The notes beneath the pieces were generated by a model. It did no database searches and was not told where the DNA came from. It worked only from the letters and a program-made list of their open reading frames with translations. Shown one piece after another: positions 1 through 64,000 of a stretch of 64,000 nt of DNA. Origin of the DNA: Eledone cirrhosa (lineage: Eukaryota); assembly GCA_964016885.1 (NCBI GenBank), contig OZ024749.1, positions 35,836,001 to 35,900,000 on the forward strand, given 5' to 3'. The number at the start of each line of letters is the position of its first letter. Within the stretch, counting starts at the first letter, position 1. Position numbers and translations under genes: made by a program.

Positions 1-362
1 GTATGACTGACTGCATTTTATCATGGCACCAACACACCACCATTGCTCCATCTGAACTTCTGTATTGAGCTAGAACTAACACTTACAATATATTTTACAT
101 TAGCCCTTTACTATCTGTGTCATCTCAACTGGTTCTGGCTAACTTATAAATTAATTAGCGCCACATTGAAACAGATCTGGCAGAGAAATTAGTTTTAATT
201 CTCTAGAGATTCAGGTAACCATGAGCCAAATACTCTAACCATTTAGCTATGCAACTTCAAAACATTTATATAGGTTAATGTTTAATAAGCAGTAACACTA
301 ACACAGCATGCTTCATAACAGAAGTGTATAAGAAAGCGTTTATTATTATATATAAACATATT

Positions 363-540
363 TGGCAGAATCGGTAGAGAATTGGACACCATGCTTTTCA
401 GAATAGAGTTACGGCCCTTTACGGTCTGAGTTCAAATCCCGCTGAGGTTAACTTTGCCTTTCATCCTTACGGGGGTCGATAAAATAAAGCACCAGTAATG
501 TACTAGGGTAATTGCTGACTTCTGCCAAAATAGATACATT
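363..540 (+). mobile_element. tRNA-derived SINE family A
   Basis: A-box-like TGGCAGAATCGG, B-box GAGTTCAAATCC and core GAGGTTAACTTTGCCTTTCATCCTTACGGGGTCGATAAAATAAAG, recurring more than 12 times in the window. Confidence 0.85.
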
Positions 541-1955
541 ATTATACATAAGCATATTGTATATACTTTCATATACACTGCTATAGTTAATGTTCAAATC
601 TATATATGTGTGTATATATGTGTGTATGTAATGGGTGTGCATGTGTGTGTCTCACCTGTGTAACTATTCCTTCCTTGGCTAAAATTCTTCCTCTGTGAGC
701 AAAGTGTCTCAAATTTCAGTATCACTGCCAGTTAACCCTTTACAGTGGTCTGTACCATTTCAACAGTTTCTGAACAAATTATAACTTAATTAATGTCACA
801 CTGATGGATCTGACAGAGAAATTAGTTTTAATTCTCCACAGGTTCCTGTTAAATGAGTCAGATCTTGATTCAGGTCTGTAATTAAATTTTACTGGAATTC
901 TAAACTACAATTACAGCCAGAAGCCTTCTCACAGAATGGAATATATTTTTAAAGAGACAACTGCCACATTAATTTTGCCCTGGTCTTCATGCTGTTTCCT
1001 AATTGTTTAAATCATCCAAACTATTATCCTTGTATTCTTTCATACCTTTATACTTTTAATGGCCATGCTGGGGCACTGCAAGCTTTTATTATTGGTCTTA
1101 CACATACAAACACAGAGACCCAACACACAGATACACACACACAGACATAGAGGTCCAACTCACACATACACATATATAAGTTCTGCCAACAAGACAAAAT
1201 AATGAGTTAAACAGTTCTAAGGGAATGATTGAATATCCATCCATTTTCAGTTATTGGACTTTGATTAGCAGAGACGTTTTTCCTCAAGCTGAAATATTGA
1301 TGATTATTTCCAGAAAACTCTGTGTAAATATTTCAATCAACAAGATTAATTTCCCCAGGCAAAACTTTTATTCAAATTTCTTTTTATAAAATCTCAATTA
1401 CATAAGCTATATTTCATTTCTAAACAGAAACACTGACCGCCAACATATGTATAATAAATAAATGTTGTGTTTTATGAAGAATCATTTATTTCAAGTCAAC
1501 ATCAAATCTTCTGTTTATTCTCTTTTAAGATCAATTTACTTCTTATGTTTTTTAGCCCTTTTGATACTAAACCACCAAAATCCACCCTCTTTCTACCGTT
1601 CTAAGCTATTTGTGTTAAAATGTTTATATTTATCTAAAACCTTCCATCATAAATTTATGTTAAGAACTTTTTAAAGTGATGCTCAAAACACCAACTTAAT
1701 AATGAAAAAGTTAGTTATTTAACTAAATCTCTTCAAAATATTGATTATTTTCAAATTGATTTGAAAACCATAGGAAGTGGAAATTGGTAACAAAACGGTT
1801 GAAGTTTATTATACACATTTCTTTGAAATGTCTATGGGATGCTCAGCCAGTTACAGGTTAATTTCACAAGTCAAACAACTGGAACACTTATGATTGTCAA
1901 AAATAATGGAGATCCATTCTGTCTTTTGTTTCTCTTGCAATAAAAGTTTAACCAT

Positions 1956-2376
1956 GTTTAACTTTGCCTTTCATCCTTACGGGGTCGATAAAATAAAACA
2001 CCAGTAATGCACTAGGGTAATAGCTGGCCTTGTGCCAAAAGTAGAAACAATTATTTAGTTATGGCCCTTTATGTTCTGAGTTCAAATCCCATGGCTAGCC
2101 TTGGGCCAAAAGGTAGAAACAATTATTATTATTGTCTGGTTGTAGGGCAGTGGATTGGCAGTATCAGTAAAGCATCAGACACCATGCTTTACAGCATAGA
2201 GTTATGGTTCTTTATGTTGAGAGTTCAAATCCCACCACGGTTAGTTTTGCCTTTCATCCTTACAGGGTTAACAAAATAACGCACCAGTAATGCACTGGGG
2301 TAGATTTAATCGGCTTCCTCTCCCCCCTCAATTTTTGGCATTGTGCCTATAGTAGATTTCATTATTGTCTGGTTGT
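1956..2376 (+). mobile_element. SINE family A cluster (two fragments plus a full copy 2144-2360 with TSD)
   Basis: Same core. 16-bp direct repeat ATTATTGTCTGGTTGT at 2128-2143 and 2361-2376. Confidence 0.85.
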
Positions 2377-2679
2377 CTGTGATGAAGATAATAAAGTAAG
2401 AATACAGAAAATAAGTTTAGTAAATCATCTCAGCAGTAATTACTGGAGAGGTTTTAATCTCATCTGAACAACAAAACATTGGTAAGCTTCAAAACATATT
2501 CATTAGACTTCATTTATTATGAGAAACACTTTAAAGAAATGTTTTTATTCATAGAAAGCTGTCTGTTGAATTTCCATAGCTACTTTTGTCTATTTTTGGT
2601 CTCTCTCTTTAACCTTGGAATTACCATTATTCCTGGGTGGATGTGACGAAAGATAGAATCAGCTAATATACATACACAC

Positions 2680-3448
2680 ACATAGTTTCTCTCTCTCACG
2701 TGCACACACACACACACACACACACACAAGCACACACACAAGCACACTCTCTCTCTCTCTCTCTCTCACTCTCTCTCTCTCTCTCTCTTGCGTGCACACA
2801 CATAGGCACACACATAGACCCACACACACACACACACACACAGACACACAAGCATACACACAAACACACACACTCTCTCTCTCTCTCCTCACATGCACAA
2901 AGACACACACACATACACACAAACAAACACACACACCCACAGACACCCACAGACACACACACACACACAGACACAAACACACATACACACAAACAACCCC
3001 CCCCCCCCCACACACACACAGACACACACACACACAAACACACAAACATGCACAGATATACACACACACACTCTCTCTTTGTGGTGAAAGCTACAATATA
3101 ACTGTCATTAGTTACAGCTACTAACAAACAAACCAGATAGCTTCAATAGCTATGGAAAGTTTTATATGTGACTGTTTGCTAGAAGAATACATAGAGTGAA
3201 AGAGAGAGAGAGAGACATTACAAGACTATATTTAACAGAATATAACACTTCCATGGAAAGAAGGAAATGGCTAGAGAAAATTAGCAAATGTTTTTCTCTG
3301 TCTGACTGCAGAGAGTAACTTTAAGTTTGTGTGGTTTGTACATAAATCATCTGATACTACCAGAGCTATTTACAATTTTGTGAGCCATTGTAAATACTTT
3401 CAGATACCTTAAACTCTATTAGTATATTACTCTATAGATTTGGTGATG

Positions 3449-3480
<32 letters not shown>

Positions 3481-3615
3481 ATGTGTGTGTGTATGTGTGT
3501 GTTTGTGTTATGTATATGCATATATATATATATCATCATCATCATCATCATTTTACGTCCGCTTTTCCCTGCTTGCAAGGGTATATACTTATATATATAT
3601 ATATACATATATATA

Positions 3616-3675
<60 letters not shown>

Positions 3676-3738
3676 TTTATACATATATATATATACATAT
3701 ATACATATATATATATATATATTTTAATATATATATAC

Positions 3739-3769
<31 letters not shown>

Positions 3770-3912
3770 CATATATATATGTGCATATATATACACAATA
3801 TATACATATACATATATATATACATATCTATACATATATGTATATGTATATATATATGTATATATATATGTATATATATATATTTATACATATATATATA
3901 TATGCATATACA

Positions 3913-3958
<46 letters not shown>

Positions 3959-4005
3959 CATATATATACATATATATATACATATATATATATACATATA
4001 CACAC

Positions 4006-4042
<37 letters not shown>

Positions 4043-4092
4043 CATATATACATATGTATATATACATACATATATATATATGTGTGTGTGTA
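2680..4092. repeat. (CA)n/(CT)n and (TA)n microsatellite fields
   Basis: Tracts at 2680-3078 and 3450-4092, with unique sequence between them. Confidence 0.9.
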
Positions 4093-4712
4093 TAATGTAG
4101 ATATTTAACTGAACTGTGATTTAGACAGGGGCCTATTACATAGTTACACTCTAGCTTTTAACATCCTCCCAGGCTACAAGAACTCCTCATAAAGCTGCCA
4201 CTTAACTCCAGATTCAATAGCATTAACACTTTTGATATCAAACCACATGAAGTTTCTCATGGTTCTATTATACAGAGCTATTTTTATCAAAATATTTTTA
4301 CATTTCTCTAAGAACCTTTCTTAAGTTATGCTCCAAACACCAACTCAATAATGAAAATGTTAGCTACATTAATAAATCCATCGAAATTCCTCATTATTTT
4401 CAAAATTATTTGAAAATTATAGTAATAAAATAGTTAAAGTGTTAACTAGCTTTTAAAATTCTCCCAAACTGCAAGAACTCATAAAGTTGCCATTTAACTC
4501 AATATTGAAAAGTATTAATCATTTTGATACCAAAATGCCTGAAACTGCTCCTTGGTTCTGATACATAAAATTATAATTTTATGTAAGAACTTTTGTTAAG
4601 TTATGTTTGAGACACCTACCTCTAAAGAGAGTTACAGGTTTGAAATTGTATGGATAGTCACAGTTGAGGGAAGTTGTTTTCCTACTTGCCATATTCAGAC
4701 AGTTAGATTCTA

Positions 4713-4791
<79 letters not shown>

Positions 4792-4981
4792 AGCATTAAT
4801 ATTACACATCCAACAGAGCATATATATATGTGTTTGTGTATTCATATTTCTTACAACATAGCTATCATATTTCAGCAAAGCAAGAGGAAAGTTCACTATG
4901 CTTTTTTCATATAAGTAATGTGGTTCATCATAGATGTTGTTATTTTGGTTACCTATATATATATGTATATATATATATATT

Positions 4982-5039
<58 letters not shown>

Positions 5040-5111
5040 ACATAACATCATTTTACGTCCGCTTTTCCCTGCTTGCAAGCAGGGAAAAGCGGACATAAAA
5101 TGATAATGATG

Positions 5112-5142
<31 letters not shown>

Positions 5143-5980
5143 CACACACCCATGCTAGCGTGGAAGATGGACATTAAACGATGATGATGATATATATATA
5201 TATATCCGCATATATATATACAAATGCTTATATATATACATATATATATATATCCACACATACTTATGTTTATATATATATATTTATAATTATACACATG
5301 CACACACACACAGGCACACACACACACACGCACATATATATATATATATATATATATAGTATGTGTGAAAATAAATATTGCTTGTACCACTAACCAAGAC
5401 ACAAGGCTGTGAACTTACAAATAACATTTTAATACAATAATAACATCTAACCTCACCTGCCCTCACTACCACAATAACACACAGTCACACTGCCATACCA
5501 CTAGCCTACCATCTTCCACCTCTAATAATAGCCTCAGACACCAAATAAATTTACACACTTCACATTTATATTGATGAGATATCCAACAAATCTGCTCTGT
5601 TTCTCACCATCTCATATCGACTTCAATTACGTCATTTTCAATAAATCTATGGCCGACAGTTCGACAGTTAGAAAAAGAGTTGTTTTTGCCCTCATCACTA
5701 ATTAATTATGTCTAGAAGATTATTGAACAAAGTCAGCAACAATTATTAAAGTGGAAATTTTAATTATAAAATTTTCCAATTCCAAGAGTTTTCATTTACA
5801 ATCCAGTCTTTAGAAATATTTACTTCAGTTAGTAGAGGTTAATCTCTCATATCTTATTTCTATAATGTATAAAGAATGTATTGTTTTATATATTCACAAA
5901 CACATACACACACAAACATATATATATATATACACATACAATATATTAACAAATGGAAACTATATTTATAAAACCATATT

Positions 5981-6046
5981 TATTTTATTATACATATTTC
6001 AAGGGCCACCAAGGCAAATTATGGTGCGCCTTCATCAGATAAAATA
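5981..6046 (-). ncRNA. Type I hammerhead ribozyme motif (Penelope-like element type)
   Basis: Minus strand reads TATTTTAT-CTGATGA-AGGCGCACCA(loop)TGGTGGCCCTT-GAAA-TATGTA-TA-ATAAAATA. It has an intact CUGAUGA/GAAA core, an 8-bp stem I, a stem II, a self-complementary stem III (AUAUGUAU with G-U pairs) and an AUA cleavage triplet. Confidence 0.75.
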
Positions 6047-6300
6047 CAATACAGATTTGTTTTATAAATAAATATTGACATACCCTGAAAAAAGACAACC
6101 TTAACGGTTGGAGCTTCCTGGATAGTGCTTTATATCAGTTATAAAAATGTTTAAGCTTGTTGAATCCCAACAAATTAAATATAACCTCTGCATATATATA
6201 TATATATATAATGGAAAAATTTGAACAGGGACAAAACAGAGAGGCAGTACAACGAATGTTTATTAATTTCACACTCTGGAGAGTGAGGTGTTGGTGGGGG

Positions 6301-6334
6301 ACGACGTTTCGGGCATAAGCCCTTCCTCAGGTGA
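6301..6334 (-). ncRNA. Minimal hammerhead-like motif in a probable Penelope pLTR remnant
   Basis: Minus strand: CTGAGGA-A-GGGC-TTAT-GCCC-GAAA-CG-TC. Core, stem II and ACGT palindromic stem III are present, but stem I is only 2 bp. AATAAA and a (TA)n tract follow on the same strand. Confidence 0.55.
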
Positions 6335-6695
6335 GAAGTGTGTGGGAACAGAGTTCAAAGGGTGTGTAGGGGAGTGGTGGAGAGACATATAGCGAAAGGA
6401 AACGGTGCGAATGAAAAAAATATAAAAATAAAAATAAAAATAAAATTAAAGCATGTGTGTATGTGGGTGTGTTTGCTTGTTTGTATATATATATATCCTG
6501 TTATTACTTAAGAGAGGTCTGACGAACCTTTGATTCCAGAGTTGGGCCAGACCGATACAGATCGAACCTTGAGCTGATCAATAGCAAAATGTGTCACCAA
6601 TCAATAAACGTAATGAAGGCTTAACCAATTCTCCTTGTATCATTATTATTATTATTATATATAAATAAAGGAAACATTATTATTATATATATATA

Positions 6696-7038
6696 ATGTC
6701 AATGTGCGTGAACGACCAAGAATAGACGAGTTGAGAAAGAAACTGGGTATAAGAGGGATAAATTGTGGTGTGCAGGAGAGAAGGCTGAGATGGTATGGAC
6801 ATGTGATACGCATGGAGGATGACGGCTGGGTAAAGAAGTGCCAAGAAATGCCAGAAGAAGGAAGACACAGTAGAGGTAGATCACGTAAAACATGAGCAGA
6901 GGTGGTGAGAGCAGACCTCAAATTGCTGAAACTCACCGAGGAGATGACGAAGGACCGTGGCAAGTGGAGAGATGATGTGTTGAATAGGATCCGTCCAGCC
7001 CTTGCAAGCAGGGAAAAGCAGACGTAAAATGATGATGA

Positions 7039-7040
<2 letters not shown>
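6696..7040 (+). mobile_element. RTE-clade LINE 3' fragment
   Basis: ERRLRWYGHVIRMEDDGWVKKC...GRSRKT*AEVVRADL is typical of an RTE ORF C-terminus. In-frame stop and (ATG)n tail. Confidence 0.9.
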
Positions 7041-7089
<49 letters not shown>

Positions 7090-7121
7090 AAGCTATTGTA
7101 TGTTAGAGTGTAATTAGAATC

Positions 7122-7156
<35 letters not shown>

Positions 7157-7904
7157 GATTCTTTAATCGGAATGTCTCGAGTGGTAGATTTGTGAAAGAC
7201 TCTGAGTAGTCTAACCCTCAAGTACCTGTATTTCTGATGAAATACACTGTCTTTGAATTAATTAATTAAGAATTTATTAAAATAATTAATTATTTCATAA
7301 TTAAGTTAGTATATGTAACTTAATTTAACATAGGGATCTTATATAAATTAATGGTTTTTATATATATAAATGGTTCTTATATAAATTAATGTTGGAAGAT
7401 ATTCATTTAAATATGAACCCTTTAAAATGAGTGGTTTGTTTCATGGCACAGGAACAGGTTTTGATCAGGTTAGCATCAAATGGGTTAATTAATTCTGTAA
7501 GTGTTATAGGTAGGCTTAATTAGGGATGAGCTGGAAATAAATAATAACAATATCAACAATGGTAACAACGACATCATCAGCAACAACAGCAACAACAAAT
7601 GTAATGTGCATATTTTATATCACCTAAATGTTTCTGATTTTTTTTATATAATTTAATATTTAAAACATTTGAAAATGAAAGAAATCAATTGTAAAACAGT
7701 GTGGGGAAGGGGTAGGGAAGATCTGAAGAATTTGGTGGGTGCCAATTCCAAACGGCTTTGATGAGATAGAAATGCCTTTATTTCACACACACACACAAAC
7801 ACACACACATACATCTATATATGTATGCATCAGTGGGTGGATGTGTGAAGGTATGTGCGTGTATATATATATATATATGTATATATAAATATATAAATAT
7901 ATAA

Positions 7905-7942
<38 letters not shown>

Positions 7943-8138
7943 CTGTATGTGTGTATGCATATGAATGTATGTATATATGTATATCTATGTATGAATATAT
8001 GAATGTATGTATGTATATATCTGTGTGTGAGTGTGTGTATGTGGTTGAATGTATGTATATATGTATATTTATGTATGAATATATGAATGTATATATATAA
8101 ATGTATATATCTGTGTGTGTGTGTGTGTGAGTGTGTGA

Positions 8139-8174
<36 letters not shown>

Positions 8175-8983
8175 TTGAATGTATGTATATATGTATATCT
8201 ATGTATGAATATATGAATGTATGTATATATGTATATATCTGTGTGAGTGTGTGCGTGTGTGTTTGAATGTATGTATATATGTATATCTATGTATGAATAT
8301 ATGAATGTATGTATATATATATATCTGTGTGTATGTGTGTGTGTGTGTGTGTATGCATATGAATGTATGTATATATGTGTGTGTGTGTTTGTGTGTGTGT
8401 GTATGTGTTTGAATGTATGTATATATGTATATCTATGTATGAATATATGAATGTATGTATATATGTATATATATCTGTGTGGGGAGGGGGGTATGTATGT
8501 GTGTGTGTATATACATATGTAAATGTAAATTGTGTGATGTCTTTGAAATGATATGCCACCATAGCACCATTAATTCCTCATTAGAGATTAACATATGTAC
8601 TTCAAAGTTCTACCAAAATTATATTCCCCAGAAAATAAAAGGAAAAATAAGTAAATAAATGTAATTATCAAATTCCGAATTGAAATTTTCAAAGAAAATT
8701 AATTTCATCTAATATCTTTTACCAAACTCTCAACATTCCACCTTTTGTTCTTCTGTGAATATCCCATGGAATGGTACTTCAGTTGTTATGGTTGCTGTTG
8801 GTGTGGCAGTGGTGGTTGTGTTGTTGGTGATGGTTATAGTGAATGGTAATTGTATTGTTGTTATTGTCATTGGTGTTGTGTGGTGGATGTTGTAGTTGTT
8901 GTAGTAGTAGTAATGGTGGTGGTGGTGGTGGTGGTGGTGGGATAAAAAAATAAAAAAATAAAAATAAATAATAATAATAATAA

Positions 8984-9125
8984 ATTTCCACTTTTTGGCA
9001 CAAGGTCACAAAATATCCAGTACATTGCTGGTACTTTATTTTATCGACCCCGTAAGGATGAAAGGCAAAGTTGCCCTCAGCAGGTCAACTGAGGTCAACT
9101 TTACCTTTCATCCTTATGGGGTCAA
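8984..9125. mobile_element. Head-to-head inverted SINE A fragments
   Basis: Minus-strand 3' half (to about 9080) is immediately followed by plus-strand core, forming an imperfect hairpin. Confidence 0.75.
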
Positions 9126-9185
9126 TAATAATAATAATAAAAATAAGAGTAATAATAATAATTATTATTATTCAATAATTATTCA

Positions 9186-10095
9186 GGCGGTGGATTGGCA
9201 GTATCGGTAGAGTGTCGGGTGCCATGCTTTGGCGCATAGAGTTACGGCCCTTGCCATTCAGAGTTTAAATCCCGCCGAGGTTAACTTTGCCTTTCATCCT
9301 TACGGGGGTCGATAAAATAAAGTACCAGTAATACACTGGGGTAATTGCTGGCCTTGTGCCTAACGTAGAAACAATTATTATTCAATAAAATAAAGTACCA
9401 GTAATGCACTAGGGTAATTGCTGGCCTTGTGCCTAAAGTAGAAACAATTATTATTCAATAAAATAAAGTACCAGTAATGCACTAGGGTAATTGCTGGCCT
9501 TGTGCCTAAAGTAGAAACAATTATTATTCAATAAAATAAAGTACCAGTAATGCACTAGGGTAATTGCTGGCCTTGTGCCTAAAGTAGAAACAATTATTAT
9601 TCAATAAAATATAGTACCAGTAATGCACTAGGGTAATTGCTGGCCTTGTGCCTAAAGTAGAAACAATTATTATTCAATAAAATATAGTACCAGTAATGCA
9701 CTAGGGTAATTGCTGGCCTTGTGCCTAAAGTAGAAACAATTATTATTCAATAAAATAAAGTACCAGTAATACACTGAGTAATTGCTGGCCTTGTGCCTAA
9801 AGTAGAAACAATTATTATTCAATAAAATATAGTACCAGTAATACACTGGGTAATTGCTGGCCTTGTGCCTAAAGTAGAAACAATTATTATTCAATAAAAT
9901 ATAGTACCAGTAATACACTGGGTAATTGCTGGCCTTGTGCCTAAAGTAGAAACAATTATTATTACTATTATTATTATTTTTGCCGAGGTTAACTTTGCCT
10001 TTCATCCTTACGGGGGGGTTGATAAAATAAAGTACCAGTAATACACTGGGGGTAATTGCTGGCCTTGTGCCTAAAAATAGAAACAATTATTATTA
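9186..10095 (+). mobile_element. Full SINE A followed by 8 tandem 72-73-bp copies of its 3' end and another truncated copy
   Basis: Head GGCGGTGGATTGGCAGTATCGGTAG at 9186. The TTCAATAAAAT motif recurs at 73/72-bp spacing from 9381 to about 9960. Confidence 0.9.
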
Positions 10096-10369
10096 TTAGT
10101 AGTAATAGTAGTAGTAGTTATGGTGGTGGTAGTGGTGGTAATAATATATGTAGTAGTAGTAGTAGTAGTGTGGTGGTAGGAGCATTAGTGATAGTAGTAA
10201 TAGTAGTAGTATTAGTAGTGTCTGCTGCTGCTGCTGCTGTTGTTGTTGTGTATTAATGCAGTATTGATGTGCATCTGTTGGTACACTGTATCAATAACAC
10301 CCTTTGGTGCAGTTGTAATGGAATTTTGATACAGTTATTGTCATAGTTCCAATTGGGGAGTTAAGAACA

Positions 10370-11114
10370 TGATGATGATGATGATGGTGATGGTGGTGAC
10401 AGTAATGGTGGTGGTGACAGTGATGGTGGTGGGGATGGTGGTGGTGACAGTGATGGTGGTGGTGGTGGTGACATTGATGGTGGTGACAGTGATGGTGGTG
10501 GTGACAGTGATGGTGGTGGGGATGGCAGTGATGGTGGTGATGGTGGTGGTGACATTGGTGGTGGTGGGGATGGCAGTGATGGTGGTGACGGTGGTGGTGG
10601 TGGTGGTGACATTGATGGTGGTGGTGGTGGTGATGGTGGTGATGGTGGTGATGGTGGTGGTGACAGTGATGGTGGTGGGGATGGCAGTGATGGTGGTGAC
10701 ATTGATGGTGGTGGTGGTGGTGGTGGTGGTGACAGTGATGGTGGTGGTGGTGGTGACATTGATGGTGGTGACAGTGATGGTGGTGGTGGTGACATTGATG
10801 GTGGTGGTGGTGGTGGTGGTGACAGTGGTGGTGGTGGTGGTGGTGGTGGTGGTGGTGGTGGTGACAGTGATGGTGCTGCTGGTGGTGGTGGTAACAGTGA
10901 TGGTGGTGGTGGTGTCAGTGATGATGATGGTGAGGACAGTACTGATGGTGGTGGTTGGTGGTGGTGGTGGCAGTGATGGTGATATTGATGATGGTGTTGA
11001 TGACAGTGACGATGATGATGATACTGGTGGTGTCAGTGGTGGTGGTGACGAGGGTGATGATGACAGTGATGATAATGGTGGTGGTGGTGATGGTAACGAG
11101 GATGATGCTAGTGC

Positions 11115-11148
<34 letters not shown>

Positions 11149-11150
11149 AA
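10370..11150. repeat. (GGT/GAT)n compound microsatellite
   Basis: Directly visible. Confidence 0.95.
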
Positions 11151-11334
11151 TGCAACATCTCTGACATAATCATAACATAGTTTTTAATGAATGTTTATTG
11201 CTCATCACTAAACCTGTTTCATCACCCTCACTATGACCACGACCATTATCATCATCATCATCATCATCATCATCAGCGTCATCACCACTACCATTACTAT
11301 CATCATCGTCATCACTATCCTCATCATCTGTAAT

Positions 11335-11562
11335 CCTGCCGAGGTTAACTTTGCCTTTCATCCTTACAGGGTCGATAAAATACCAGTAATACATTGGGTA
11401 TTTGCTTTCATCTTTCATCCTTACGGGGTCGATAAAATAAAGTACCAGTAATACACTGGGTATTTGCTTTCATCTTTCATCTTTACGGGGTCGATAAAAT
11501 AAAGTACCAGTAATACACTGGGATAATATGCTGGCCTTGTGCCAAAAGTAGAAACAATTATT
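11335..11562 (+). mobile_element. Truncated SINE A with triplicated core
   Basis: CTTTCATCCTTACGGGGTCGATAAAAT...TACCAGTAATACA occurs three times, then the normal tail. Confidence 0.8.
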
Positions 11563-11629
11563 GCTGTATTTATCATCATGTTTGCACTAGTGTGTGTGAA
11601 TCTATACATAACTAAGATACAGATATATT

Positions 11630-12410
11630 GTAACTGATGTGACACAGATGTGGGACACCTGGCATGACACAGGTCTGGTGTGACAGATGTGTCACAGACG
11701 TGGTGTAACTGATGTGACACAGATGTGGTGCAACTGATGTGACAGTTCTCGTGCGACTGACCTGACACAGATGAGGTGTAACTGATGTGACACAGATATA
11801 TTGTGACTAATGTGACAGATATAGTGTGACTGATGTGCCACAGATGTGACATAGATCTGGTGTGACTGATGTGACACATATATATTGTGACTAATGTGAC
11901 ATATATATTGTGACTGGTGTGACACCGATGTGACATATATCTGGTGTGACTGATGTGACACAGATATATTGTGACTAATGTGACAGATATAGTGTGACAG
12001 ATGTGACACAGATATATTGTGACTAATGTGACAGATATAGTGTGACTGATGTGACACAGATGTGACATAGATCTGGTATGACTGATGTGACACAGATGTG
12101 ACATAGATCTGGTGTGACTGATGTGACACAGATATACTGTGACTAATGTGACAGATATAGTGTGACTGATGTGACACAGATGTGACATAGATCTGGTGTG
12201 ACTGATGTGACACAGATATATTGTGACTAATGTGACAGATATATTGTGACTGATGTGACACAGATATGACATAGATCTGGTGTGACTGATGTGACAGATA
12301 TATTGTGACTAATGTGACACAGATATATTATGACACAGATGTGGTGTAACTGATGTGACAAATATATTGTGACTGATCTGACACAGATGTGGTGTGATTG
12401 ATGTGACCCT
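11630..12410. repeat. Mosaic GTGACTGATGTGACACAGAT minisatellite
   Basis: Shuffled 10-25-bp subunits built on TGTGAC. Confidence 0.9.
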
Positions 12411-12467
12411 ACCAGGCTGAAATAATTGTGATTATCTGTTGTTGCAACTACACGGTTTCTCTGTCAT

Positions 12468-12690
12468 TTAACCCTTTCATCTTTAACGAACTACACTCTA
12501 ATTAAAGTAATTAATGAAGAATTTCTTAGGGATTCGCTAAAATTACTAATTATTTCATTAATAGAATACTTACTTAAAAAATAGTTCTTATATAAAATTA
12601 TGCTGGGAGAATTAATTTTATATACAAACCGCAGGTTTTCCTCCATAGAACCAGAACCAGTTTTGGCTGAGTTGGTATCAGAATGGTTAA
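12468..12690. mobile_element. piggyBac-like MITE2
   Basis: TTAACCCTTTC...GGTATCAGAATGGTTAA. Related diverged copies at about 1551-1803, 4223-4437, 7230-7488, 17210-17310, 18235-18430 and 55216-55370. Confidence 0.7.
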
Positions 12691-12769
12691 AGCACTAAAA
12701 TAACTTTTACAACTGTAGGCAAAGTAGAAGTTTAGACATAGTTTTGTATCTAGAATTAATTCATATATA

Positions 12770-13117
12770 TCATCATTTCATTTCATCATTTCATTTTACG
12801 TCCGCTTTTTCCCTGCTTGCAAGGGTGGGACGGGAACTGATTCTGGCTTGATTTCTACAGCTGGATGCCCTTCTTAACACCAACCTCATTTACAGTGAGT
12901 GCTGGATGCTTTTTTGCCGTGGCACCTCCACGACCACTTTACAGTGGAATGATAGGGACCCCAGTCCCTATCATCTCATTTCTACAGCTGAGTAAACTGG
13001 AGCAATGTGAAATAAAGTGTCTTGCTCAAGGAAACAACACATCACTCGGTCTGAGAATTGAACTCACAACCTTTTGATTGCAAGGCCAATGCTCTAACCA
13101 CTAAGCCATGTGCCTCC
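12770..13117 (-). mobile_element. tRNA-derived CORE-like SINE family B with RTE-type 3' tail
   Basis: Minus strand: head GGAGGCACATGGCTTAGTGGTTAGAGC...GAGTTCAATTC, CORE-like TCCTTGAGCAAGACACTTTATTTCAC, tail CCCTTGCAAGCAGGGAAAAAGCGGACGTAAAATGA matching the RTE end near 7000. Confidence 0.85.
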
Positions 13118-13130
13118 ATATATATACTAT

Positions 13131-13478
13131 AGTAAAGGTAAAGAACCCCTTCGGTCATGAATGACCATGGAATTTGCACCTAGAAAATTCTCCTCCGAGG
13201 CACAAGTCTGGGCATGGTTGTTTGTGGAAGACTAGCAGTCGCCCATGCATACCAGCCTCTCCTCTCCACGCCACCGATGTTGTCCAAGGGAAAGGCAATG
13301 GCCGATACATCTTGGCACCAGTAATGTCATAGCTCATTTCTACAGTTGAATAAACTGGAGCAATGTGAAAATAAAGTGACTTGCTCAAGAACGCAATACA
13401 AAGACCGATCTGAGAATCAAACTCACAACCTCATGATTGTAAGTCTGATGCTATAACCACTAAGCCATATACATTCAC
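13131..13478 (-). mobile_element. SINE B-type head and CORE with a different 3' tail
   Basis: Same head and CORE segment at 13330-13478. The tail ends in CTTTACCTTTACT on the minus strand. Confidence 0.75.
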
Positions 13479-15110
13479 ATACTATAGTATGTTGTATTAT
13501 TTTCCATGTATAATAATTAGTGTAGTGTATAAAATTGTACTCTTTCTGCTGCTAACAAACTACAAATAAGTTTCTATATACTATAAAATAATTCCTAGAA
13601 TCTGAGTTTTAGTATAATGTTATTCTTGGTGTGTGTGTGTGTGTGTTCATACATGTATACACACACACATATATATATATACATATATACAAATACATAT
13701 ATATGTATATATATATACTTATACACATATATTCATATATATATATATATATATACATATACATACATAAATATATATATATATATACATGTATATATAT
13801 TTATAAATACATATACATATGTATATATATTTATAAATACATATACATATGTATATATATTTATAAATACATATACATATGTATATATATTTATAAATAC
13901 ATATACATATGTATATATATTTATAAATACATATACACATATATATATATATTTATAAATACATATACATATATATATTTATGTGTGTGTATATATATAT
14001 ATATATAAAATAATATATATATATATATCTTTTGGTAAAGATTACTTCTTCCAAACATATTCTACAAGGATTACTTTTTGCAAAATGAATATCATTTCAA
14101 TCTGTATTATATGTTATATTCTATCAATGAAGTTTTAGTTTACTAGTTTACTCTTTACCTTTGAAGTAACAAGAATGAAGAAACAGAAGAAAATATAATA
14201 AACTTAGTGTGAAATTTAATGAAATGAAATAAAATGAAAACTAGTTTTACAAACCAGTTCTATTGAATGTATAGAAAGCTTGTATATAACACGTCTTTGT
14301 ATAAGAAACTGAAATATTCTTCAACAGTCTTCAACAGCTTTTGGTTGTTGCTTTTAAATCTTAAATGAATGTTGCTTTCTTTTGGTTCTCATAACATCCT
14401 CACTGACCTTTCCATAGAAAGGAACTTGATCATTAAATATCTAATTACTAACAGAGAGAGAGATGGGTGAGAGAGAAAGAAAGAGAGAGGGAGAAGAACT
14501 TATTATTGCATTTGATTCTTTTTCTGAAATGTTGTGGTATGTTTTAATGCAAGATGCTGTTGCTATTATGTATAGTTTTATACTTAGTTTACAGTGTATC
14601 TAAGTGGTAAAGATGAGCACTTTACAATCATGAGCTTTCAGGTTCAATCCCACTATAAATTGTCTAATCTCTTTTAGTACTGTTTTCTTATGAAAGACAC
14701 TGCTTCTGGGTTTCAAGTTGTTTTTAAATAATCAATCATTTGGAGGGATTTAATAATATCATAACTTTCTCAGTATTCATCTGGTGCTTAGAATATAGCT
14801 TAACAATGTCCGTAGATAAAATTATGATAGATAAATATAAACGCTAATCTTTTCATTGCCTTTATTCTAATAAAAGGTAATGCTTATGATTTTTAAATCT
14901 TTTTGAAAATAATCAAAAAATACAAAAGATTTATTAATATAACTAATTTTCTCATTAGGTGGTATTTGGAACATAAATTAATAAAGGATGTTATATAAAA
15001 TTATACTAGAAGGTTTTTAGATAAATATAGACATTTTAAATCATACAGTTTTGTATCATATATATATATATATACATACACACACACACATACATACATA
15101 CGTACGTACA

Positions 15111-15146
<36 letters not shown>

Positions 15147-15172
15147 TATACACACACAAACACACATACATA

Positions 15173-15269
15173 CAGGATGTCCCAAAAAATGTACACACAC
15201 TTGATTAGTACAGCCAATATTTATTAGAATGCTGATGAAGTGTGTATACACTTTTGGGGGGACAACCTG
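15173..15269. mobile_element. Tiny Tc1/mariner-like MITE
   Basis: About 30-bp imperfect TIRs CAGGATGTCCCAAAAAATGTACACACACTT / AAGTGTGTATACACTTTTGGGGGGACAACCTG in a TA context. Confidence 0.7.
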
Positions 15270-16950
15270 TGTGTATGTGTATATATATATATATATATAT
15301 AACTTTATCTATTTCTTTTTATATATATCTTCCTTTCTTTCTCTATCTATCTACCAATCTATCGTTTTATATATGTATATATATAACTCTCCCTCTCTCT
15401 GTATATATATATCACTACTTACCTACCAATCTAAATAGATAAATAAACTCTACCTTAGATAACAAAGCACCAATCAGATTTATTACTTCTTGCTACAAAG
15501 ATTGCCGAGATAGAACGATGCTATGGAGACTTAAAAGCTTTCTTCCAGAAAATTCCAAATGAATATTTACCGTTTATTGAAATTGAAATGAAAGATTGTT
15601 TTCTCTTGTGTGTGTGGAATGGTTTCCACTGTAATTTCAAAATGTCCCAAACTGTTTTAAAGAATTAAAAACCTTTATGGATTTAATATCACAAATTGTT
15701 CTCCAGGAAGAAGGCAATTACTTTAATGTTGCGCATTTTCTATTGGATTGGCGTGGATGGAAGGTGAGGGCAGATGTTGGGGGTGGGGGTGGGGTGGGTT
15801 GAATAGGAAGAGAGAGAGAGAGAAGGTAGGCATGGGTAGTGGTGAATAGTAAGAGAGAGATGGTATTGGTAGTTGGTGAATGGAAGGAGAGAGAGAGAGA
15901 GGGGGAGAGAGAGGGGGGAGAGAGAGAGAGTGAGGTGGTATAGGTAGTGGTGAATGTGAAGAGAGAGAAGATGTTATGGTGATGGTGAGTGGGTGAAGAG
16001 AGATGGTATGGGTAGAGAGAGGTTTTATGGATGGTGGTGAATGAGAGGAGAGAGAAGATGGCATGGGTGGTGGTGAATGTGAGGAGAGAGAGGTGGTATG
16101 GATGGTGTGGGTGGTGGTGAATGAGAGAGAGAGAGGTGATATAGGTGGTGGTGGTGGTGAATGAGAGGGGAGAGAAGATGGTATGGGTGGTGGTGGTGGT
16201 GAATGAGAGGGGAGAGAAGATGGCATGGGTGGTGGTGGTGGTGAATGAGAGGAGAAAGACGGGTGGTGGTGAAAAGTGGTGGGGTTGTGAGTGGTTGGAG
16301 AGGAAAGATAATATGGATGATGGAAGAGATGAGAAGGGGAGGAGGGGAAGATTGGCAGACAGAAAATAATAATACAATAATACAATATTAAATATTTGTT
16401 TGATTTGTATTAGAAATTAAAATCTAAGAACATACTCAAGATACCCCACCTCTCCCTCACACCACCCCACCATCTCATCACATCCACCAACACTACCACC
16501 CCAACACCTCCACCCCTCAATATCACCAACACTATCCACCCCAACACCTCCACCCCTCCATATCACCAACACCTCCACCCCCACCATGTCACCACCACTC
16601 TCCACCCCTCCATTTCACCAACACTATCCACCCCAACACCTCCACCCCTCCATATCACCAACACCTCCACCCCCACACATCCACCCCCCACCATGTCACC
16701 ACCACTCTCCACCCCAACACCTCCACCACAACATGTCCACCCCTTCTCTCTGCCATCCAACTCCACCTCACACCTTATTCCAACAACACCCACAAAAATA
16801 ATCAAACATATATTATCCCACTTCATACCAAACCCCCTGAAACAGCCCCTGGTTGAACACTATAAAACTTATCAACATAATTTTATAGAAGAAACTTTGT
16901 TAAATTATGCTCCCAAAAGCAAATTAACCATAAATAAGTTAATTATATGA

Positions 16951-17102
16951 AGGTTAGTGGTTAGAGCATTAGGCTTGCAATCGAAAGGTTGTGAGTTTGA
17001 TTCTCGGACCGGGTGATGTGTTGTTTCCTTGAGCCAGTCACTTTATTTCACATTGCTCCAGTTTACTCAGCTGTAAAAATGAGATGATAGGACTGGGGTC
17101 TC
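16951..17102 (+). mobile_element. SINE B 5' half
   Basis: TTAGTGGTTAGAGCATT...TCCTTGAGCCAGTCACTTTATTTCAC. A head-only copy is at 32554-32610. Confidence 0.8.
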
Positions 17103-17689
17103 TATAATTAAATCACCAAAGACACCTCCAACGAGATATACCTTGGAGGAGGCCAGCTAAACCTGCATGGGTGTGAGCTGTTTAAAGAAAGAAAGAAGAA
17201 GAGAAGTTAATTATATTACTAAATACTTTAAAATTCTTGATTATTCTCAAAATTATTTCAAAATACATAAGCAGTGTCTTTCATCAGAAATATGGTAATG
17301 AAATGTTAAAATGTTTATATCTATCTTAAAACCTTTCATTCATCATTTTACATCCACTTTCAATGCTGGTATGGATTGAACATGGAGCCCGGCCTTGACT
17401 CTCATGTTCCATACTTGGCAGGGTTTCTACAGCTGGATGCCCTTCCTAGTACCAACCACTTTACAAAGTGTGCTGAATGCATGTTATCGAGACATCAACA
17501 CTACCACTACAGAGTGTACTGAGTGCATTTTATCATGCCATCAGTATTATAATTTTATACAAGAACATTTGTTAAGTTATGACCCAAACCCCAGCTCAAT
17601 AATGAGAAAGTTTTGTTATATTACAAAATCTCTCCAAATTCTTGATTATTTTCAAAATTATTTGTAAATCACAGGCAGTATCTTTCATG

Positions 17690-18150
17690 TTGAATAGATC
17701 AAAGCTCCGATGACTGACAACTGACTTGGTAGACACCCTCAAAATTATTAACCATCTTGCCAACAACAATCCTGAGCACCTTTTTGAATTCCATGTGTCT
17801 AACACCTATGGGCATGCTTACAAAATCAGAAAACAACACAGATCCCATGATTTTCGAAGACAATTTTTCATGCTCAGAGTTGCTGAAGCATGGAACTAAC
17901 TACCTGCATCTGTTGTTAACTGTTGGGACATTGCATACTTCAAAACCTCCATGCTTCCTGAAATTCGCCAAAACTACACCTGATATTCCCCTTCCATACA
18001 CATGCACGCATGTATCTGTGTGTATATCTTGACTCATACACTGTTCACTTTCCTGACATTTGTACATTATTCTATGTACTATACATGCACCTTTGATGAG
18101 TTGTAGTGCACCTGAGTACTGTACACAATCATTTTCATTATTATTATTAT
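17690..18150 (+). mobile_element. CR1-clade LINE 3' fragment
   Basis: Translation includes DLVDTLKIINH...NTYGHAYKI...FFMLRVAEAWN, the CR1 ORF2 terminus pattern. (ATT)n tail. Confidence 0.8.
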
Positions 18151-18782
18151 TATCAAATAAATAATAAATAAATAATAAATAAAGAAAGAAAGCATTATTA
18201 TTATTATCAAAAATTTCATTATTATTATTTAAAATATTGTAATGAAAGGGTTAAAGTGTTTATATTTATCTGAAAATCTTCCATAATAATTTTATGTAAG
18301 AATCTTTCTTAAGTTATGTTCCACACAACAGCTTAATAATGAGAAAGTTTTGTTATATCACCAAATTCTTGATTATTTTCAAAGTTATTTGAAAACCATA
18401 GGCAGTATCTTTTATTAGAAATATGTTAATGGAAGATAAATTCAGAAGACAGAAACAAACAAAAACGAAGAGCTGTAATAATATTCTGAAATTCAGAAAG
18501 CATTTTTTCTCCATTCAATCATTTGTTTGTTATTCCAGTCAATACAAGACTGGTAGTTCTTTACCATTTTACTGATTGTTGTTGCTGTGGTGGTTGTTGT
18601 TGTTGTTGTTGTTTAAACAAATCGGAAATATTGCCTCCAGAAGAAAGTATTGGGTGGGTGTGAGAGGAAGGGGTGGAGATATATATGGAAGGGAGATGGG
18701 GCTGTGGAGTTGCCAGGGAATATACTAATAGCAAACAACAACCACCGTGATTGCAATAATATCAATATTAATAGTACTGGTA

Positions 18783-18784
18783 GT

Positions 18785-18817
<33 letters not shown>

Positions 18818-19380
18818 TAACAACAACAATTATAAGAAAAATAATAATGACATCAATTACTACAACAACAATAAGAATAACAACAATAGCAACATCAACA
18901 ACAACAAAGACAACAACAACTGCAACAGCAACAACAGAAATAACAACACCAACAACCATAATAACAATAATAACATCAATTACTACTACAACAACAACAA
19001 GGACGACAACAACAACAACAACTGCAATTTCAACAGCAACAAAAATAACAACAATAAGAAGAAGAATAACAAAAAAGATAATGACATCAATTACTGCTAC
19101 AACAACAACATCAACAACTACAATAACAACAACTACAATAGCAACAACAACTACAATAACAACAACAACAACTACAATAGCAACAACAACAACTACAATA
19201 ACAACAACAACAACTACAACAGCAACAACAACAACAACAGTAACAACAACAACAACTACAACAGCAACAACAATAGCAACAACAACTACAACAATAACAA
19301 CAACAACTACAATAGCAACAACAACTACAATAGCAACAGCAACAACAAAAATAACAACATGGACAACAACATTAACAAAA
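18783..19380. repeat. (AAC)n compound microsatellite
   Basis: Directly visible. Confidence 0.95.
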
Positions 19381-19749
19381 ATAATTAAAGAATAGCAATT
19401 AATAGAAGCAGTTTAGGAAATAGAGGAAACCTAAGAAGTTGTACTTCATTTGTAGAGAGTGTGACATATGTACACATGTGGTGGTGATGGTGGTGTCTGT
19501 TGTTGGTGTTGGTGGTGGTGGTGGTGGTGGTATCTCTGGATAGTGTTGGCTGTAGTGGTGGTGGTATCTCTGGATAGTGATAGCTGTAGTGGTGTAGGAT
19601 GGAAAGGGAAGGGGTGGAGGAGAGGGAGATGGGTGGTTTAAGAGAGAGAAGAGAAATGGTTGGGTAGAAAGGGGAATGGGGAGGAGAGGGGGAGGAGAAC
19701 TGAGAACTGAGTGAATTCTCATGGAAGAAAGCATATCTAAGGGTTTAAC

Positions 19750-20310
19750 TGACAGTAAACATAAACAACTAATTGACAGTAAACATAAATGTGAACACTA
19801 GCAACAAAATGACAGTAAACATAAGTGTAAACATGTTAGTAAAGATAAATGTGAACATAATTGTAAACATAAATGGGGACATAAATGTAAACATAAACAA
19901 CAAACTGACAGTAATCATAAATGTGAATATAAAGAACATGTTAGTAAAGATAAATGTGAACATAAATGTAAATATAAATGTGGACATAAATGACAGTAAA
20001 CACAAATGTAAACATAAACAACAAACTGACAGTAAACATAAATGTACATATAAAGAACATGTTAGTTAACATAAATGTAAACATAAATGATAGCAAATAT
20101 AAGTGTGAACATAAACAATAAAGTGACAATAAACATGAAAATAAACATAAACAAAGTGTTAGTAAAGATAAATGTAAACATTAACATATCACTAAACACA
20201 AATATAAAGGACAAAGTGACAGTAACTATCAATGTGAACATTAGGGACAAAACATTAGTAAACATAAAAGTTAACATAAAGATCAAAGTGATAGTACACA
20301 AAATGTGAAC
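19750..20310. repeat. Degenerate AAACATAAATGT repeat
   Basis: Directly visible. Confidence 0.8.
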
Positions 20311-20506
20311 ATAATAATTGTTTCTACTTTTGGCACAAGGCCAGCAATTATGCCAGTGTATTACTGGTACTTTATTTTATCGACCCCCGTAAGGATGAAA
20401 GGCAAAGTTAACCTCGGCGGGATTTGAACTCAGATCATAAAGGGAGGTAACTCTATGCTTCAAAGCATGGCGTCCGAACCTCTACCGATACTGCCGAACA
20501 TAATAA
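20307..20506 (-). mobile_element. SINE A with 11-bp TSD
   Basis: GAACATAATAA at 20307-20317 and 20496-20506. Confidence 0.9.
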
Positions 20507-20688
20507 CAAACATATAGTTGAAGACATGGTTGTATGGTTAAGGAGTTCTCTCTACAACAACATTGTGTCATGGTCAGTCCCACAGTGTGGTACTCTAGTC
20601 AAGTGTCTTCCACTATAGCTTTAGGTTGACCGAGTTTGAATGAAATTTGGTAGCTGGATCAACTGGAGACAGTTGCTTCTGCTAGGAC

Positions 20689-20858
20689 CAGTGCCGGATT
20701 TAGGACAAATGAGGCCCTGTCTAGTTATGAGGCCCTTTACATAGGCCCTGAAGGAGGTAGGTCTAGTAGGCCTACATAGGCAGTCATCAGGAAGATGTCC
20801 CCCCACCCTTGGACAACAGGGCCCAGTGCTTAAGCACACCTAAGTAAATCTGGCACTG
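20689..20858. mobile_element. hAT-like MITE
   Basis: 14-bp TIRs CAGTGCCGGATTTA / TAAATCTGGCACTG, flanked by 8-bp GCTAGGAC and TCTAGGAC (7/8 match). Confidence 0.8.
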
Positions 20859-21496
20859 TCTAGGACCAGCAGGAAGGCATACTTGGAGACTCTACCCCCA
20901 CAACCTTCCCAAGAATAAATGGGAGAAGAAGAAGAAGAAGAAGAAGAAGAAGAAGAAGAAGAAGAAGAAGAAGAAAATTATAGAAGTCCATCATATATGT
21001 GTATGAATGTGTGTGTGTATAAAGATATTTATATTTGTGTTTATGTTTATTTCCTGTAACTTAGTGGTTCAACAAAAAGCATACTGTAGTTGATATATTG
21101 ATGAAAATACTTCAAAGTGGTGCCCCAGCATGGCCGCAGTCTAATTATTGAAACTAGAAGAAGAATAAAAGGATAGATTGCTTGATGGATGGATGGATGG
21201 AGAGACAGACAGAGAGAGACATAATTACAGAGCGAGATAACATTAGATAAACAGATGGACACAAATAAAAAAGACAGGTTGACAAAAATATTACAGAAAC
21301 CACAGACCTAGAAATAAATGAGAGGTGGGGAGAGGGAAGAGTGAGAGATGTAAAACAGTGAAATAGAGAGAGAGGGGGTGAGGGGAGGGGGAGTAAGCTT
21401 CTTACTAGAAACTCACTTAAGTAACCAGATGAGTCTCAGATGCTGGAAGATTATGGAAAATTTCTCTGCAGCTAAAATACTTTTGAGACCATGAAG

Positions 21497-21497
<1 letters not shown>

Positions 21498-21527
<30 letters not shown>

Positions 21528-21984
21528 ATTTCTTTATTAAGATAGATATGTTTCTTTATTAGTAACAGGGGCACAAAAGAAGGGGACAAATACAAAGGGG
21601 GAAGTTTACATACAATAAAAACGTGTAAAATACTATCACAAATACAATTTAAAAATTAAGATAGATAGATAGATAGATATCTTTCTTTATTAAGATAGAT
21701 ATGTTTCTTTATTAGTAACAGGGGCACAAAAGAAGGGGACAAATACAAAGGGGGAAGTTTACATACAATAAAAACGTGTAAAATACTATCACAAATGCTA
21801 TTTAAAAATTAAAATACATAGATAGATAGATAGATATATTTCTTTATTTACCATAAAGGCACAAAAAGAAGGGACAAATACAAAGGGGGAGTTTACATAC
21901 AATCGAGTAAAACGGGTATAAAATGAAAATAATCGAAAATAACCTCAAAAGGGAGGGGACGTGATGGGGGTTGCACACACCCTT

Positions 21985-22026
<42 letters not shown>

Positions 22027-22230
22027 TCTTTCTTTATTAAGATAGATATGTTTCTTTATTAGTAACAGGGGCACAAAAGAAGGGGACAAATACAAAGGGG
22101 GAAGTTTACATACAATAAAAACGTGTAAAATACTATCACAAATGCAATTTAAAAATTAAGATAGATAGATAGATAGATAGATAGATATCTTTCTTTATTA
22201 GCCACAAGGGCACAAAAGAAGGTGACATAG
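21498..22230. repeat. (GATA)n tract interleaved with repeated retroelement-like 3' ends
   Basis: Five units beginning TTTCTTTATT...GGCACAAAAGAAGG, each preceded by (GATA)n. Confidence 0.85.
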
Positions 22231-22484
22231 ACAGATAGGTAGATGGATAGCAAGGTAGGTAGATAGAAAAAGAGATATATAGAGAGAGAGATATAGAGAG
22301 ATAAGTAGGTCAGTAGGTAGATGGATAGATATATAGATAGGCAGATAGATAGATAGATGGATAGATGGATGGGCAGACAAATAGATAGATAGAGAGGGAG
22401 AGAAAGAAAGAGGGAGACAAACAGATTTATATAGAATGAGGAAATGAAAGAAAGACAAGATAGTTTACTGTAGTAATAGCAACA

Positions 22485-22940
22485 GTGACAACAGCAACTA
22501 CAACAACAACAGCAGTGACAACAATAACAATTACATCAGCAGTGACAACAACAACAATGACAACTACAACAGCAGTGACAACAATAACAATTACATCAGC
22601 AGTGACAACAACAACAATGACAACTACAACAGCAGTGACAACAATAACAATTACATCAGCAGTGACAACAACAACAATGACAACTACAACTACAACAGCA
22701 GTGACAACAATAACAATTACATCAGCAGTGACAACAACAACAATGACAACTACAACAGCAGTGACAACAATAACAATTACATCAGCAGTGACAACAACAA
22801 CAACAATGACAACTACAACAGCAACAACAACTTCAACAACAACAGCAGTGACAACAATAACAATTACATCAGCAGTGACAACAACAACAATGACAACTAC
22901 AACAGCAACAGCAACTACAGTGACAACAACAACAACAATA
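22485..22940. repeat. About 60-bp ACA-rich minisatellite
   Basis: AGCAGTGACAACAATAACAATTACATCAGCAGTGACAACAACAACAATGACAACTACAAC units. Confidence 0.9.
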
Positions 22941-23041
22941 AGAGAGAGAGAAGTGTTTATGTGAGAATGTAATGATATAATATTCTGTGTCATATATGCT
23001 GATATCATTGTTATTGTTATTGATATTGTTCAATATCTTTA

Positions 23042-23353
23042 TAGATCTGCTAGAATAATTGTTTCTACTTTAGGCACAAGGCCAGCAATTACCCCCAGTG
23101 CATTACTGGTACTTTATTTTATCGACCCCGTAAGGATGAAAGGCAAAGTCAACCTCAGCGGGATTTGAACTCAGATCATAAAGGGACGTAACTATGCTGG
23201 AAAGCATGGCGTCCGACCCTCTACCGATCCCGCCAATCCACCGCCCTTAGATCTGCTAGAATAATTGTTTCTACTTTAGGCACAAGGCCAGCAATTACCC
23301 AGTGCATTACTGGTACTTTATTTTATCGACCCCGTAAGATCTGCTAGAATAAT
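23042..23353 (-). mobile_element. Two SINE A copies (full and 5'-truncated) separated by a triplicated target site
   Basis: AGATCTGCTAGAATAAT at 23043, 23249 and 23337. Confidence 0.9.
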
Positions 23354-23508
23354 GAAACACAAATAAGTCATCTAGCTATCAAGTGGATTGGTGTCTCTGT
23401 CTGTCTGTGTGTGTGTGTGTATGTGTGTCCATCTACCTATATATATATGTATGTATAGTGTGTGTAAATGTAAATATGTATGTATATATATTTCTTCTTA
23501 TATATATT

Positions 23509-23785
23509 CTAGGGCGGGTAAAATTCCCGAGATCCATGGACGAGTTCTCTCCAGCGGTCTCTGTCCCTCATTATCGCTGCTATGTCCTGCGTCTCCAACA
23601 GACCAGTGTCTGTCCTTAGGGCATCAACATACGTTAACCTTGGTCTTCCTCTTCCAGTGTGTCCTGTCCATGTAGGGGCTCCCACAGGAGCACTGAGTGC
23701 AATGTCAACTCTGGATGTCGGTGAGCATGTCCAGCTAACCTCAGTCTCCTCTGTGTCACTTTTGAGCTGACTTTTGTCATATATA
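23509..23785 (-). mobile_element. RTE/RTE-X LINE 3' fragment (frameshifted)
   Basis: RRLRLAGHAHRHPEL...LLWEP in one frame and GRGRPRLTYVDALRTDTG...MRDRDRWR in another. Confidence 0.88.
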
Positions 23786-23824
23786 TTATGTGAGAAAAAC
23801 CACAAACCCTCCATCTCAATTCTA

Positions 23825-23860
23825 CTTTTGAAAAGCATAAGAACTGTGAAACCGGTAAAG
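23825..23860 (+). ncRNA. Decayed hammerhead ribozyme motif
   Basis: CTT-TTGAAAA-GCA-TAAGAAC-TGT-GAAA-CCGG-TA-AAG. The core differs from CTGAAGA by two transitions. ACCGGT palindromic stem III and a 3-bp stem I are present, followed by AATAAA and (TA)n. Confidence 0.45.
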
Positions 23861-24193
23861 GAAACAAATAAATATTCTTAAAAAGACTCCAGTTGCATTT
23901 TCGATTTCTTTTCCTTATATATATAATATATATACATATACATACATATATATCAAGGGCGGTGCCCCAGCATGGCCTCAGCTGGATGGCTGGAACAGGT
24001 AAAAGAGTATATATATATATATAGATATAGATAGGTAAATATACACGGGTGTGTATGATTGTGTATAGAAGATTATATTAATAAGAGGAATTCCAACTTT
24101 GTCTGATTTACTCGTTTTATTTACAATCCTTTAAAATATATAATGGTATTATAATGAAATAGTATGGTAGAATATTAAATTCTAAGTGTTAAT

Positions 24194-24232
24194 TGAACAA
24201 GTACTTTCATGCTTTCGCAATCTTCAGGTTCA
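24194..24232 (-). ncRNA. Type I hammerhead ribozyme motif (mirror copy)
   Basis: Minus strand: TGAAC-CTGAAGA-TTGC-GAAA-GCAT-GAAA-GTAC-TT-GTTCA. Stem II is capped by a GNRA (GAAA) loop in this copy. Confidence 0.7.
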
Positions 24233-24305
24233 TGATATGTGGTGACAGTCGAGTTTGCAATTTTCAACAGTTGAAAATTGCAAACTCAACTGTCACCACA
24301 TATCA

Positions 24306-24344
24306 TGAACCTGAAGATTGCGAACGCATGAAAGTACTTGTTCA
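24306..24344 (+). ncRNA. Type I hammerhead ribozyme motif
   Basis: TGAAC-CTGAAGA-TTGC-GAAC-GCAT-GAAA-GTAC-TT-GTTCA. Perfect 5-bp stem I, short stem II, palindromic stem III AGTACT, CUU cleavage triplet. Confidence 0.7.
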
Positions 24345-24456
24345 ATTAACACTTAGAATTTAATATTCTACCATACTATTTCATTATAATACCATTATAT
24401 ATTTTAAAGGATTGTAAATAAAACGAGTAAATCAGACAAAGTTGGAATTCCTCTTA

Positions 24457-24520
<64 letters not shown>

Positions 24521-24530
24521 CACACACACA

Positions 24531-24606
24531 CAGGGTGTCCTAAAAAATGTATACACACTTCAACAGAATTCTAATCAAAGTGTGTATACATTTTTGGGAC
24601 ACCTTA
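24531..24606. mobile_element. Tiny Tc1/mariner-like MITE (same family)
   Basis: CAGGGTGTCCTAAAAAATGTATACACACTT ... AAGTGTGTATACATTTTTGGGACACCTT. Confidence 0.75.
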
Positions 24607-25290
24607 TATATATATATGTGTGTGTGTATTTATGTACATGCACACATATATTTAAAACATTATTAAGTCCTAGTTTTATCTTTTCATTGATTTTTTTTCT
24701 TTGGTTTTTTTTTCGTATATGCTTATGGGTCCCTTACTGTTTGTTGGAGCAATAAAGTTTTTACATCGATCATCAACCTTCCTAGACATTCACAGTCTTG
24801 TGTTCATTATATGAAGTGTTGTTAGTGTATATAACTGACTCTTTTATGAGAGGCAACTGGGATTTGTATAGACTTTCTAGCAGGAATTTCTGTAAATTTT
24901 ATCACCATGAGTTGAAATTTAATAAGAAAATATTAGGGTACAACACATCAGGTTTTTTCCAAACAAAAACAGACGATTAATGATGGAAGTATTACCATAA
25001 AACAGCACAATGCTAAATAAATACACAGAAAATATAAACATGCCAGGCTCAAAATAAATACATATACTGATTTCATGTAAACTTAATGATCAAATTTCAA
25101 ATTCTGGCAATAAAATCTACACAAATGTCCGCAGTAAAGTCAACAGAAATCTCATTTACCGATATTAAAAAAGGAAGTTATGCATACCATTAACACTCCA
25201 CACCCTGAAGGGGAGACAGTGATATGATTTAAATACTTTCAAAAGAATGGACTCTGCTAAAGGCAGCCCAGTGTCACTTCCAAACAACCA

Positions 25291-28200
25291 CAGTACATTA
25301 CTGACCACTGACCAAATAATTACTCCTTCACCCTGACCCTACAGCCACTTCTAATCCCCCATTTTACATCTACAGTACATTACTGACCACTGACCAAATA
25401 ATTACTCCTTTACTCTGACCCTTCAGCCACTTCTAATCCTCCATTTTACATCTACAGTACATTACTGACCACTGACCAAATAATTACTCCTTCACCCTGA
25501 CCCTTCAGCCACTTCTAATCCTCCATTTTACATCTACAGTACATTACTGACCACTGACCAAATAATTACTCCTTTACTCTGACCCTTCAGCCACTTCTAA
25601 TCCTCCATTTTACATCTACAGTACATTACTGACCACTGACCAAATAATTACTCCTTTACTCTGACCCTTCAGCCACTTCTAATCCTCCATTTTACATCTA
25701 CAGTACATTACTGACCACTGACCAAATAATTACTCCTTCACCCTGACCCTTCAGCCACTTCTAATCCTCCATTTTACATCTACAGTACATTACTGACCAC
25801 TGACCAAATAATTACTCCTTTACTCTGACCCTTCAGCCACTTCTAATCCTCCATTTTACATCTACAGTACATTACTGACCACTGACCAAATAATTACTCC
25901 TTCACCCTGACCCTTCAGCCACTTCTAATCCTCCATTTTACATCTACAGTACATTACTGACCACTGACCAAATAATTACTCCTTTACTCTGACCCTTCAG
26001 CCACTTCTAATCCCCCATTTTACACCTACAGTACATTACTGACCACTGACCAAATAATTACTCCTTCACTCTGACCCTTCAGCCACTTCTAATCCCCCAT
26101 TTTACACCTACAGTACATTACTGACCACTGACCAAATAATTACTCCTTTACTCTGACCCTACAGCCACTTCTAATCCCCCATTTTACACCTACAGTACAT
26201 TACTGACCACTGACCAAATAATTACTCCTTCACCCTGACCCTACAGCCACTTCTAATCCCCCATTTTACACCTAAAGTACATTACTGACCACTGACCAAA
26301 TAATTACTCCTTCACTCTGACCCTTCAGCCACTTCTAATCCCCCATTTTACACCTACAGTACATTACTGACCACTGACCAAATAATTACTCCTTCACTCT
26401 GACCCTACAGCCACTTCTAATCCCCCATTTTACATCTACAGTACATTACTGACCACTGACCAAATAATTACTCCTTCACTCTGACCCTACAGCCACTTCT
26501 AATCCCCCATTTTACATCTACAGTACATTACTGACCACTGACCAAATAATTACTCCTTCACTCTGACCCTACAGCCACTTCTAATCCTCCATTTTACACC
26601 TACAGTACATTACTGACCACTGACCAAATAATTACTCCTTCACTCTGACCCTTCAGCCACTTCTAGTCCCCCATTTTACACCTACAGTACATTACTGACC
26701 ACTGACCAAATAATTACTCCTTCACTCTGACCCTTCAGCCACTTCTAATCCTCCATTTTACATCTACAGTACATTACTGACCACTGACCAAATAATTACT
26801 CCTTCACTCTGACCCTACAGCCACTTCTAATCCCCCATTTTACATCTACAGTACATTACTGACCACTGACCAAATAATTACTCCTTCACTCTGACCCTAC
26901 AGCCACTTCTAATCCCCCATTTTACACCTACAGTACATTACTGACCACTGACCAAATAATTACTCCTTCACTCTGACCCTTCAGCCACTTCTAATCCCCC
27001 ATTTTACACCTACAGTACATTACTGACCACTGACCAAATAATTACTCCTTCACTCTGACACCTACAGCCACTTCTAATCCCCCATTTTACACCTACAGTA
27101 CATTACTGACCACTGACCAAATAATTACTCCTTCACTCTGACCCTACAGCCACTTCTAATCCCCCATTTTACACCTACAGTACATTACTGACCACTGACC
27201 AAATAATTACTCCTTCACTCTGACCCTACAGCCACTTCTAATCCTCCATTTTACACCTACAGTACATTACTGACCACTGACCAAATAATTACTCCTTCAC
27301 TCTGACCCTTCAGCCACTTCTAGTCCCCCATTTTACACCTACAGTACATTACTGACCACTGACCAAATAATTACTCCTTCACTCTGACCCTTCAGCCACT
27401 TCTAATCCTCCATTTTACATCTACAGTACATTACTGACCACTGACCAAATAATTACTCCTTCACCCTGACCCTACAGCCACTTCTAATCCCCATTTTACA
27501 CCTACAGTACATTACTGACCACTGACCAAATAATTACTCCTTCACTCTGACCCTACAGCCACTTCTAATCCCACATTTTACACCTACAGTACATTACTGA
27601 CCACTGACCAAATAATTACTCCTTCACTCTGACCCTACAGCCACTTCTAATCCCCCATTTTACACCTACAGTACATTACTGACCACTGACCAAATAATTA
27701 CTCCTTCACTCTGACCCTACAGCCACTTCTAATCCCCCATTTTACACCTACAGTACATTACTGACCACTGACCAAATAATTACTCCTTCACTCTGACCCT
27801 TCAGCCACTTCTAATCCCCCATTTTACACCTACAGTACATTACTGACCACTGACCAAATAATTACTCCTTCACCCTGACCCTACAGCCACTTCTAATCCC
27901 CCATTTTACACCTACAGTACATTACTGACCACTGACCAAATAATTACTCCTTCACCCTGACACTACAGCCACTTCTAATCCCCCATTTTACACCTACAGT
28001 ACATTACTGACCACTGACCAAATAATTACTCCTTCACCCTGACACTACAGCCACTTCTAATCCCCCATTTTACATCTACAGTACATTACTGACCACTGAC
28101 CAAATAATTACTCCTTCACCCTGACCCTACAGCCACTTCTAATCCCCCATTTTACATCTACAGTACATTACTGACCACTGACCAAATAATTACTCCTTCA

Positions 28201-31200
28201 CCCTGACACTACAGCCACTTCTAATCCCCCATTTTACATCTACAGTACATTACTGACCACTGACCAAATAATTACTCCTTCACCCTGACCCTACAGCCAC
28301 TTCTAATCCCCCATTTTACATCTACAGTACATTACTGACCACTGACCAAATAATTACTCCTTCACCCTGACACTACAGCCACTTCTAATCCCCCATTTTA
28401 CACCTACAGTACATTACTGACCACTGACCAAATAATTACTCCTTCACCCTGACACTACAGCCACTTCTAATCCCCCATTTTACATCTACAGTACATTACT
28501 GACCACTGACCAAATAATTACTCCTTCACCCTGACACTACAGCCACTTCTAATCCCCCATTTTACACCTACAGTACATTACTGACCACTGACCAAATAAT
28601 TACTCCTTCACCCTGACCCTACAGCCACTTCTAATCCCCCATTTTACATCTACAGTACATTACTGACCACTGACCAAATAATTACTCCTTCACCCTGACC
28701 CTACAGCCACTTCTAATCCCCCATTTTACACCTACAGTACATTACTGACCACTGACCAAATAATTACTCCTTCACCCTGACCCTACAGCCACTTCTAATC
28801 CTCCATTTTACACCTACAGTACATTACTGACCACTGACCAAATAATTACTCCTTCACCCTGACCCTACAGCCACTTCTAATCCCCCATTTTACACCTACA
28901 GTACATTACTGACCACTGACCAAATAATTACTCCTTCACCCTGACCCTACAGCCACTTCTAATCCCCCATTTTACACCTACAGTACATTACTGACCACTG
29001 ACCAAATAATTACTCCTTTACTCTGACCCTACAGCCACTTCTAATCCCCCATTTTACACCTACAGTACATTACTGACCACTGACCAAATAATTACTCCTT
29101 CACCCTGACCCTACAGCCACTTCTAATCCCCCATTTTACACCTACAGTACATTACTGACCACTGACCAAATAATTACTCCTTCACTCTGACCCTTCAGCC
29201 ACTTCTAATCCCCTATTTTACACCTACAGTACATTACTGACCACTGACCAAATAATTACTCCTTCACTCTGACCCTACAGCCACTTCTAATCCCCCATTT
29301 TACACCTACAGTACATTACTGACCACTGACCAAATAATTACTCCTTCACTCTGACCCTACAGCCACTTCTAATCCCCCATTTTACACCTACAGTACATTA
29401 CTGACCACTGACCAAATAATTACTCCTTCACTCTGACCCTTCAGCCACTTCTAATCCCCCATTTTACACCTACAGTACATTACTGACCACTGACCAAATA
29501 ATTACTCCTTCACCCTGACCCTACAGCCACTTCTAATCCCCCATTTTACACCTACAGTACATTACTGACCACTGACCAAATAATTACTCCTTCACTCTGA
29601 CCCTACAGCCACTTCTAATCCCCCATTTTACACCTACAGTACATTACTGACCACTGACCAAATAATTACTCCTTCACTCTGACCCTACAGCCACTTCTAA
29701 TCCCCCATTTTACACCTACAGTACATTACTGACCACTGACCAAATAATTACTCCTTCACTCTGACCCTACAGCCACTTCTAATCCTCCATTTACACCTAC
29801 AGTACATTACTGACCACTGACCAAATAATTACTCCTTCACTCTGACCCTACAGCCACTTCTAATCCCCCATTTTACACCTACAGTACATTACTGACCACT
29901 GACCAAATAATTACTCCTTCACCCTGACACTACAGCCACTTCTAATCCCCCATTTTACACCTACAGTACATTACTGACCACTGACCAAATAATTACTCCT
30001 TCACCCTGACCCTACAGCCACTTCTAATCCCCCATTTTACACCTACAGTACATTACTGACCACTGACCAAATAATTACTCCTTCACTCTGACCCTACAGC
30101 CACTTCTAATCCCCCATTTTACACCTACAGTACATTACTGACCACTGACCAAATAATTACTCCTTCACTCTGACCCTACAGCCACTTCTAATCCTCCATT
30201 TACACCTACAGTACATTACTGACCACTGACCAAATAATTACTCCTTCACTCTGACCCTACAGCCACTTCTAATCCCCCATTTTACACCTACAGTACATTA
30301 CTGACCACTGACCAAATAATTACTCCTTCACCCTGACACTACAGCCACTTCTAATCCCCCATTTTACACCTACAGTACATTACTGACCACTGACCAAATA
30401 ATTACTCCTTCACCCTGACCCTACAGCCACTTCTAATCCCCCATTTTACACCTACAGTACATTACTGACCACTGACCAAATAATTACTCCTTCACTCTGA
30501 CCCTACAGCCACTTCTAATCCCCCATTTTACACCTACAGTACATTACTGACCACTGACCAAATAATTACTCCTTCACTCTGACCCTACAGCCACTTCTAA
30601 TCCCCCATTTTACACCTACAGTACATTACTGACCACTGACCAAATAATTACTCCTTCACTCTGACCCTACAGCCACTTCTAATCCCCCATTTTACACCTA
30701 CAGTACATTACTGACCACTGACCAAATAATTACTCCTTCACTCTGACCCTACAGCCACTTCTAATCCCCCATTTTACACCTACAGTACATTACTGACCAC
30801 TGACCAAATAATTACTCCTTCACTCTGACCCTACAGCCACTTCTAATCCCCCATTTTACACCTACAGTACATTACTGACCACTGACCAAATAATTACTCC
30901 TTCACTCTGACCCTACAGCCACTTCTAATCCCCCATTTTACACCTACAGTACATTACTGACCACTGACCAAATAATTACTCCTTCACTCTGACCCTACAG
31001 CCACTTCTAATCCCCCATTTTACACCTACAGTACATTACTGACCACTGACCAAATAATTACTCCTTCACTCTGACCCTACAGCCACTTCTAATCCCCCAT
31101 TTTACACCTACAGTACATTACTGACCACTGACCAAATAATTACTCCTTCACTCTGACCCTACAGCCACTTCTAATCCCCCATTTTACACCTACAGTACAT

Positions 31201-32040
31201 TACTGACCACTGACCAAATAATTACTCCTTCACTCTGACCCTACAGCCACTTCTAATCCCCCATTTTACACCTACAGTACATTACTGACCACTGACCAAA
31301 TAATTACTCCTTCACTCTGACCCTACAGCCACTTCTAATCCTCCATTTACACCTACAGTACATTACTGACCACTGACCAAATAATTACTCCTTCACTCTG
31401 ACCCTACAGCCACTTCTAATCCCCCATTTTACACCTACAGTACATTACTGACCACTGACCAAATAATTACTCCTTCACCCTGACCCTACAGCCACTTCTA
31501 ATCCCCCATTTTACACCTACAGTACATTACTGACCACTGACCAAATAATTACTCCTTCACTCTGACCCTACAGCCACTTCTAATCCCCCATTTTACACCT
31601 ACAGTACATTACTGACCACTGACCAAATAATTACTCCTTCACCCTGACCCTACAGCCACTTCTAATCCATTATTTTACACCTACAGTACATTACTGACCA
31701 CTGACCAAATAATTACTCCTTCACCCTGACCCTACAGCCACTTCTAATCCCCCATTTTACACCTACAGTACATTACTGACCACTGACCAAACAATTACTC
31801 CTTCACCCTGACCCTACAGCCACTTCTAATCCTCCATTTTACATCTACAGTACATTACTGACCACTGACCAAACAATTACTCCTTCACCCTGACCCTACA
31901 GCCACTTCTAATCCCCCATTTTACACCTACAGTACATTACTGACCACTGACCAAATAATTACTCCTTCACTCTGACCCTTCAGCCACTTCTAATCCCCCA
32001 TTTTACACCTACAGTACATTACTGACCACTGACCAAACAA
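25291..32040. repeat. 82-bp satellite, about 82 copies
   Basis: CAGTACATTACTGACCACTGACCAAATAATTACTCC... recurs at 25291, 25373, 25455 and onward. Very homogeneous, with variation at a few fixed positions. Confidence 0.98.
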
Positions 32041-32655
32041 CCGGTTGCCTTCTAGACTTCAGGTGTCCTCGAATCCCATACAGCAGACCTCCTCTGTAAA
32101 ATTGGAATGACAGCAACTCATTCGAGGGAGGAACCCCTCAAGGTATGGTGGCTGTTGCAGCAGGTGTCACTGGCCATTGTCTGCAGAAATGCTTTAGCCA
32201 TTTTGTTTGTGGGACACAGTTGAAACATTGGTATGACCTAGGTGTAGAGACTGTCATTTTCTTTCTTTTGTTGCCTGATGATCCTTGCTCTTTCCTTCCT
32301 TTTCCACTCATTTATGGCATATATAGTCATTACACCTTCACCTTAACCTTACAGCCACTTCTAATCCCCCATTTTACAATGACAGTACATTACTGACCAC
32401 AGACCAAACAATTACACCTAATTAATCCTGCAGCCACTTTTAATCTCCCATTTTACATTTACAGAAAAAACCAACCCTAATGTAATCCTCAGAGAGATTC
32501 AGCATGGCACAGTGTTAGACAATATTTCCCCCTCTGAATTTCATATATAATACAGGAGGCACATGGCTTAGTGGTTAGAGCATTGCACTTGCAATCGAAA
32601 GGTTGTGAGTAACTGCTGTAACTGGCTGCTCATACTTGAGATATTGTTCTCAAAA

Positions 32656-32878
32656 TAAATCATATCAAATAATTGTTTCTTCTTTTGGCACAAGGCCAGA
32701 AATTACCCAGTGCATTACTGGTACTTTATTTTATCGACCCCCTAAGGATGAAAGGCAAATTTAACCTCAGCGAGATTTGAACTCAGATCATAAAGGGCCG
32801 TAACTCTTTGCTACAAAGTATGGCATCCGACCCTCTACCGATACTGCCAATCCACTGCGCTAAATCATATCAAATAAT
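32656..32878 (-). mobile_element. SINE A with 18-bp TSD, nested in a TTAA MITE remnant (about 32610-32979)
   Basis: TAAATCATATCAAATAAT at 32656-32673 and 32861-32878. The flanks rejoin to MITE1 sequence ending TAAATGCTAAAGGGTTAA. Confidence 0.9.
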
Positions 32879-33021
32879 ATCTTATAGTTTGATATTATGT
32901 GAGATAATTATGTGAAGTAAAGCCTTTACTATGAAAATACTATAGCATATATAGAGTAATGTAAATGCTAAAGGGTTAAACCTAACCAGTAAGCCACTCA
33001 TCTTCCCACACCAGTTATATC

Positions 33022-33128
33022 ATTATTAATTCTATTTTTACGGGGTCGATAAAATAAAGTACCAGTAATGCACTGGGTAATTTGCTGGCCTTGTGCCTAA
33101 AGTAGAAACAATTATTAATTCTATTTTT
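33022..33128 (+). mobile_element. 5'-truncated SINE A with 18-bp TSD
   Basis: ATTATTAATTCTATTTTT at 33022-33039 and 33111-33128. Confidence 0.9.
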
Positions 33129-33194
33129 GTTTCTCTCTTCATAATTTAACCAAACATATTTATTTCTGATAACAAAGTGTACTGAGTAAGTCTA

Positions 33195-33667
33195 GATGTG
33201 TGTGAATGTGTGTGTGTGGCTGTGTGTGTGTATGTATGTGGTGACTGTGGATGTGTGTGTATGTGTGTGTGGTGACTGTGTGTATGTGATGACTGTTTGT
33301 GTGTGGTGACTGTGTGTATATGTGTGTGTGTGTGTGTGTATGTGTGTGGATATGTGTGTGTGTATGTGTGTGTGTATGTGTGTGTGTATGTGTGTGTATG
33401 TGTATGTGTGTATGTGTGTGTGTATGTGTGTGTATGTGTATGTGTGTGCCTGTGTATGTGTGTGTGAGTATGTGTGTGGCTGTGTGTGTGTGTGTATGTG
33501 TGTGTATATGTGTATGTGTGTGTGTGTGCGTGTGTGTGTACTCCATGTCTAGTAAAGAGCCTGATATGATGCTGTCTACTATAATCAATATAGTCAGACA
33601 CTAATTCCTCACTAGATACCAATATATAATATATACACACACACTGACACATACTAACACACACATG

Positions 33668-33698
<31 letters not shown>

Positions 33699-35018
33699 AT
33701 ACACACATCAACACACACACACCAACACACACACACCGAAACATGCACACATGCAGATGCACACGCTTACGCACACTAACACACAAACACACACACAACA
33801 ACACACTGACACACACACATATCAACACACACACACACAAACACCAAATGAAACATGCACACACACACACAGACACACCGATACACACACACAAACACAC
33901 ACACAGACACTGATACACACACACACACCAACACAAACACACACACACACAGACGCACACACACCAATACACACACAGACACACTGATACACACACACAC
34001 CCCAACACAAACACACACACACACAGATACACACACACACACAGACACACCGATACACACACAGATACACACACACACATATTTATTCTAATATTTAACT
34101 TATAAAGACATTAGCTAATTTTTCTGACATAGACCATCTTTATTGGTCATTTGGGACTTGACTAGGACATACAGACAGACACACACACACCAACAGACAG
34201 ACACACACTCTGACACACACATACACCAACATACAGACATACACACACTCCCACACACACATACACCAACATACAGACATACACACACCCCCACACACAC
34301 ATACATCAACATACAGACATACACACACTCCCACAAACACATACATCAACACTCACACCAACACACACTCCCAAACACATACACACACTCCCACACACAC
34401 ATACACACACTCCCACACACATATACATCAACATACAGACATACACACACTCCCACACACATATACACACACTCCCACACACACATACATCAACATACAG
34501 ACATACACACACTCCCACACACTACATACATCAACACTTACACCAACACACACTCCCACACACATACACCAACACACACTCCAACACACACATACACCAA
34601 CACGCACTCCCACACACACTCCAACACACAGACATACACACACTCCCACACGCAGACACACACACACACACCAACACACACACCAACACACACTCCCACA
34701 CACATACACCAACACACAGACATACACACACACCAACACCAACACACACACCAACACACACACCAACACCAACACACACACCAACACACACACCAACACA
34801 CACACCAACACACACACCAACACACACACCAACACACCAACACACACACCAACACACACACACACACACACCAACACACACACCAACACACCAACACACA
34901 CACCAACACACACACCAACACACCAACACACACACCAACACACACACCAACACACACACCAACACACACACACACACACCAACACACACACCAACACACA
35001 CACATACACACACACCCA
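33195..35018. repeat. (TG)n/(CA)n compound microsatellite fields
   Basis: Directly visible. Confidence 0.92.
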
Positions 35019-35049
35019 AAAACTTCTCTGGATATTCATCAACACTTCA

Positions 35050-37320
35050 TATACAGAATAACATCTACATACATACACACATTATATATAGATGCACTTG
35101 AATACATTTAAATACGCACAAAAAAATATAGTCATCTCACACATACATAGTGACAGACAGATTAACATCTACATACATACACACAGTATATATAGATGCA
35201 CTTGAATACATTTACATACGCACAAAAAAAATATAGTCATCTCACACATACATAGTGACAGACAGATTAACATCTACATACATACACACAGTATATATAG
35301 ATGCACGTGTATACATATATACACACAAAATATATATAGTCATTTCACATATACATAGTGACAGACAGATTAACATCTACATACATACACACAGTATATA
35401 TAGATGCACGTGTATACATATATACACACAAAATATATATAGTCATCTCATATACATAGTGACAGACAGACTGACATCTACATACATACACACAGTATAT
35501 ATAGATGCATGTGTATACATATACACACAAGATATATATAGTCATCTCACATATACATAGTGACAGATAGACTGACATCTACATACATACACACAGTATA
35601 TATAGATGCATGTGTATACATATATACACACAAAATATATATAGTCATCTCACATATACATAGTGACAGACAGATTAACATCTACATACATACACACAGT
35701 ATATATAGATGCACGTGTATACATATATACACACAAAATATATATAGTCTTCTCACATATATAGTGACAGACAGATTAACATCTACATACATACACACAG
35801 TATATATAGATGCACGTGTATACATATATACACACAAGATATATATAGTCATCTCACATATACATAGTGACAGACAGACTGACATCTACATACACACACA
35901 CAGTATATATAGATGCATGTGTATACATATATACACACAAAATATATATAGTCATCTCACACATACATAGTGACAGACAGACTGACATCTACATACATAC
36001 ACACAGTATATATAGATGCACGTGTATACATATATACACACAAGGTATATATAGTCATCTCACATATACATAGTGACAGACAGATTAACATCTACATACA
36101 TACACACATTATATATAGAAGCATGTGTATACATATATACACACAAAATATATATAGTCATCTCACATATACATATGTACAGACAGACTAACATCTACAT
36201 ACATACACACAGTATATATAGATGCACGTGTATACATATATACACACAAGGTATATATAGTCATCTCACACATACATAGTGACAGACAGATTAACATCTA
36301 CATACATACACACAGTATATATAGATGCACGTGTATACATATATACACACAAGATATATATAGTCATTTCACATACATAGTGACAGACAGACTGACATCT
36401 ACATACACACACACAGTATATATAGATGCACGTGTATACATATATACACACAAAATATATATAGTCATCTCACATACATAGTGACAGACAGACTGACATC
36501 TACATACATACACACAGTATATATAGATGCACGTGTATACATATATACACACAAGATATATATAGTCATCTCACATATACATAGTGACAGACAGACTGAC
36601 ATCTACATACACACACACAGTATATATAGATGCACGTGTATACATATATACACACAAGATATATATAGTCATCTCACATATATAGTGACAGACAGACTGA
36701 CATCTACATACACACACACAGTATATATAGATGCACGTGTATACATATATACACACAAAATATATATAGTCATCTCACATACATAGTGACAGACAGATTA
36801 ACATCTACATACATACACACAGTATATATAGATGCACGTGTATACATATATACACACAAAATATATAGTCATCTCATATACATATGTACAGACAGATTAA
36901 CATCTACATACATACACACAGTATATATAGATGCACGTGTATACATATATACACACAAAATATATAGTCATCTCATATACATATGTACAGACAGATTAAC
37001 ATCTACATACATACACACAGTATATATAGATACACGTGTATACACATATACACACAAGATATATATAGTCATCTCACATATACATAGTGACAGACAGATT
37101 AACATCTACATACATACACACAGTATATATAGATGCACGTGTATACATATATACACACAAGGTATATATTGTCATCTCACACATACATAGTGACAGACAG
37201 ACTGACATCTACATACACACACACAGTATATATAGATGCACGTGTATACATATATACACACAAAATATATATAGTCATCTTATATACATAGTGACAGACA
37301 GACTGACATCTACACACATA
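35050..37320. repeat. About 103-bp minisatellite, about 22 copies
   Basis: Unit GTCATCTCACATATACATAGTGACAGACAG...ATGCACGTGTATAC... Confidence 0.95.
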
Positions 37321-37398
37321 CAGAATATAAAGTTGTATATGTATACACATACACACACAAATATTTATAGTTACATACAAACATGAATACAGACAGCC

Positions 37399-37617
37399 AA
37401 ACAATATTTCATATAGGTGGTGGATTGGCAGTATCGGTAGAGGGTCTGACGCCAGGCTTTGCAGCAAAGAGTTACGGCCCTTTATGGTCTGAGTTCAAAT
37501 CCCACCGAGGTTAACTTTGCCTTTCATCCTTACAGGGTTGATAAAATAAAGTACCAGTAATACACTGGGATAATTGCTGGCCTTGTACCAAAAGTAGAAA
37601 CAATATTTCATATAGGT
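37399..37617 (+). mobile_element. SINE A with 20-bp TSD
   Basis: AAACAATATTTCATATAGGT at 37399-37418 and 37598-37617. Confidence 0.9.
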
Positions 37618-37830
37618 ATCATCATCATCATCATCATCAACGTTTAACGTCCGTGTTCCACGCTTGCATGGGTTTGGACGGGGGTTTTCCCACTTGAGGC
37701 AAGAGTGTTTGTCTTGCTCGCATAGGACTATCTGGCGGGTTTTCTACAGCTGGATGCTCTTCCTAACACCAACCACATTTACAGTGTGGGGCTGGGAGGT
37801 TTTTACCATGTTGCCTACACGACCACATTA
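37617..37830 (-). mobile_element. RTE-tail-bearing short repeat
   Basis: GGTTGGTGTTAGGAAGAGCATCCAGCTGTAGAAA module and (ATG)n tail on the minus strand. Related pieces at 17340-17540, 51220-51316, 60180-60460 and 63920-64000. Confidence 0.7.
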
Positions 37831-37910
37831 CAGCGTGGACTGTGTGTTTTTTCATATTTACACAATGGTACATATCTAAATTGTAAAATTGTAAAATTAA
37901 ATTATAGATT

Positions 37911-38170
37911 AACCCAGGTTCTGCTGCATGTCGGGCTGAGGAGGCTAAACTCCTCAAATACTGGTCGCTCTCCGACAGGTTTGCGGTTGTACCCCTGGCA
38001 GTGGAGACTTCTGGTGTCCTTGGCCCTAGGGCTACCTCCCTACTCACTACCATAGGCGCTGAGCTGGCCAGCCGCAGGTGTGAGCCCCGTGAGTTGGAGT
38101 GGCTTTTCCAGCGCGTCTCCCTTGCCGTCCTCCGGGGAAACGCCTTCTCCATTCTGACCGCCGGGGCTGT
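37911..38170 (+). mobile_element. CRE/NeSL-type non-LTR retrotransposon, restriction-like endonuclease C-terminus
   Basis: Open frame NPGSAACRAEEAKLLKYWSLSDRFAVVPLAVETSGVLGPRA...LFQRVSLAVLRGNAFSIL matches the K..KY...F.P.A.ET.G...QR.S.A..RGNA pattern. GC- and CpG-rich. Confidence 0.8.
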
Positions 38171-38332
38171 GTGTGTGGGGGGGGGGGGCATCATGTATCA
38201 TTCCATATTTAATTATGGTCGGTATGTGTATGTTTGTTTTGGATGTTGACGAAGACGTAATTGAGTTAATGAAGACATTATTTATTTAATTAGTTTTTAG
38301 TGTAGTCAGTCTTTTCCTTTTTTCAAAAGATT

Positions 38333-38655
38333 GTGGGTAAAGTGTGGGTAAAATAATTATAGTGGGTAAAATGGTAGGTAAAATAATTATTGTGGGTAAA
38401 CTGGTGGGTAAAACGATTATTGTGGGTAAAATGATGGGTAAAGTGGTAAGTAAAATAAATATTGTGGGTAAAATGGTGGGTAAAGTGGTGGGTAAAATGA
38501 TTTTTGGGGGTAAGTTGTGGGTAAAATGATTATTGTGGGTAAAATGGTGGGTAAAATGATTAATATGGGTAAAGTGGTAGGTAAAATAATAATATTGGGT
38601 AAAATTGTAGGTAAAATAATGATAATGGGTAAAATGGTAGGTAAGTGGTGGGTGA
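38333..38655. repeat. GTGGGTAAAATG-based minisatellite
   Basis: Directly visible 12-30-bp units. Confidence 0.85.
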
Positions 38656-38959
38656 AATCAAGAAAGGGAGAAAGAAGGTAGGAAATGGAGTAAAGCGGGG
38701 TAGGGAAAGAATGGGTTGGAAGAGGCAGAAATGGAAGAAGGGGAGGAAAAACATCAAGGGAAGGAAGGATGGAAAAGAGGAGGGAAGACAGCAGGTTAAA
38801 GAAATAGGGAGAGGTTAAAAAATGTGGGAAAGTAGGGAAGAGGGGTAAAGAGGGGTAAAGAGGGATACGAAGTGTGAAAGTGTGGGAAAGAGGCGGAAAA
38901 GGGTGTAATGAGGAAGAATCAACACCACGAGGTCAAACACAAGAGGTCAAACACAAGAC

Positions 38960-39860
38960 AGTGATGTGTTTCTTTCACAAGAAATTTGAAGCAAAAGATA
39001 CCAAGTAACCATGTAACTTCAATAGCTCCTCATCATCGACTCCGGGAGAAACTCAAGGACCTGCCACCAATAAACACCCTGGTGGTCGGCAAACGTGATC
39101 AACTGTCCTGTATGTCTATGATCAGATCTCCAGTCAGATTCTTAATCGACACAGAAGTAGAAGTCGGTGTCATCCCGGCATCTGTAAACCACCTCCGATA
39201 TAGAGAGGGGAGTCAGTGGCAGCTGCCAATGATTCTACAATCAAAGCTTACAGATACCTTACTCTCTGATGCCCATCAGCCTATCATTGGAGCAGACTTC
39301 CTTCGGGCTCACTCACTGCTGGTCGATAATCAGGGGGGGGGGGGGGGGACTCGTCAATAGCAGTAAGTATGCCTCTGTTTCTCTGGCAACATCTGCATGT
39401 GTGACTTTTCATATATCAAACGTCTCTGAGACCAAGAACGAGTTCTCGAAATTCCTTTTGAATTACCTGTAACTCATTATCATGACATCTCCCAATCCAC
39501 AACTCACCACAGAGTAAAGCACTACATTCCAACCACCAGTTCTCCAGTACGCAACCGTGTATGTCGTCTACCACCAGTCAAATTTGCTATTGTGAAGATC
39601 AAATTTGACAATATGGAAGCTTTGGACATCGTTCATCGATCAAACCGTCCCTGGTCTTCACCTCTACACGAAGCGTCAAAACCCAATGTAGCTTGGCGAC
39701 CCAGCAGGGATTATCGCCGTCTTAACAAAAGTACCTCACCCTACTGCTACTCCATTCTATATATATACAAGGCTTCTCGGTTCAGTTAGCAGCGTGCTCG
39801 ATTTTCTCCAAAATCTATCTCAACCGAGGTTATCATCAATTACCTGTACTAGATGATAAC
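38960..39860 (+). mobile_element. Ty3/Gypsy gag-pol remnant (gag end, protease, start of RT)
   Basis: RFLIDTEVEVGVIP, IIGADFLRAHSLLVD, PWSSPLH...WRPSRDYRRLN, FSKI.LNRGYHQLPV. Multiple frameshifts. Confidence 0.88.
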
Positions 39861-40403
39861 ATGTAAATACAATTCAATACAAAAAGAAAAAAGAAAATTT
39901 AGATTGAGAAGAAAGAATGGAATGTAAAATAAGAAAATATTTTTTAAAAAAACGGAAAAAGAAAGATATAGCAAGGGCTCTAGTATATATAAGTAGTATT
40001 TTGATAGAGACAATAAAATATAGTTTAGTCAGCAATGTTAGTTAAAAATAGTTGTTCTGGTTTAGTGAGTTGTGGAATGGTTCTTATAATAATCATAGTC
40101 ATAAAGAATCAATAATGGAATGGTTTTTTTGTTAGAATTATAGTCATGAGAAATCAATAGTTCATTAAATTAGAATTAGTTTTTAGCAATAACTCTGCCC
40201 AGATATTCAAATTTTTGTTTATTATGTTTATTATGTTTATAGATTATGTTTATTAACACTAACTGACAAACATGTTGAATATAGATATTTTATGTCTTCT
40301 ATAGTAAGAATGTTTTATGGTTCCGAGTTGTTAATTTGATTTTGATAAAACGTTGTCTGCCAGTGATATATATATATATACATACATACATACATACATA
40401 CAT

Positions 40404-40824
40404 AGTGGCTGCCAACTCATTTTCGAGTACGGCCACTACTTTATATCCATGTAGGAGAACCCCTACCGATGCGCTGAACGAATGTGACTTTTTAGTCCAG
40501 CCAGCGACTTGAAAACTCTGGTACAAACACTACACTTGTGACAATTATTGACACATAGTGCTGGGCCCATGGTACTTGTGATGACAAGTGCAGAGAGATC
40601 TCCAGATATAAAGCAATGCCTGTGCCGTGAAGCTTTTATAGTGAGCAAAAGCACTGCACAAAGCCAGTCCCACTCTCTTAACCAAGATGATATTTACCAA
40701 AAAGAACAAGTCAACATCATTGGATACCATCAGAGTTGCAGGTGTTATATCAGAGTTTTCCTTCTCCTAGATTTCTGCCTTGACAAAGGCTAAGGGGTCA
40801 TCTCTCCCAGTGATTTTGGATGGT
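40404..40824 (-). mobile_element. Short RTE-derived element retaining a C2H2 zinc finger, embedded in (TACA)n
   Basis: CSVCTRVFKSLAGLKSHIRSAHR*, then a 3' hairpin GTGGC...GCCAC and a (TATG)n tail. The 5' part contains CTAGGAGAAGGAAAACTCTGA, resembling RTE 5' UTRs. Confidence 0.6.
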
Positions 40825-40954
40825 CATACATACATACATACATACATGTGTGTGTGTGTGTACGTGTGTGTGTATACATACATATATATAGATATAATAG
40901 AATGTTGTAGTTTCTTTGAAGCATTGTGTATTATATATAAGGAAACAAGCACCA

Positions 40955-41883
40955 CCAAACTCTGGGAGGGCTCTGTAGAAACAGTAGACAGCTTCTGCTA
41001 CCTAGGTGACCAAATTAGCAGCGGGGGTTGGTGTTCGGAAAGTACAATAACTAGGGTAAGAACAGGATGGAAGAAATTCAGGGAGCTACTGCCACTGCTA
41101 GCTGAAAAAGGCTTTTCCCTCAAAATGAAAGGCAGACTGTATGATGCGTGTATACGAACAGCAGTGTTACATGGAAGTGAAACCTCGGCGCTGTCTGTAG
41201 AAGACTTGCGCAGATTAGAAAGAAACGAAACTTGTATGCTCCGATGGATGTGTAATAGTAATATATGCAAACGGCAAAGTATAAACGAATTGAGAGAGAG
41301 ACTGAGCATAAGAGGAATCAAATGCTTTGTGCAGGAGAGGAGGTTACGTTGGTATGGACATGTGATGCATATGAAGGATGACAGCTGCATAAAAAGGTGC
41401 AGAGCACTAGAAGTCCATGGAAGCCGCGGAGTGGGGGAGACCCAAGAAGACCTGGGATGAGGTGATAAAGGCCGACCTTACCCAATTGCACCTTTCAAGG
41501 GCAATGACACACGACCGTGATCTCTGGCGTCATGCAGAAATACAGAAGACCCGACTCCCGACAGGAACAAGCCGAAGCTGAAGCATATAAACAATATGCC
41601 CCCACCCCCTCCTACTGCAAAGTGGTCGTGGAGGTGCCACGGCAAATAGCACCCAGCCCACACTGTAAAGTGGATGCATAGGCGCCACAGAAAAAAAGCA
41701 CCCAGCACTCACTGTAAATGAGGTTGGTGTTAGGAAGGGCTACCAGCTGTAGAAATCAAGCCAGAATCAGTTCCCATATGAGCAAGGAATGGTCAGCTGA
41801 CCGGCTACTGCCCACAACAGGACAACCCGTCTAACCCATGCTAGCGTGGAAGAACCGACGTAAAACGGTGATGATGATGATGA
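40955..41883 (+). mobile_element. RTE-clade LINE 3' portion (RT C-terminus) plus 3' repeat module and (ATG)n tail
   Basis: VDSFCYLGDQI...GWKKFRELLPLL...KGRLYDACIRTAVLHGSET...ERRLRWYGHV. Frameshift near 41435. Confidence 0.92.
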
Positions 41884-42359
41884 TATATGTGTGTGTATAT
41901 GCATATATATATGTATACATTATACATATGTATATTTAAATATACACACACACACACACACTCACATACATATATATATAGCAATGCCATTTTTGGTCAC
42001 ATGGTATACCAGTTTCTCTTTCACTCCATTACATTGTCAACTTGGTACCATGCTCTGATGATTTCTTCACATTACATGACTACACACACAACCATAGACA
42101 CAAATGACAGCTATTCAATGGAAGAAAATATTCACTACTCCATTTCTTTCTTGGGTTTTGTAATGTCTTCTAATACCACCAGGCTTTCATTTCATCCTTC
42201 ATTAATTTTAGAATTATTAGCTATGAGCTCCACCTTCTTTGCTATGAGTTTGTCCTCCTTTCTTGTCTTCTCTCCTCTGTTTCTTAACGATAGCTATAAT
42301 TAATGACTTGGGAGCATTCATAAGTTCTCTGCCATTATTTCATCAATGTCATTGGACAC

Positions 42360-44410
42360 CCTCTTCTCTCTTCATTAGATATCTATATATCTATATCTCT
42401 GACAACTTCTTCTCTCTTCATTAGATATCTATATATCTATGTCTCTGTCAACTTCTCTCTTCAGTACATATCTATATTTCTATAGCCCTAACAACTTCTC
42501 CTCTCTTCATTAGATATCTATATATCTATATCTCTGACATCTCTCTTCATTAGATATCTATATATCTATATCTCTGACATCTTCTTCTCTCTTCGTTAGA
42601 TATCTATATATCTATATCTCTGACATCTTCTCTCTTCATTAGATATCTATATATCTATATCTCTGACATCTTCTTCTCTCTTCGTTAGATATCTATATAT
42701 CTATATCTCTGACATCTTCTCTCTTCATTAGATATCTATATATCTATATCTCTGACATCTTCTTCTCTCTTCGTTAGATATCTATATATCTATATCTCTG
42801 ACATCTTCTCTCTTCATTAGATATCTATATATCTATATCTCTGACATCCCTCTTCATTAGATATCTATATATCTATATCTTTGACATCTTCTCTCATCAT
42901 TAATATCTATATATCTATATCTCTGACATCTTTCTTCATTAGATATCTATATATCTATATCTCTGACATCTTCTTCTCTCTTCATTAGATATCTATATAT
43001 CTATATCTCTGACATCTTCTCCTCTCTTCATTAGATATCTATATATCTATATCTCTGACATGCCTCTTCATTAGATATCTATATATCTAATTCTCTGACA
43101 ACCTCTTCTCTCTTCGTTAGATATCTATATATCTATATCTCTGACATCATCTTCTCTCTTCGTTAGATATCTATATATCTCTGACAACTTCTTCTCTCAT
43201 CATTAATATCTATATATCTATATCTCTGACATCTTCTTCTCTCTTCATTAGATATCTATATATCTATATCTCTGACATCTTCTCTCATCATTAATATCTA
43301 TATATCTGACATCTTTCTTCATTAGATATCTATATATCTATATCTCTGACATCTTCACCTCTCTTCATTAGATATCTATATATTTATATCTCTGACAACT
43401 TCTTCTCTCTTCATTAGATATCTATATATCTATATCTCTGACATCTTTCTTCATTAGATATCTATATATCTATATCTCTGACATCTTTCTTCATTAGATA
43501 TCTATATATCTATATCTCTCACATCTTCTCTCTTCATTAGATATCTATATATCTATATCTCTCACATCTTCTTCTCTCTTCATTAGATATCTATATATCT
43601 ATATCTCTGACATCCCTCTTCATTAGATATCTATATATCTATATCTCTGACATCTTGTCTCTTCATTAGATATTTTTTTTTTTAACGATCGACTTTCGTC
43701 AAATCGGACCGAGGGAACAATGTTTCCGTTGGTCTTTCCAATTGCTAGTACTATCTATCGGTCGCAACTCCAGGTAGAAGGAGCAACGTGAAATAAAGTG
43801 TCTTGCTCAAGGACATAACGCAACGCCAGGTCCAGGAATCGAACTCGCAACCTTACGATTGCGAATCCAATTCTCTAACCACTCCGCCACACGCCTTCAC
43901 CTTCATTAGATATCTATATATTTATATCTCTGACATCTTCTCCTCTCTTCATTAGATATCTATATATCTATATCTCTGACATCTTTCTTCATTAGATATC
44001 TATATATCTATATCTCTGACATCTTCTTCTCTCTTCATTAGATATCTATATATCTATATCTCTGACAACTTCTTCTCTCTTCATTAGATATCTATATATC
44101 TATATCTCTGACATCTTTCTTCATTAGATATCTATATATCTATATCTCTGACATCTTCTCCTCTCTTCATTAGATATCTATATATCTATATCTCTGAGAT
44201 CTTTCTTCATTAGATATCTATATATCTATATCTCTGACATCTTCTTCTCTCTTCATTAGATATCTATATATCTATATCTCTGACAACTTCTTCTCTCTTC
44301 ATTAGATATCTATATATCTATATCTCTGACATCCCTCTTCATTAGATATCTATATATCTATATCTCTGACATGTCCTCTCTTCAATACACATCTATATAT
44401 CTATATCTTT
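42360..44410. repeat. About 40-47-bp minisatellite
   Basis: Unit CTCTTCATTAGATATCTATATATCTATATCTCTGACATC with a variable CT linker. Confidence 0.95.
43674..43900 (-). mobile_element. Young CORE-like SINE with poly(A) tail and 13-bp TSD, inside a satellite
   Basis: A box TGGCGGAGTGG, B box GAGTTCGATTCC, CORE-like segment, CpG-rich, oligo(A) tail. TSD CTTCATTAGATAT at 43661-43673 and 43901-43913. Confidence 0.9.
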
Positions 44411-44670
44411 GATACCTCCTCTTTTCATTACATATCTCTATTTCTATGTCCCTAGCAAACCATTCTCTCTTCATTGCATATTTATATGTATATGTCTCTG
44501 ATACCCCATTCTCCCTTCATTACATATCTATAGCCCTAGTAAGCCATCTTCTCTTCATTACATATCTATATTTCTATGTCTTTGATATCTCCTTTTCTCT
44601 TCATTATATAAAGTGTATTTTTATTAGAAATCGGATCATCAAAAGGGTTAATATTTGTACCACCACAGCT

Positions 44671-44892
44671 TTAACCCTTTAGCATTTAAACCAGCTGTAT
44701 CCAGCCAAAATTCTCCCACCTCTTTCTGTTCAAACTGGCTGTAGCTGATCACTCATGCTTCTGTTAAGGTATTGTTCTCAAAATAAATAATATCAAAATC
44801 TTATAGATTATATGAGATAATTATCTGAGGTAAAGCCTTTACTGCAAAAATACAATAGTAAATATAGAGAAATGTAAATGCTAAAGGGTTAA
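44671..44892. mobile_element. piggyBac-like MITE1 (TTAA TSD)
   Basis: TTAA-CCCTTTAGCATTTA ... TAAATGCTAAAGGG-TTAA. Confidence 0.9.
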
Positions 44893-45635
44893 AATATATA
44901 CCCTGCTGTGAAAAAGAACAAATGAAAAGCACAGGCTATGATTGTTGTTCTTTTTTGTGGGTTTGTTTTTGTGGTGGGGGCAGTACAATACAAATTAGAA
45001 ATACAGGAGTGAAAACTAAACTAAAATAAAGAAAAAAAACAACAAAACAGTTTCTACTTTTACTTTATATTTCATGATATTTTGAGTTTAGGAGCATTTT
45101 TCAAAGGGGAAAAATGGAGTGAATTTCTTTTTTGCTAGTGACAACTCAACCATGAAATTATTGTAGAAAGTGTTGTTTGTTCACTCAAGGGGAACTGTGG
45201 TAAGCAATATTATGTATTACTCTAGGGCAAAACACATTCCATCTAATATTATTTGAATTTATGACTGTATGGTCAATAGGAAAGCACCTTTGAAATGGTG
45301 TCCATTCTACCTTCTCCTCCTGCTCATCACTACCATCACCACAACCCCCATCATCATCATTTTTCTGCTTTAGCAATCTCATTTCATTCGCTGCCTCTTA
45401 CCCTTTCTATCTCTCTCTCTTTCTCTCTCGCTCTCTCTCAAATTTCTGTCTCCCCCTCTTGGTTGCTACATATGATGTACTCATTTATGTATAGACATAT
45501 ATATATGGACATACTCTTGAGCACAACTATGTATATATATATATACACACACACATAACACAGAAACACAATTACTCAGAGACATTCTCAAATATGCACT
45601 AACTCATAGAGAAATGTATGTGTGTGTATATATAC

Positions 45636-45694
<59 letters not shown>

Positions 45695-45724
45695 TAGACT
45701 TAAGCATAAATAAAACTCACACAC

Positions 45725-45759
<35 letters not shown>

Positions 45760-46204
45760 TCTATAAATTACATACATACGCACATACACAGACAGACAAA
45801 GACATATGTATACATTATATATATACATATACAGACACATACACACACACACACAGATAGTGAGATAGAAAGACATGTGTAGATATTTTCACAGATACAC
45901 ACACATTCGGAAATAGTGAAAGAGAAAGATATATGTATAATTTATATTTTTACAGATACAGACACTCTCAGAGATTGGGAGAGAGAAAGATATATGTATA
46001 AGTTATATTTATGGCAAATTAGTGCTATTAATAATCCATAAAAAATGGTGTTCCAAGTCTGTTTAGTAGAGTATAATTTGAGAGAATATTCATCTTGATG
46101 GAGGAGGTGAATAAATAGGTTTATAAATGGTAACAGTTGTGTTATAGTGTCATGAAATACCGAATAATTGACAACAGTCCGTTTCCTTACTAATACACTC
46201 TGCA

Positions 46205-46241
<37 letters not shown>

Positions 46242-46539
46242 AAAAGTATAATACCTAACAATCTAGCTGCTTGTTATTTCTTGTTCTCAATAATTTATCA
46301 ACATTTATTCTGGTTTGGCACAGTACACAGTGTATATTATATTCTGTTTGACTTTCTCAGCAGTTTGAGTAAAATTTGTTCTATCTTGTCAAGATAGGAG
46401 GTTTTATTGTTGGCAAAGAAAAGCTCTATTAAAGGGAGATAAATTGTGCAATCACCTAGAGACCTTGTCAATACAAGTAAAAGGTGGTGATGATGGTGGT
46501 GGTGGGAGAATTGATAAGAGATTGAAGCAGCCTTCTTGT

Positions 46540-46602
46540 TGCATTCTAAGGAAGACATGGGCTGAAGTGATGAGAACTGATCTGAAATCACTGAACCTCA
46601 AA
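46540..46602 (+). mobile_element. Small RTE fragment
   Basis: RKTWAEVMRTDLKSLNL matches the copy near 6890. Confidence 0.6.
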
Positions 46603-46611
46603 GATGTGATT

Positions 46612-46701
46612 CTGGGTTCGGTCCTGCTATATTGGGTTGACTAATTGGTTGTGAGTGGAATTTGGTAAATGGAAACTGCAGAAGCCTGTTCTATATGTGT
46701 A

Positions 46702-46765
<64 letters not shown>

Positions 46766-46940
46766 ATGTGTGTGTACATGCTTGTGTGCATGTGTGTTTA
46801 TGTTTGAGTGTGTGTTTGTGTTTATGCCCCGTATCTTAGTGGTACAACAAAAAATGAAATTGATGAAAATAAGTACCAAGGCACTGCCTCAGCATGGCCA
46901 CAGTCTAATGACTAAAACCAATAAAAGAATAACAGAAAGA
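46612..46940 (+). mobile_element. Degenerate SINE with internal (TG)n
   Basis: Tail CTCAGCATGGCCACAGTCTAATGACTAAAAC resembles fragments at about 21120-21170 and 23955-24008. GAATTTGGTA motif is shared with 20520-20660. Confidence 0.55.
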
Positions 46941-47201
46941 ATATGAATAATATCAAAATCGTTTACAATTAACCTTCAGAGGAATCTGTTATGGTAAAAT
47001 GAGAAATTAAATCATTGAGCAGAACTTAATAACTGATACCAATAAAGATTCCACCATCTTCTAGCAGTTAGTCGGCGTATACTTTCATTATAATTATTTA
47101 ATTAGACACAGAGAGCAACTCACAAAACCTCAAGTGCTGACAGGCCATTACATGATTTATGGCACTACAAGACAAAGTCTGGCTTTAAAAAACAAAACTA
47201 A

Positions 47202-47239
<38 letters not shown>

Positions 47240-47491
47240 TAACAATAACAATAACAAATCAATAGTATTTTCTTGGAATCAGTAAAGTTGCCTGATTATT
47301 CCACTATATTTACTTGATTCTCAGCAAAAGTAAATGAATGGCAACCAATTAGTTACCACTGTCTGAATAAGAAATATAAAACAATATTAGCTATTGTTTC
47401 ACCATCGTTAGTGTCCTCATCATCTTTATCATCACCACAGTTATTATCATTATTGTTGATGTTGTTATTACTTATGTAGTTACAATCTATA

Positions 47492-47898
47492 AAATAGTAG
47501 TGCTGGTGTCATGATAAAATACACCCAGTACACTCTGTAAAGTAGTAGTACTGCTGTCATGATAAAATACACCCAGTACGCTCTATAAAATAGTAGTGCT
47601 GGTGTCATGATAAAATATACACAGTATACTCTGTAAAGTAGTAGTGCTGGTCCCACGATAAAATACACCCAGTACACTCTGTAAAATAGTAGTGCTGGTT
47701 TCATGATAAAATATACACAGTATACTCTGTAAAGTAGTAGTGCTGGTCCCACGATAAAATACACCCAGTACACTCTGTAAAATAGTAGTGCTGGTGTCAT
47801 GATAAAATACACGCAGTACACTCTGTAAAATAGTAGTGAGTGCTGGTGTCATGATAATATACACGCAGTACACTCTGTAAAATAGTAGTGCTGGTGCC
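47492..47898. repeat. 48-bp minisatellite, about 8 copies
   Basis: Unit TAGTAGTGCTGGTGTCATGATAAAATACACCCAGTACACTCTGTAAAA. Confidence 0.92.
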
Positions 47899-48005
47899 GC
47901 TGTAAGATGAAGATGATGATAAGGATGATGTTGAAAATAACAATGACGATGAGTATGATAATGACAATGTTAATAATGACTTTATCATAGTACAAGAGGT
48001 AATTT

Positions 48006-48443
48006 CTCTTTAGCATTTAACCCATTTCTTACCAATCTGGCCAAAACCGGCTCTGGTTCTCTGAATTAAAGTCACCCAATTTAAAGGTTTCAACTTTAAA
48101 TCAAAATCTTCCAACATAATTTTATATAAGAACCTTACATTAAGTTACTATCTTAGCAATGAAATAATTAATAATTTTAATGAATCCCTCAAAATTCTTC
48201 ATTAATTAATTGAAATAAAGTGTATTTCATGAGAAATGTGGTTATGAAAGGGTTAAACCGGCCATATCCAGCCAGAATTCTTTCACCTCTTTCTGTTCAA
48301 ACTGGTCATAACTGGTTGCTTGTACTTATTGTTCTCAAAATAAATAATATCAAAATCTCATAGGTTTGATATTATGTGAGATAAAGACATTACCATGAAA
48401 ATACAATAGTATATATAGAGTAATATAAATGATAAAGTGTTAA
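48006..48443. mobile_element. MITE1 with MITE2 nested at its internal TTAA
   Basis: MITE2 is bounded by TTAA at 48017-48020 and 48253-48256. MITE1 sequence resumes afterwards. Confidence 0.8.
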
Positions 48444-50064
48444 GGTACAGCAGATCTCAATTAAAACCAATTAATAAAAACTGTTGACACTATGGTAAGG
48501 TATGATTGTCACAACATCACAGTTTCCCTATTTGTAAAACTAGACATTGATAATATAGGTACAATACAACAGCCATTAATTAAAGCTAATTAACTAAGGC
48601 AACAATGTAAATCGAATCTGTATAATTAATTACTGATATGATCTTACATCAGAACTATATCAACATTGATTTTGTACTCTACTAATATTTATTCTGAGAA
48701 AAAAATTATTAAATTGTTAAAATATTTCTTTAAAGATATAAAAGTTTTTAACAGATTCAGACAATTAATTTTTATAACTTTTTGTTTTTTTCATGACTGG
48801 TGTAAAAAGAAAAAAAAATCTCATTACATTTAAATATCAAAAAATTGTAAATATGACCTTAACCTGTAAACAAAACTCTCAGATTGCCTTAACCCATAAA
48901 GAAATCGCCCAGAAAACACTGTAAACCTGCATCAATAACCCCTGCTGAACCAACCTTAGACCTCCAATCTCGATTTTGTAAACCAACCATGTACCGCACC
49001 CCCCATACCATATAGGGAAGACAGATGTTATCAAGCTGCAGCTGTCATATTACATAAAGCTGTTACAACACACAGTAGGTGCAAGCTCCATTCTCACAGG
49101 TGACTCTGTATACTCCCCCCACTCTCTACGTGTTTATATGATCAGCTTGACCTAATATTTTTTTTAACCTTTTGTAAATTATATTCAAAAGACTAAATAT
49201 CTACTATCAAACCTCAGTTCTGAATCTCCATAAATATTTCTCTTTTCTCTCCATATATCCAAACTATTGTCTTAGTTTATTTTTTGTCTTCAAAATCTTT
49301 TTGTCACTTTTAAGACAAGATTTACACTCCAGATTATTATTTCAAGAATTCTGGGTTTTTTCTTTTTCTTCTTAAGAAATTCTTCTTCTGAAGAATATCA
49401 AAATTTAAAAAAAAATGTTTTATTTTTAAGAGACTCTCAAACTTTATTTACCAAAAAATGTCTTTCCTTGTATAATTTCAAGGAATTTATATATTATATT
49501 TATCCTTCTGAAGAATCTACATTTAAAATAAATTATGTTATTCTTGAGAATTTCATACATTTTATTTTTCCAGAAAAACACCATTTATATAAAATGTACA
49601 TTTTATTTATTAACATTTTGTATAAAATATCTATTTTTCCTGAAAAATAACATTTATTATATATACTTTACATTTTTCAAGAAATAACATTATATGAATG
49701 AATATATTTTATTTTTCAAGAAATACCATTTAATGAATATATTTTATTTTTCAAGAAATACCATTTATTATATATAAATTATGTTCCAAGAAAACACTAT
49801 TTATTGAATACATTTTATTTTTCAAGGAAAACACTATTTTTTAAATATTTTTTTTTAAAGATTCATTATATATATATATTTTTGAAAAGATTCATTATAT
49901 TTTTTTTTTCTCCTGTAGAATATTCCAAAAGAAAAACAAACAAAAAATATGTTTATTCTTAAGAGTCTCTTATATTTTATCAAAGAAATGCCATTTCTTA
50001 ACTAACTTTACATTCAATGTTTTTTTTTCCCTGCACTTTACATTCATGTATTTGTTGTTGATGT

Positions 50065-50640
50065 TTTTTTTTGTGGTGGTGGTGGTGGCGATGGTGTTTG
50101 TTATTGATGGTGGTGGTGATGGAGGTTGTGGTGGTGTTTGTTGCTGGTGGTGTTTGTTGTTGATGGTGGTGCTGGAGGTGGTGGTGGTGGTGTTGTTGAT
50201 GGTGGTGTTGATGGTGTTGATGGTGGTGATGGGGGGTGATGGTGGTGGTGGTTTTTGTTGTTGATGTTGGTGGTGGTAGTAGTGGTGTACATGTTGATGC
50301 TGGTGGTGGTGGTGGCAGTAGTAGTATTGCTTCTGTTGTTGATGTTGGCTTTGTTGCTGCTGTTGTTGGTGGTGGTGGTGTTATTGGTGTTGTTGTTGGT
50401 AGTAGTGTTGTTCTTGTTCTTGTCGTTGGCAGTAGTGTTGTTCTTGTTCTTGTCGTTGTTGATGGTGGTAATGATGGTGTTTGTGTTGTTGTTGTTGTTG
50501 TTGCGGGTGATGGTGACAATTTTCATGGTAATGATGGTGATGATAATGGTGATGTTTATGTCAATGGGGATGATGATAATAGTAATGATGGTGGTGATAA
50601 TGATGCTAATGATGATAGTAATGATGCTGATAATGATATT
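50065..50640. repeat. (GGT/GTT/GAT)n compound microsatellite
   Basis: Directly visible. Confidence 0.9.
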
Positions 50641-50958
50641 AGTGTGAGGTGGTGGGTAAGTTCTCAGCACACACACACATCCCATCTCACCACTGACCAA
50701 GTTTATTACTCTGGAGATATCTATTGAAGCACAGTATGTTGTTATCAAGTTAGTTTTTTTCAATCAAGCAATATAGCCCAGTAGCAAATATTATGTCAAG
50801 TTTCCATATGAAAGATCAACAATCTACCTTTTGAAACAGATTTCTAATTTTATACCTGTTACAGTATGTTGTTTAGTTACATCTTTTAATCAGAGATTAA
50901 CTAAATTATAAGTAAAGTTTTCGCATGAAAACTTTACTTATAATTTTGGGAGCATATG

Positions 50959-51390
50959 TTAACCCTTTCCTTACCATATTTCTAATGAAATACACTGCCT
51001 ATGATTTTCAAATAATTTTGATCATAATCAAGAATTTCAAGGGATTTAGTAATATAACTAACTTTCTCATCCTTAAGCTGCTGTTTGGAACATAACTTAA
51101 TAAAGGATTTTACATAAAATTATAATCGAAGATTTTTGATAAATATAATATGGAAGTTTGTTAGATGAATATGTTGCCATGTGTATCTGATTTAGAGTAG
51201 GTACACCATATTCCTACTTGTCATAAGGGCATCCAGCTGTGAAACAGAAAGTCTTGTCTAACCCATGACAGCATGGAAACATTGGCGTAAACGCAATGAT
51301 GGTGATAATGATGATAAGCACTTTAAAATAAACAGTTTTGAATCACAGAGCCAGAAGCAGTTTCAGGCGGTTTTGTATCAAAACAGTTAA
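50959..51390. mobile_element. MITE2 interrupted by an RTE-tail repeat
   Basis: TTAACCCTTTCCTTACC start and GTATCAAAACAGTTAA end, with an internal insert ending in (ATG)n near 51315. Confidence 0.7.
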
Positions 51391-52119
51391 TTTTAGATGT
51401 TTACAAATAACTCAAATTTTATCAGATGACAGATTTACTTGGTGATGTACATGATCATAAATCTATGGATTTCTTGCTCACAACTTAATTGTAATTTTAT
51501 GACTGCATTTGCATTTTTTTTATTTTGCTATTGCTGGAAGAAGGGGTTATGCGCATGGGATTGATATGGTTAGTGTTTAGCTTAAATTGTTACTGCATGT
51601 CGACTCAGAAAAGATGTATTGGGAAGAGAGAATTCTAGAGGAAAAAAGTTTTTCAATGAATGACTGGACGTAGAGGTTAGTGGAAGGTCTGGTATGTTTG
51701 ACACAATATGGGTGGTGAGAGGAGGAGATAAGTGTGGAAGTAACTAAGTAAGGTAAAAATGACAGAGTGGATGCAGAAATGCCTGAGTGAAGGTAGAGGC
51801 AGAAATGATTGAGTGAAGGCATAAATGACTGAGTAGGGACAGAAACAACTGAACGGAGACAGAAATGATTGAGTGGAAGCAGAAATAACTGAGTAGATAT
51901 AGAAATTCCTGACCGAAGGAAAAAATGACTGTGTGAAGGCTTAAATGACTGAGTGGAAGCAGAAATGACTGAGTGGAGGCAGAAATGAGTGAGTGGAGGC
52001 ATAAGTAAGATAATGACTGAAGAAAAATTTAGAAAAAAAAGAATATGGAACAAAATTCCCAAAAAAAAATAGCTGCAAAATGTGATTTAAAAAACACAGA
52101 AGAGAAGTGAGGAAGACAG

Positions 52120-52528
52120 GGGAAATATTTACCCCAGTATTGGACTGGTATTTTATTTATCGAGCTCAAAAAGAAGAAAGGGCAAAACTGACCATGGCTC
52201 AATTTGAACTCTAAGTGTAAAAAACTGGAGAAGAATAATGTGAAACATATTATCCAATGTCCTAATGACCCTGCCAATTTACTATACAATAATTGTTTCT
52301 ACTTTATGCACAAGGCCAGAAATTTGAAGGGGAGAGGAAAGTCGATTAAATCGACCCCAGTTCATTACTGGTGCTTTATGTTATCGACCCTGTAAGGATG
52401 AAAGGCAAAGCTAACCTCAGTGGCATTTGAACTCAGAATGTAAAGGGCCATAACTCTCTGCTGCAAAGCATGTTGTCCGACTCTCTACCGATACTGCTAA
52501 TCCACCGCCCTAGTTTACTATACAATAA
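52120..52528 (-). mobile_element. Old SINE A (52120-52277) plus a younger copy with 15-bp TSD
   Basis: TTTACTATACAATAA at 52278-52292 and 52514-52528. Confidence 0.85.
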
Positions 52529-53189
52529 CAATATACATTGAAATAAATATATATAGGTTTGTTGACTATAATAAAAATAAAGGAATGGACCTCAGGCGGT
52601 GGCAACGATGAACATTCCAGTTGGTCATGCTTGGGAAATTAACATGCATGTGGCTGAGGATTCCAAAGATATATGCACTCTGAGAAGGTCAAAGTGACAC
52701 CCTGTGCAACAAGACTACCTTATCAAATTACAGGTATTCTCTATCCAATAAACTTTCATAGCTTCCATCTCCCCAATTTCACTCATAAAGCATGGGTCGA
52801 CATAAAATTAGAGTAAATCACATTTGTCCAAAATGCAATTCAATAAATCAACCCTGGGACCTGTTGATTGCAGAGGGAACATCTTAATCAATCTTATTGT
52901 GTCCACAATGACAATGCATACACACAGACAAACAAGCACATACACACACATACAAATATATACAAACACATGCACATATACACACACACATACAAATAAA
53001 CACAGACACGCACACACAAAGAAGCACAAAGATATATGTGCATACAAATATATGCATACAGAGACACACAGACACACACGCACCCAAACAAACACACACA
53101 CACAAATATCCACATACAGGAAAATAAGTAGACACACATGCACACACAAACATCCACATACACGAAGATAAATAAGCACACACACACAC

Positions 53190-53368
53190 ACGTATCCACA
53201 CACAGACAGAAGCTTCCACACACATACACACACACATACATACGCATACACACACAAACAGAAGCTTCCACACACACGTATCCGCACACAGACAGAAGCT
53301 TCCACACACGTATCCACACACAGACAGAAGTTTCCACACACGTATCTACACACAGACAGAAGCTTCCA

Positions 53369-53410
<42 letters not shown>

Positions 53411-53662
53411 TACGCATACACACACAAACAGAAGCTTCCACACACACGTATCTACACACAGACAGAAGCTTCCACACATACACACACACACACACACACA
53501 TACATACGCATACACACAAAAACAGAAGCTTCCACACACACGTATCTACACACAGACAGAAGCTTCCACACATACACACACACACATACATATGCATACA
53601 CACACAAACAAAAGCTTCCACACACACTCACACACACGTATCCACACACAGACAGAAGCTTC

Positions 53663-53700
<38 letters not shown>

Positions 53701-53770
53701 TATGCATACACACACAAACAGAAGCTTCCACACACACTCACACACACGTATCCACACACAGACAGAAGCA
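53190..53770. repeat. CA-rich minisatellite with CAGAAGCTTCC anchor
   Basis: Anchor recurs about 13 times. Confidence 0.9.
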
Positions 53771-54246
53771 TGTGTTATTAATACATGACTGTGTTATGTA
53801 TTGAGTTAAGTGAAGCAATGCTGGTAAGTAATTCCCAGCTATGGTACATCAATCAATATACAAACACTAAATAAAATGACTGAGACTAGAAAGGAATGAA
53901 TTCATTTATGTAATATTCTGTTGATTACATATATTGATTAGGGAGCTATTAGCCAGGAATCACTTATCAATCAGTTATAAGTAATTGATACACTGTCATT
54001 GTCATTTCTGGGTAAATATTTGAGATATTTGAACAGTGAAATATGTGCTTATATATATGCATTTATATGTATGTATATCTGTATATATCAGTATATATAT
54101 ATGTATATATATATATATATATGTAGGAGGTGAGTTTTATTGTAGCACAATAAAGCAATGCAAATATCGGATAAGAAGCACTCTACAGTTTGTAGGACTG
54201 GAGTATAAATAATATAAGCTCAAAAGATGGTTAAAAGAGTTCCATG

Positions 54247-54317
54247 TATTTTATTATGCGCATTTCAAAAACAAATATCATCATGGGATGATATTTGCGT
54301 TCTCATCAGATAAAATA
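54247..54317 (-). ncRNA. Type I hammerhead ribozyme motif (mirror copy)
   Basis: Reverse complement of 54404-54474 with one substitution at the base of stem II. Confidence 0.8.
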
Positions 54318-54403
54318 GGGAGACATGATATGAAGCTTAAAAAACACTTGCGAGCAGTGACGTGTTGATTTAAGTGTTTTTTAAGCTTCATATCATGTCT
54401 CCC

Positions 54404-54474
54404 TATTTTATCTGATGAGAACTCAAATATCATCCCATGATGATATTTGTTTTTGAAATGCGCATAATAAAATA
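54404..54474 (+). ncRNA. Type I hammerhead ribozyme motif
   Basis: TATTTTAT-CTGATGA-GAACT-CAAATATCATC-CCAT-GATGATATTTG-TTTTT-GAAA-TGCGCA-TA-ATAAAATA. 8-bp stem I, perfect 11-bp helix in stem II, palindromic stem III ATGCGCAT. Confidence 0.8.
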
Positions 54475-54502
54475 CATGGAACTCTTTTAACCATTTTTTG
54501 AT

Positions 54503-54583
<81 letters not shown>

Positions 54584-54808
54584 AAATATAGGTACATGTA
54601 GGCATATGTGTACAGAAACGTATATGTATGTACATGTGTATAGAAATGTATATGTTTGTATATGTGTATAGAAATGTATATGTATGTATAAGTGTATAGA
54701 AATATATATATATATATGTGTGTATTTGTATGTACATATGTATATATGTATGGTGTGTGTAGGTGTATCTGTGTATGTATGTTTCTGTGATTTATAACTG
54801 GGAGTAAG

Positions 54809-54925
54809 ATAGAAGATGATCTTGAGGTTCTCTATAATACAGAAGTTACATGGTGTTGGTCCATTCTGATAGTCTCTTCTTTGTCCCTTCAGTATCCAAA
54901 TGTGATTTGAAAGGGACGTAGTATG
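54809..54925 (-). pseudogene. Penelope-like element GIY-YIG endonuclease C-terminal remnant
   Basis: Translation HTTSLSNHIWILKGQRRDYQNGPTPCNFCIIENLKIIFY resembles the PLE pattern TxLSxHxWxLK...Y...CxLCxxEKxxI as I recall it, apparently with an internal deletion. Confidence 0.55.
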
Positions 54926-55455
54926 AATAATAATTTGTCTTTGATTTTGTTCCTTAGTTGAAATATTATATACAAAGACTGATGCAGAATCATAAAATAA
55001 AAGATTATAACAATAATAATCTAACTTATTTTTAAGTTTTGTTTCTTTGTAATGCTTCATTATAAATATTTGTTGCCACATTTCAAATGAAAAGCACGGC
55101 CTTTGAAAATAATTAAGAATTTTCCAGAATTATTACACTGGTGTTTAGAATATAACTTAACAAAGGTTCTTACATAAAATTATCATGGGAGGTTTTTAGA
55201 CAAATATAAAAACTTTAACCCTTTTGTAACCATATTTCCAATGAAAGATACTGCCTGTAGTAGTTTTCAAATAATTTTGAAAAATCATCAAGTATTTGGC
55301 AGGATTTAGTAATATAATAATGTTCTCATTATTAATCTGGTGGTTGGAATATAACTTAACAATGGAATGTTTTCAGATAAATATGTATGTATGGCCCTGT
55401 AACTCCTAATGGAGTCATAGAGGTGCCATAGCAGTACATAGCATTTTTGGGTATT

Positions 55456-55682
55456 TTAACCCTTTAGCATTTAAACCGGCCGTATCCGGCCAGAATTCTC
55501 TCACCTCTTTCTGTTCAAACAAGCTGTAACTGACCACTCATACTAATGTTAAGGTATTGTTCTCAAAATAATTAATATCAAAATCCCAGATTCGATATTA
55601 TGTGAGATAATTGTGTAAGATAAAGATTTTACCACAAAAATACAATAGTAAATATAGAGTAATGTAAATGCTAAAGGGTTAA
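55456..55682. mobile_element. piggyBac-like MITE1
   Basis: Same TIRs and TTAA at both ends. Confidence 0.9.
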
Positions 55683-56509
55683 AACCTGGTGGAGCCTATA
55701 TCCGCTCCAGGTTAGATAAATATAAATTCTTTAAAATATAACAAAGAACATGAAATCACAGAAGTGGTTTCATGTGGTTTGGTATCCAAAGGGTTAAATA
55801 TGCTATTAGACCCATGCAAGCATGATGATGATGATGATGATGATTAATTTGGAGTACATGTTGTAATTAAACAATCAGATATTATGAAATTGGATTCAAG
55901 GTAATCACCAAAGACTTTTACTTTCTGAGAATATCAGAAAAATTCAACCATGAAATTGTTTCAATTCATGTGTATAAAAAGATCTTAAACAATTAAAAAA
56001 TACTTGAGTTCAAACGAAACCAATCCACAAGGATTCCTGGGAGATACTATTACCATTTTACTCAAGTAGTTTAGTATTCCATGTAATAATATGGTGCCAG
56101 ACTTTGGTGTTTAATAATATGAATACTTTCCCAGCTATATATGTTTTCATTGACGTCAACACTGTTAATTCTATTTGCCTCAGTTTTTATTCTTTGTTTT
56201 CTTGTTTTTGTGTTATATTTATTTATTTCTCTGTTCTCCCTCATCGTTACATGGACCAGTTTTATTCTCCCCATTCTAATGGAGATTTTCAAATGAAATA
56301 TTTCCATATTACCAACTTCCTAACTCAATAAACTCTAACCAAGAAGAAAGTAAAATGAAGACGTGTTGATACAGCAAACTTTTGGCAGTGGGGGATGGAT
56401 GGCTGTGTGAAAGATTTTATTATTCCAAATCTGTCTCGATCTTAACTTGTCTGATATTTATGAAATATGTTACTATAGCTACTAATTCAAAGAAACAATG
56501 CTGACTAAT

Positions 56510-56737
56510 TTAACCCATTTGTGATCATATTTCTTATGAAATACACTGAATTTCAATTAATTAATGAAGAATACTGAACGATTTACTAAAATTATTACTT
56601 CATTATTAAATAACATAACATATTGTTCTTATATAAGATTGTATAGGAAGATTTTAATTTAAATAGAAGCCCTTTAAAATAGGTGGATTTCATAGAAATA
56701 GAGCTGGTTTTGGCTCAGTTGGTATCAGAAAGGTTAA
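56510..56737. mobile_element. piggyBac-like MITE2
   Basis: TTAACCC...GGTATCAGAAAGGTTAA. Confidence 0.75.
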
Positions 56738-56821
56738 CTGAATGTAGTTCTGTAGTATCAACTTCTGTTAATACTTTAACCTGCAGTCAATACTTGGTTC
56801 CATAGTACTAAACTGTTTGTT

Positions 56822-57050
56822 TTAACCCTTTAGCATTTAAACTGGTCATATCCAGCCAGAATTCTCTCACCTCTTTCAATTCAAACCAGCTGTAACTGGT
56901 CGTTCATACTTATGTTAAGGTATTGTTCTCAAAATAAATAATATCAAAATCTCATAGATTCGATATAATGTGAGATAACTATGTGAGGTAAAGCCTTTAC
57001 TGTGAAAATATAATAGTAAATATAGAGTAATGTAAATACTAAAGGGTTAA
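56822..57050. mobile_element. piggyBac-like MITE1
   Basis: Same TIRs (one mismatch) and TTAA at both ends. Confidence 0.9.
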
Positions 57051-57476
57051 AGTGTTTATATGCAACTGAAAACCTGAAAACCTCCCATCATAATTTTTTA
57101 TAAGAACCTTTATTAAAGCATATTCCAAACACCAAAATCTTAACATTCAGTAATGATTTAGCAAAAAATATCTCAACACTGTACCAGCACCCCTATAACA
57201 GCACCCTTGTAATAGCACCACTGTAATAACACCACTGTAACACCACTGTAACAGCACTGTAACATTGTGCTATCTAAAGGTGCCATTAGCTGTTTGTACA
57301 GCATCACAATGGTTGTACTTTGCCATCCATTAACCAATCAACCATGACAAACAATGTAGAACCACCAGACTGTAAAAGAACCATTCATAACACATTTCCT
57401 TCTTTACCAAATCTGATTCTAACAGCATTCTACCATTTCAGTATGTTGACTCTACTGTACATGTATATATAGGTGC

Positions 57477-57510
<34 letters not shown>

Positions 57511-58046
57511 TTGTGTTTACTCTGCAGTATGTGTGTATATATATGTCTGTTAACTCTGTAGTATGAGCGTATATATATATATATATATATATGTTTTTAC
57601 TCTATTGTATGTGTGTATACATGTGTCTATTAACTCTACAGTACATATGTCTATACACATATATATATATATGTGTGTGTGTTTACTCTATTGTATATGT
57701 CATATACTTTTTATGTATGTGTGTGTGTTGTATATGTGTGTATATGTTTGTTGAGGTGTGAATTAGTGTGTATGTGTGGTTGTATGTATGTATGTATATG
57801 TAAGTGTATATATGTGTATGACTGTATATATGTGTATGTGGGAGTGTACATATATGTATGTAAGTGTGTATATGTAAGTGTGTACATGTAAATGAGAGTA
57901 TGTAAATGTGTATATGGCAGCAGCAACAATAACAACAACAGCAGTGTAGAAATGAAATAAAATGAAATCCACAGTTCACAACAATGTAGTTTTAGTTGGC
58001 TTCCTAGTAATTTACATCTCATAAGATATGGGGCCCTGGTCCTAAA

Positions 58047-58552
58047 ATGTTGTTACGGTTCACACCTATATAGATTAAGCTGGTCTCCTACAAGGTTGTA
58101 CCTGATAGGAGGTTTCTTGGGTATTTTGATGATAGGGGTCACAGTCGTTTCATGTTGTTATGGTTCACACCTATATAGATTAAGCTGGTCTCCTACAAGG
58201 TTGTACCTGATAGGAGGTTTCTTGGGTATTTTGATGATAGGGGTCACAGTCGTTTCATGTTGTTATGGTTCACACCTATATAGATTAAGCTGGTCTCCTA
58301 CAAGGTTGTACCTGATAGGAGGTTTCTTGGGTATTTTGATGATAGGGGTCACAGTCGTTTCATGTTGTTATGGTTCACACCTATATAGATTAAGCTGGTC
58401 TCCTACAAGGTTGTACCTGATAGGAGGTTTCTTGGGTATTTTGATGATAGGGGTCACAGTCGTTTCATGTTGTTACGGTTCCCACCTATGTAGTTTAACT
58501 GGCCTCCTACAAGATTGCAAATCAGAAGGTTTCTTGGGTATTTTAATGGTAG
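58047..58552. repeat. 105-bp tandem repeat, about 4.7 copies
   Basis: Near-identical units, reflected as a 35-aa repeat in the ORF track. Confidence 0.95.
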
Positions 58553-58556
58553 GAAA

Positions 58557-59285
58557 CACCACCACCACCACCACCACCATCATCACAGTCACCACCACCA
58601 CTGCCACCAACACTACCATCACCACCACCACCACCACCACCAACACCACCACAGTCACTCCCACCACCTCCATAACACCATCACTGTCACTATTATCACT
58701 ATTATCACCATCACCACAGTCACCACCACCTCTGCCACCAACACTACCATCACCACCACCACCACCACCACCACCACCACCACCACCACAGTCACTCCCA
58801 CCACCTCCATAACACCATCACTGTCACTATTATTACTATTATCACCATCACCACAGTCACCACCACCTCTGCCACCAACACTACCATCACCACCACCACC
58901 ACCACCACCACAGTCACTTCCGCCACCTCCATAACACCATCACTGTCACTATTATCACCACCACCACAGTCACCACCACCTCTGCCACCAACACTACCAT
59001 CACCATCACCACCACCACCACCACCACCACAGTCACTCCCACCACCTCCATAACACCATCACTGTCACTATTATCACCACCACCACCTCTGCCACCAACA
59101 CTACCATCACCACCACCACCACCACCACCACCACCACCACCACCACAGTCACTCCCACCACCTCCATAACACCATCACTGTCACTATTATCACCACCACC
59201 ACAGTCACCACCACCTCTGCCACCAACACTACCATCACCACCACCACCACCGTCACTTCCACCACCTCCACCACCACTATCACCA
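58557..59285. repeat. (CAC)n-rich repeat with higher-order structure
   Basis: Recurring CTCCATAACACCATCACTGTCACTATTA anchor. Confidence 0.9.
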
Positions 59286-59710
59286 TTTATTGATTCTCCT
59301 GTCTAAGGCACACATCTGTTCAGTTTTGTATTTTCAAACTATGAAATATATTCTTTACTTACAACACATTTTATAATCTCCTTTCCCCCCCCCCCTCTCT
59401 CTCTCACTCTCTATCTCTCTCTCCCTATCTTTCTCTCTTTCTCTATCTCTCTCTTCTCTCACCCTTCACTCCCTTTTCTCCTCACTCTCTGACTCCTTAC
59501 ATTTGCATCTTTCTCTCCTTGTACCTCACAATATATTTCGTTTCTCTTCCACATCCATGAGTAAATTCCCTGGATAAGTAGGCAGTCTTTTGTTCATAGC
59601 ATTTACCTTCCACACAATTTCTCTTGCCTAGATCTTGTTGAGCAGCTCCTTCTGATCTGCAGCACTAGCAAAAATTAGTTGTTGCTGTTGTTATTTATGC
59701 TTATTTTCAT

Positions 59711-59972
59711 TTAACCCTTTGATACCAAACTGTCAGAAACCACCCCTGGTTCTACGATACAAAACTGTTTATTTTAAAGTGTTTATATTTTATATTTATC
59801 TAAAAACTTTCAATCATAATTCTCTCTCAAAAACTTCAATATGTTCAAAAAAACCAGATTAGAAATAAGAAAGTTATATTACTATATCCTTCAAAATTCT
59901 TGATTATTTTCAAAATTATTTGAAAATCATAGACAGTGTCTTTCATTAGAAATATGGTAATGAAAGTGTTAA
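59711..59972. mobile_element. piggyBac-like MITE2
   Basis: TTAACCCTTTGATACC...GGTAATGAAAGTGTTAA, followed by a partial tandem copy. Confidence 0.75.
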
Positions 59973-61288
59973 AGTGCTTTTAGTTATCTTAAAACTTTCC
60001 TTCCTAATTTTATCTAAGAACCTTTGTTATGTTCCAAATACCAGCTTAATAATGAGAATGTTAGTTCTTTTCCTAAATCACCTCTAAATTTTTGATTATT
60101 TTCCTTGCATCTTTGCCATCCTTTATCATTGCACTTCTACTCAAACTGTAATTTTGTGTTTACAACCATTCTGTAAAGTGATTGTTGATAAGAAGGGCAT
60201 CCAACCATAGAAAACTTGTCAAACAAAGCGTCACAAAGATTCTTTAGTTATGTCAAAGATTTGACAACTGCCCTATTGCTGGTATCATGATAAAACATAC
60301 AAAGTACACTCTGAAAAGTTGTTTGTGATAGGAAGGACATCCAGCCATAGAAAACTCACCAAAAAAAAGTGTCAAGAAAACTATTCAGCAGTGTCAAAAA
60401 GATGATAACCTTCCTAGTGTTGGTTTCATGATAAAATGCACCCAGTGTATTCTATAAAGTGCAGAAAATTATATAAGCAAGCTACAAAGTCCCTTGGCCT
60501 GTCTAAAAGGTCAGTAACTCCAGATTAAGTGTTGACCTTGTCAGTGACAAGCTGTCCAATCCTTGCTCACTATGTTAAATGATAATGAGCTGAATTGAAA
60601 ATGTTGGTTTGATGTCCTCCTGACAGTAAAGGGTAAAGCTAACCAGTGAAGGTTATTATTTCCACAGAACACCCTCCACCACTCCAGCCACTACACTATA
60701 CACTATAACCCCCTCTACCCCAGCTCCACAAAATATTCCAAATAATGGCTTTCTTATCTCCATATTTTATACATCGGAACAATTTAATTTTTTTTTTTCT
60801 AAAATATTTTTTAATCTGAAGACACATCAATATTTAGAAAGTGTATTGTATTGATTTTTCTGTCCCACTGCCCCCTCCACCTCTAATAACCCCACCCCCC
60901 AATACCTCTTGTCCTCCCCTTTCTCTCTGCCCTTCCTCCTCCTCCTCTGCTGACACTTACCACCATCATCCTATGCCTCCCATCACCACCACTCCCCACA
61001 TCACTTTATCCTTAATACTCCTCCTCTTCTTCCTCCTCCTTCCCTACTGACATCTACTCACCTTGCTACCACACTCTACCATATACCTCCCACCACCACC
61101 AACACCTCCTACACTACCATTCTTGGTGAGCAAGAATTTTCTTCTGTAGAACATCAGAAGGACACAACTACAGAAATAGTGCAAGTTATGTGAAAAGGAC
61201 ACAGCTGGTGTTTGGAATATAACTTAACACAGGTTCTTACATGAAACTATAATGGAAATTTTTTTTAGATAAACATGAGGTAGGTAAA

Positions 61289-61445
61289 GGTGGCGAATTG
61301 GCAGAATCATCAGAACATAGGATAGAATGCTTTGTAGTATTCATTCGACTCTCTGATCTCTGAGTTCAAATCCCACCGAGGTCAACTTTGTCTTTCATCC
61401 ATTTATAGTCGATAAAAAAGTACCAGTTAAATACTGGAGTAGATT
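61289..61445 (+). mobile_element. Diverged SINE A
   Basis: GGTGGCGAATTGGCAGAATC head, GAGTTCAAATCCC and core. Confidence 0.75.
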
Positions 61446-62937
61446 CTTCCTCTATATCTCTTTCTCAATTCTTTTCTCTCACTTTCTCTATCCTTCTCTG
61501 GAAGAAATATGCTGTGTTCAGACCTGGAGAGATGGGCTTCGCCAGCTTTAAAAATTGCCCTTGAAACACCATATGTCAATATGGCGCCCCTACGACTCCC
61601 TCAGGAGTTACAGGTCCATGCCATACCATACTAAGGTAGGTAAAAGGCCTATAACTCTCGATGGGGGAGAGGATGTCATGATACATGGCATGCCTTGAGC
61701 TGCTTAAACATGGTAAAACTCATCCCTCCCCAGGCTTGAATGTTACTAATTTCATCCAGAGAAAGTGCCTTCCACCAGCTTTATTACTGAACTACTAATT
61801 CTATGACAATGAAACATGGCTCCAGCATAGACCATTGATAAGCAAACATTTCTGAATTACAAAAATGTTGCTGATGTCATCATTTTTCTGATGACATCAT
61901 CAGTTGTACCAAGATGTGTTAAAATTTAGTAGACTTTTAGTGGGATATAGATACTACATGTAGGTAATGCCATGTACCTTCGCTTTGCAATGTTTGCGCA
62001 TAATGAAACAACAACACAGTGCACGTCAAAGTGAATAAGAAATTGTTGCTATGGTTGTAGTTGCCATAACAGCCATTGCCATGAACTCAAAACACATTTT
62101 ATATTGGTAATGTTGTTTGGTAATATCACTTTGGTTACAAAGTCTGTATAATTTAATTTTGTAACAAGAAAAATCAAAGAAATGTCATCATTTTATACCC
62201 CCTATTCAATTCTTGCCTTTTTCATGGCAATGAAGAAAATTTTTTTCAAAATAAGTTATGTGAGCATTTATTAGGGTAAATTTTCAGATAAGTCACCAAA
62301 TTTCAGAGAAGAATCTGCTTTCTTTTGGAAGTTATGGAGAGAAAAAAACATGTTAAACTGGAACAAATACCTCGCCAATTTTCAACCAGTGCCTCTAAAA
62401 CTCTACCTATTTGCTGCCTTACTTAAATAAATATAAACACTTAAAATCAAAGAACAAAGGGAGATATCAAGGGGTTTGGTATGGAAAGGATTAACTTTAC
62501 TGCTAATTGTTAATTCATTTTGCTATCAATTAAAACTGATTGACTTTAACAAAATCTTGCTGCCATTTTAAAATATCATGATTGTCTTCCTCAGAACCTA
62601 ATTGATATCAATTCCCTTGACAGTGGCCAGATGGTGATAAATATCCCCCCTCCTCGTTTCTGACTTTCACAATCTTTGTTATAATTGATTTTTATTGATT
62701 TTGATGTCACACACACGCATACATATGCATATATATATACACACACGCATATAAATATATATATATGTATATATATATATATACACAGAGAGAGTGAGGG
62801 CTGCGGTGCTGAAACCGAGGAGACCACTAATCATGGGAGTACTCAATACATGGGGAGATGCAGAGTGAGTATAGAGGTACATAAAATCCCGTTGGGATTT
62901 TTCATATCTCTCCCCCACCCCCACTCTCTCTCTCTCT

Positions 62938-63400
<463 letters not shown>

Positions 63401-63740
63401 TCATACATATATATATGCACATATATACACACACACATATATGTATATATACACACATACACACACACACACACACTTATGTGTTGTGTCTGATAGAGGA
63501 AGCAGAGATGGAGAACTAATAATGTTGCATGCTGAGAAGTCAGGTAGGAATGATGTTTAATGTTACATCAATAAGACTGCGGTATATTTTTACAACATTT
63601 CTGTAACATGTTCAGTTGATTAGAGATGAATATATATATATGTGCATATAACACCTCACATTTCTGGCTTGAGGTAGGATTGAACCAACAACTTTGTCAT
63701 AAATATTTAAGGCTTTTTACACAGGCATAAAGTATATATA

Positions 63741-63880
63741 GGTGACGAATTGGCAGAATAGTTAGAACATCGGGTAGAATGCTTTATAGTATCTGTTCCG
63801 GCACTCTTCTATCTGAGTTCAAATCCCACCAAGATCAACTTTGCTTTTCATCCTTTTGACATTGATAAAAGAAGTACCCA
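63741..63880 (+). mobile_element. Diverged SINE A
   Basis: GGTGACGAATTGGCAGAATAG head, B box and core. Confidence 0.75.
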
Positions 63881-64000
63881 GCCGACACTGTCAAACGGTC
63901 GTGTTGGTATCACAACAAATATCATCCAGCCCACACTATAAAGTGGTTGTGTAGGTGTCATGACAAAAAGCACCCAGCATACACTGTAAATGTTGTTGGC

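Follow-up and report, generated by a model that had tools for sequence, protein, structure and literature searches.

The highest-scoring near-spacerless palindrome of the window analysed here, a stretch of 64,000 nucleotides of animal DNA that is AT-rich and rich in microsatellites, reaches from 24074 to 24464. Its 391 bases form two 195-bp arms (24074–24268, reading outward to the left on the minus strand, and 24270–24464 on the plus strand) around a single central base, A24269. The arms differ in 2 of 195 pairs (24250/24288 and 24213/24325), a divergence of 1%, and pairing collapses sharply from pair 196; the inverted-repeat comparison confirmed the arm length, the 1-nt centre and the two mismatches given in the original prediction. 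An RNA copy of the whole palindrome is 98% paired in the predicted fold. On the right, the palindrome borders on a (TA)n(TG)n microsatellite (24465–24520), in agreement with the earlier statement that its ends lie at TA. This does not hold for the left end at 24074, because read depth continues outward from there in all four public runs (see below): the element runs approximately 40 nt further (24073 to about 24034), up to a degenerate (TA)n run at 24008–24033 in which no target-site duplication is readable.

Each arm carries one outward-facing minimal type I hammerhead of 39 nt, as had been noted before and was borne out by a descriptor scan (24306–24344 on the plus strand and 24194–24232 on the minus strand). 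The core CUGANGA/GAAA/NUH with stems I and II is present in both arms; stem I is the 5-bp UGAAC/GUUCA, stem II has 3 bp, and stem III consists of the palindromic AGUACU. The core positions, 24311(+) and 24227(−), confirm the outward polarity of the ribozymes, and the predicted CUU cleavage sites (after 24339 on the plus strand and at 24199 on the minus strand) are 140 bp apart on opposite strands. One arm mismatch alters the stem II loop, which is GAAC in the right and GAAA in the left motif, and all other parts of both cores are intact, again as described originally. Five matches to the strict descriptor were found in the window, whereas 100 block shuffles averaged 0.01. The pair G10.1–C11.1, which is usually conserved and lies outside the published hammerhead descriptor, is absent and replaced by U.U at 10.1–11.1 in both arms; this would reduce the expected ribozyme activity, but leaves the reading of the origin given below untouched. 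As monomers, the motifs are predicted to fold no better than shuffled sequences (z = 0.26 and −0.28). A double hammerhead of two RNAs joined through the palindromic stem III has predicted energies of −14.8 and −16.4 kcal/mol, in a duplex that contains two extra pairs at the cleavage site. Published minimal hammerheads cleave weakly and only as dimers (PMC4209133; for dimer cleavage, Lunse 2017, as cited in PMC6765202). The two arm motifs cannot act as a cis pair or cis dimer, since they sit on opposite strands. Rfam gave no match at gathering score anywhere in the window, and among the 72 matches obtained at E ≤ 10 for 23700–24600 there was no hammerhead family; these matches, for instance to miRNA models, are driven by the hairpin and were rejected, all being under gathering score. 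One of them, mir-6302, covers the centre of the palindrome (24231–24307; 46.6 bits versus a gathering score of 90) and includes a short run of letter identity besides the hairpin, which is probably due to chance.

The nature of the arms became apparent from public sequence reads. Four runs were placed at 85% likeness on 23780–24290, a stretch that takes in the left flank and the whole left arm and reaches 21 bases into the right one. X1, X5 and X11 derive from organism A (three samples, two studies) and X4 from organism B; X1 may be the source sample of the window, while X11 consists of raw reads from a separate study, and the runs X6–X10, with their small share, were not counted as evidence. 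The parts of the read tables listed comprise 40 of 109 letter rows, 15 of 28 joints, 24 of 595 loose ends and 24 of 9366 pieces. In X1, 6728 contigs fall on the stretch and the summed arm depth amounts to 3e5–1e6, versus approximately 5–50 for single listed contigs, a sum that indicates a large family rather than a copy number. In these reads, the arm proves to be the 3′ terminus of a high-copy family of repeats. At 24138, 24181, 24182, 24234 and 24251 (among the 40 of 109 letter rows listed), both arms have the letter that is in the minority in X1, so they stem from one source. Both arm mismatches probably arose afterwards in the right arm, through a CpG transition at 24288 and the change at 24325: the X4 loose-end consensus has the left-arm letter at 24250 (among the 24 of 595 loose ends listed), and no majority variant at 24213 occurs among the 40 of 109 letter rows listed.

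This family has two 3′ ends, one at the end of the arm and one at the end of a tail of about 40 nt. Loose ends running into (TA)n at 24074 are found in at least 33 X1 and at least 29 X4 contigs, and the right arm likewise passes into (TA)n without a tail. Depth in the bin 24050–24067 still amounts to 55% (X1), 88% (X4), 63% (X5) and 97% (X11) of that in the next arm bin, and contigs of X4 and X5 that start at 24047–24057 cross 24074. Since depth and contigs continue past this point, the left flank carries the tail of the element (24034–24073, minus strand), of which 27 nt are seen in contigs and the full length of about 40 nt, up to the TA run, is inferred from the sequence. Within the tail, a 6-bp stem-loop with an AC-rich loop (ACCC) is predicted at 24041–24056 on the minus strand (−5.1 kcal/mol, z = −3.98), a stability reached by 2 of 200 shuffles. 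Tails of 30–40 bp at one end only have been described for Penelope-like elements (PMC3846280; PMC8557442), and in vitro the tail corresponds to two start sites of reverse transcription at an AC-rich stem-loop (PMC11167929).

At the centre, the arms meet head to head in AC-A-GT (24267–24271). The family extends upstream past 24268, where 8 X1 contigs leave the palindrome with other letters (agreement 0.71; among the 24 of 595 loose ends listed). The centre is thus the 5′ joint of two copies, as the family continues beyond it. On the plus strand this upstream continuation, taken from the loose-end consensus behind 24268 and compared by eye, matches 24267–24269. Judging from these letters, the central A is likely templated, with an overlap of 2 nt between the arms. 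The family has further joints between opposite strands in X4 (24137/24180, 24216/24268 and 24235/24286, one contig each, among the 15 of 28 joints listed). Depth in X1 is 254,288 at 24265, 58,792 at 24269 and 28,950 at 24276. According to a simple k-mer model, a single locus at depth 5–50 would yield at most 85–850 at 24276, and the ratio between 24276 and 24269 is 0.49, versus 0.55 predicted for words that span the centre. Of 83 raw X11 reads at 24265, 23 are still present at 24276, and depth in this run falls after the mirrored AATT site at 24276–24279, as expected for centre-spanning molecules. Moreover, one X5 contig spans 24204–24282 with 6 differences and no gap, including 13 letters to the right of the centre. 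None of the listed reads bridges the centre of this locus by 31 letters on each side, the compared stretch having 21 bases to its right. In organism B, depth at the centre is about 1% of that of the arm. These depths, which may include some ordinary reads that run upstream and were extended beyond the centre, suggest that hundreds or more copies share the exact centre. The strong instability which the original prediction expected of such palindromes is at odds with a centre that recurs in many copies and in other individuals, and that also occurs in a second organism, though at low depth. In the accessible literature (subscription papers, Repbase entries and supplements aside), no prior description of a fixed, shared joint was found beyond the palindromes at pLTR 5′ ends in the accessible text of PMC3846280.

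The palindrome is not the only structure of its kind in the window. A relaxed scan yielded seven hammerhead-like motifs (shuffle mean 0.22), of which three are solo (23828, 6038 and 6330), and hammerheads and palindromes are hence coupled only in part. A second palindrome at 54122–54509 has 138-bp arms, a 22-nt spacer and 3 mismatches, as well as a 90-nt stretch before the TA run on its left side only, which is a candidate long tail. A comparison by blastn (word size 7, E ≤ 1) detected no match between its arms and those at 24 kb, as the original prediction had claimed; the further claim that both share the same geometry must be weakened to similarity, given the different arms, spacer and mismatches and the left-hand stretch. 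Directly to the left of the 24-kb palindrome, a second high-copy family occupies 23788–23913 on the plus strand. It contains a U3-A8 hammerhead variant at 23828, whose stem II is re-established by the letters in the majority at 23838 and 23847. Many copies of this family start at 23788 after (TA)n, and a perfect opposite-strand joint at this position is present in at least 6 X1 contigs and in 25 X11 reads from 2 starts. Head-to-head pairs need no ribozyme, since a spacerless 29-bp pair at 5047–5104, made from a LINE-like 3′ end and located in a TA run, has no hammerhead; its halves join at the natural 8-bp palindrome of the element, further copies of which lie at 3547–3581, 6901–7040, 12783–12833 and 62944–62993. 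The solo hammerhead at 5981–6046 (minus strand) agrees with the family at 54 kb in its 8-bp stem I and in the 15 nt that lead to the core, differs in stem II, and has a pyrimidine tract with a terminal CAG 46 nt before the core. A further solo minimal hammerhead at approximately 6300–6335 (minus strand) combines a 4-bp stem II, an ACGU palindrome and a 2-bp stem I, followed by AATAAA, and is likely another Penelope-type end.

Taken by its anatomy, the 24-kb palindrome is very probably a Penelope-type end pair. Four structural features would place it among the Penelope-like elements: a hammerhead with palindromic stem III, an inverted 5′-truncated pair, a tail on just one side, and insertion into (TA)n. 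None of the 150 frames searched with Pfam, out of 229 in the window, matched RT or GIY-YIG, genes that a truncated end is not expected to carry. A stop-free frame extends across the arm end and tail and has neither ATG nor homolog; its 40 residues gave nine candidates in a protein search, none at E ≤ 10. The ATG at stem II (24328) opens 11 codons only, and an intron or decay could conceal an ORF start in the arm. Pattern scans for a longer family copy produced no match in viral, metagenome and GTDB contigs.

Close parallels exist in other animals. Adineta vaga Pen2, Pen2a and Pen3a also comprise a head-to-head inverted 5′-truncated copy with a palindrome at the joint, and the 195-bp arm falls within the range of Adineta pLTRs (193–218 bp; PMC3846280). 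The inverted pLTR structures of endonuclease-bearing PLEs, in the scheme of PMC8557442, likewise have an arm of about 200 bp, a tail of 30–40 bp at one end only, and an AT-rich or microsatellite target. In contrast to these published structures, the palindrome lacks an ORF or direct pLTR between its arms and consists of the inverted pair alone, and its joint is apparently common to many copies. Penelope of D. virilis commonly has inverted terminal repeats (PMC2377424), and Penelope elements are abundant in coleoid genomes (PMC8967140). Dual hammerheads 100–700 bp apart on opposite strands were reported from Schistosoma mansoni in 2014 and tied to truncated elements (PMC4209133); the accessible text of that study gives no account of them as palindromes. 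The PLE hammerheads of S. mansoni resemble those described here in that stem I is short (5 bp), stem III is small and palindromic, and dimers are predicted to be required. Differences to the metazoan PLE hammerheads of the same source are the 3-bp stem II closed by U.U instead of G10.1–C11.1, and the CUU site. The Poseidon element PAc of Anolis carolinensis (PMC11167929) shares the two 3′ ends around an AC-rich stem-loop tail and the AT-rich target, and as a further likeness it copies an uncleaved hammerhead. Its ORF, however, starts at stem II, where the ATG of the arm yields the 11 codons mentioned above, and its short end lies about 85–92 nt past the cut, compared to 125 nt past the predicted cut here. 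Animal non-LTR retrozymes (bioRxiv 10.64898/2026.07.22.740005) are similarly short, non-coding and pLTR-related and carry a type I hammerhead. Assignment to this class was rejected, as it requires head-to-tail tandem units with their hammerheads on the same strand and the window holds two copies only, in inverted orientation. A MITE or DNA-transposon derivative with symmetric terminal inverted repeats does not fit the asymmetric tail, the upstream continuation and the variable joints. The recurrent mechanism that the original prediction proposed for the two palindromes is supported, but it is not new: it corresponds to the inverted 5′-truncated pLTR pairs of Penelope-like elements (PMC3846280; PMC8557442; PMC4209133).

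On this basis we consider it likely that the palindrome represents two head-to-head 3′ ends of one high-copy family in a (TA)n run, left by a single insertion of a Penelope-like element, or a non-autonomous derivative, that was reduced to an inverted pLTR pair. Given a Penelope-type end pair, priming from both target ends is the route to which we lean slightly. The RT-endonuclease would cut both strands of an AT-rich target, and cDNA would be primed from both broken ends with uncleaved RNA of one source gene as template. One cDNA, beginning at the distal start site, would comprise arm and tail, and the other, beginning at the proximal site, the arm only; both would halt at a preferred point approximately 40 nt upstream of the hammerhead core and then join via the 2-nt overlap. 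The Poseidon protein is able to cut and extend both strands, is predicted to dimerize, starts reverse transcription at two sites, and inserts without the need for hammerhead cleavage (PMC11167929). The joining step has not been demonstrated for any Penelope element in the literature cited, and PMC3846280, in its accessible text, favours self-priming. With two-ended priming, the arms would be expected to match and only one of them to carry a tail; the outward polarity would be explained as well, since the ribozymes follow the orientation of the element's 3′ ends. The arms of a single insertion begin identical, and their 99% likeness therefore makes the ongoing homogenisation suggested in the original prediction superfluous; the recent origin suggested along with it is plausible at 1% divergence, and no date is assigned here. 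The hammerheads themselves may best be regarded as passengers carried in the repeat end, since there is one sense copy per strand and read-through RNA would pair the sense with the antisense copy.

The same product could have arisen if one cDNA had folded back at its 3′ end and copied itself into a hairpin, with the tail dropped on one side during resolution. Matched arms are explained equally well by this route and by two-ended priming, and the shared subfamily alleles of both arms, the 2-nt overlap at the joint, the LINE-like pair joined at its natural 8-bp palindrome (5047–5104) and the self-priming proposed for Adineta Penelopes (PMC3846280) all agree with it. Folding back would nevertheless require a precise stop or cut at 24074, exactly where many family copies end and where a second priming event explains the short arm directly, and a 2-bp stem with a 1-nt loop would make a poor primer. 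We regard this origin as possible but rather unlikely overall, and as a somewhat stronger contender once a Penelope-type end pair is granted. Alternatively, the palindromic unit might be mobile as a whole, in a non-autonomous, MITE-like fashion, its centre inherited from one founder. The X1 depth of 28,950 at 24276, more than 30 times the 850 modelled for one locus at depth 50, the X11 reads that persist from 24265 to 24276 (23 of 83) and the ungapped X5 contig across the centre would all be expected from such spread. Two of the other joints in the family, however, have one side at 24267–24268, which points to a fixed 5′ stop rather than to one founder; in addition, the family runs on upstream in 8 contigs, the RNA of the unit would be a hairpin with 98% of its bases paired, and the centre in organism B has only about 1% of the arm depth. 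Spread of the whole unit is therefore improbable.

Selection for a functional two-ribozyme device, in which transcription would diverge from the centre or the hammerheads would define the ends of a hairpin RNA, is very unlikely, even though the cores as well as stems I and III are undamaged in both arms and the one mismatch within the motifs lies in a loop. With so few differences (2 in 195 pairs), the cores would be expected to stay intact even if no selection acted. Motifs of this type show weak cleavage, and that as dimers only (PMC4209133), a read-through RNA would contain one sense ribozyme in fully paired form, and the same window holds solo hammerheads as well as a head-to-head pair free of them. 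Finally, the palindrome could be an assembly or library artefact originating from a fold-back chimeric read, an origin for which the original prediction had allowed. The listed reads include none that proves the exact locus over its full length, and the window may itself derive from X1. Against this stand the two arm mismatches, the unlike flanks and the tail on a single arm, which self-copying could not produce, as well as the fact that the centre recurs in further samples, including one from a separate study (X5 and X11), and in organism B; the X11 depth drop after the mirrored AATT site also fits centre-spanning molecules. Because the centre is common to many copies, a read artefact is disfavoured, and we deem it extremely unlikely. 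The palindrome is an expected product of Penelope-like insertion, with no sign of a new ribozyme system.

An unusual lead is the joint itself, which appears to be common to many copies. The hammerhead core is separated from the 5′ end or joint by 41 nt at 24270, 40 nt at 54372 (right arm of the 54-kb palindrome; 62 nt if the spacer is assigned to that strand) and 40 nt at 23788, a coincidence that was noticed after the fact in three unrelated families. It is conceivable, although doubtful, that Penelope-type cDNA synthesis has a fixed 5′ stop approximately 40 nt upstream of the core in unrelated families, for which the ribozyme fold, a start site or a splice site would serve as the ruler. The palindrome would then be remade hundreds to thousands of times in each genome, or would spread as a non-autonomous unit of palindromic form. 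The solo motifs at 6038 and 6330 run counter to such a rule, each being 154 nt from the nearest upstream microsatellite, and some X4 joints fall away from the 40-nt position. With regard to a splice acceptor at the joint, the letters upstream of the arm family resemble a pyrimidine tract ending in AG, whereas those of the 23788 family do not. A shared 40-nt spacing between joint and core is not described in the accessible literature (subscription papers, Repbase entries and supplements aside).

How tandem and inverted PLE ends are formed is still called an open question (PMC8557442; PMC11167929). Many ORF-less inverted pairs, whose joint is apparently fixed and whose tail is visible on one side, offer a test case, in which two-ended priming and fold-back can be told apart by allele counts in paired arms. 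A fixed stop at about 40 nt, if true, would extend this to a genome-scale test of how inverted Penelope structures form. If transcribed, inverted pairs may also supply long hairpin RNA directed against their own family.

Some further features of the window were recorded. A small element bearing terminal inverted repeats (TIRs), which we take to be Tc1/mariner-like, lies immediately to the right of the palindrome (24533–24605) and has a related copy at 15175–15258; the short interspersed repeats of the window are, we presume, octopus-like. From 25290 to beyond 27000, an 82-bp tandem satellite with 97% matches follows, in a region that is strongly C-rich on the plus strand out to approximately 32 kb. 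Pfam matches in the window consist of one C2H2 zinc-finger match above the cut-off and one FAM70 match, in the frames 40466–40693 (minus strand) and 57961–58809 (plus strand); the FAM70 match covers a short stretch of a 283-residue frame and may be compositional.

Follow-up and report, generated by a model that had tools for sequence, protein, structure and literature searches.

What is an inverted repeat that carries a complete hammerhead motif on each of its strands? The question is raised by a fold-back in a 64,000-nucleotide stretch of the Eledone cirrhosa genome (hereafter the window), which the original prediction had read as a non-coding, ambisense ribozyme unit. The analysis leads to a different answer: the feature is very probably a non-coding, 5′-truncated insertion of a Hydra-like Penelope-like element (PLE), in which two hammerhead-bearing ends lie head to head in (TA)n, likely as the outcome of both nicked target strands priming reverse transcription on the RNA of one source element.

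Inverted-repeat comparison confirms a fold-back with 138-nt arms (54212-54349 and 54372-54509), a 22-nt spacer and three mismatches (54423/54298, 54495/54226 and 54502/54219). The insertion itself spans 54123-54505 and is longer than the inverted repeat, with the left copy continuing to 54123 (Table 1). Specifically, a tail of approximately 89 nt is found on the left copy and is absent from the right copy, while 17 of the 22 spacer nucleotides are element sequence of the left copy, the right copy beginning at about 54363. The right copy does not contain a 17-nt, AA-flanked stretch after 54373, which is retained at another locus (L146) with the same joint, and it stops at reference position +100, as most tail-minus copies do. 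The whole insertion is predicted to fold at -232.9 kcal/mol and single arms at -16 to -18 kcal/mol, in keeping with the strong read-through hairpin that had been expected. The three arm mismatches were also considered as proof of two templates; this was rejected, as two of the variants occur at low frequency in the family (5/118 and 8/118 arms, in a sample biased towards the right arm).

Table 1. Coordinates of the fold-back insertion, its hammerhead motifs and its flanks in the window.
Feature	Position	Strand	Basis or detail
(TA)n-rich left flank, putative target site	54091..54122	.	Window sequence
Left copy: 5′-truncated pLTR and tail (tail-plus end), Hydra-like Penelope element	54123..54366	-	96% identity over 246 nt to the 5′ pLTR and tail of near-full-length L088
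Tail of ~89 nt, left arm only; lies between pLTR and ORF start in full-length copies	54123..54211	-	Family copies
Type I hammerhead (mirror copy)	54247..54317	-	Core C3 54309; predicted cut between 54255 and 54254
Head-to-head joint: TGTT microhomology common to both copies, then GATTTAA	54363..54373	.	Window sequence compared with family copies
Right copy: pLTR running from close to the 5′ end common in the family to a tail-minus end	54363..54505	+	95% identity to L088 pLTR
Type I hammerhead	54404..54474	+	Core C3 54412; predicted cut between 54466 and 54467
(TA)n right flank, putative target site	54506..54538	.	Window sequence; any target duplication is indistinguishable within (TA)n

The two hammerheads point outward, one per arm, and both contain the CUGANGA, GAAA and NUH core elements together with three stems. 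In the plus-strand motif, stem I is formed by 54404-54411 and 54467-54474 (8 bp), CUGAUGA occupies 54412-54418, stem II 54419-54454 (36 nt) and GAAA 54455-54458, and the palindromic stem III, AUGCGCAU, extends over 54458-54465. A hammerhead descriptor finds three matches in the window (the two fold-back motifs and one near 6038) and none in any of 30 simulated windows of the same dinucleotide make-up. Additionally, in twelve related motifs from several families of the same genome, 10 of 19 pairs in stems I and II change on both sides, a value reached by 0/500 shuffles; kin sequences can beat shuffles, so this is taken as support and not as a probability. The predicted architecture, namely an outward type I hammerhead per arm with an 8-bp stem I, a long stem II and a palindromic stem III, is confirmed. 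When hammerheads of several families are aligned, the fourth nucleotide of stem II (column 19; window 54422) is almost always an unpaired C, although the motifs otherwise covary. Stem II is closed by G10.1-U11.1 rather than by the canonical G-C pair. Decay of the window copy was considered as the source of U11.1 and rejected, because U11.1 is present in 117 of 118 family arms and is therefore a family trait. In Rfam, no gathering-level match to the window feature was obtained, and the 20 weak matches, which are miRNA-type hairpin models on the fold-back, include no hammerhead model. The third window hammerhead (5981-6046, minus strand) belongs to another PLE-like family, differs in stem II, has AUAUGUAU as stem III, and sits in a short island (about 5940-6190) between (TA)n tracts. 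Elsewhere in the window are dispersed repeats in inverted and direct orientation that are 86-90% alike (50959-51064 and 59867-59972; 55454-55683 and 56820-57051), likely representing another mobile family, as well as a 105-bp tandem array (58030-58554) and a 20-bp tandem array (51750-52050).

The source of the arms is traced through their copies in the 3.0-Gb host genome, where the arm is a high-copy repeat: all 40 scored candidates (of 195) match at 94-100%, and exact matches to a 28-nt hammerhead pattern number 2,175. All five loci with long upstream homology run into an ORF with motifs of a reverse transcriptase (RT) and endonuclease-like motifs, and an inverted partner accompanies each of them. 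Twelve stretches picked for long ORFs include full-length pLTR-ORF-3′UTR-pLTR units of about 3.7 kb. Three of them (L080, L082 and L083) are full units of a sister subfamily (89-92% identity) with an ORF of about 810 aa, and a fourth (L088) is a full unit of the window's own subfamily (94-96% identity) with a broken ORF; in these four, pLTRs stand in partial tandem around the ORF, with the hammerhead in the pLTR. Judged by identity to these copies and full-length parents, both fold-back arms are truncated pLTR ends of this abundant family, and the proposed origin in PLE pLTRs is borne out.

The parent ORF encodes 809 aa and shares YRDDG with all 41 aligned sequences. In a structure model of the protein (mean pLDDT 84.7), the best fold matches are telomerase RTs (ranks 1, 2 and 4-8), and the parent is an autonomous RT-encoding family whose single ORF has a telomerase-like RT. 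Pfam detects neither RT nor GIY-YIG in the parent ORF, and PDB sequence searches with it return no match. Pfam GIY-YIG is found in 3 of the 41 aligned homologs, the parent ORF not being among them; a LIY-x11-YFG motif lies at residue 688, PF01541 occurs in 11% of the members of the atlas neighbours of residues 660-809, and a minority of the members of the protein's atlas neighbours bear GIY-YIG and RVT_1 families. In PMC8557442, the Hydra clade of C-terminal EN+ PLEs is defined by DKT, RWK, CxCX5C and CxxC/CxH motifs and by the lack of CCHH. The parent protein has DKT at 132, CxCX5C at 668, CxxC at 768 and CxH at 796, with no CCHH, whereas RWT replaces RWK in this copy (RWK is present in 26 of the 41 aligned sequences). 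By motifs and not by a tree, the family is assigned as a Penelope-like retrotransposon with Hydra-clade features. It shares with that clade, which includes Hydra-1_Obim and Penelope-13_HM, the DKT motif, a CxCX5C linker, a CxxC and a CxH flanking the conserved E and N, the apparent lack of CCHH, (TA)n as target and the presence of a hammerhead; Penelope-13_HM also has an inverted 5′ copy, and the U before GAAA recurs in Hydra-1/2_aJap. It differs from the clade in unit length (about 3.7 kb as against mostly <3 kb), and the window hammerhead sequence is unlike the one listed for Hydra-1_oBim. In the L082 protein, residues 593-664 are modelled as a disordered Asn/Ser/Thr-rich linker between RT and endonuclease, and N-rich inserts are described for rotifer PLEs in PMC3846280. 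A fragment of a different PLE (L032:9344-9901, minus strand) has a Pfam GIY-YIG match (E 0.0004) and a Cys-rich linker.

Head-to-head pairing with a one-sided tail is the norm in this family. The first 100 hammerhead-pattern matches on contig C1 include 18 neighbours no more than 10 kb apart, compared with 0.57 expected, and these comprise 15 head-to-head, 3 tandem and no tail-to-tail pairs, the head-to-head spacings ranging from 124 to 6,310 bp. A set of 70 loci, which covers roughly the first 80 of those matches, gave 64 regions after merging. A head-to-head joint is found in 44 of these regions, which agrees with the inverted arrangement of PLE ends foreseen for the locus; 20 regions have no inverted partner within the fetched DNA, and two tail-to-tail neighbours were seen. 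Both outer ends could be assigned for 38 of the 50 joints; 11 have one end elsewhere and 1 is cut by the limits of the DNA covered. The 38 classed joints divide into 34 tail-plus/tail-minus, 4 minus/minus and 0 plus/plus (p 6e-7). ORFs that stand beside family copies at L031:1346-2325 and L035:783-3068 are presumably Helitron helicase pieces.

The 3′ ends of these copies cluster at reference positions +100 and +176 from the core, which correspond to two fixed sites about 89 nt apart; at +176 the alignment stops about 10 nt too early, because the reference tail carries a small deletion. A common 5′ end is seen at -68 to -71 (21 of 93 5′ ends). It falls on the A of TCATATG, which precedes the hammerhead core by 69 nt, and this clustering occurs despite 21 ATAT sites in the 1 kb upstream. 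On the outer side, (TA)n follows 43 of 46 tail-plus ends and 61 of 76 tail-minus ends. Hammerhead cleavage was considered as the origin of the template 5′ ends and rejected, since the cut site, +55, is not the start of any of the 17 short arms (the nearest starts at +50). Twin hairpins as the basis of the two 3′ ends received no support from single-sequence folds of four stretches, a weak test (z-scores -0.6 to 0.7). At one locus (L016), the opening 17-18 nt of the common 5′ end are present as a fivefold tandem repeat upstream of the pLTR, and such repeats also occur in L132, L140 and L141, which suggests repeated template jumps at the RNA 5′ end.

Whether the palindrome itself is multicopy had been posed as a check, and the answer depends on the level considered. 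At 842 loci the centre is perfect: both arms begin at -69 and share ATAT as their overlap. A further 201 loci have a variant with two extra bases, so that stereotyped fold-backs of about 415 bp number at least 1,043 genome-wide; the exact window junction is single-copy in the genome. The centre of the window's fold-back equals the standard form minus two microhomology-flanked stretches, and its shorter joint pattern has 6 genome occurrences, 5 of them in the family, with different flanks and variants. The relatives are therefore neither all single arms, which would have marked a one-off inverted insertion, nor one multicopy unit; the fold-back is a recurrent insertion product. To characterize the palindromes, we sampled 35, consisting of the first 15 of the 201 (L131-L145) and 20 of the first 21 of the 842 (L152-L171), one locus being passed over because it already belonged to the analysed set. 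Of the 35, 31 have tail-plus/tail-minus ends and 24 retain both hammerhead cores intact. In 60 of 60 comparisons an arm is closer to its partner than to the median other arm, and in 41 of them the partner is nearest or tied; moreover, 15 of 21 private variants seen in exactly two arms are common to one locus, against 1.5% expected. Tail-plus and tail-minus arms are not told apart by any variant (best p 0.18). In a second set, 27 of 32 pairs have a partner arm nearer than the median. Because the arms of one locus share private variants in this sample, each fold-back likely arose at its own insertion and not as the copy of a master, although arm conversion after insertion could be an alternative source of such variants.

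We propose that each nicked target strand would prime one cDNA on RNA from one source element, with the tail-plus site as the start for one strand and the tail-minus site for the other. The two cDNAs would run towards the RNA 5′ end, likely the transcript start, where their 3′ ends would pair via a short self-complementary stretch (ATAT in the standard form, TGTT in the window) and be repaired into a palindrome. Related steps are described for the PLE Poseidon PAc of Anolis (PMC11167929), whose protein, a predicted dimer, nicks and extends both strands of AT-rich DNA in vitro and uses two internal RNA start sites bounding the tail. PAc resembles the window family in these two start sites, in its AT-rich targets and in that no read ends at the hammerhead cut site, hammerhead cleavage not being needed. 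PAc belongs to another clade, however, its hammerhead overlaps the ORF start whereas that of the window family lies about 270 nt upstream, and the in vitro data are those of PAc alone. A more specific version, which we offer as a tentative model with less than an even chance of being right, is that a dimeric PLE protein copies one short pLTR RNA twice: both target strands would be primed at the two internal sites about 89 nt apart, the second cDNA would displace the first, both would run off at the fixed start 69 nt before the core, and the ATAT ends would anneal.

The strongest competitor accepts the same family and the same by-product status and differs in the second arm, which would arise by snap-back, a single cDNA folding on its 3′-end palindrome and copying itself. 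Self-priming of this kind is proposed for rotifer PLEs in PMC3846280, and it would account for the perfect centres at the 842 and 201 loci and for the private variants common to the arms of one locus; with subsequent hairpin-tip deletions it would also fit the window's fold-back, whose centre is derivable from the standard palindrome by two microhomology deletions. However, each arm holds sequence that its partner lacks in 24 of the 34 tail-plus/tail-minus pairs, so that neither arm is a copy of the other, and the arms at three loci (L038, L064 and L100) do not overlap at all. Snap-back alone also leaves unexplained why the second arm stops at one fixed site, and we consider it unlikely as the general route. 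In the mixed pairs, the tail-minus arm extends further 5′ than the tail-plus arm in 24 of 34, a hand count in which short tail-minus arms are harder to detect.

Copying of the whole fold-back from masters by the PLE protein, as a retrozyme-like or MITE-like non-autonomous mobile unit, is considerably less probable. Such a unit would be in line with more than 1,000 loci that share a near-identical centre and size, with the occurrence of the window's TGTT joint at 4 other family loci and with the frequently intact pairs of hammerhead cores, and the 4 minus/minus pairs could be second-round copies. Yet the exact window junction is single-copy, partner arms are so often nearest or tied, no variant marks the tail-plus against the tail-minus arms, and both outer ends are precise initiation-type ends. 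The ambisense unit of the original prediction is not supported, on similar grounds: its arms are truncated ends of an autonomous RT-encoding family, the spacing of family pairs varies widely, and the more than 1,000 common-centre fold-backs look independently built. Its retrozyme-like alternative meets a further difficulty. Non-LTR retrozymes share with the window feature a non-coding nature, a type I hammerhead and a relation to PLEs; in PMC7229834 and bioRxiv 10.64898/2026.07.22.740005, they are defined by head-to-tail tandem repeats of units that each carry a hammerhead and are released as monomers or circles, whereas the window locus has a head-to-head arrangement with one sense hammerhead per strand, and its arm matches only the inverted partner within the window, no head-to-tail monomer tandem being present at the locus.

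Slightly less probable again is a host-kept function, either as a source of hairpin RNA for Dicer or ADAR or as a divergent ribozyme-terminated promoter unit. Read-through RNA would fold into a 138-bp duplex, and with more than 1,000 such loci some are presumably transcribed. Against this, the window arms have drifted by 2.2%, inside the range of other pairs (0-7.9%), and an ADAR scar was rejected for want of A-to-G skew: A/G changes make up 12 of 86 between-arm differences in the sampled palindromes, and 0/118 arms carry four or more A>G or T>C changes. As for the ribozymes, we conclude that the hammerheads are passengers in the fold-back insertion. Read-through RNA makes the antisense arm first, so that the ribozyme would likely be trapped in the hairpin as it emerges, and with the two motifs on opposite strands no hammerhead dimer should form within one RNA; metazoan PLE hammerheads cleave poorly even as dimers, according to PMC4209133. 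Palindromes beside microsatellites are difficult to assemble, but an assembly artefact is hardly credible here, as the arms are unequal in length and differ at 3 sites, the asymmetric centre bears a microhomology typical of the family, independent loci have the same joint, and the family as a whole follows the one-sided tail rule.

The layout of the window locus is itself already published (PMC8557442, PMC3846280 and PMC4209133). The first describes an inverted 5′-truncated copy with a one-sided tail as typical of EN+ PLEs, the second inverted pLTRs with palindromes at the joint, for which self-priming is proposed, and the third dual minimal hammerheads 100-700 bp apart on opposite strands, the very arrangement seen at the locus. 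Like these inverted-pLTR EN+ insertions (PMC8557442; Pen2a_Av, PMC3846280), the window locus has a 5′-truncated inverted copy beside a pLTR, a tail at one end only, a palindrome or overlap at the inverted joint and a hammerhead in the pLTR. It differs in a tail of about 89 nt rather than 30-40 nt and in a fold-back form stereotyped at more than 1,000 loci; moreover, both window arms are reduced to the pLTR, so that no ORF is left, unlike in the published insertions. With the metazoan minimal type I hammerheads of PMC4209133, the window motifs share the type I core, a long helix II and a small palindromic helix III, and they are set apart by a stem I of 8 bp, by the conserved unpaired C in their stem II of 36 nt and by the lack of the G10.1-C11.1 closing pair, which is described there as highly conserved. 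A literature search on Penelope-like twin priming with inverted copies returned matches on other subjects only, most subscription papers lying outside its scope.

The window locus is a dead stub in a known layout, and the family statistics matter more than the locus itself. How PLEs build their inverted repeats and tails is named as an open question in PMC8557442, and the more than 1,000 fold-backs form a natural archive of insertions, with defined start and end points and with arms from the same source, against which an in vitro Hydra system could be checked. Such fold-backs also constitute a large potential source of dsRNA. If the double copying of one RNA is true, it would explain the more than 1,000 stereotyped one-tail palindromes with same-source arms and would answer how inverted pLTRs form in PLEs, with hammerhead cleavage playing no role in making the template.
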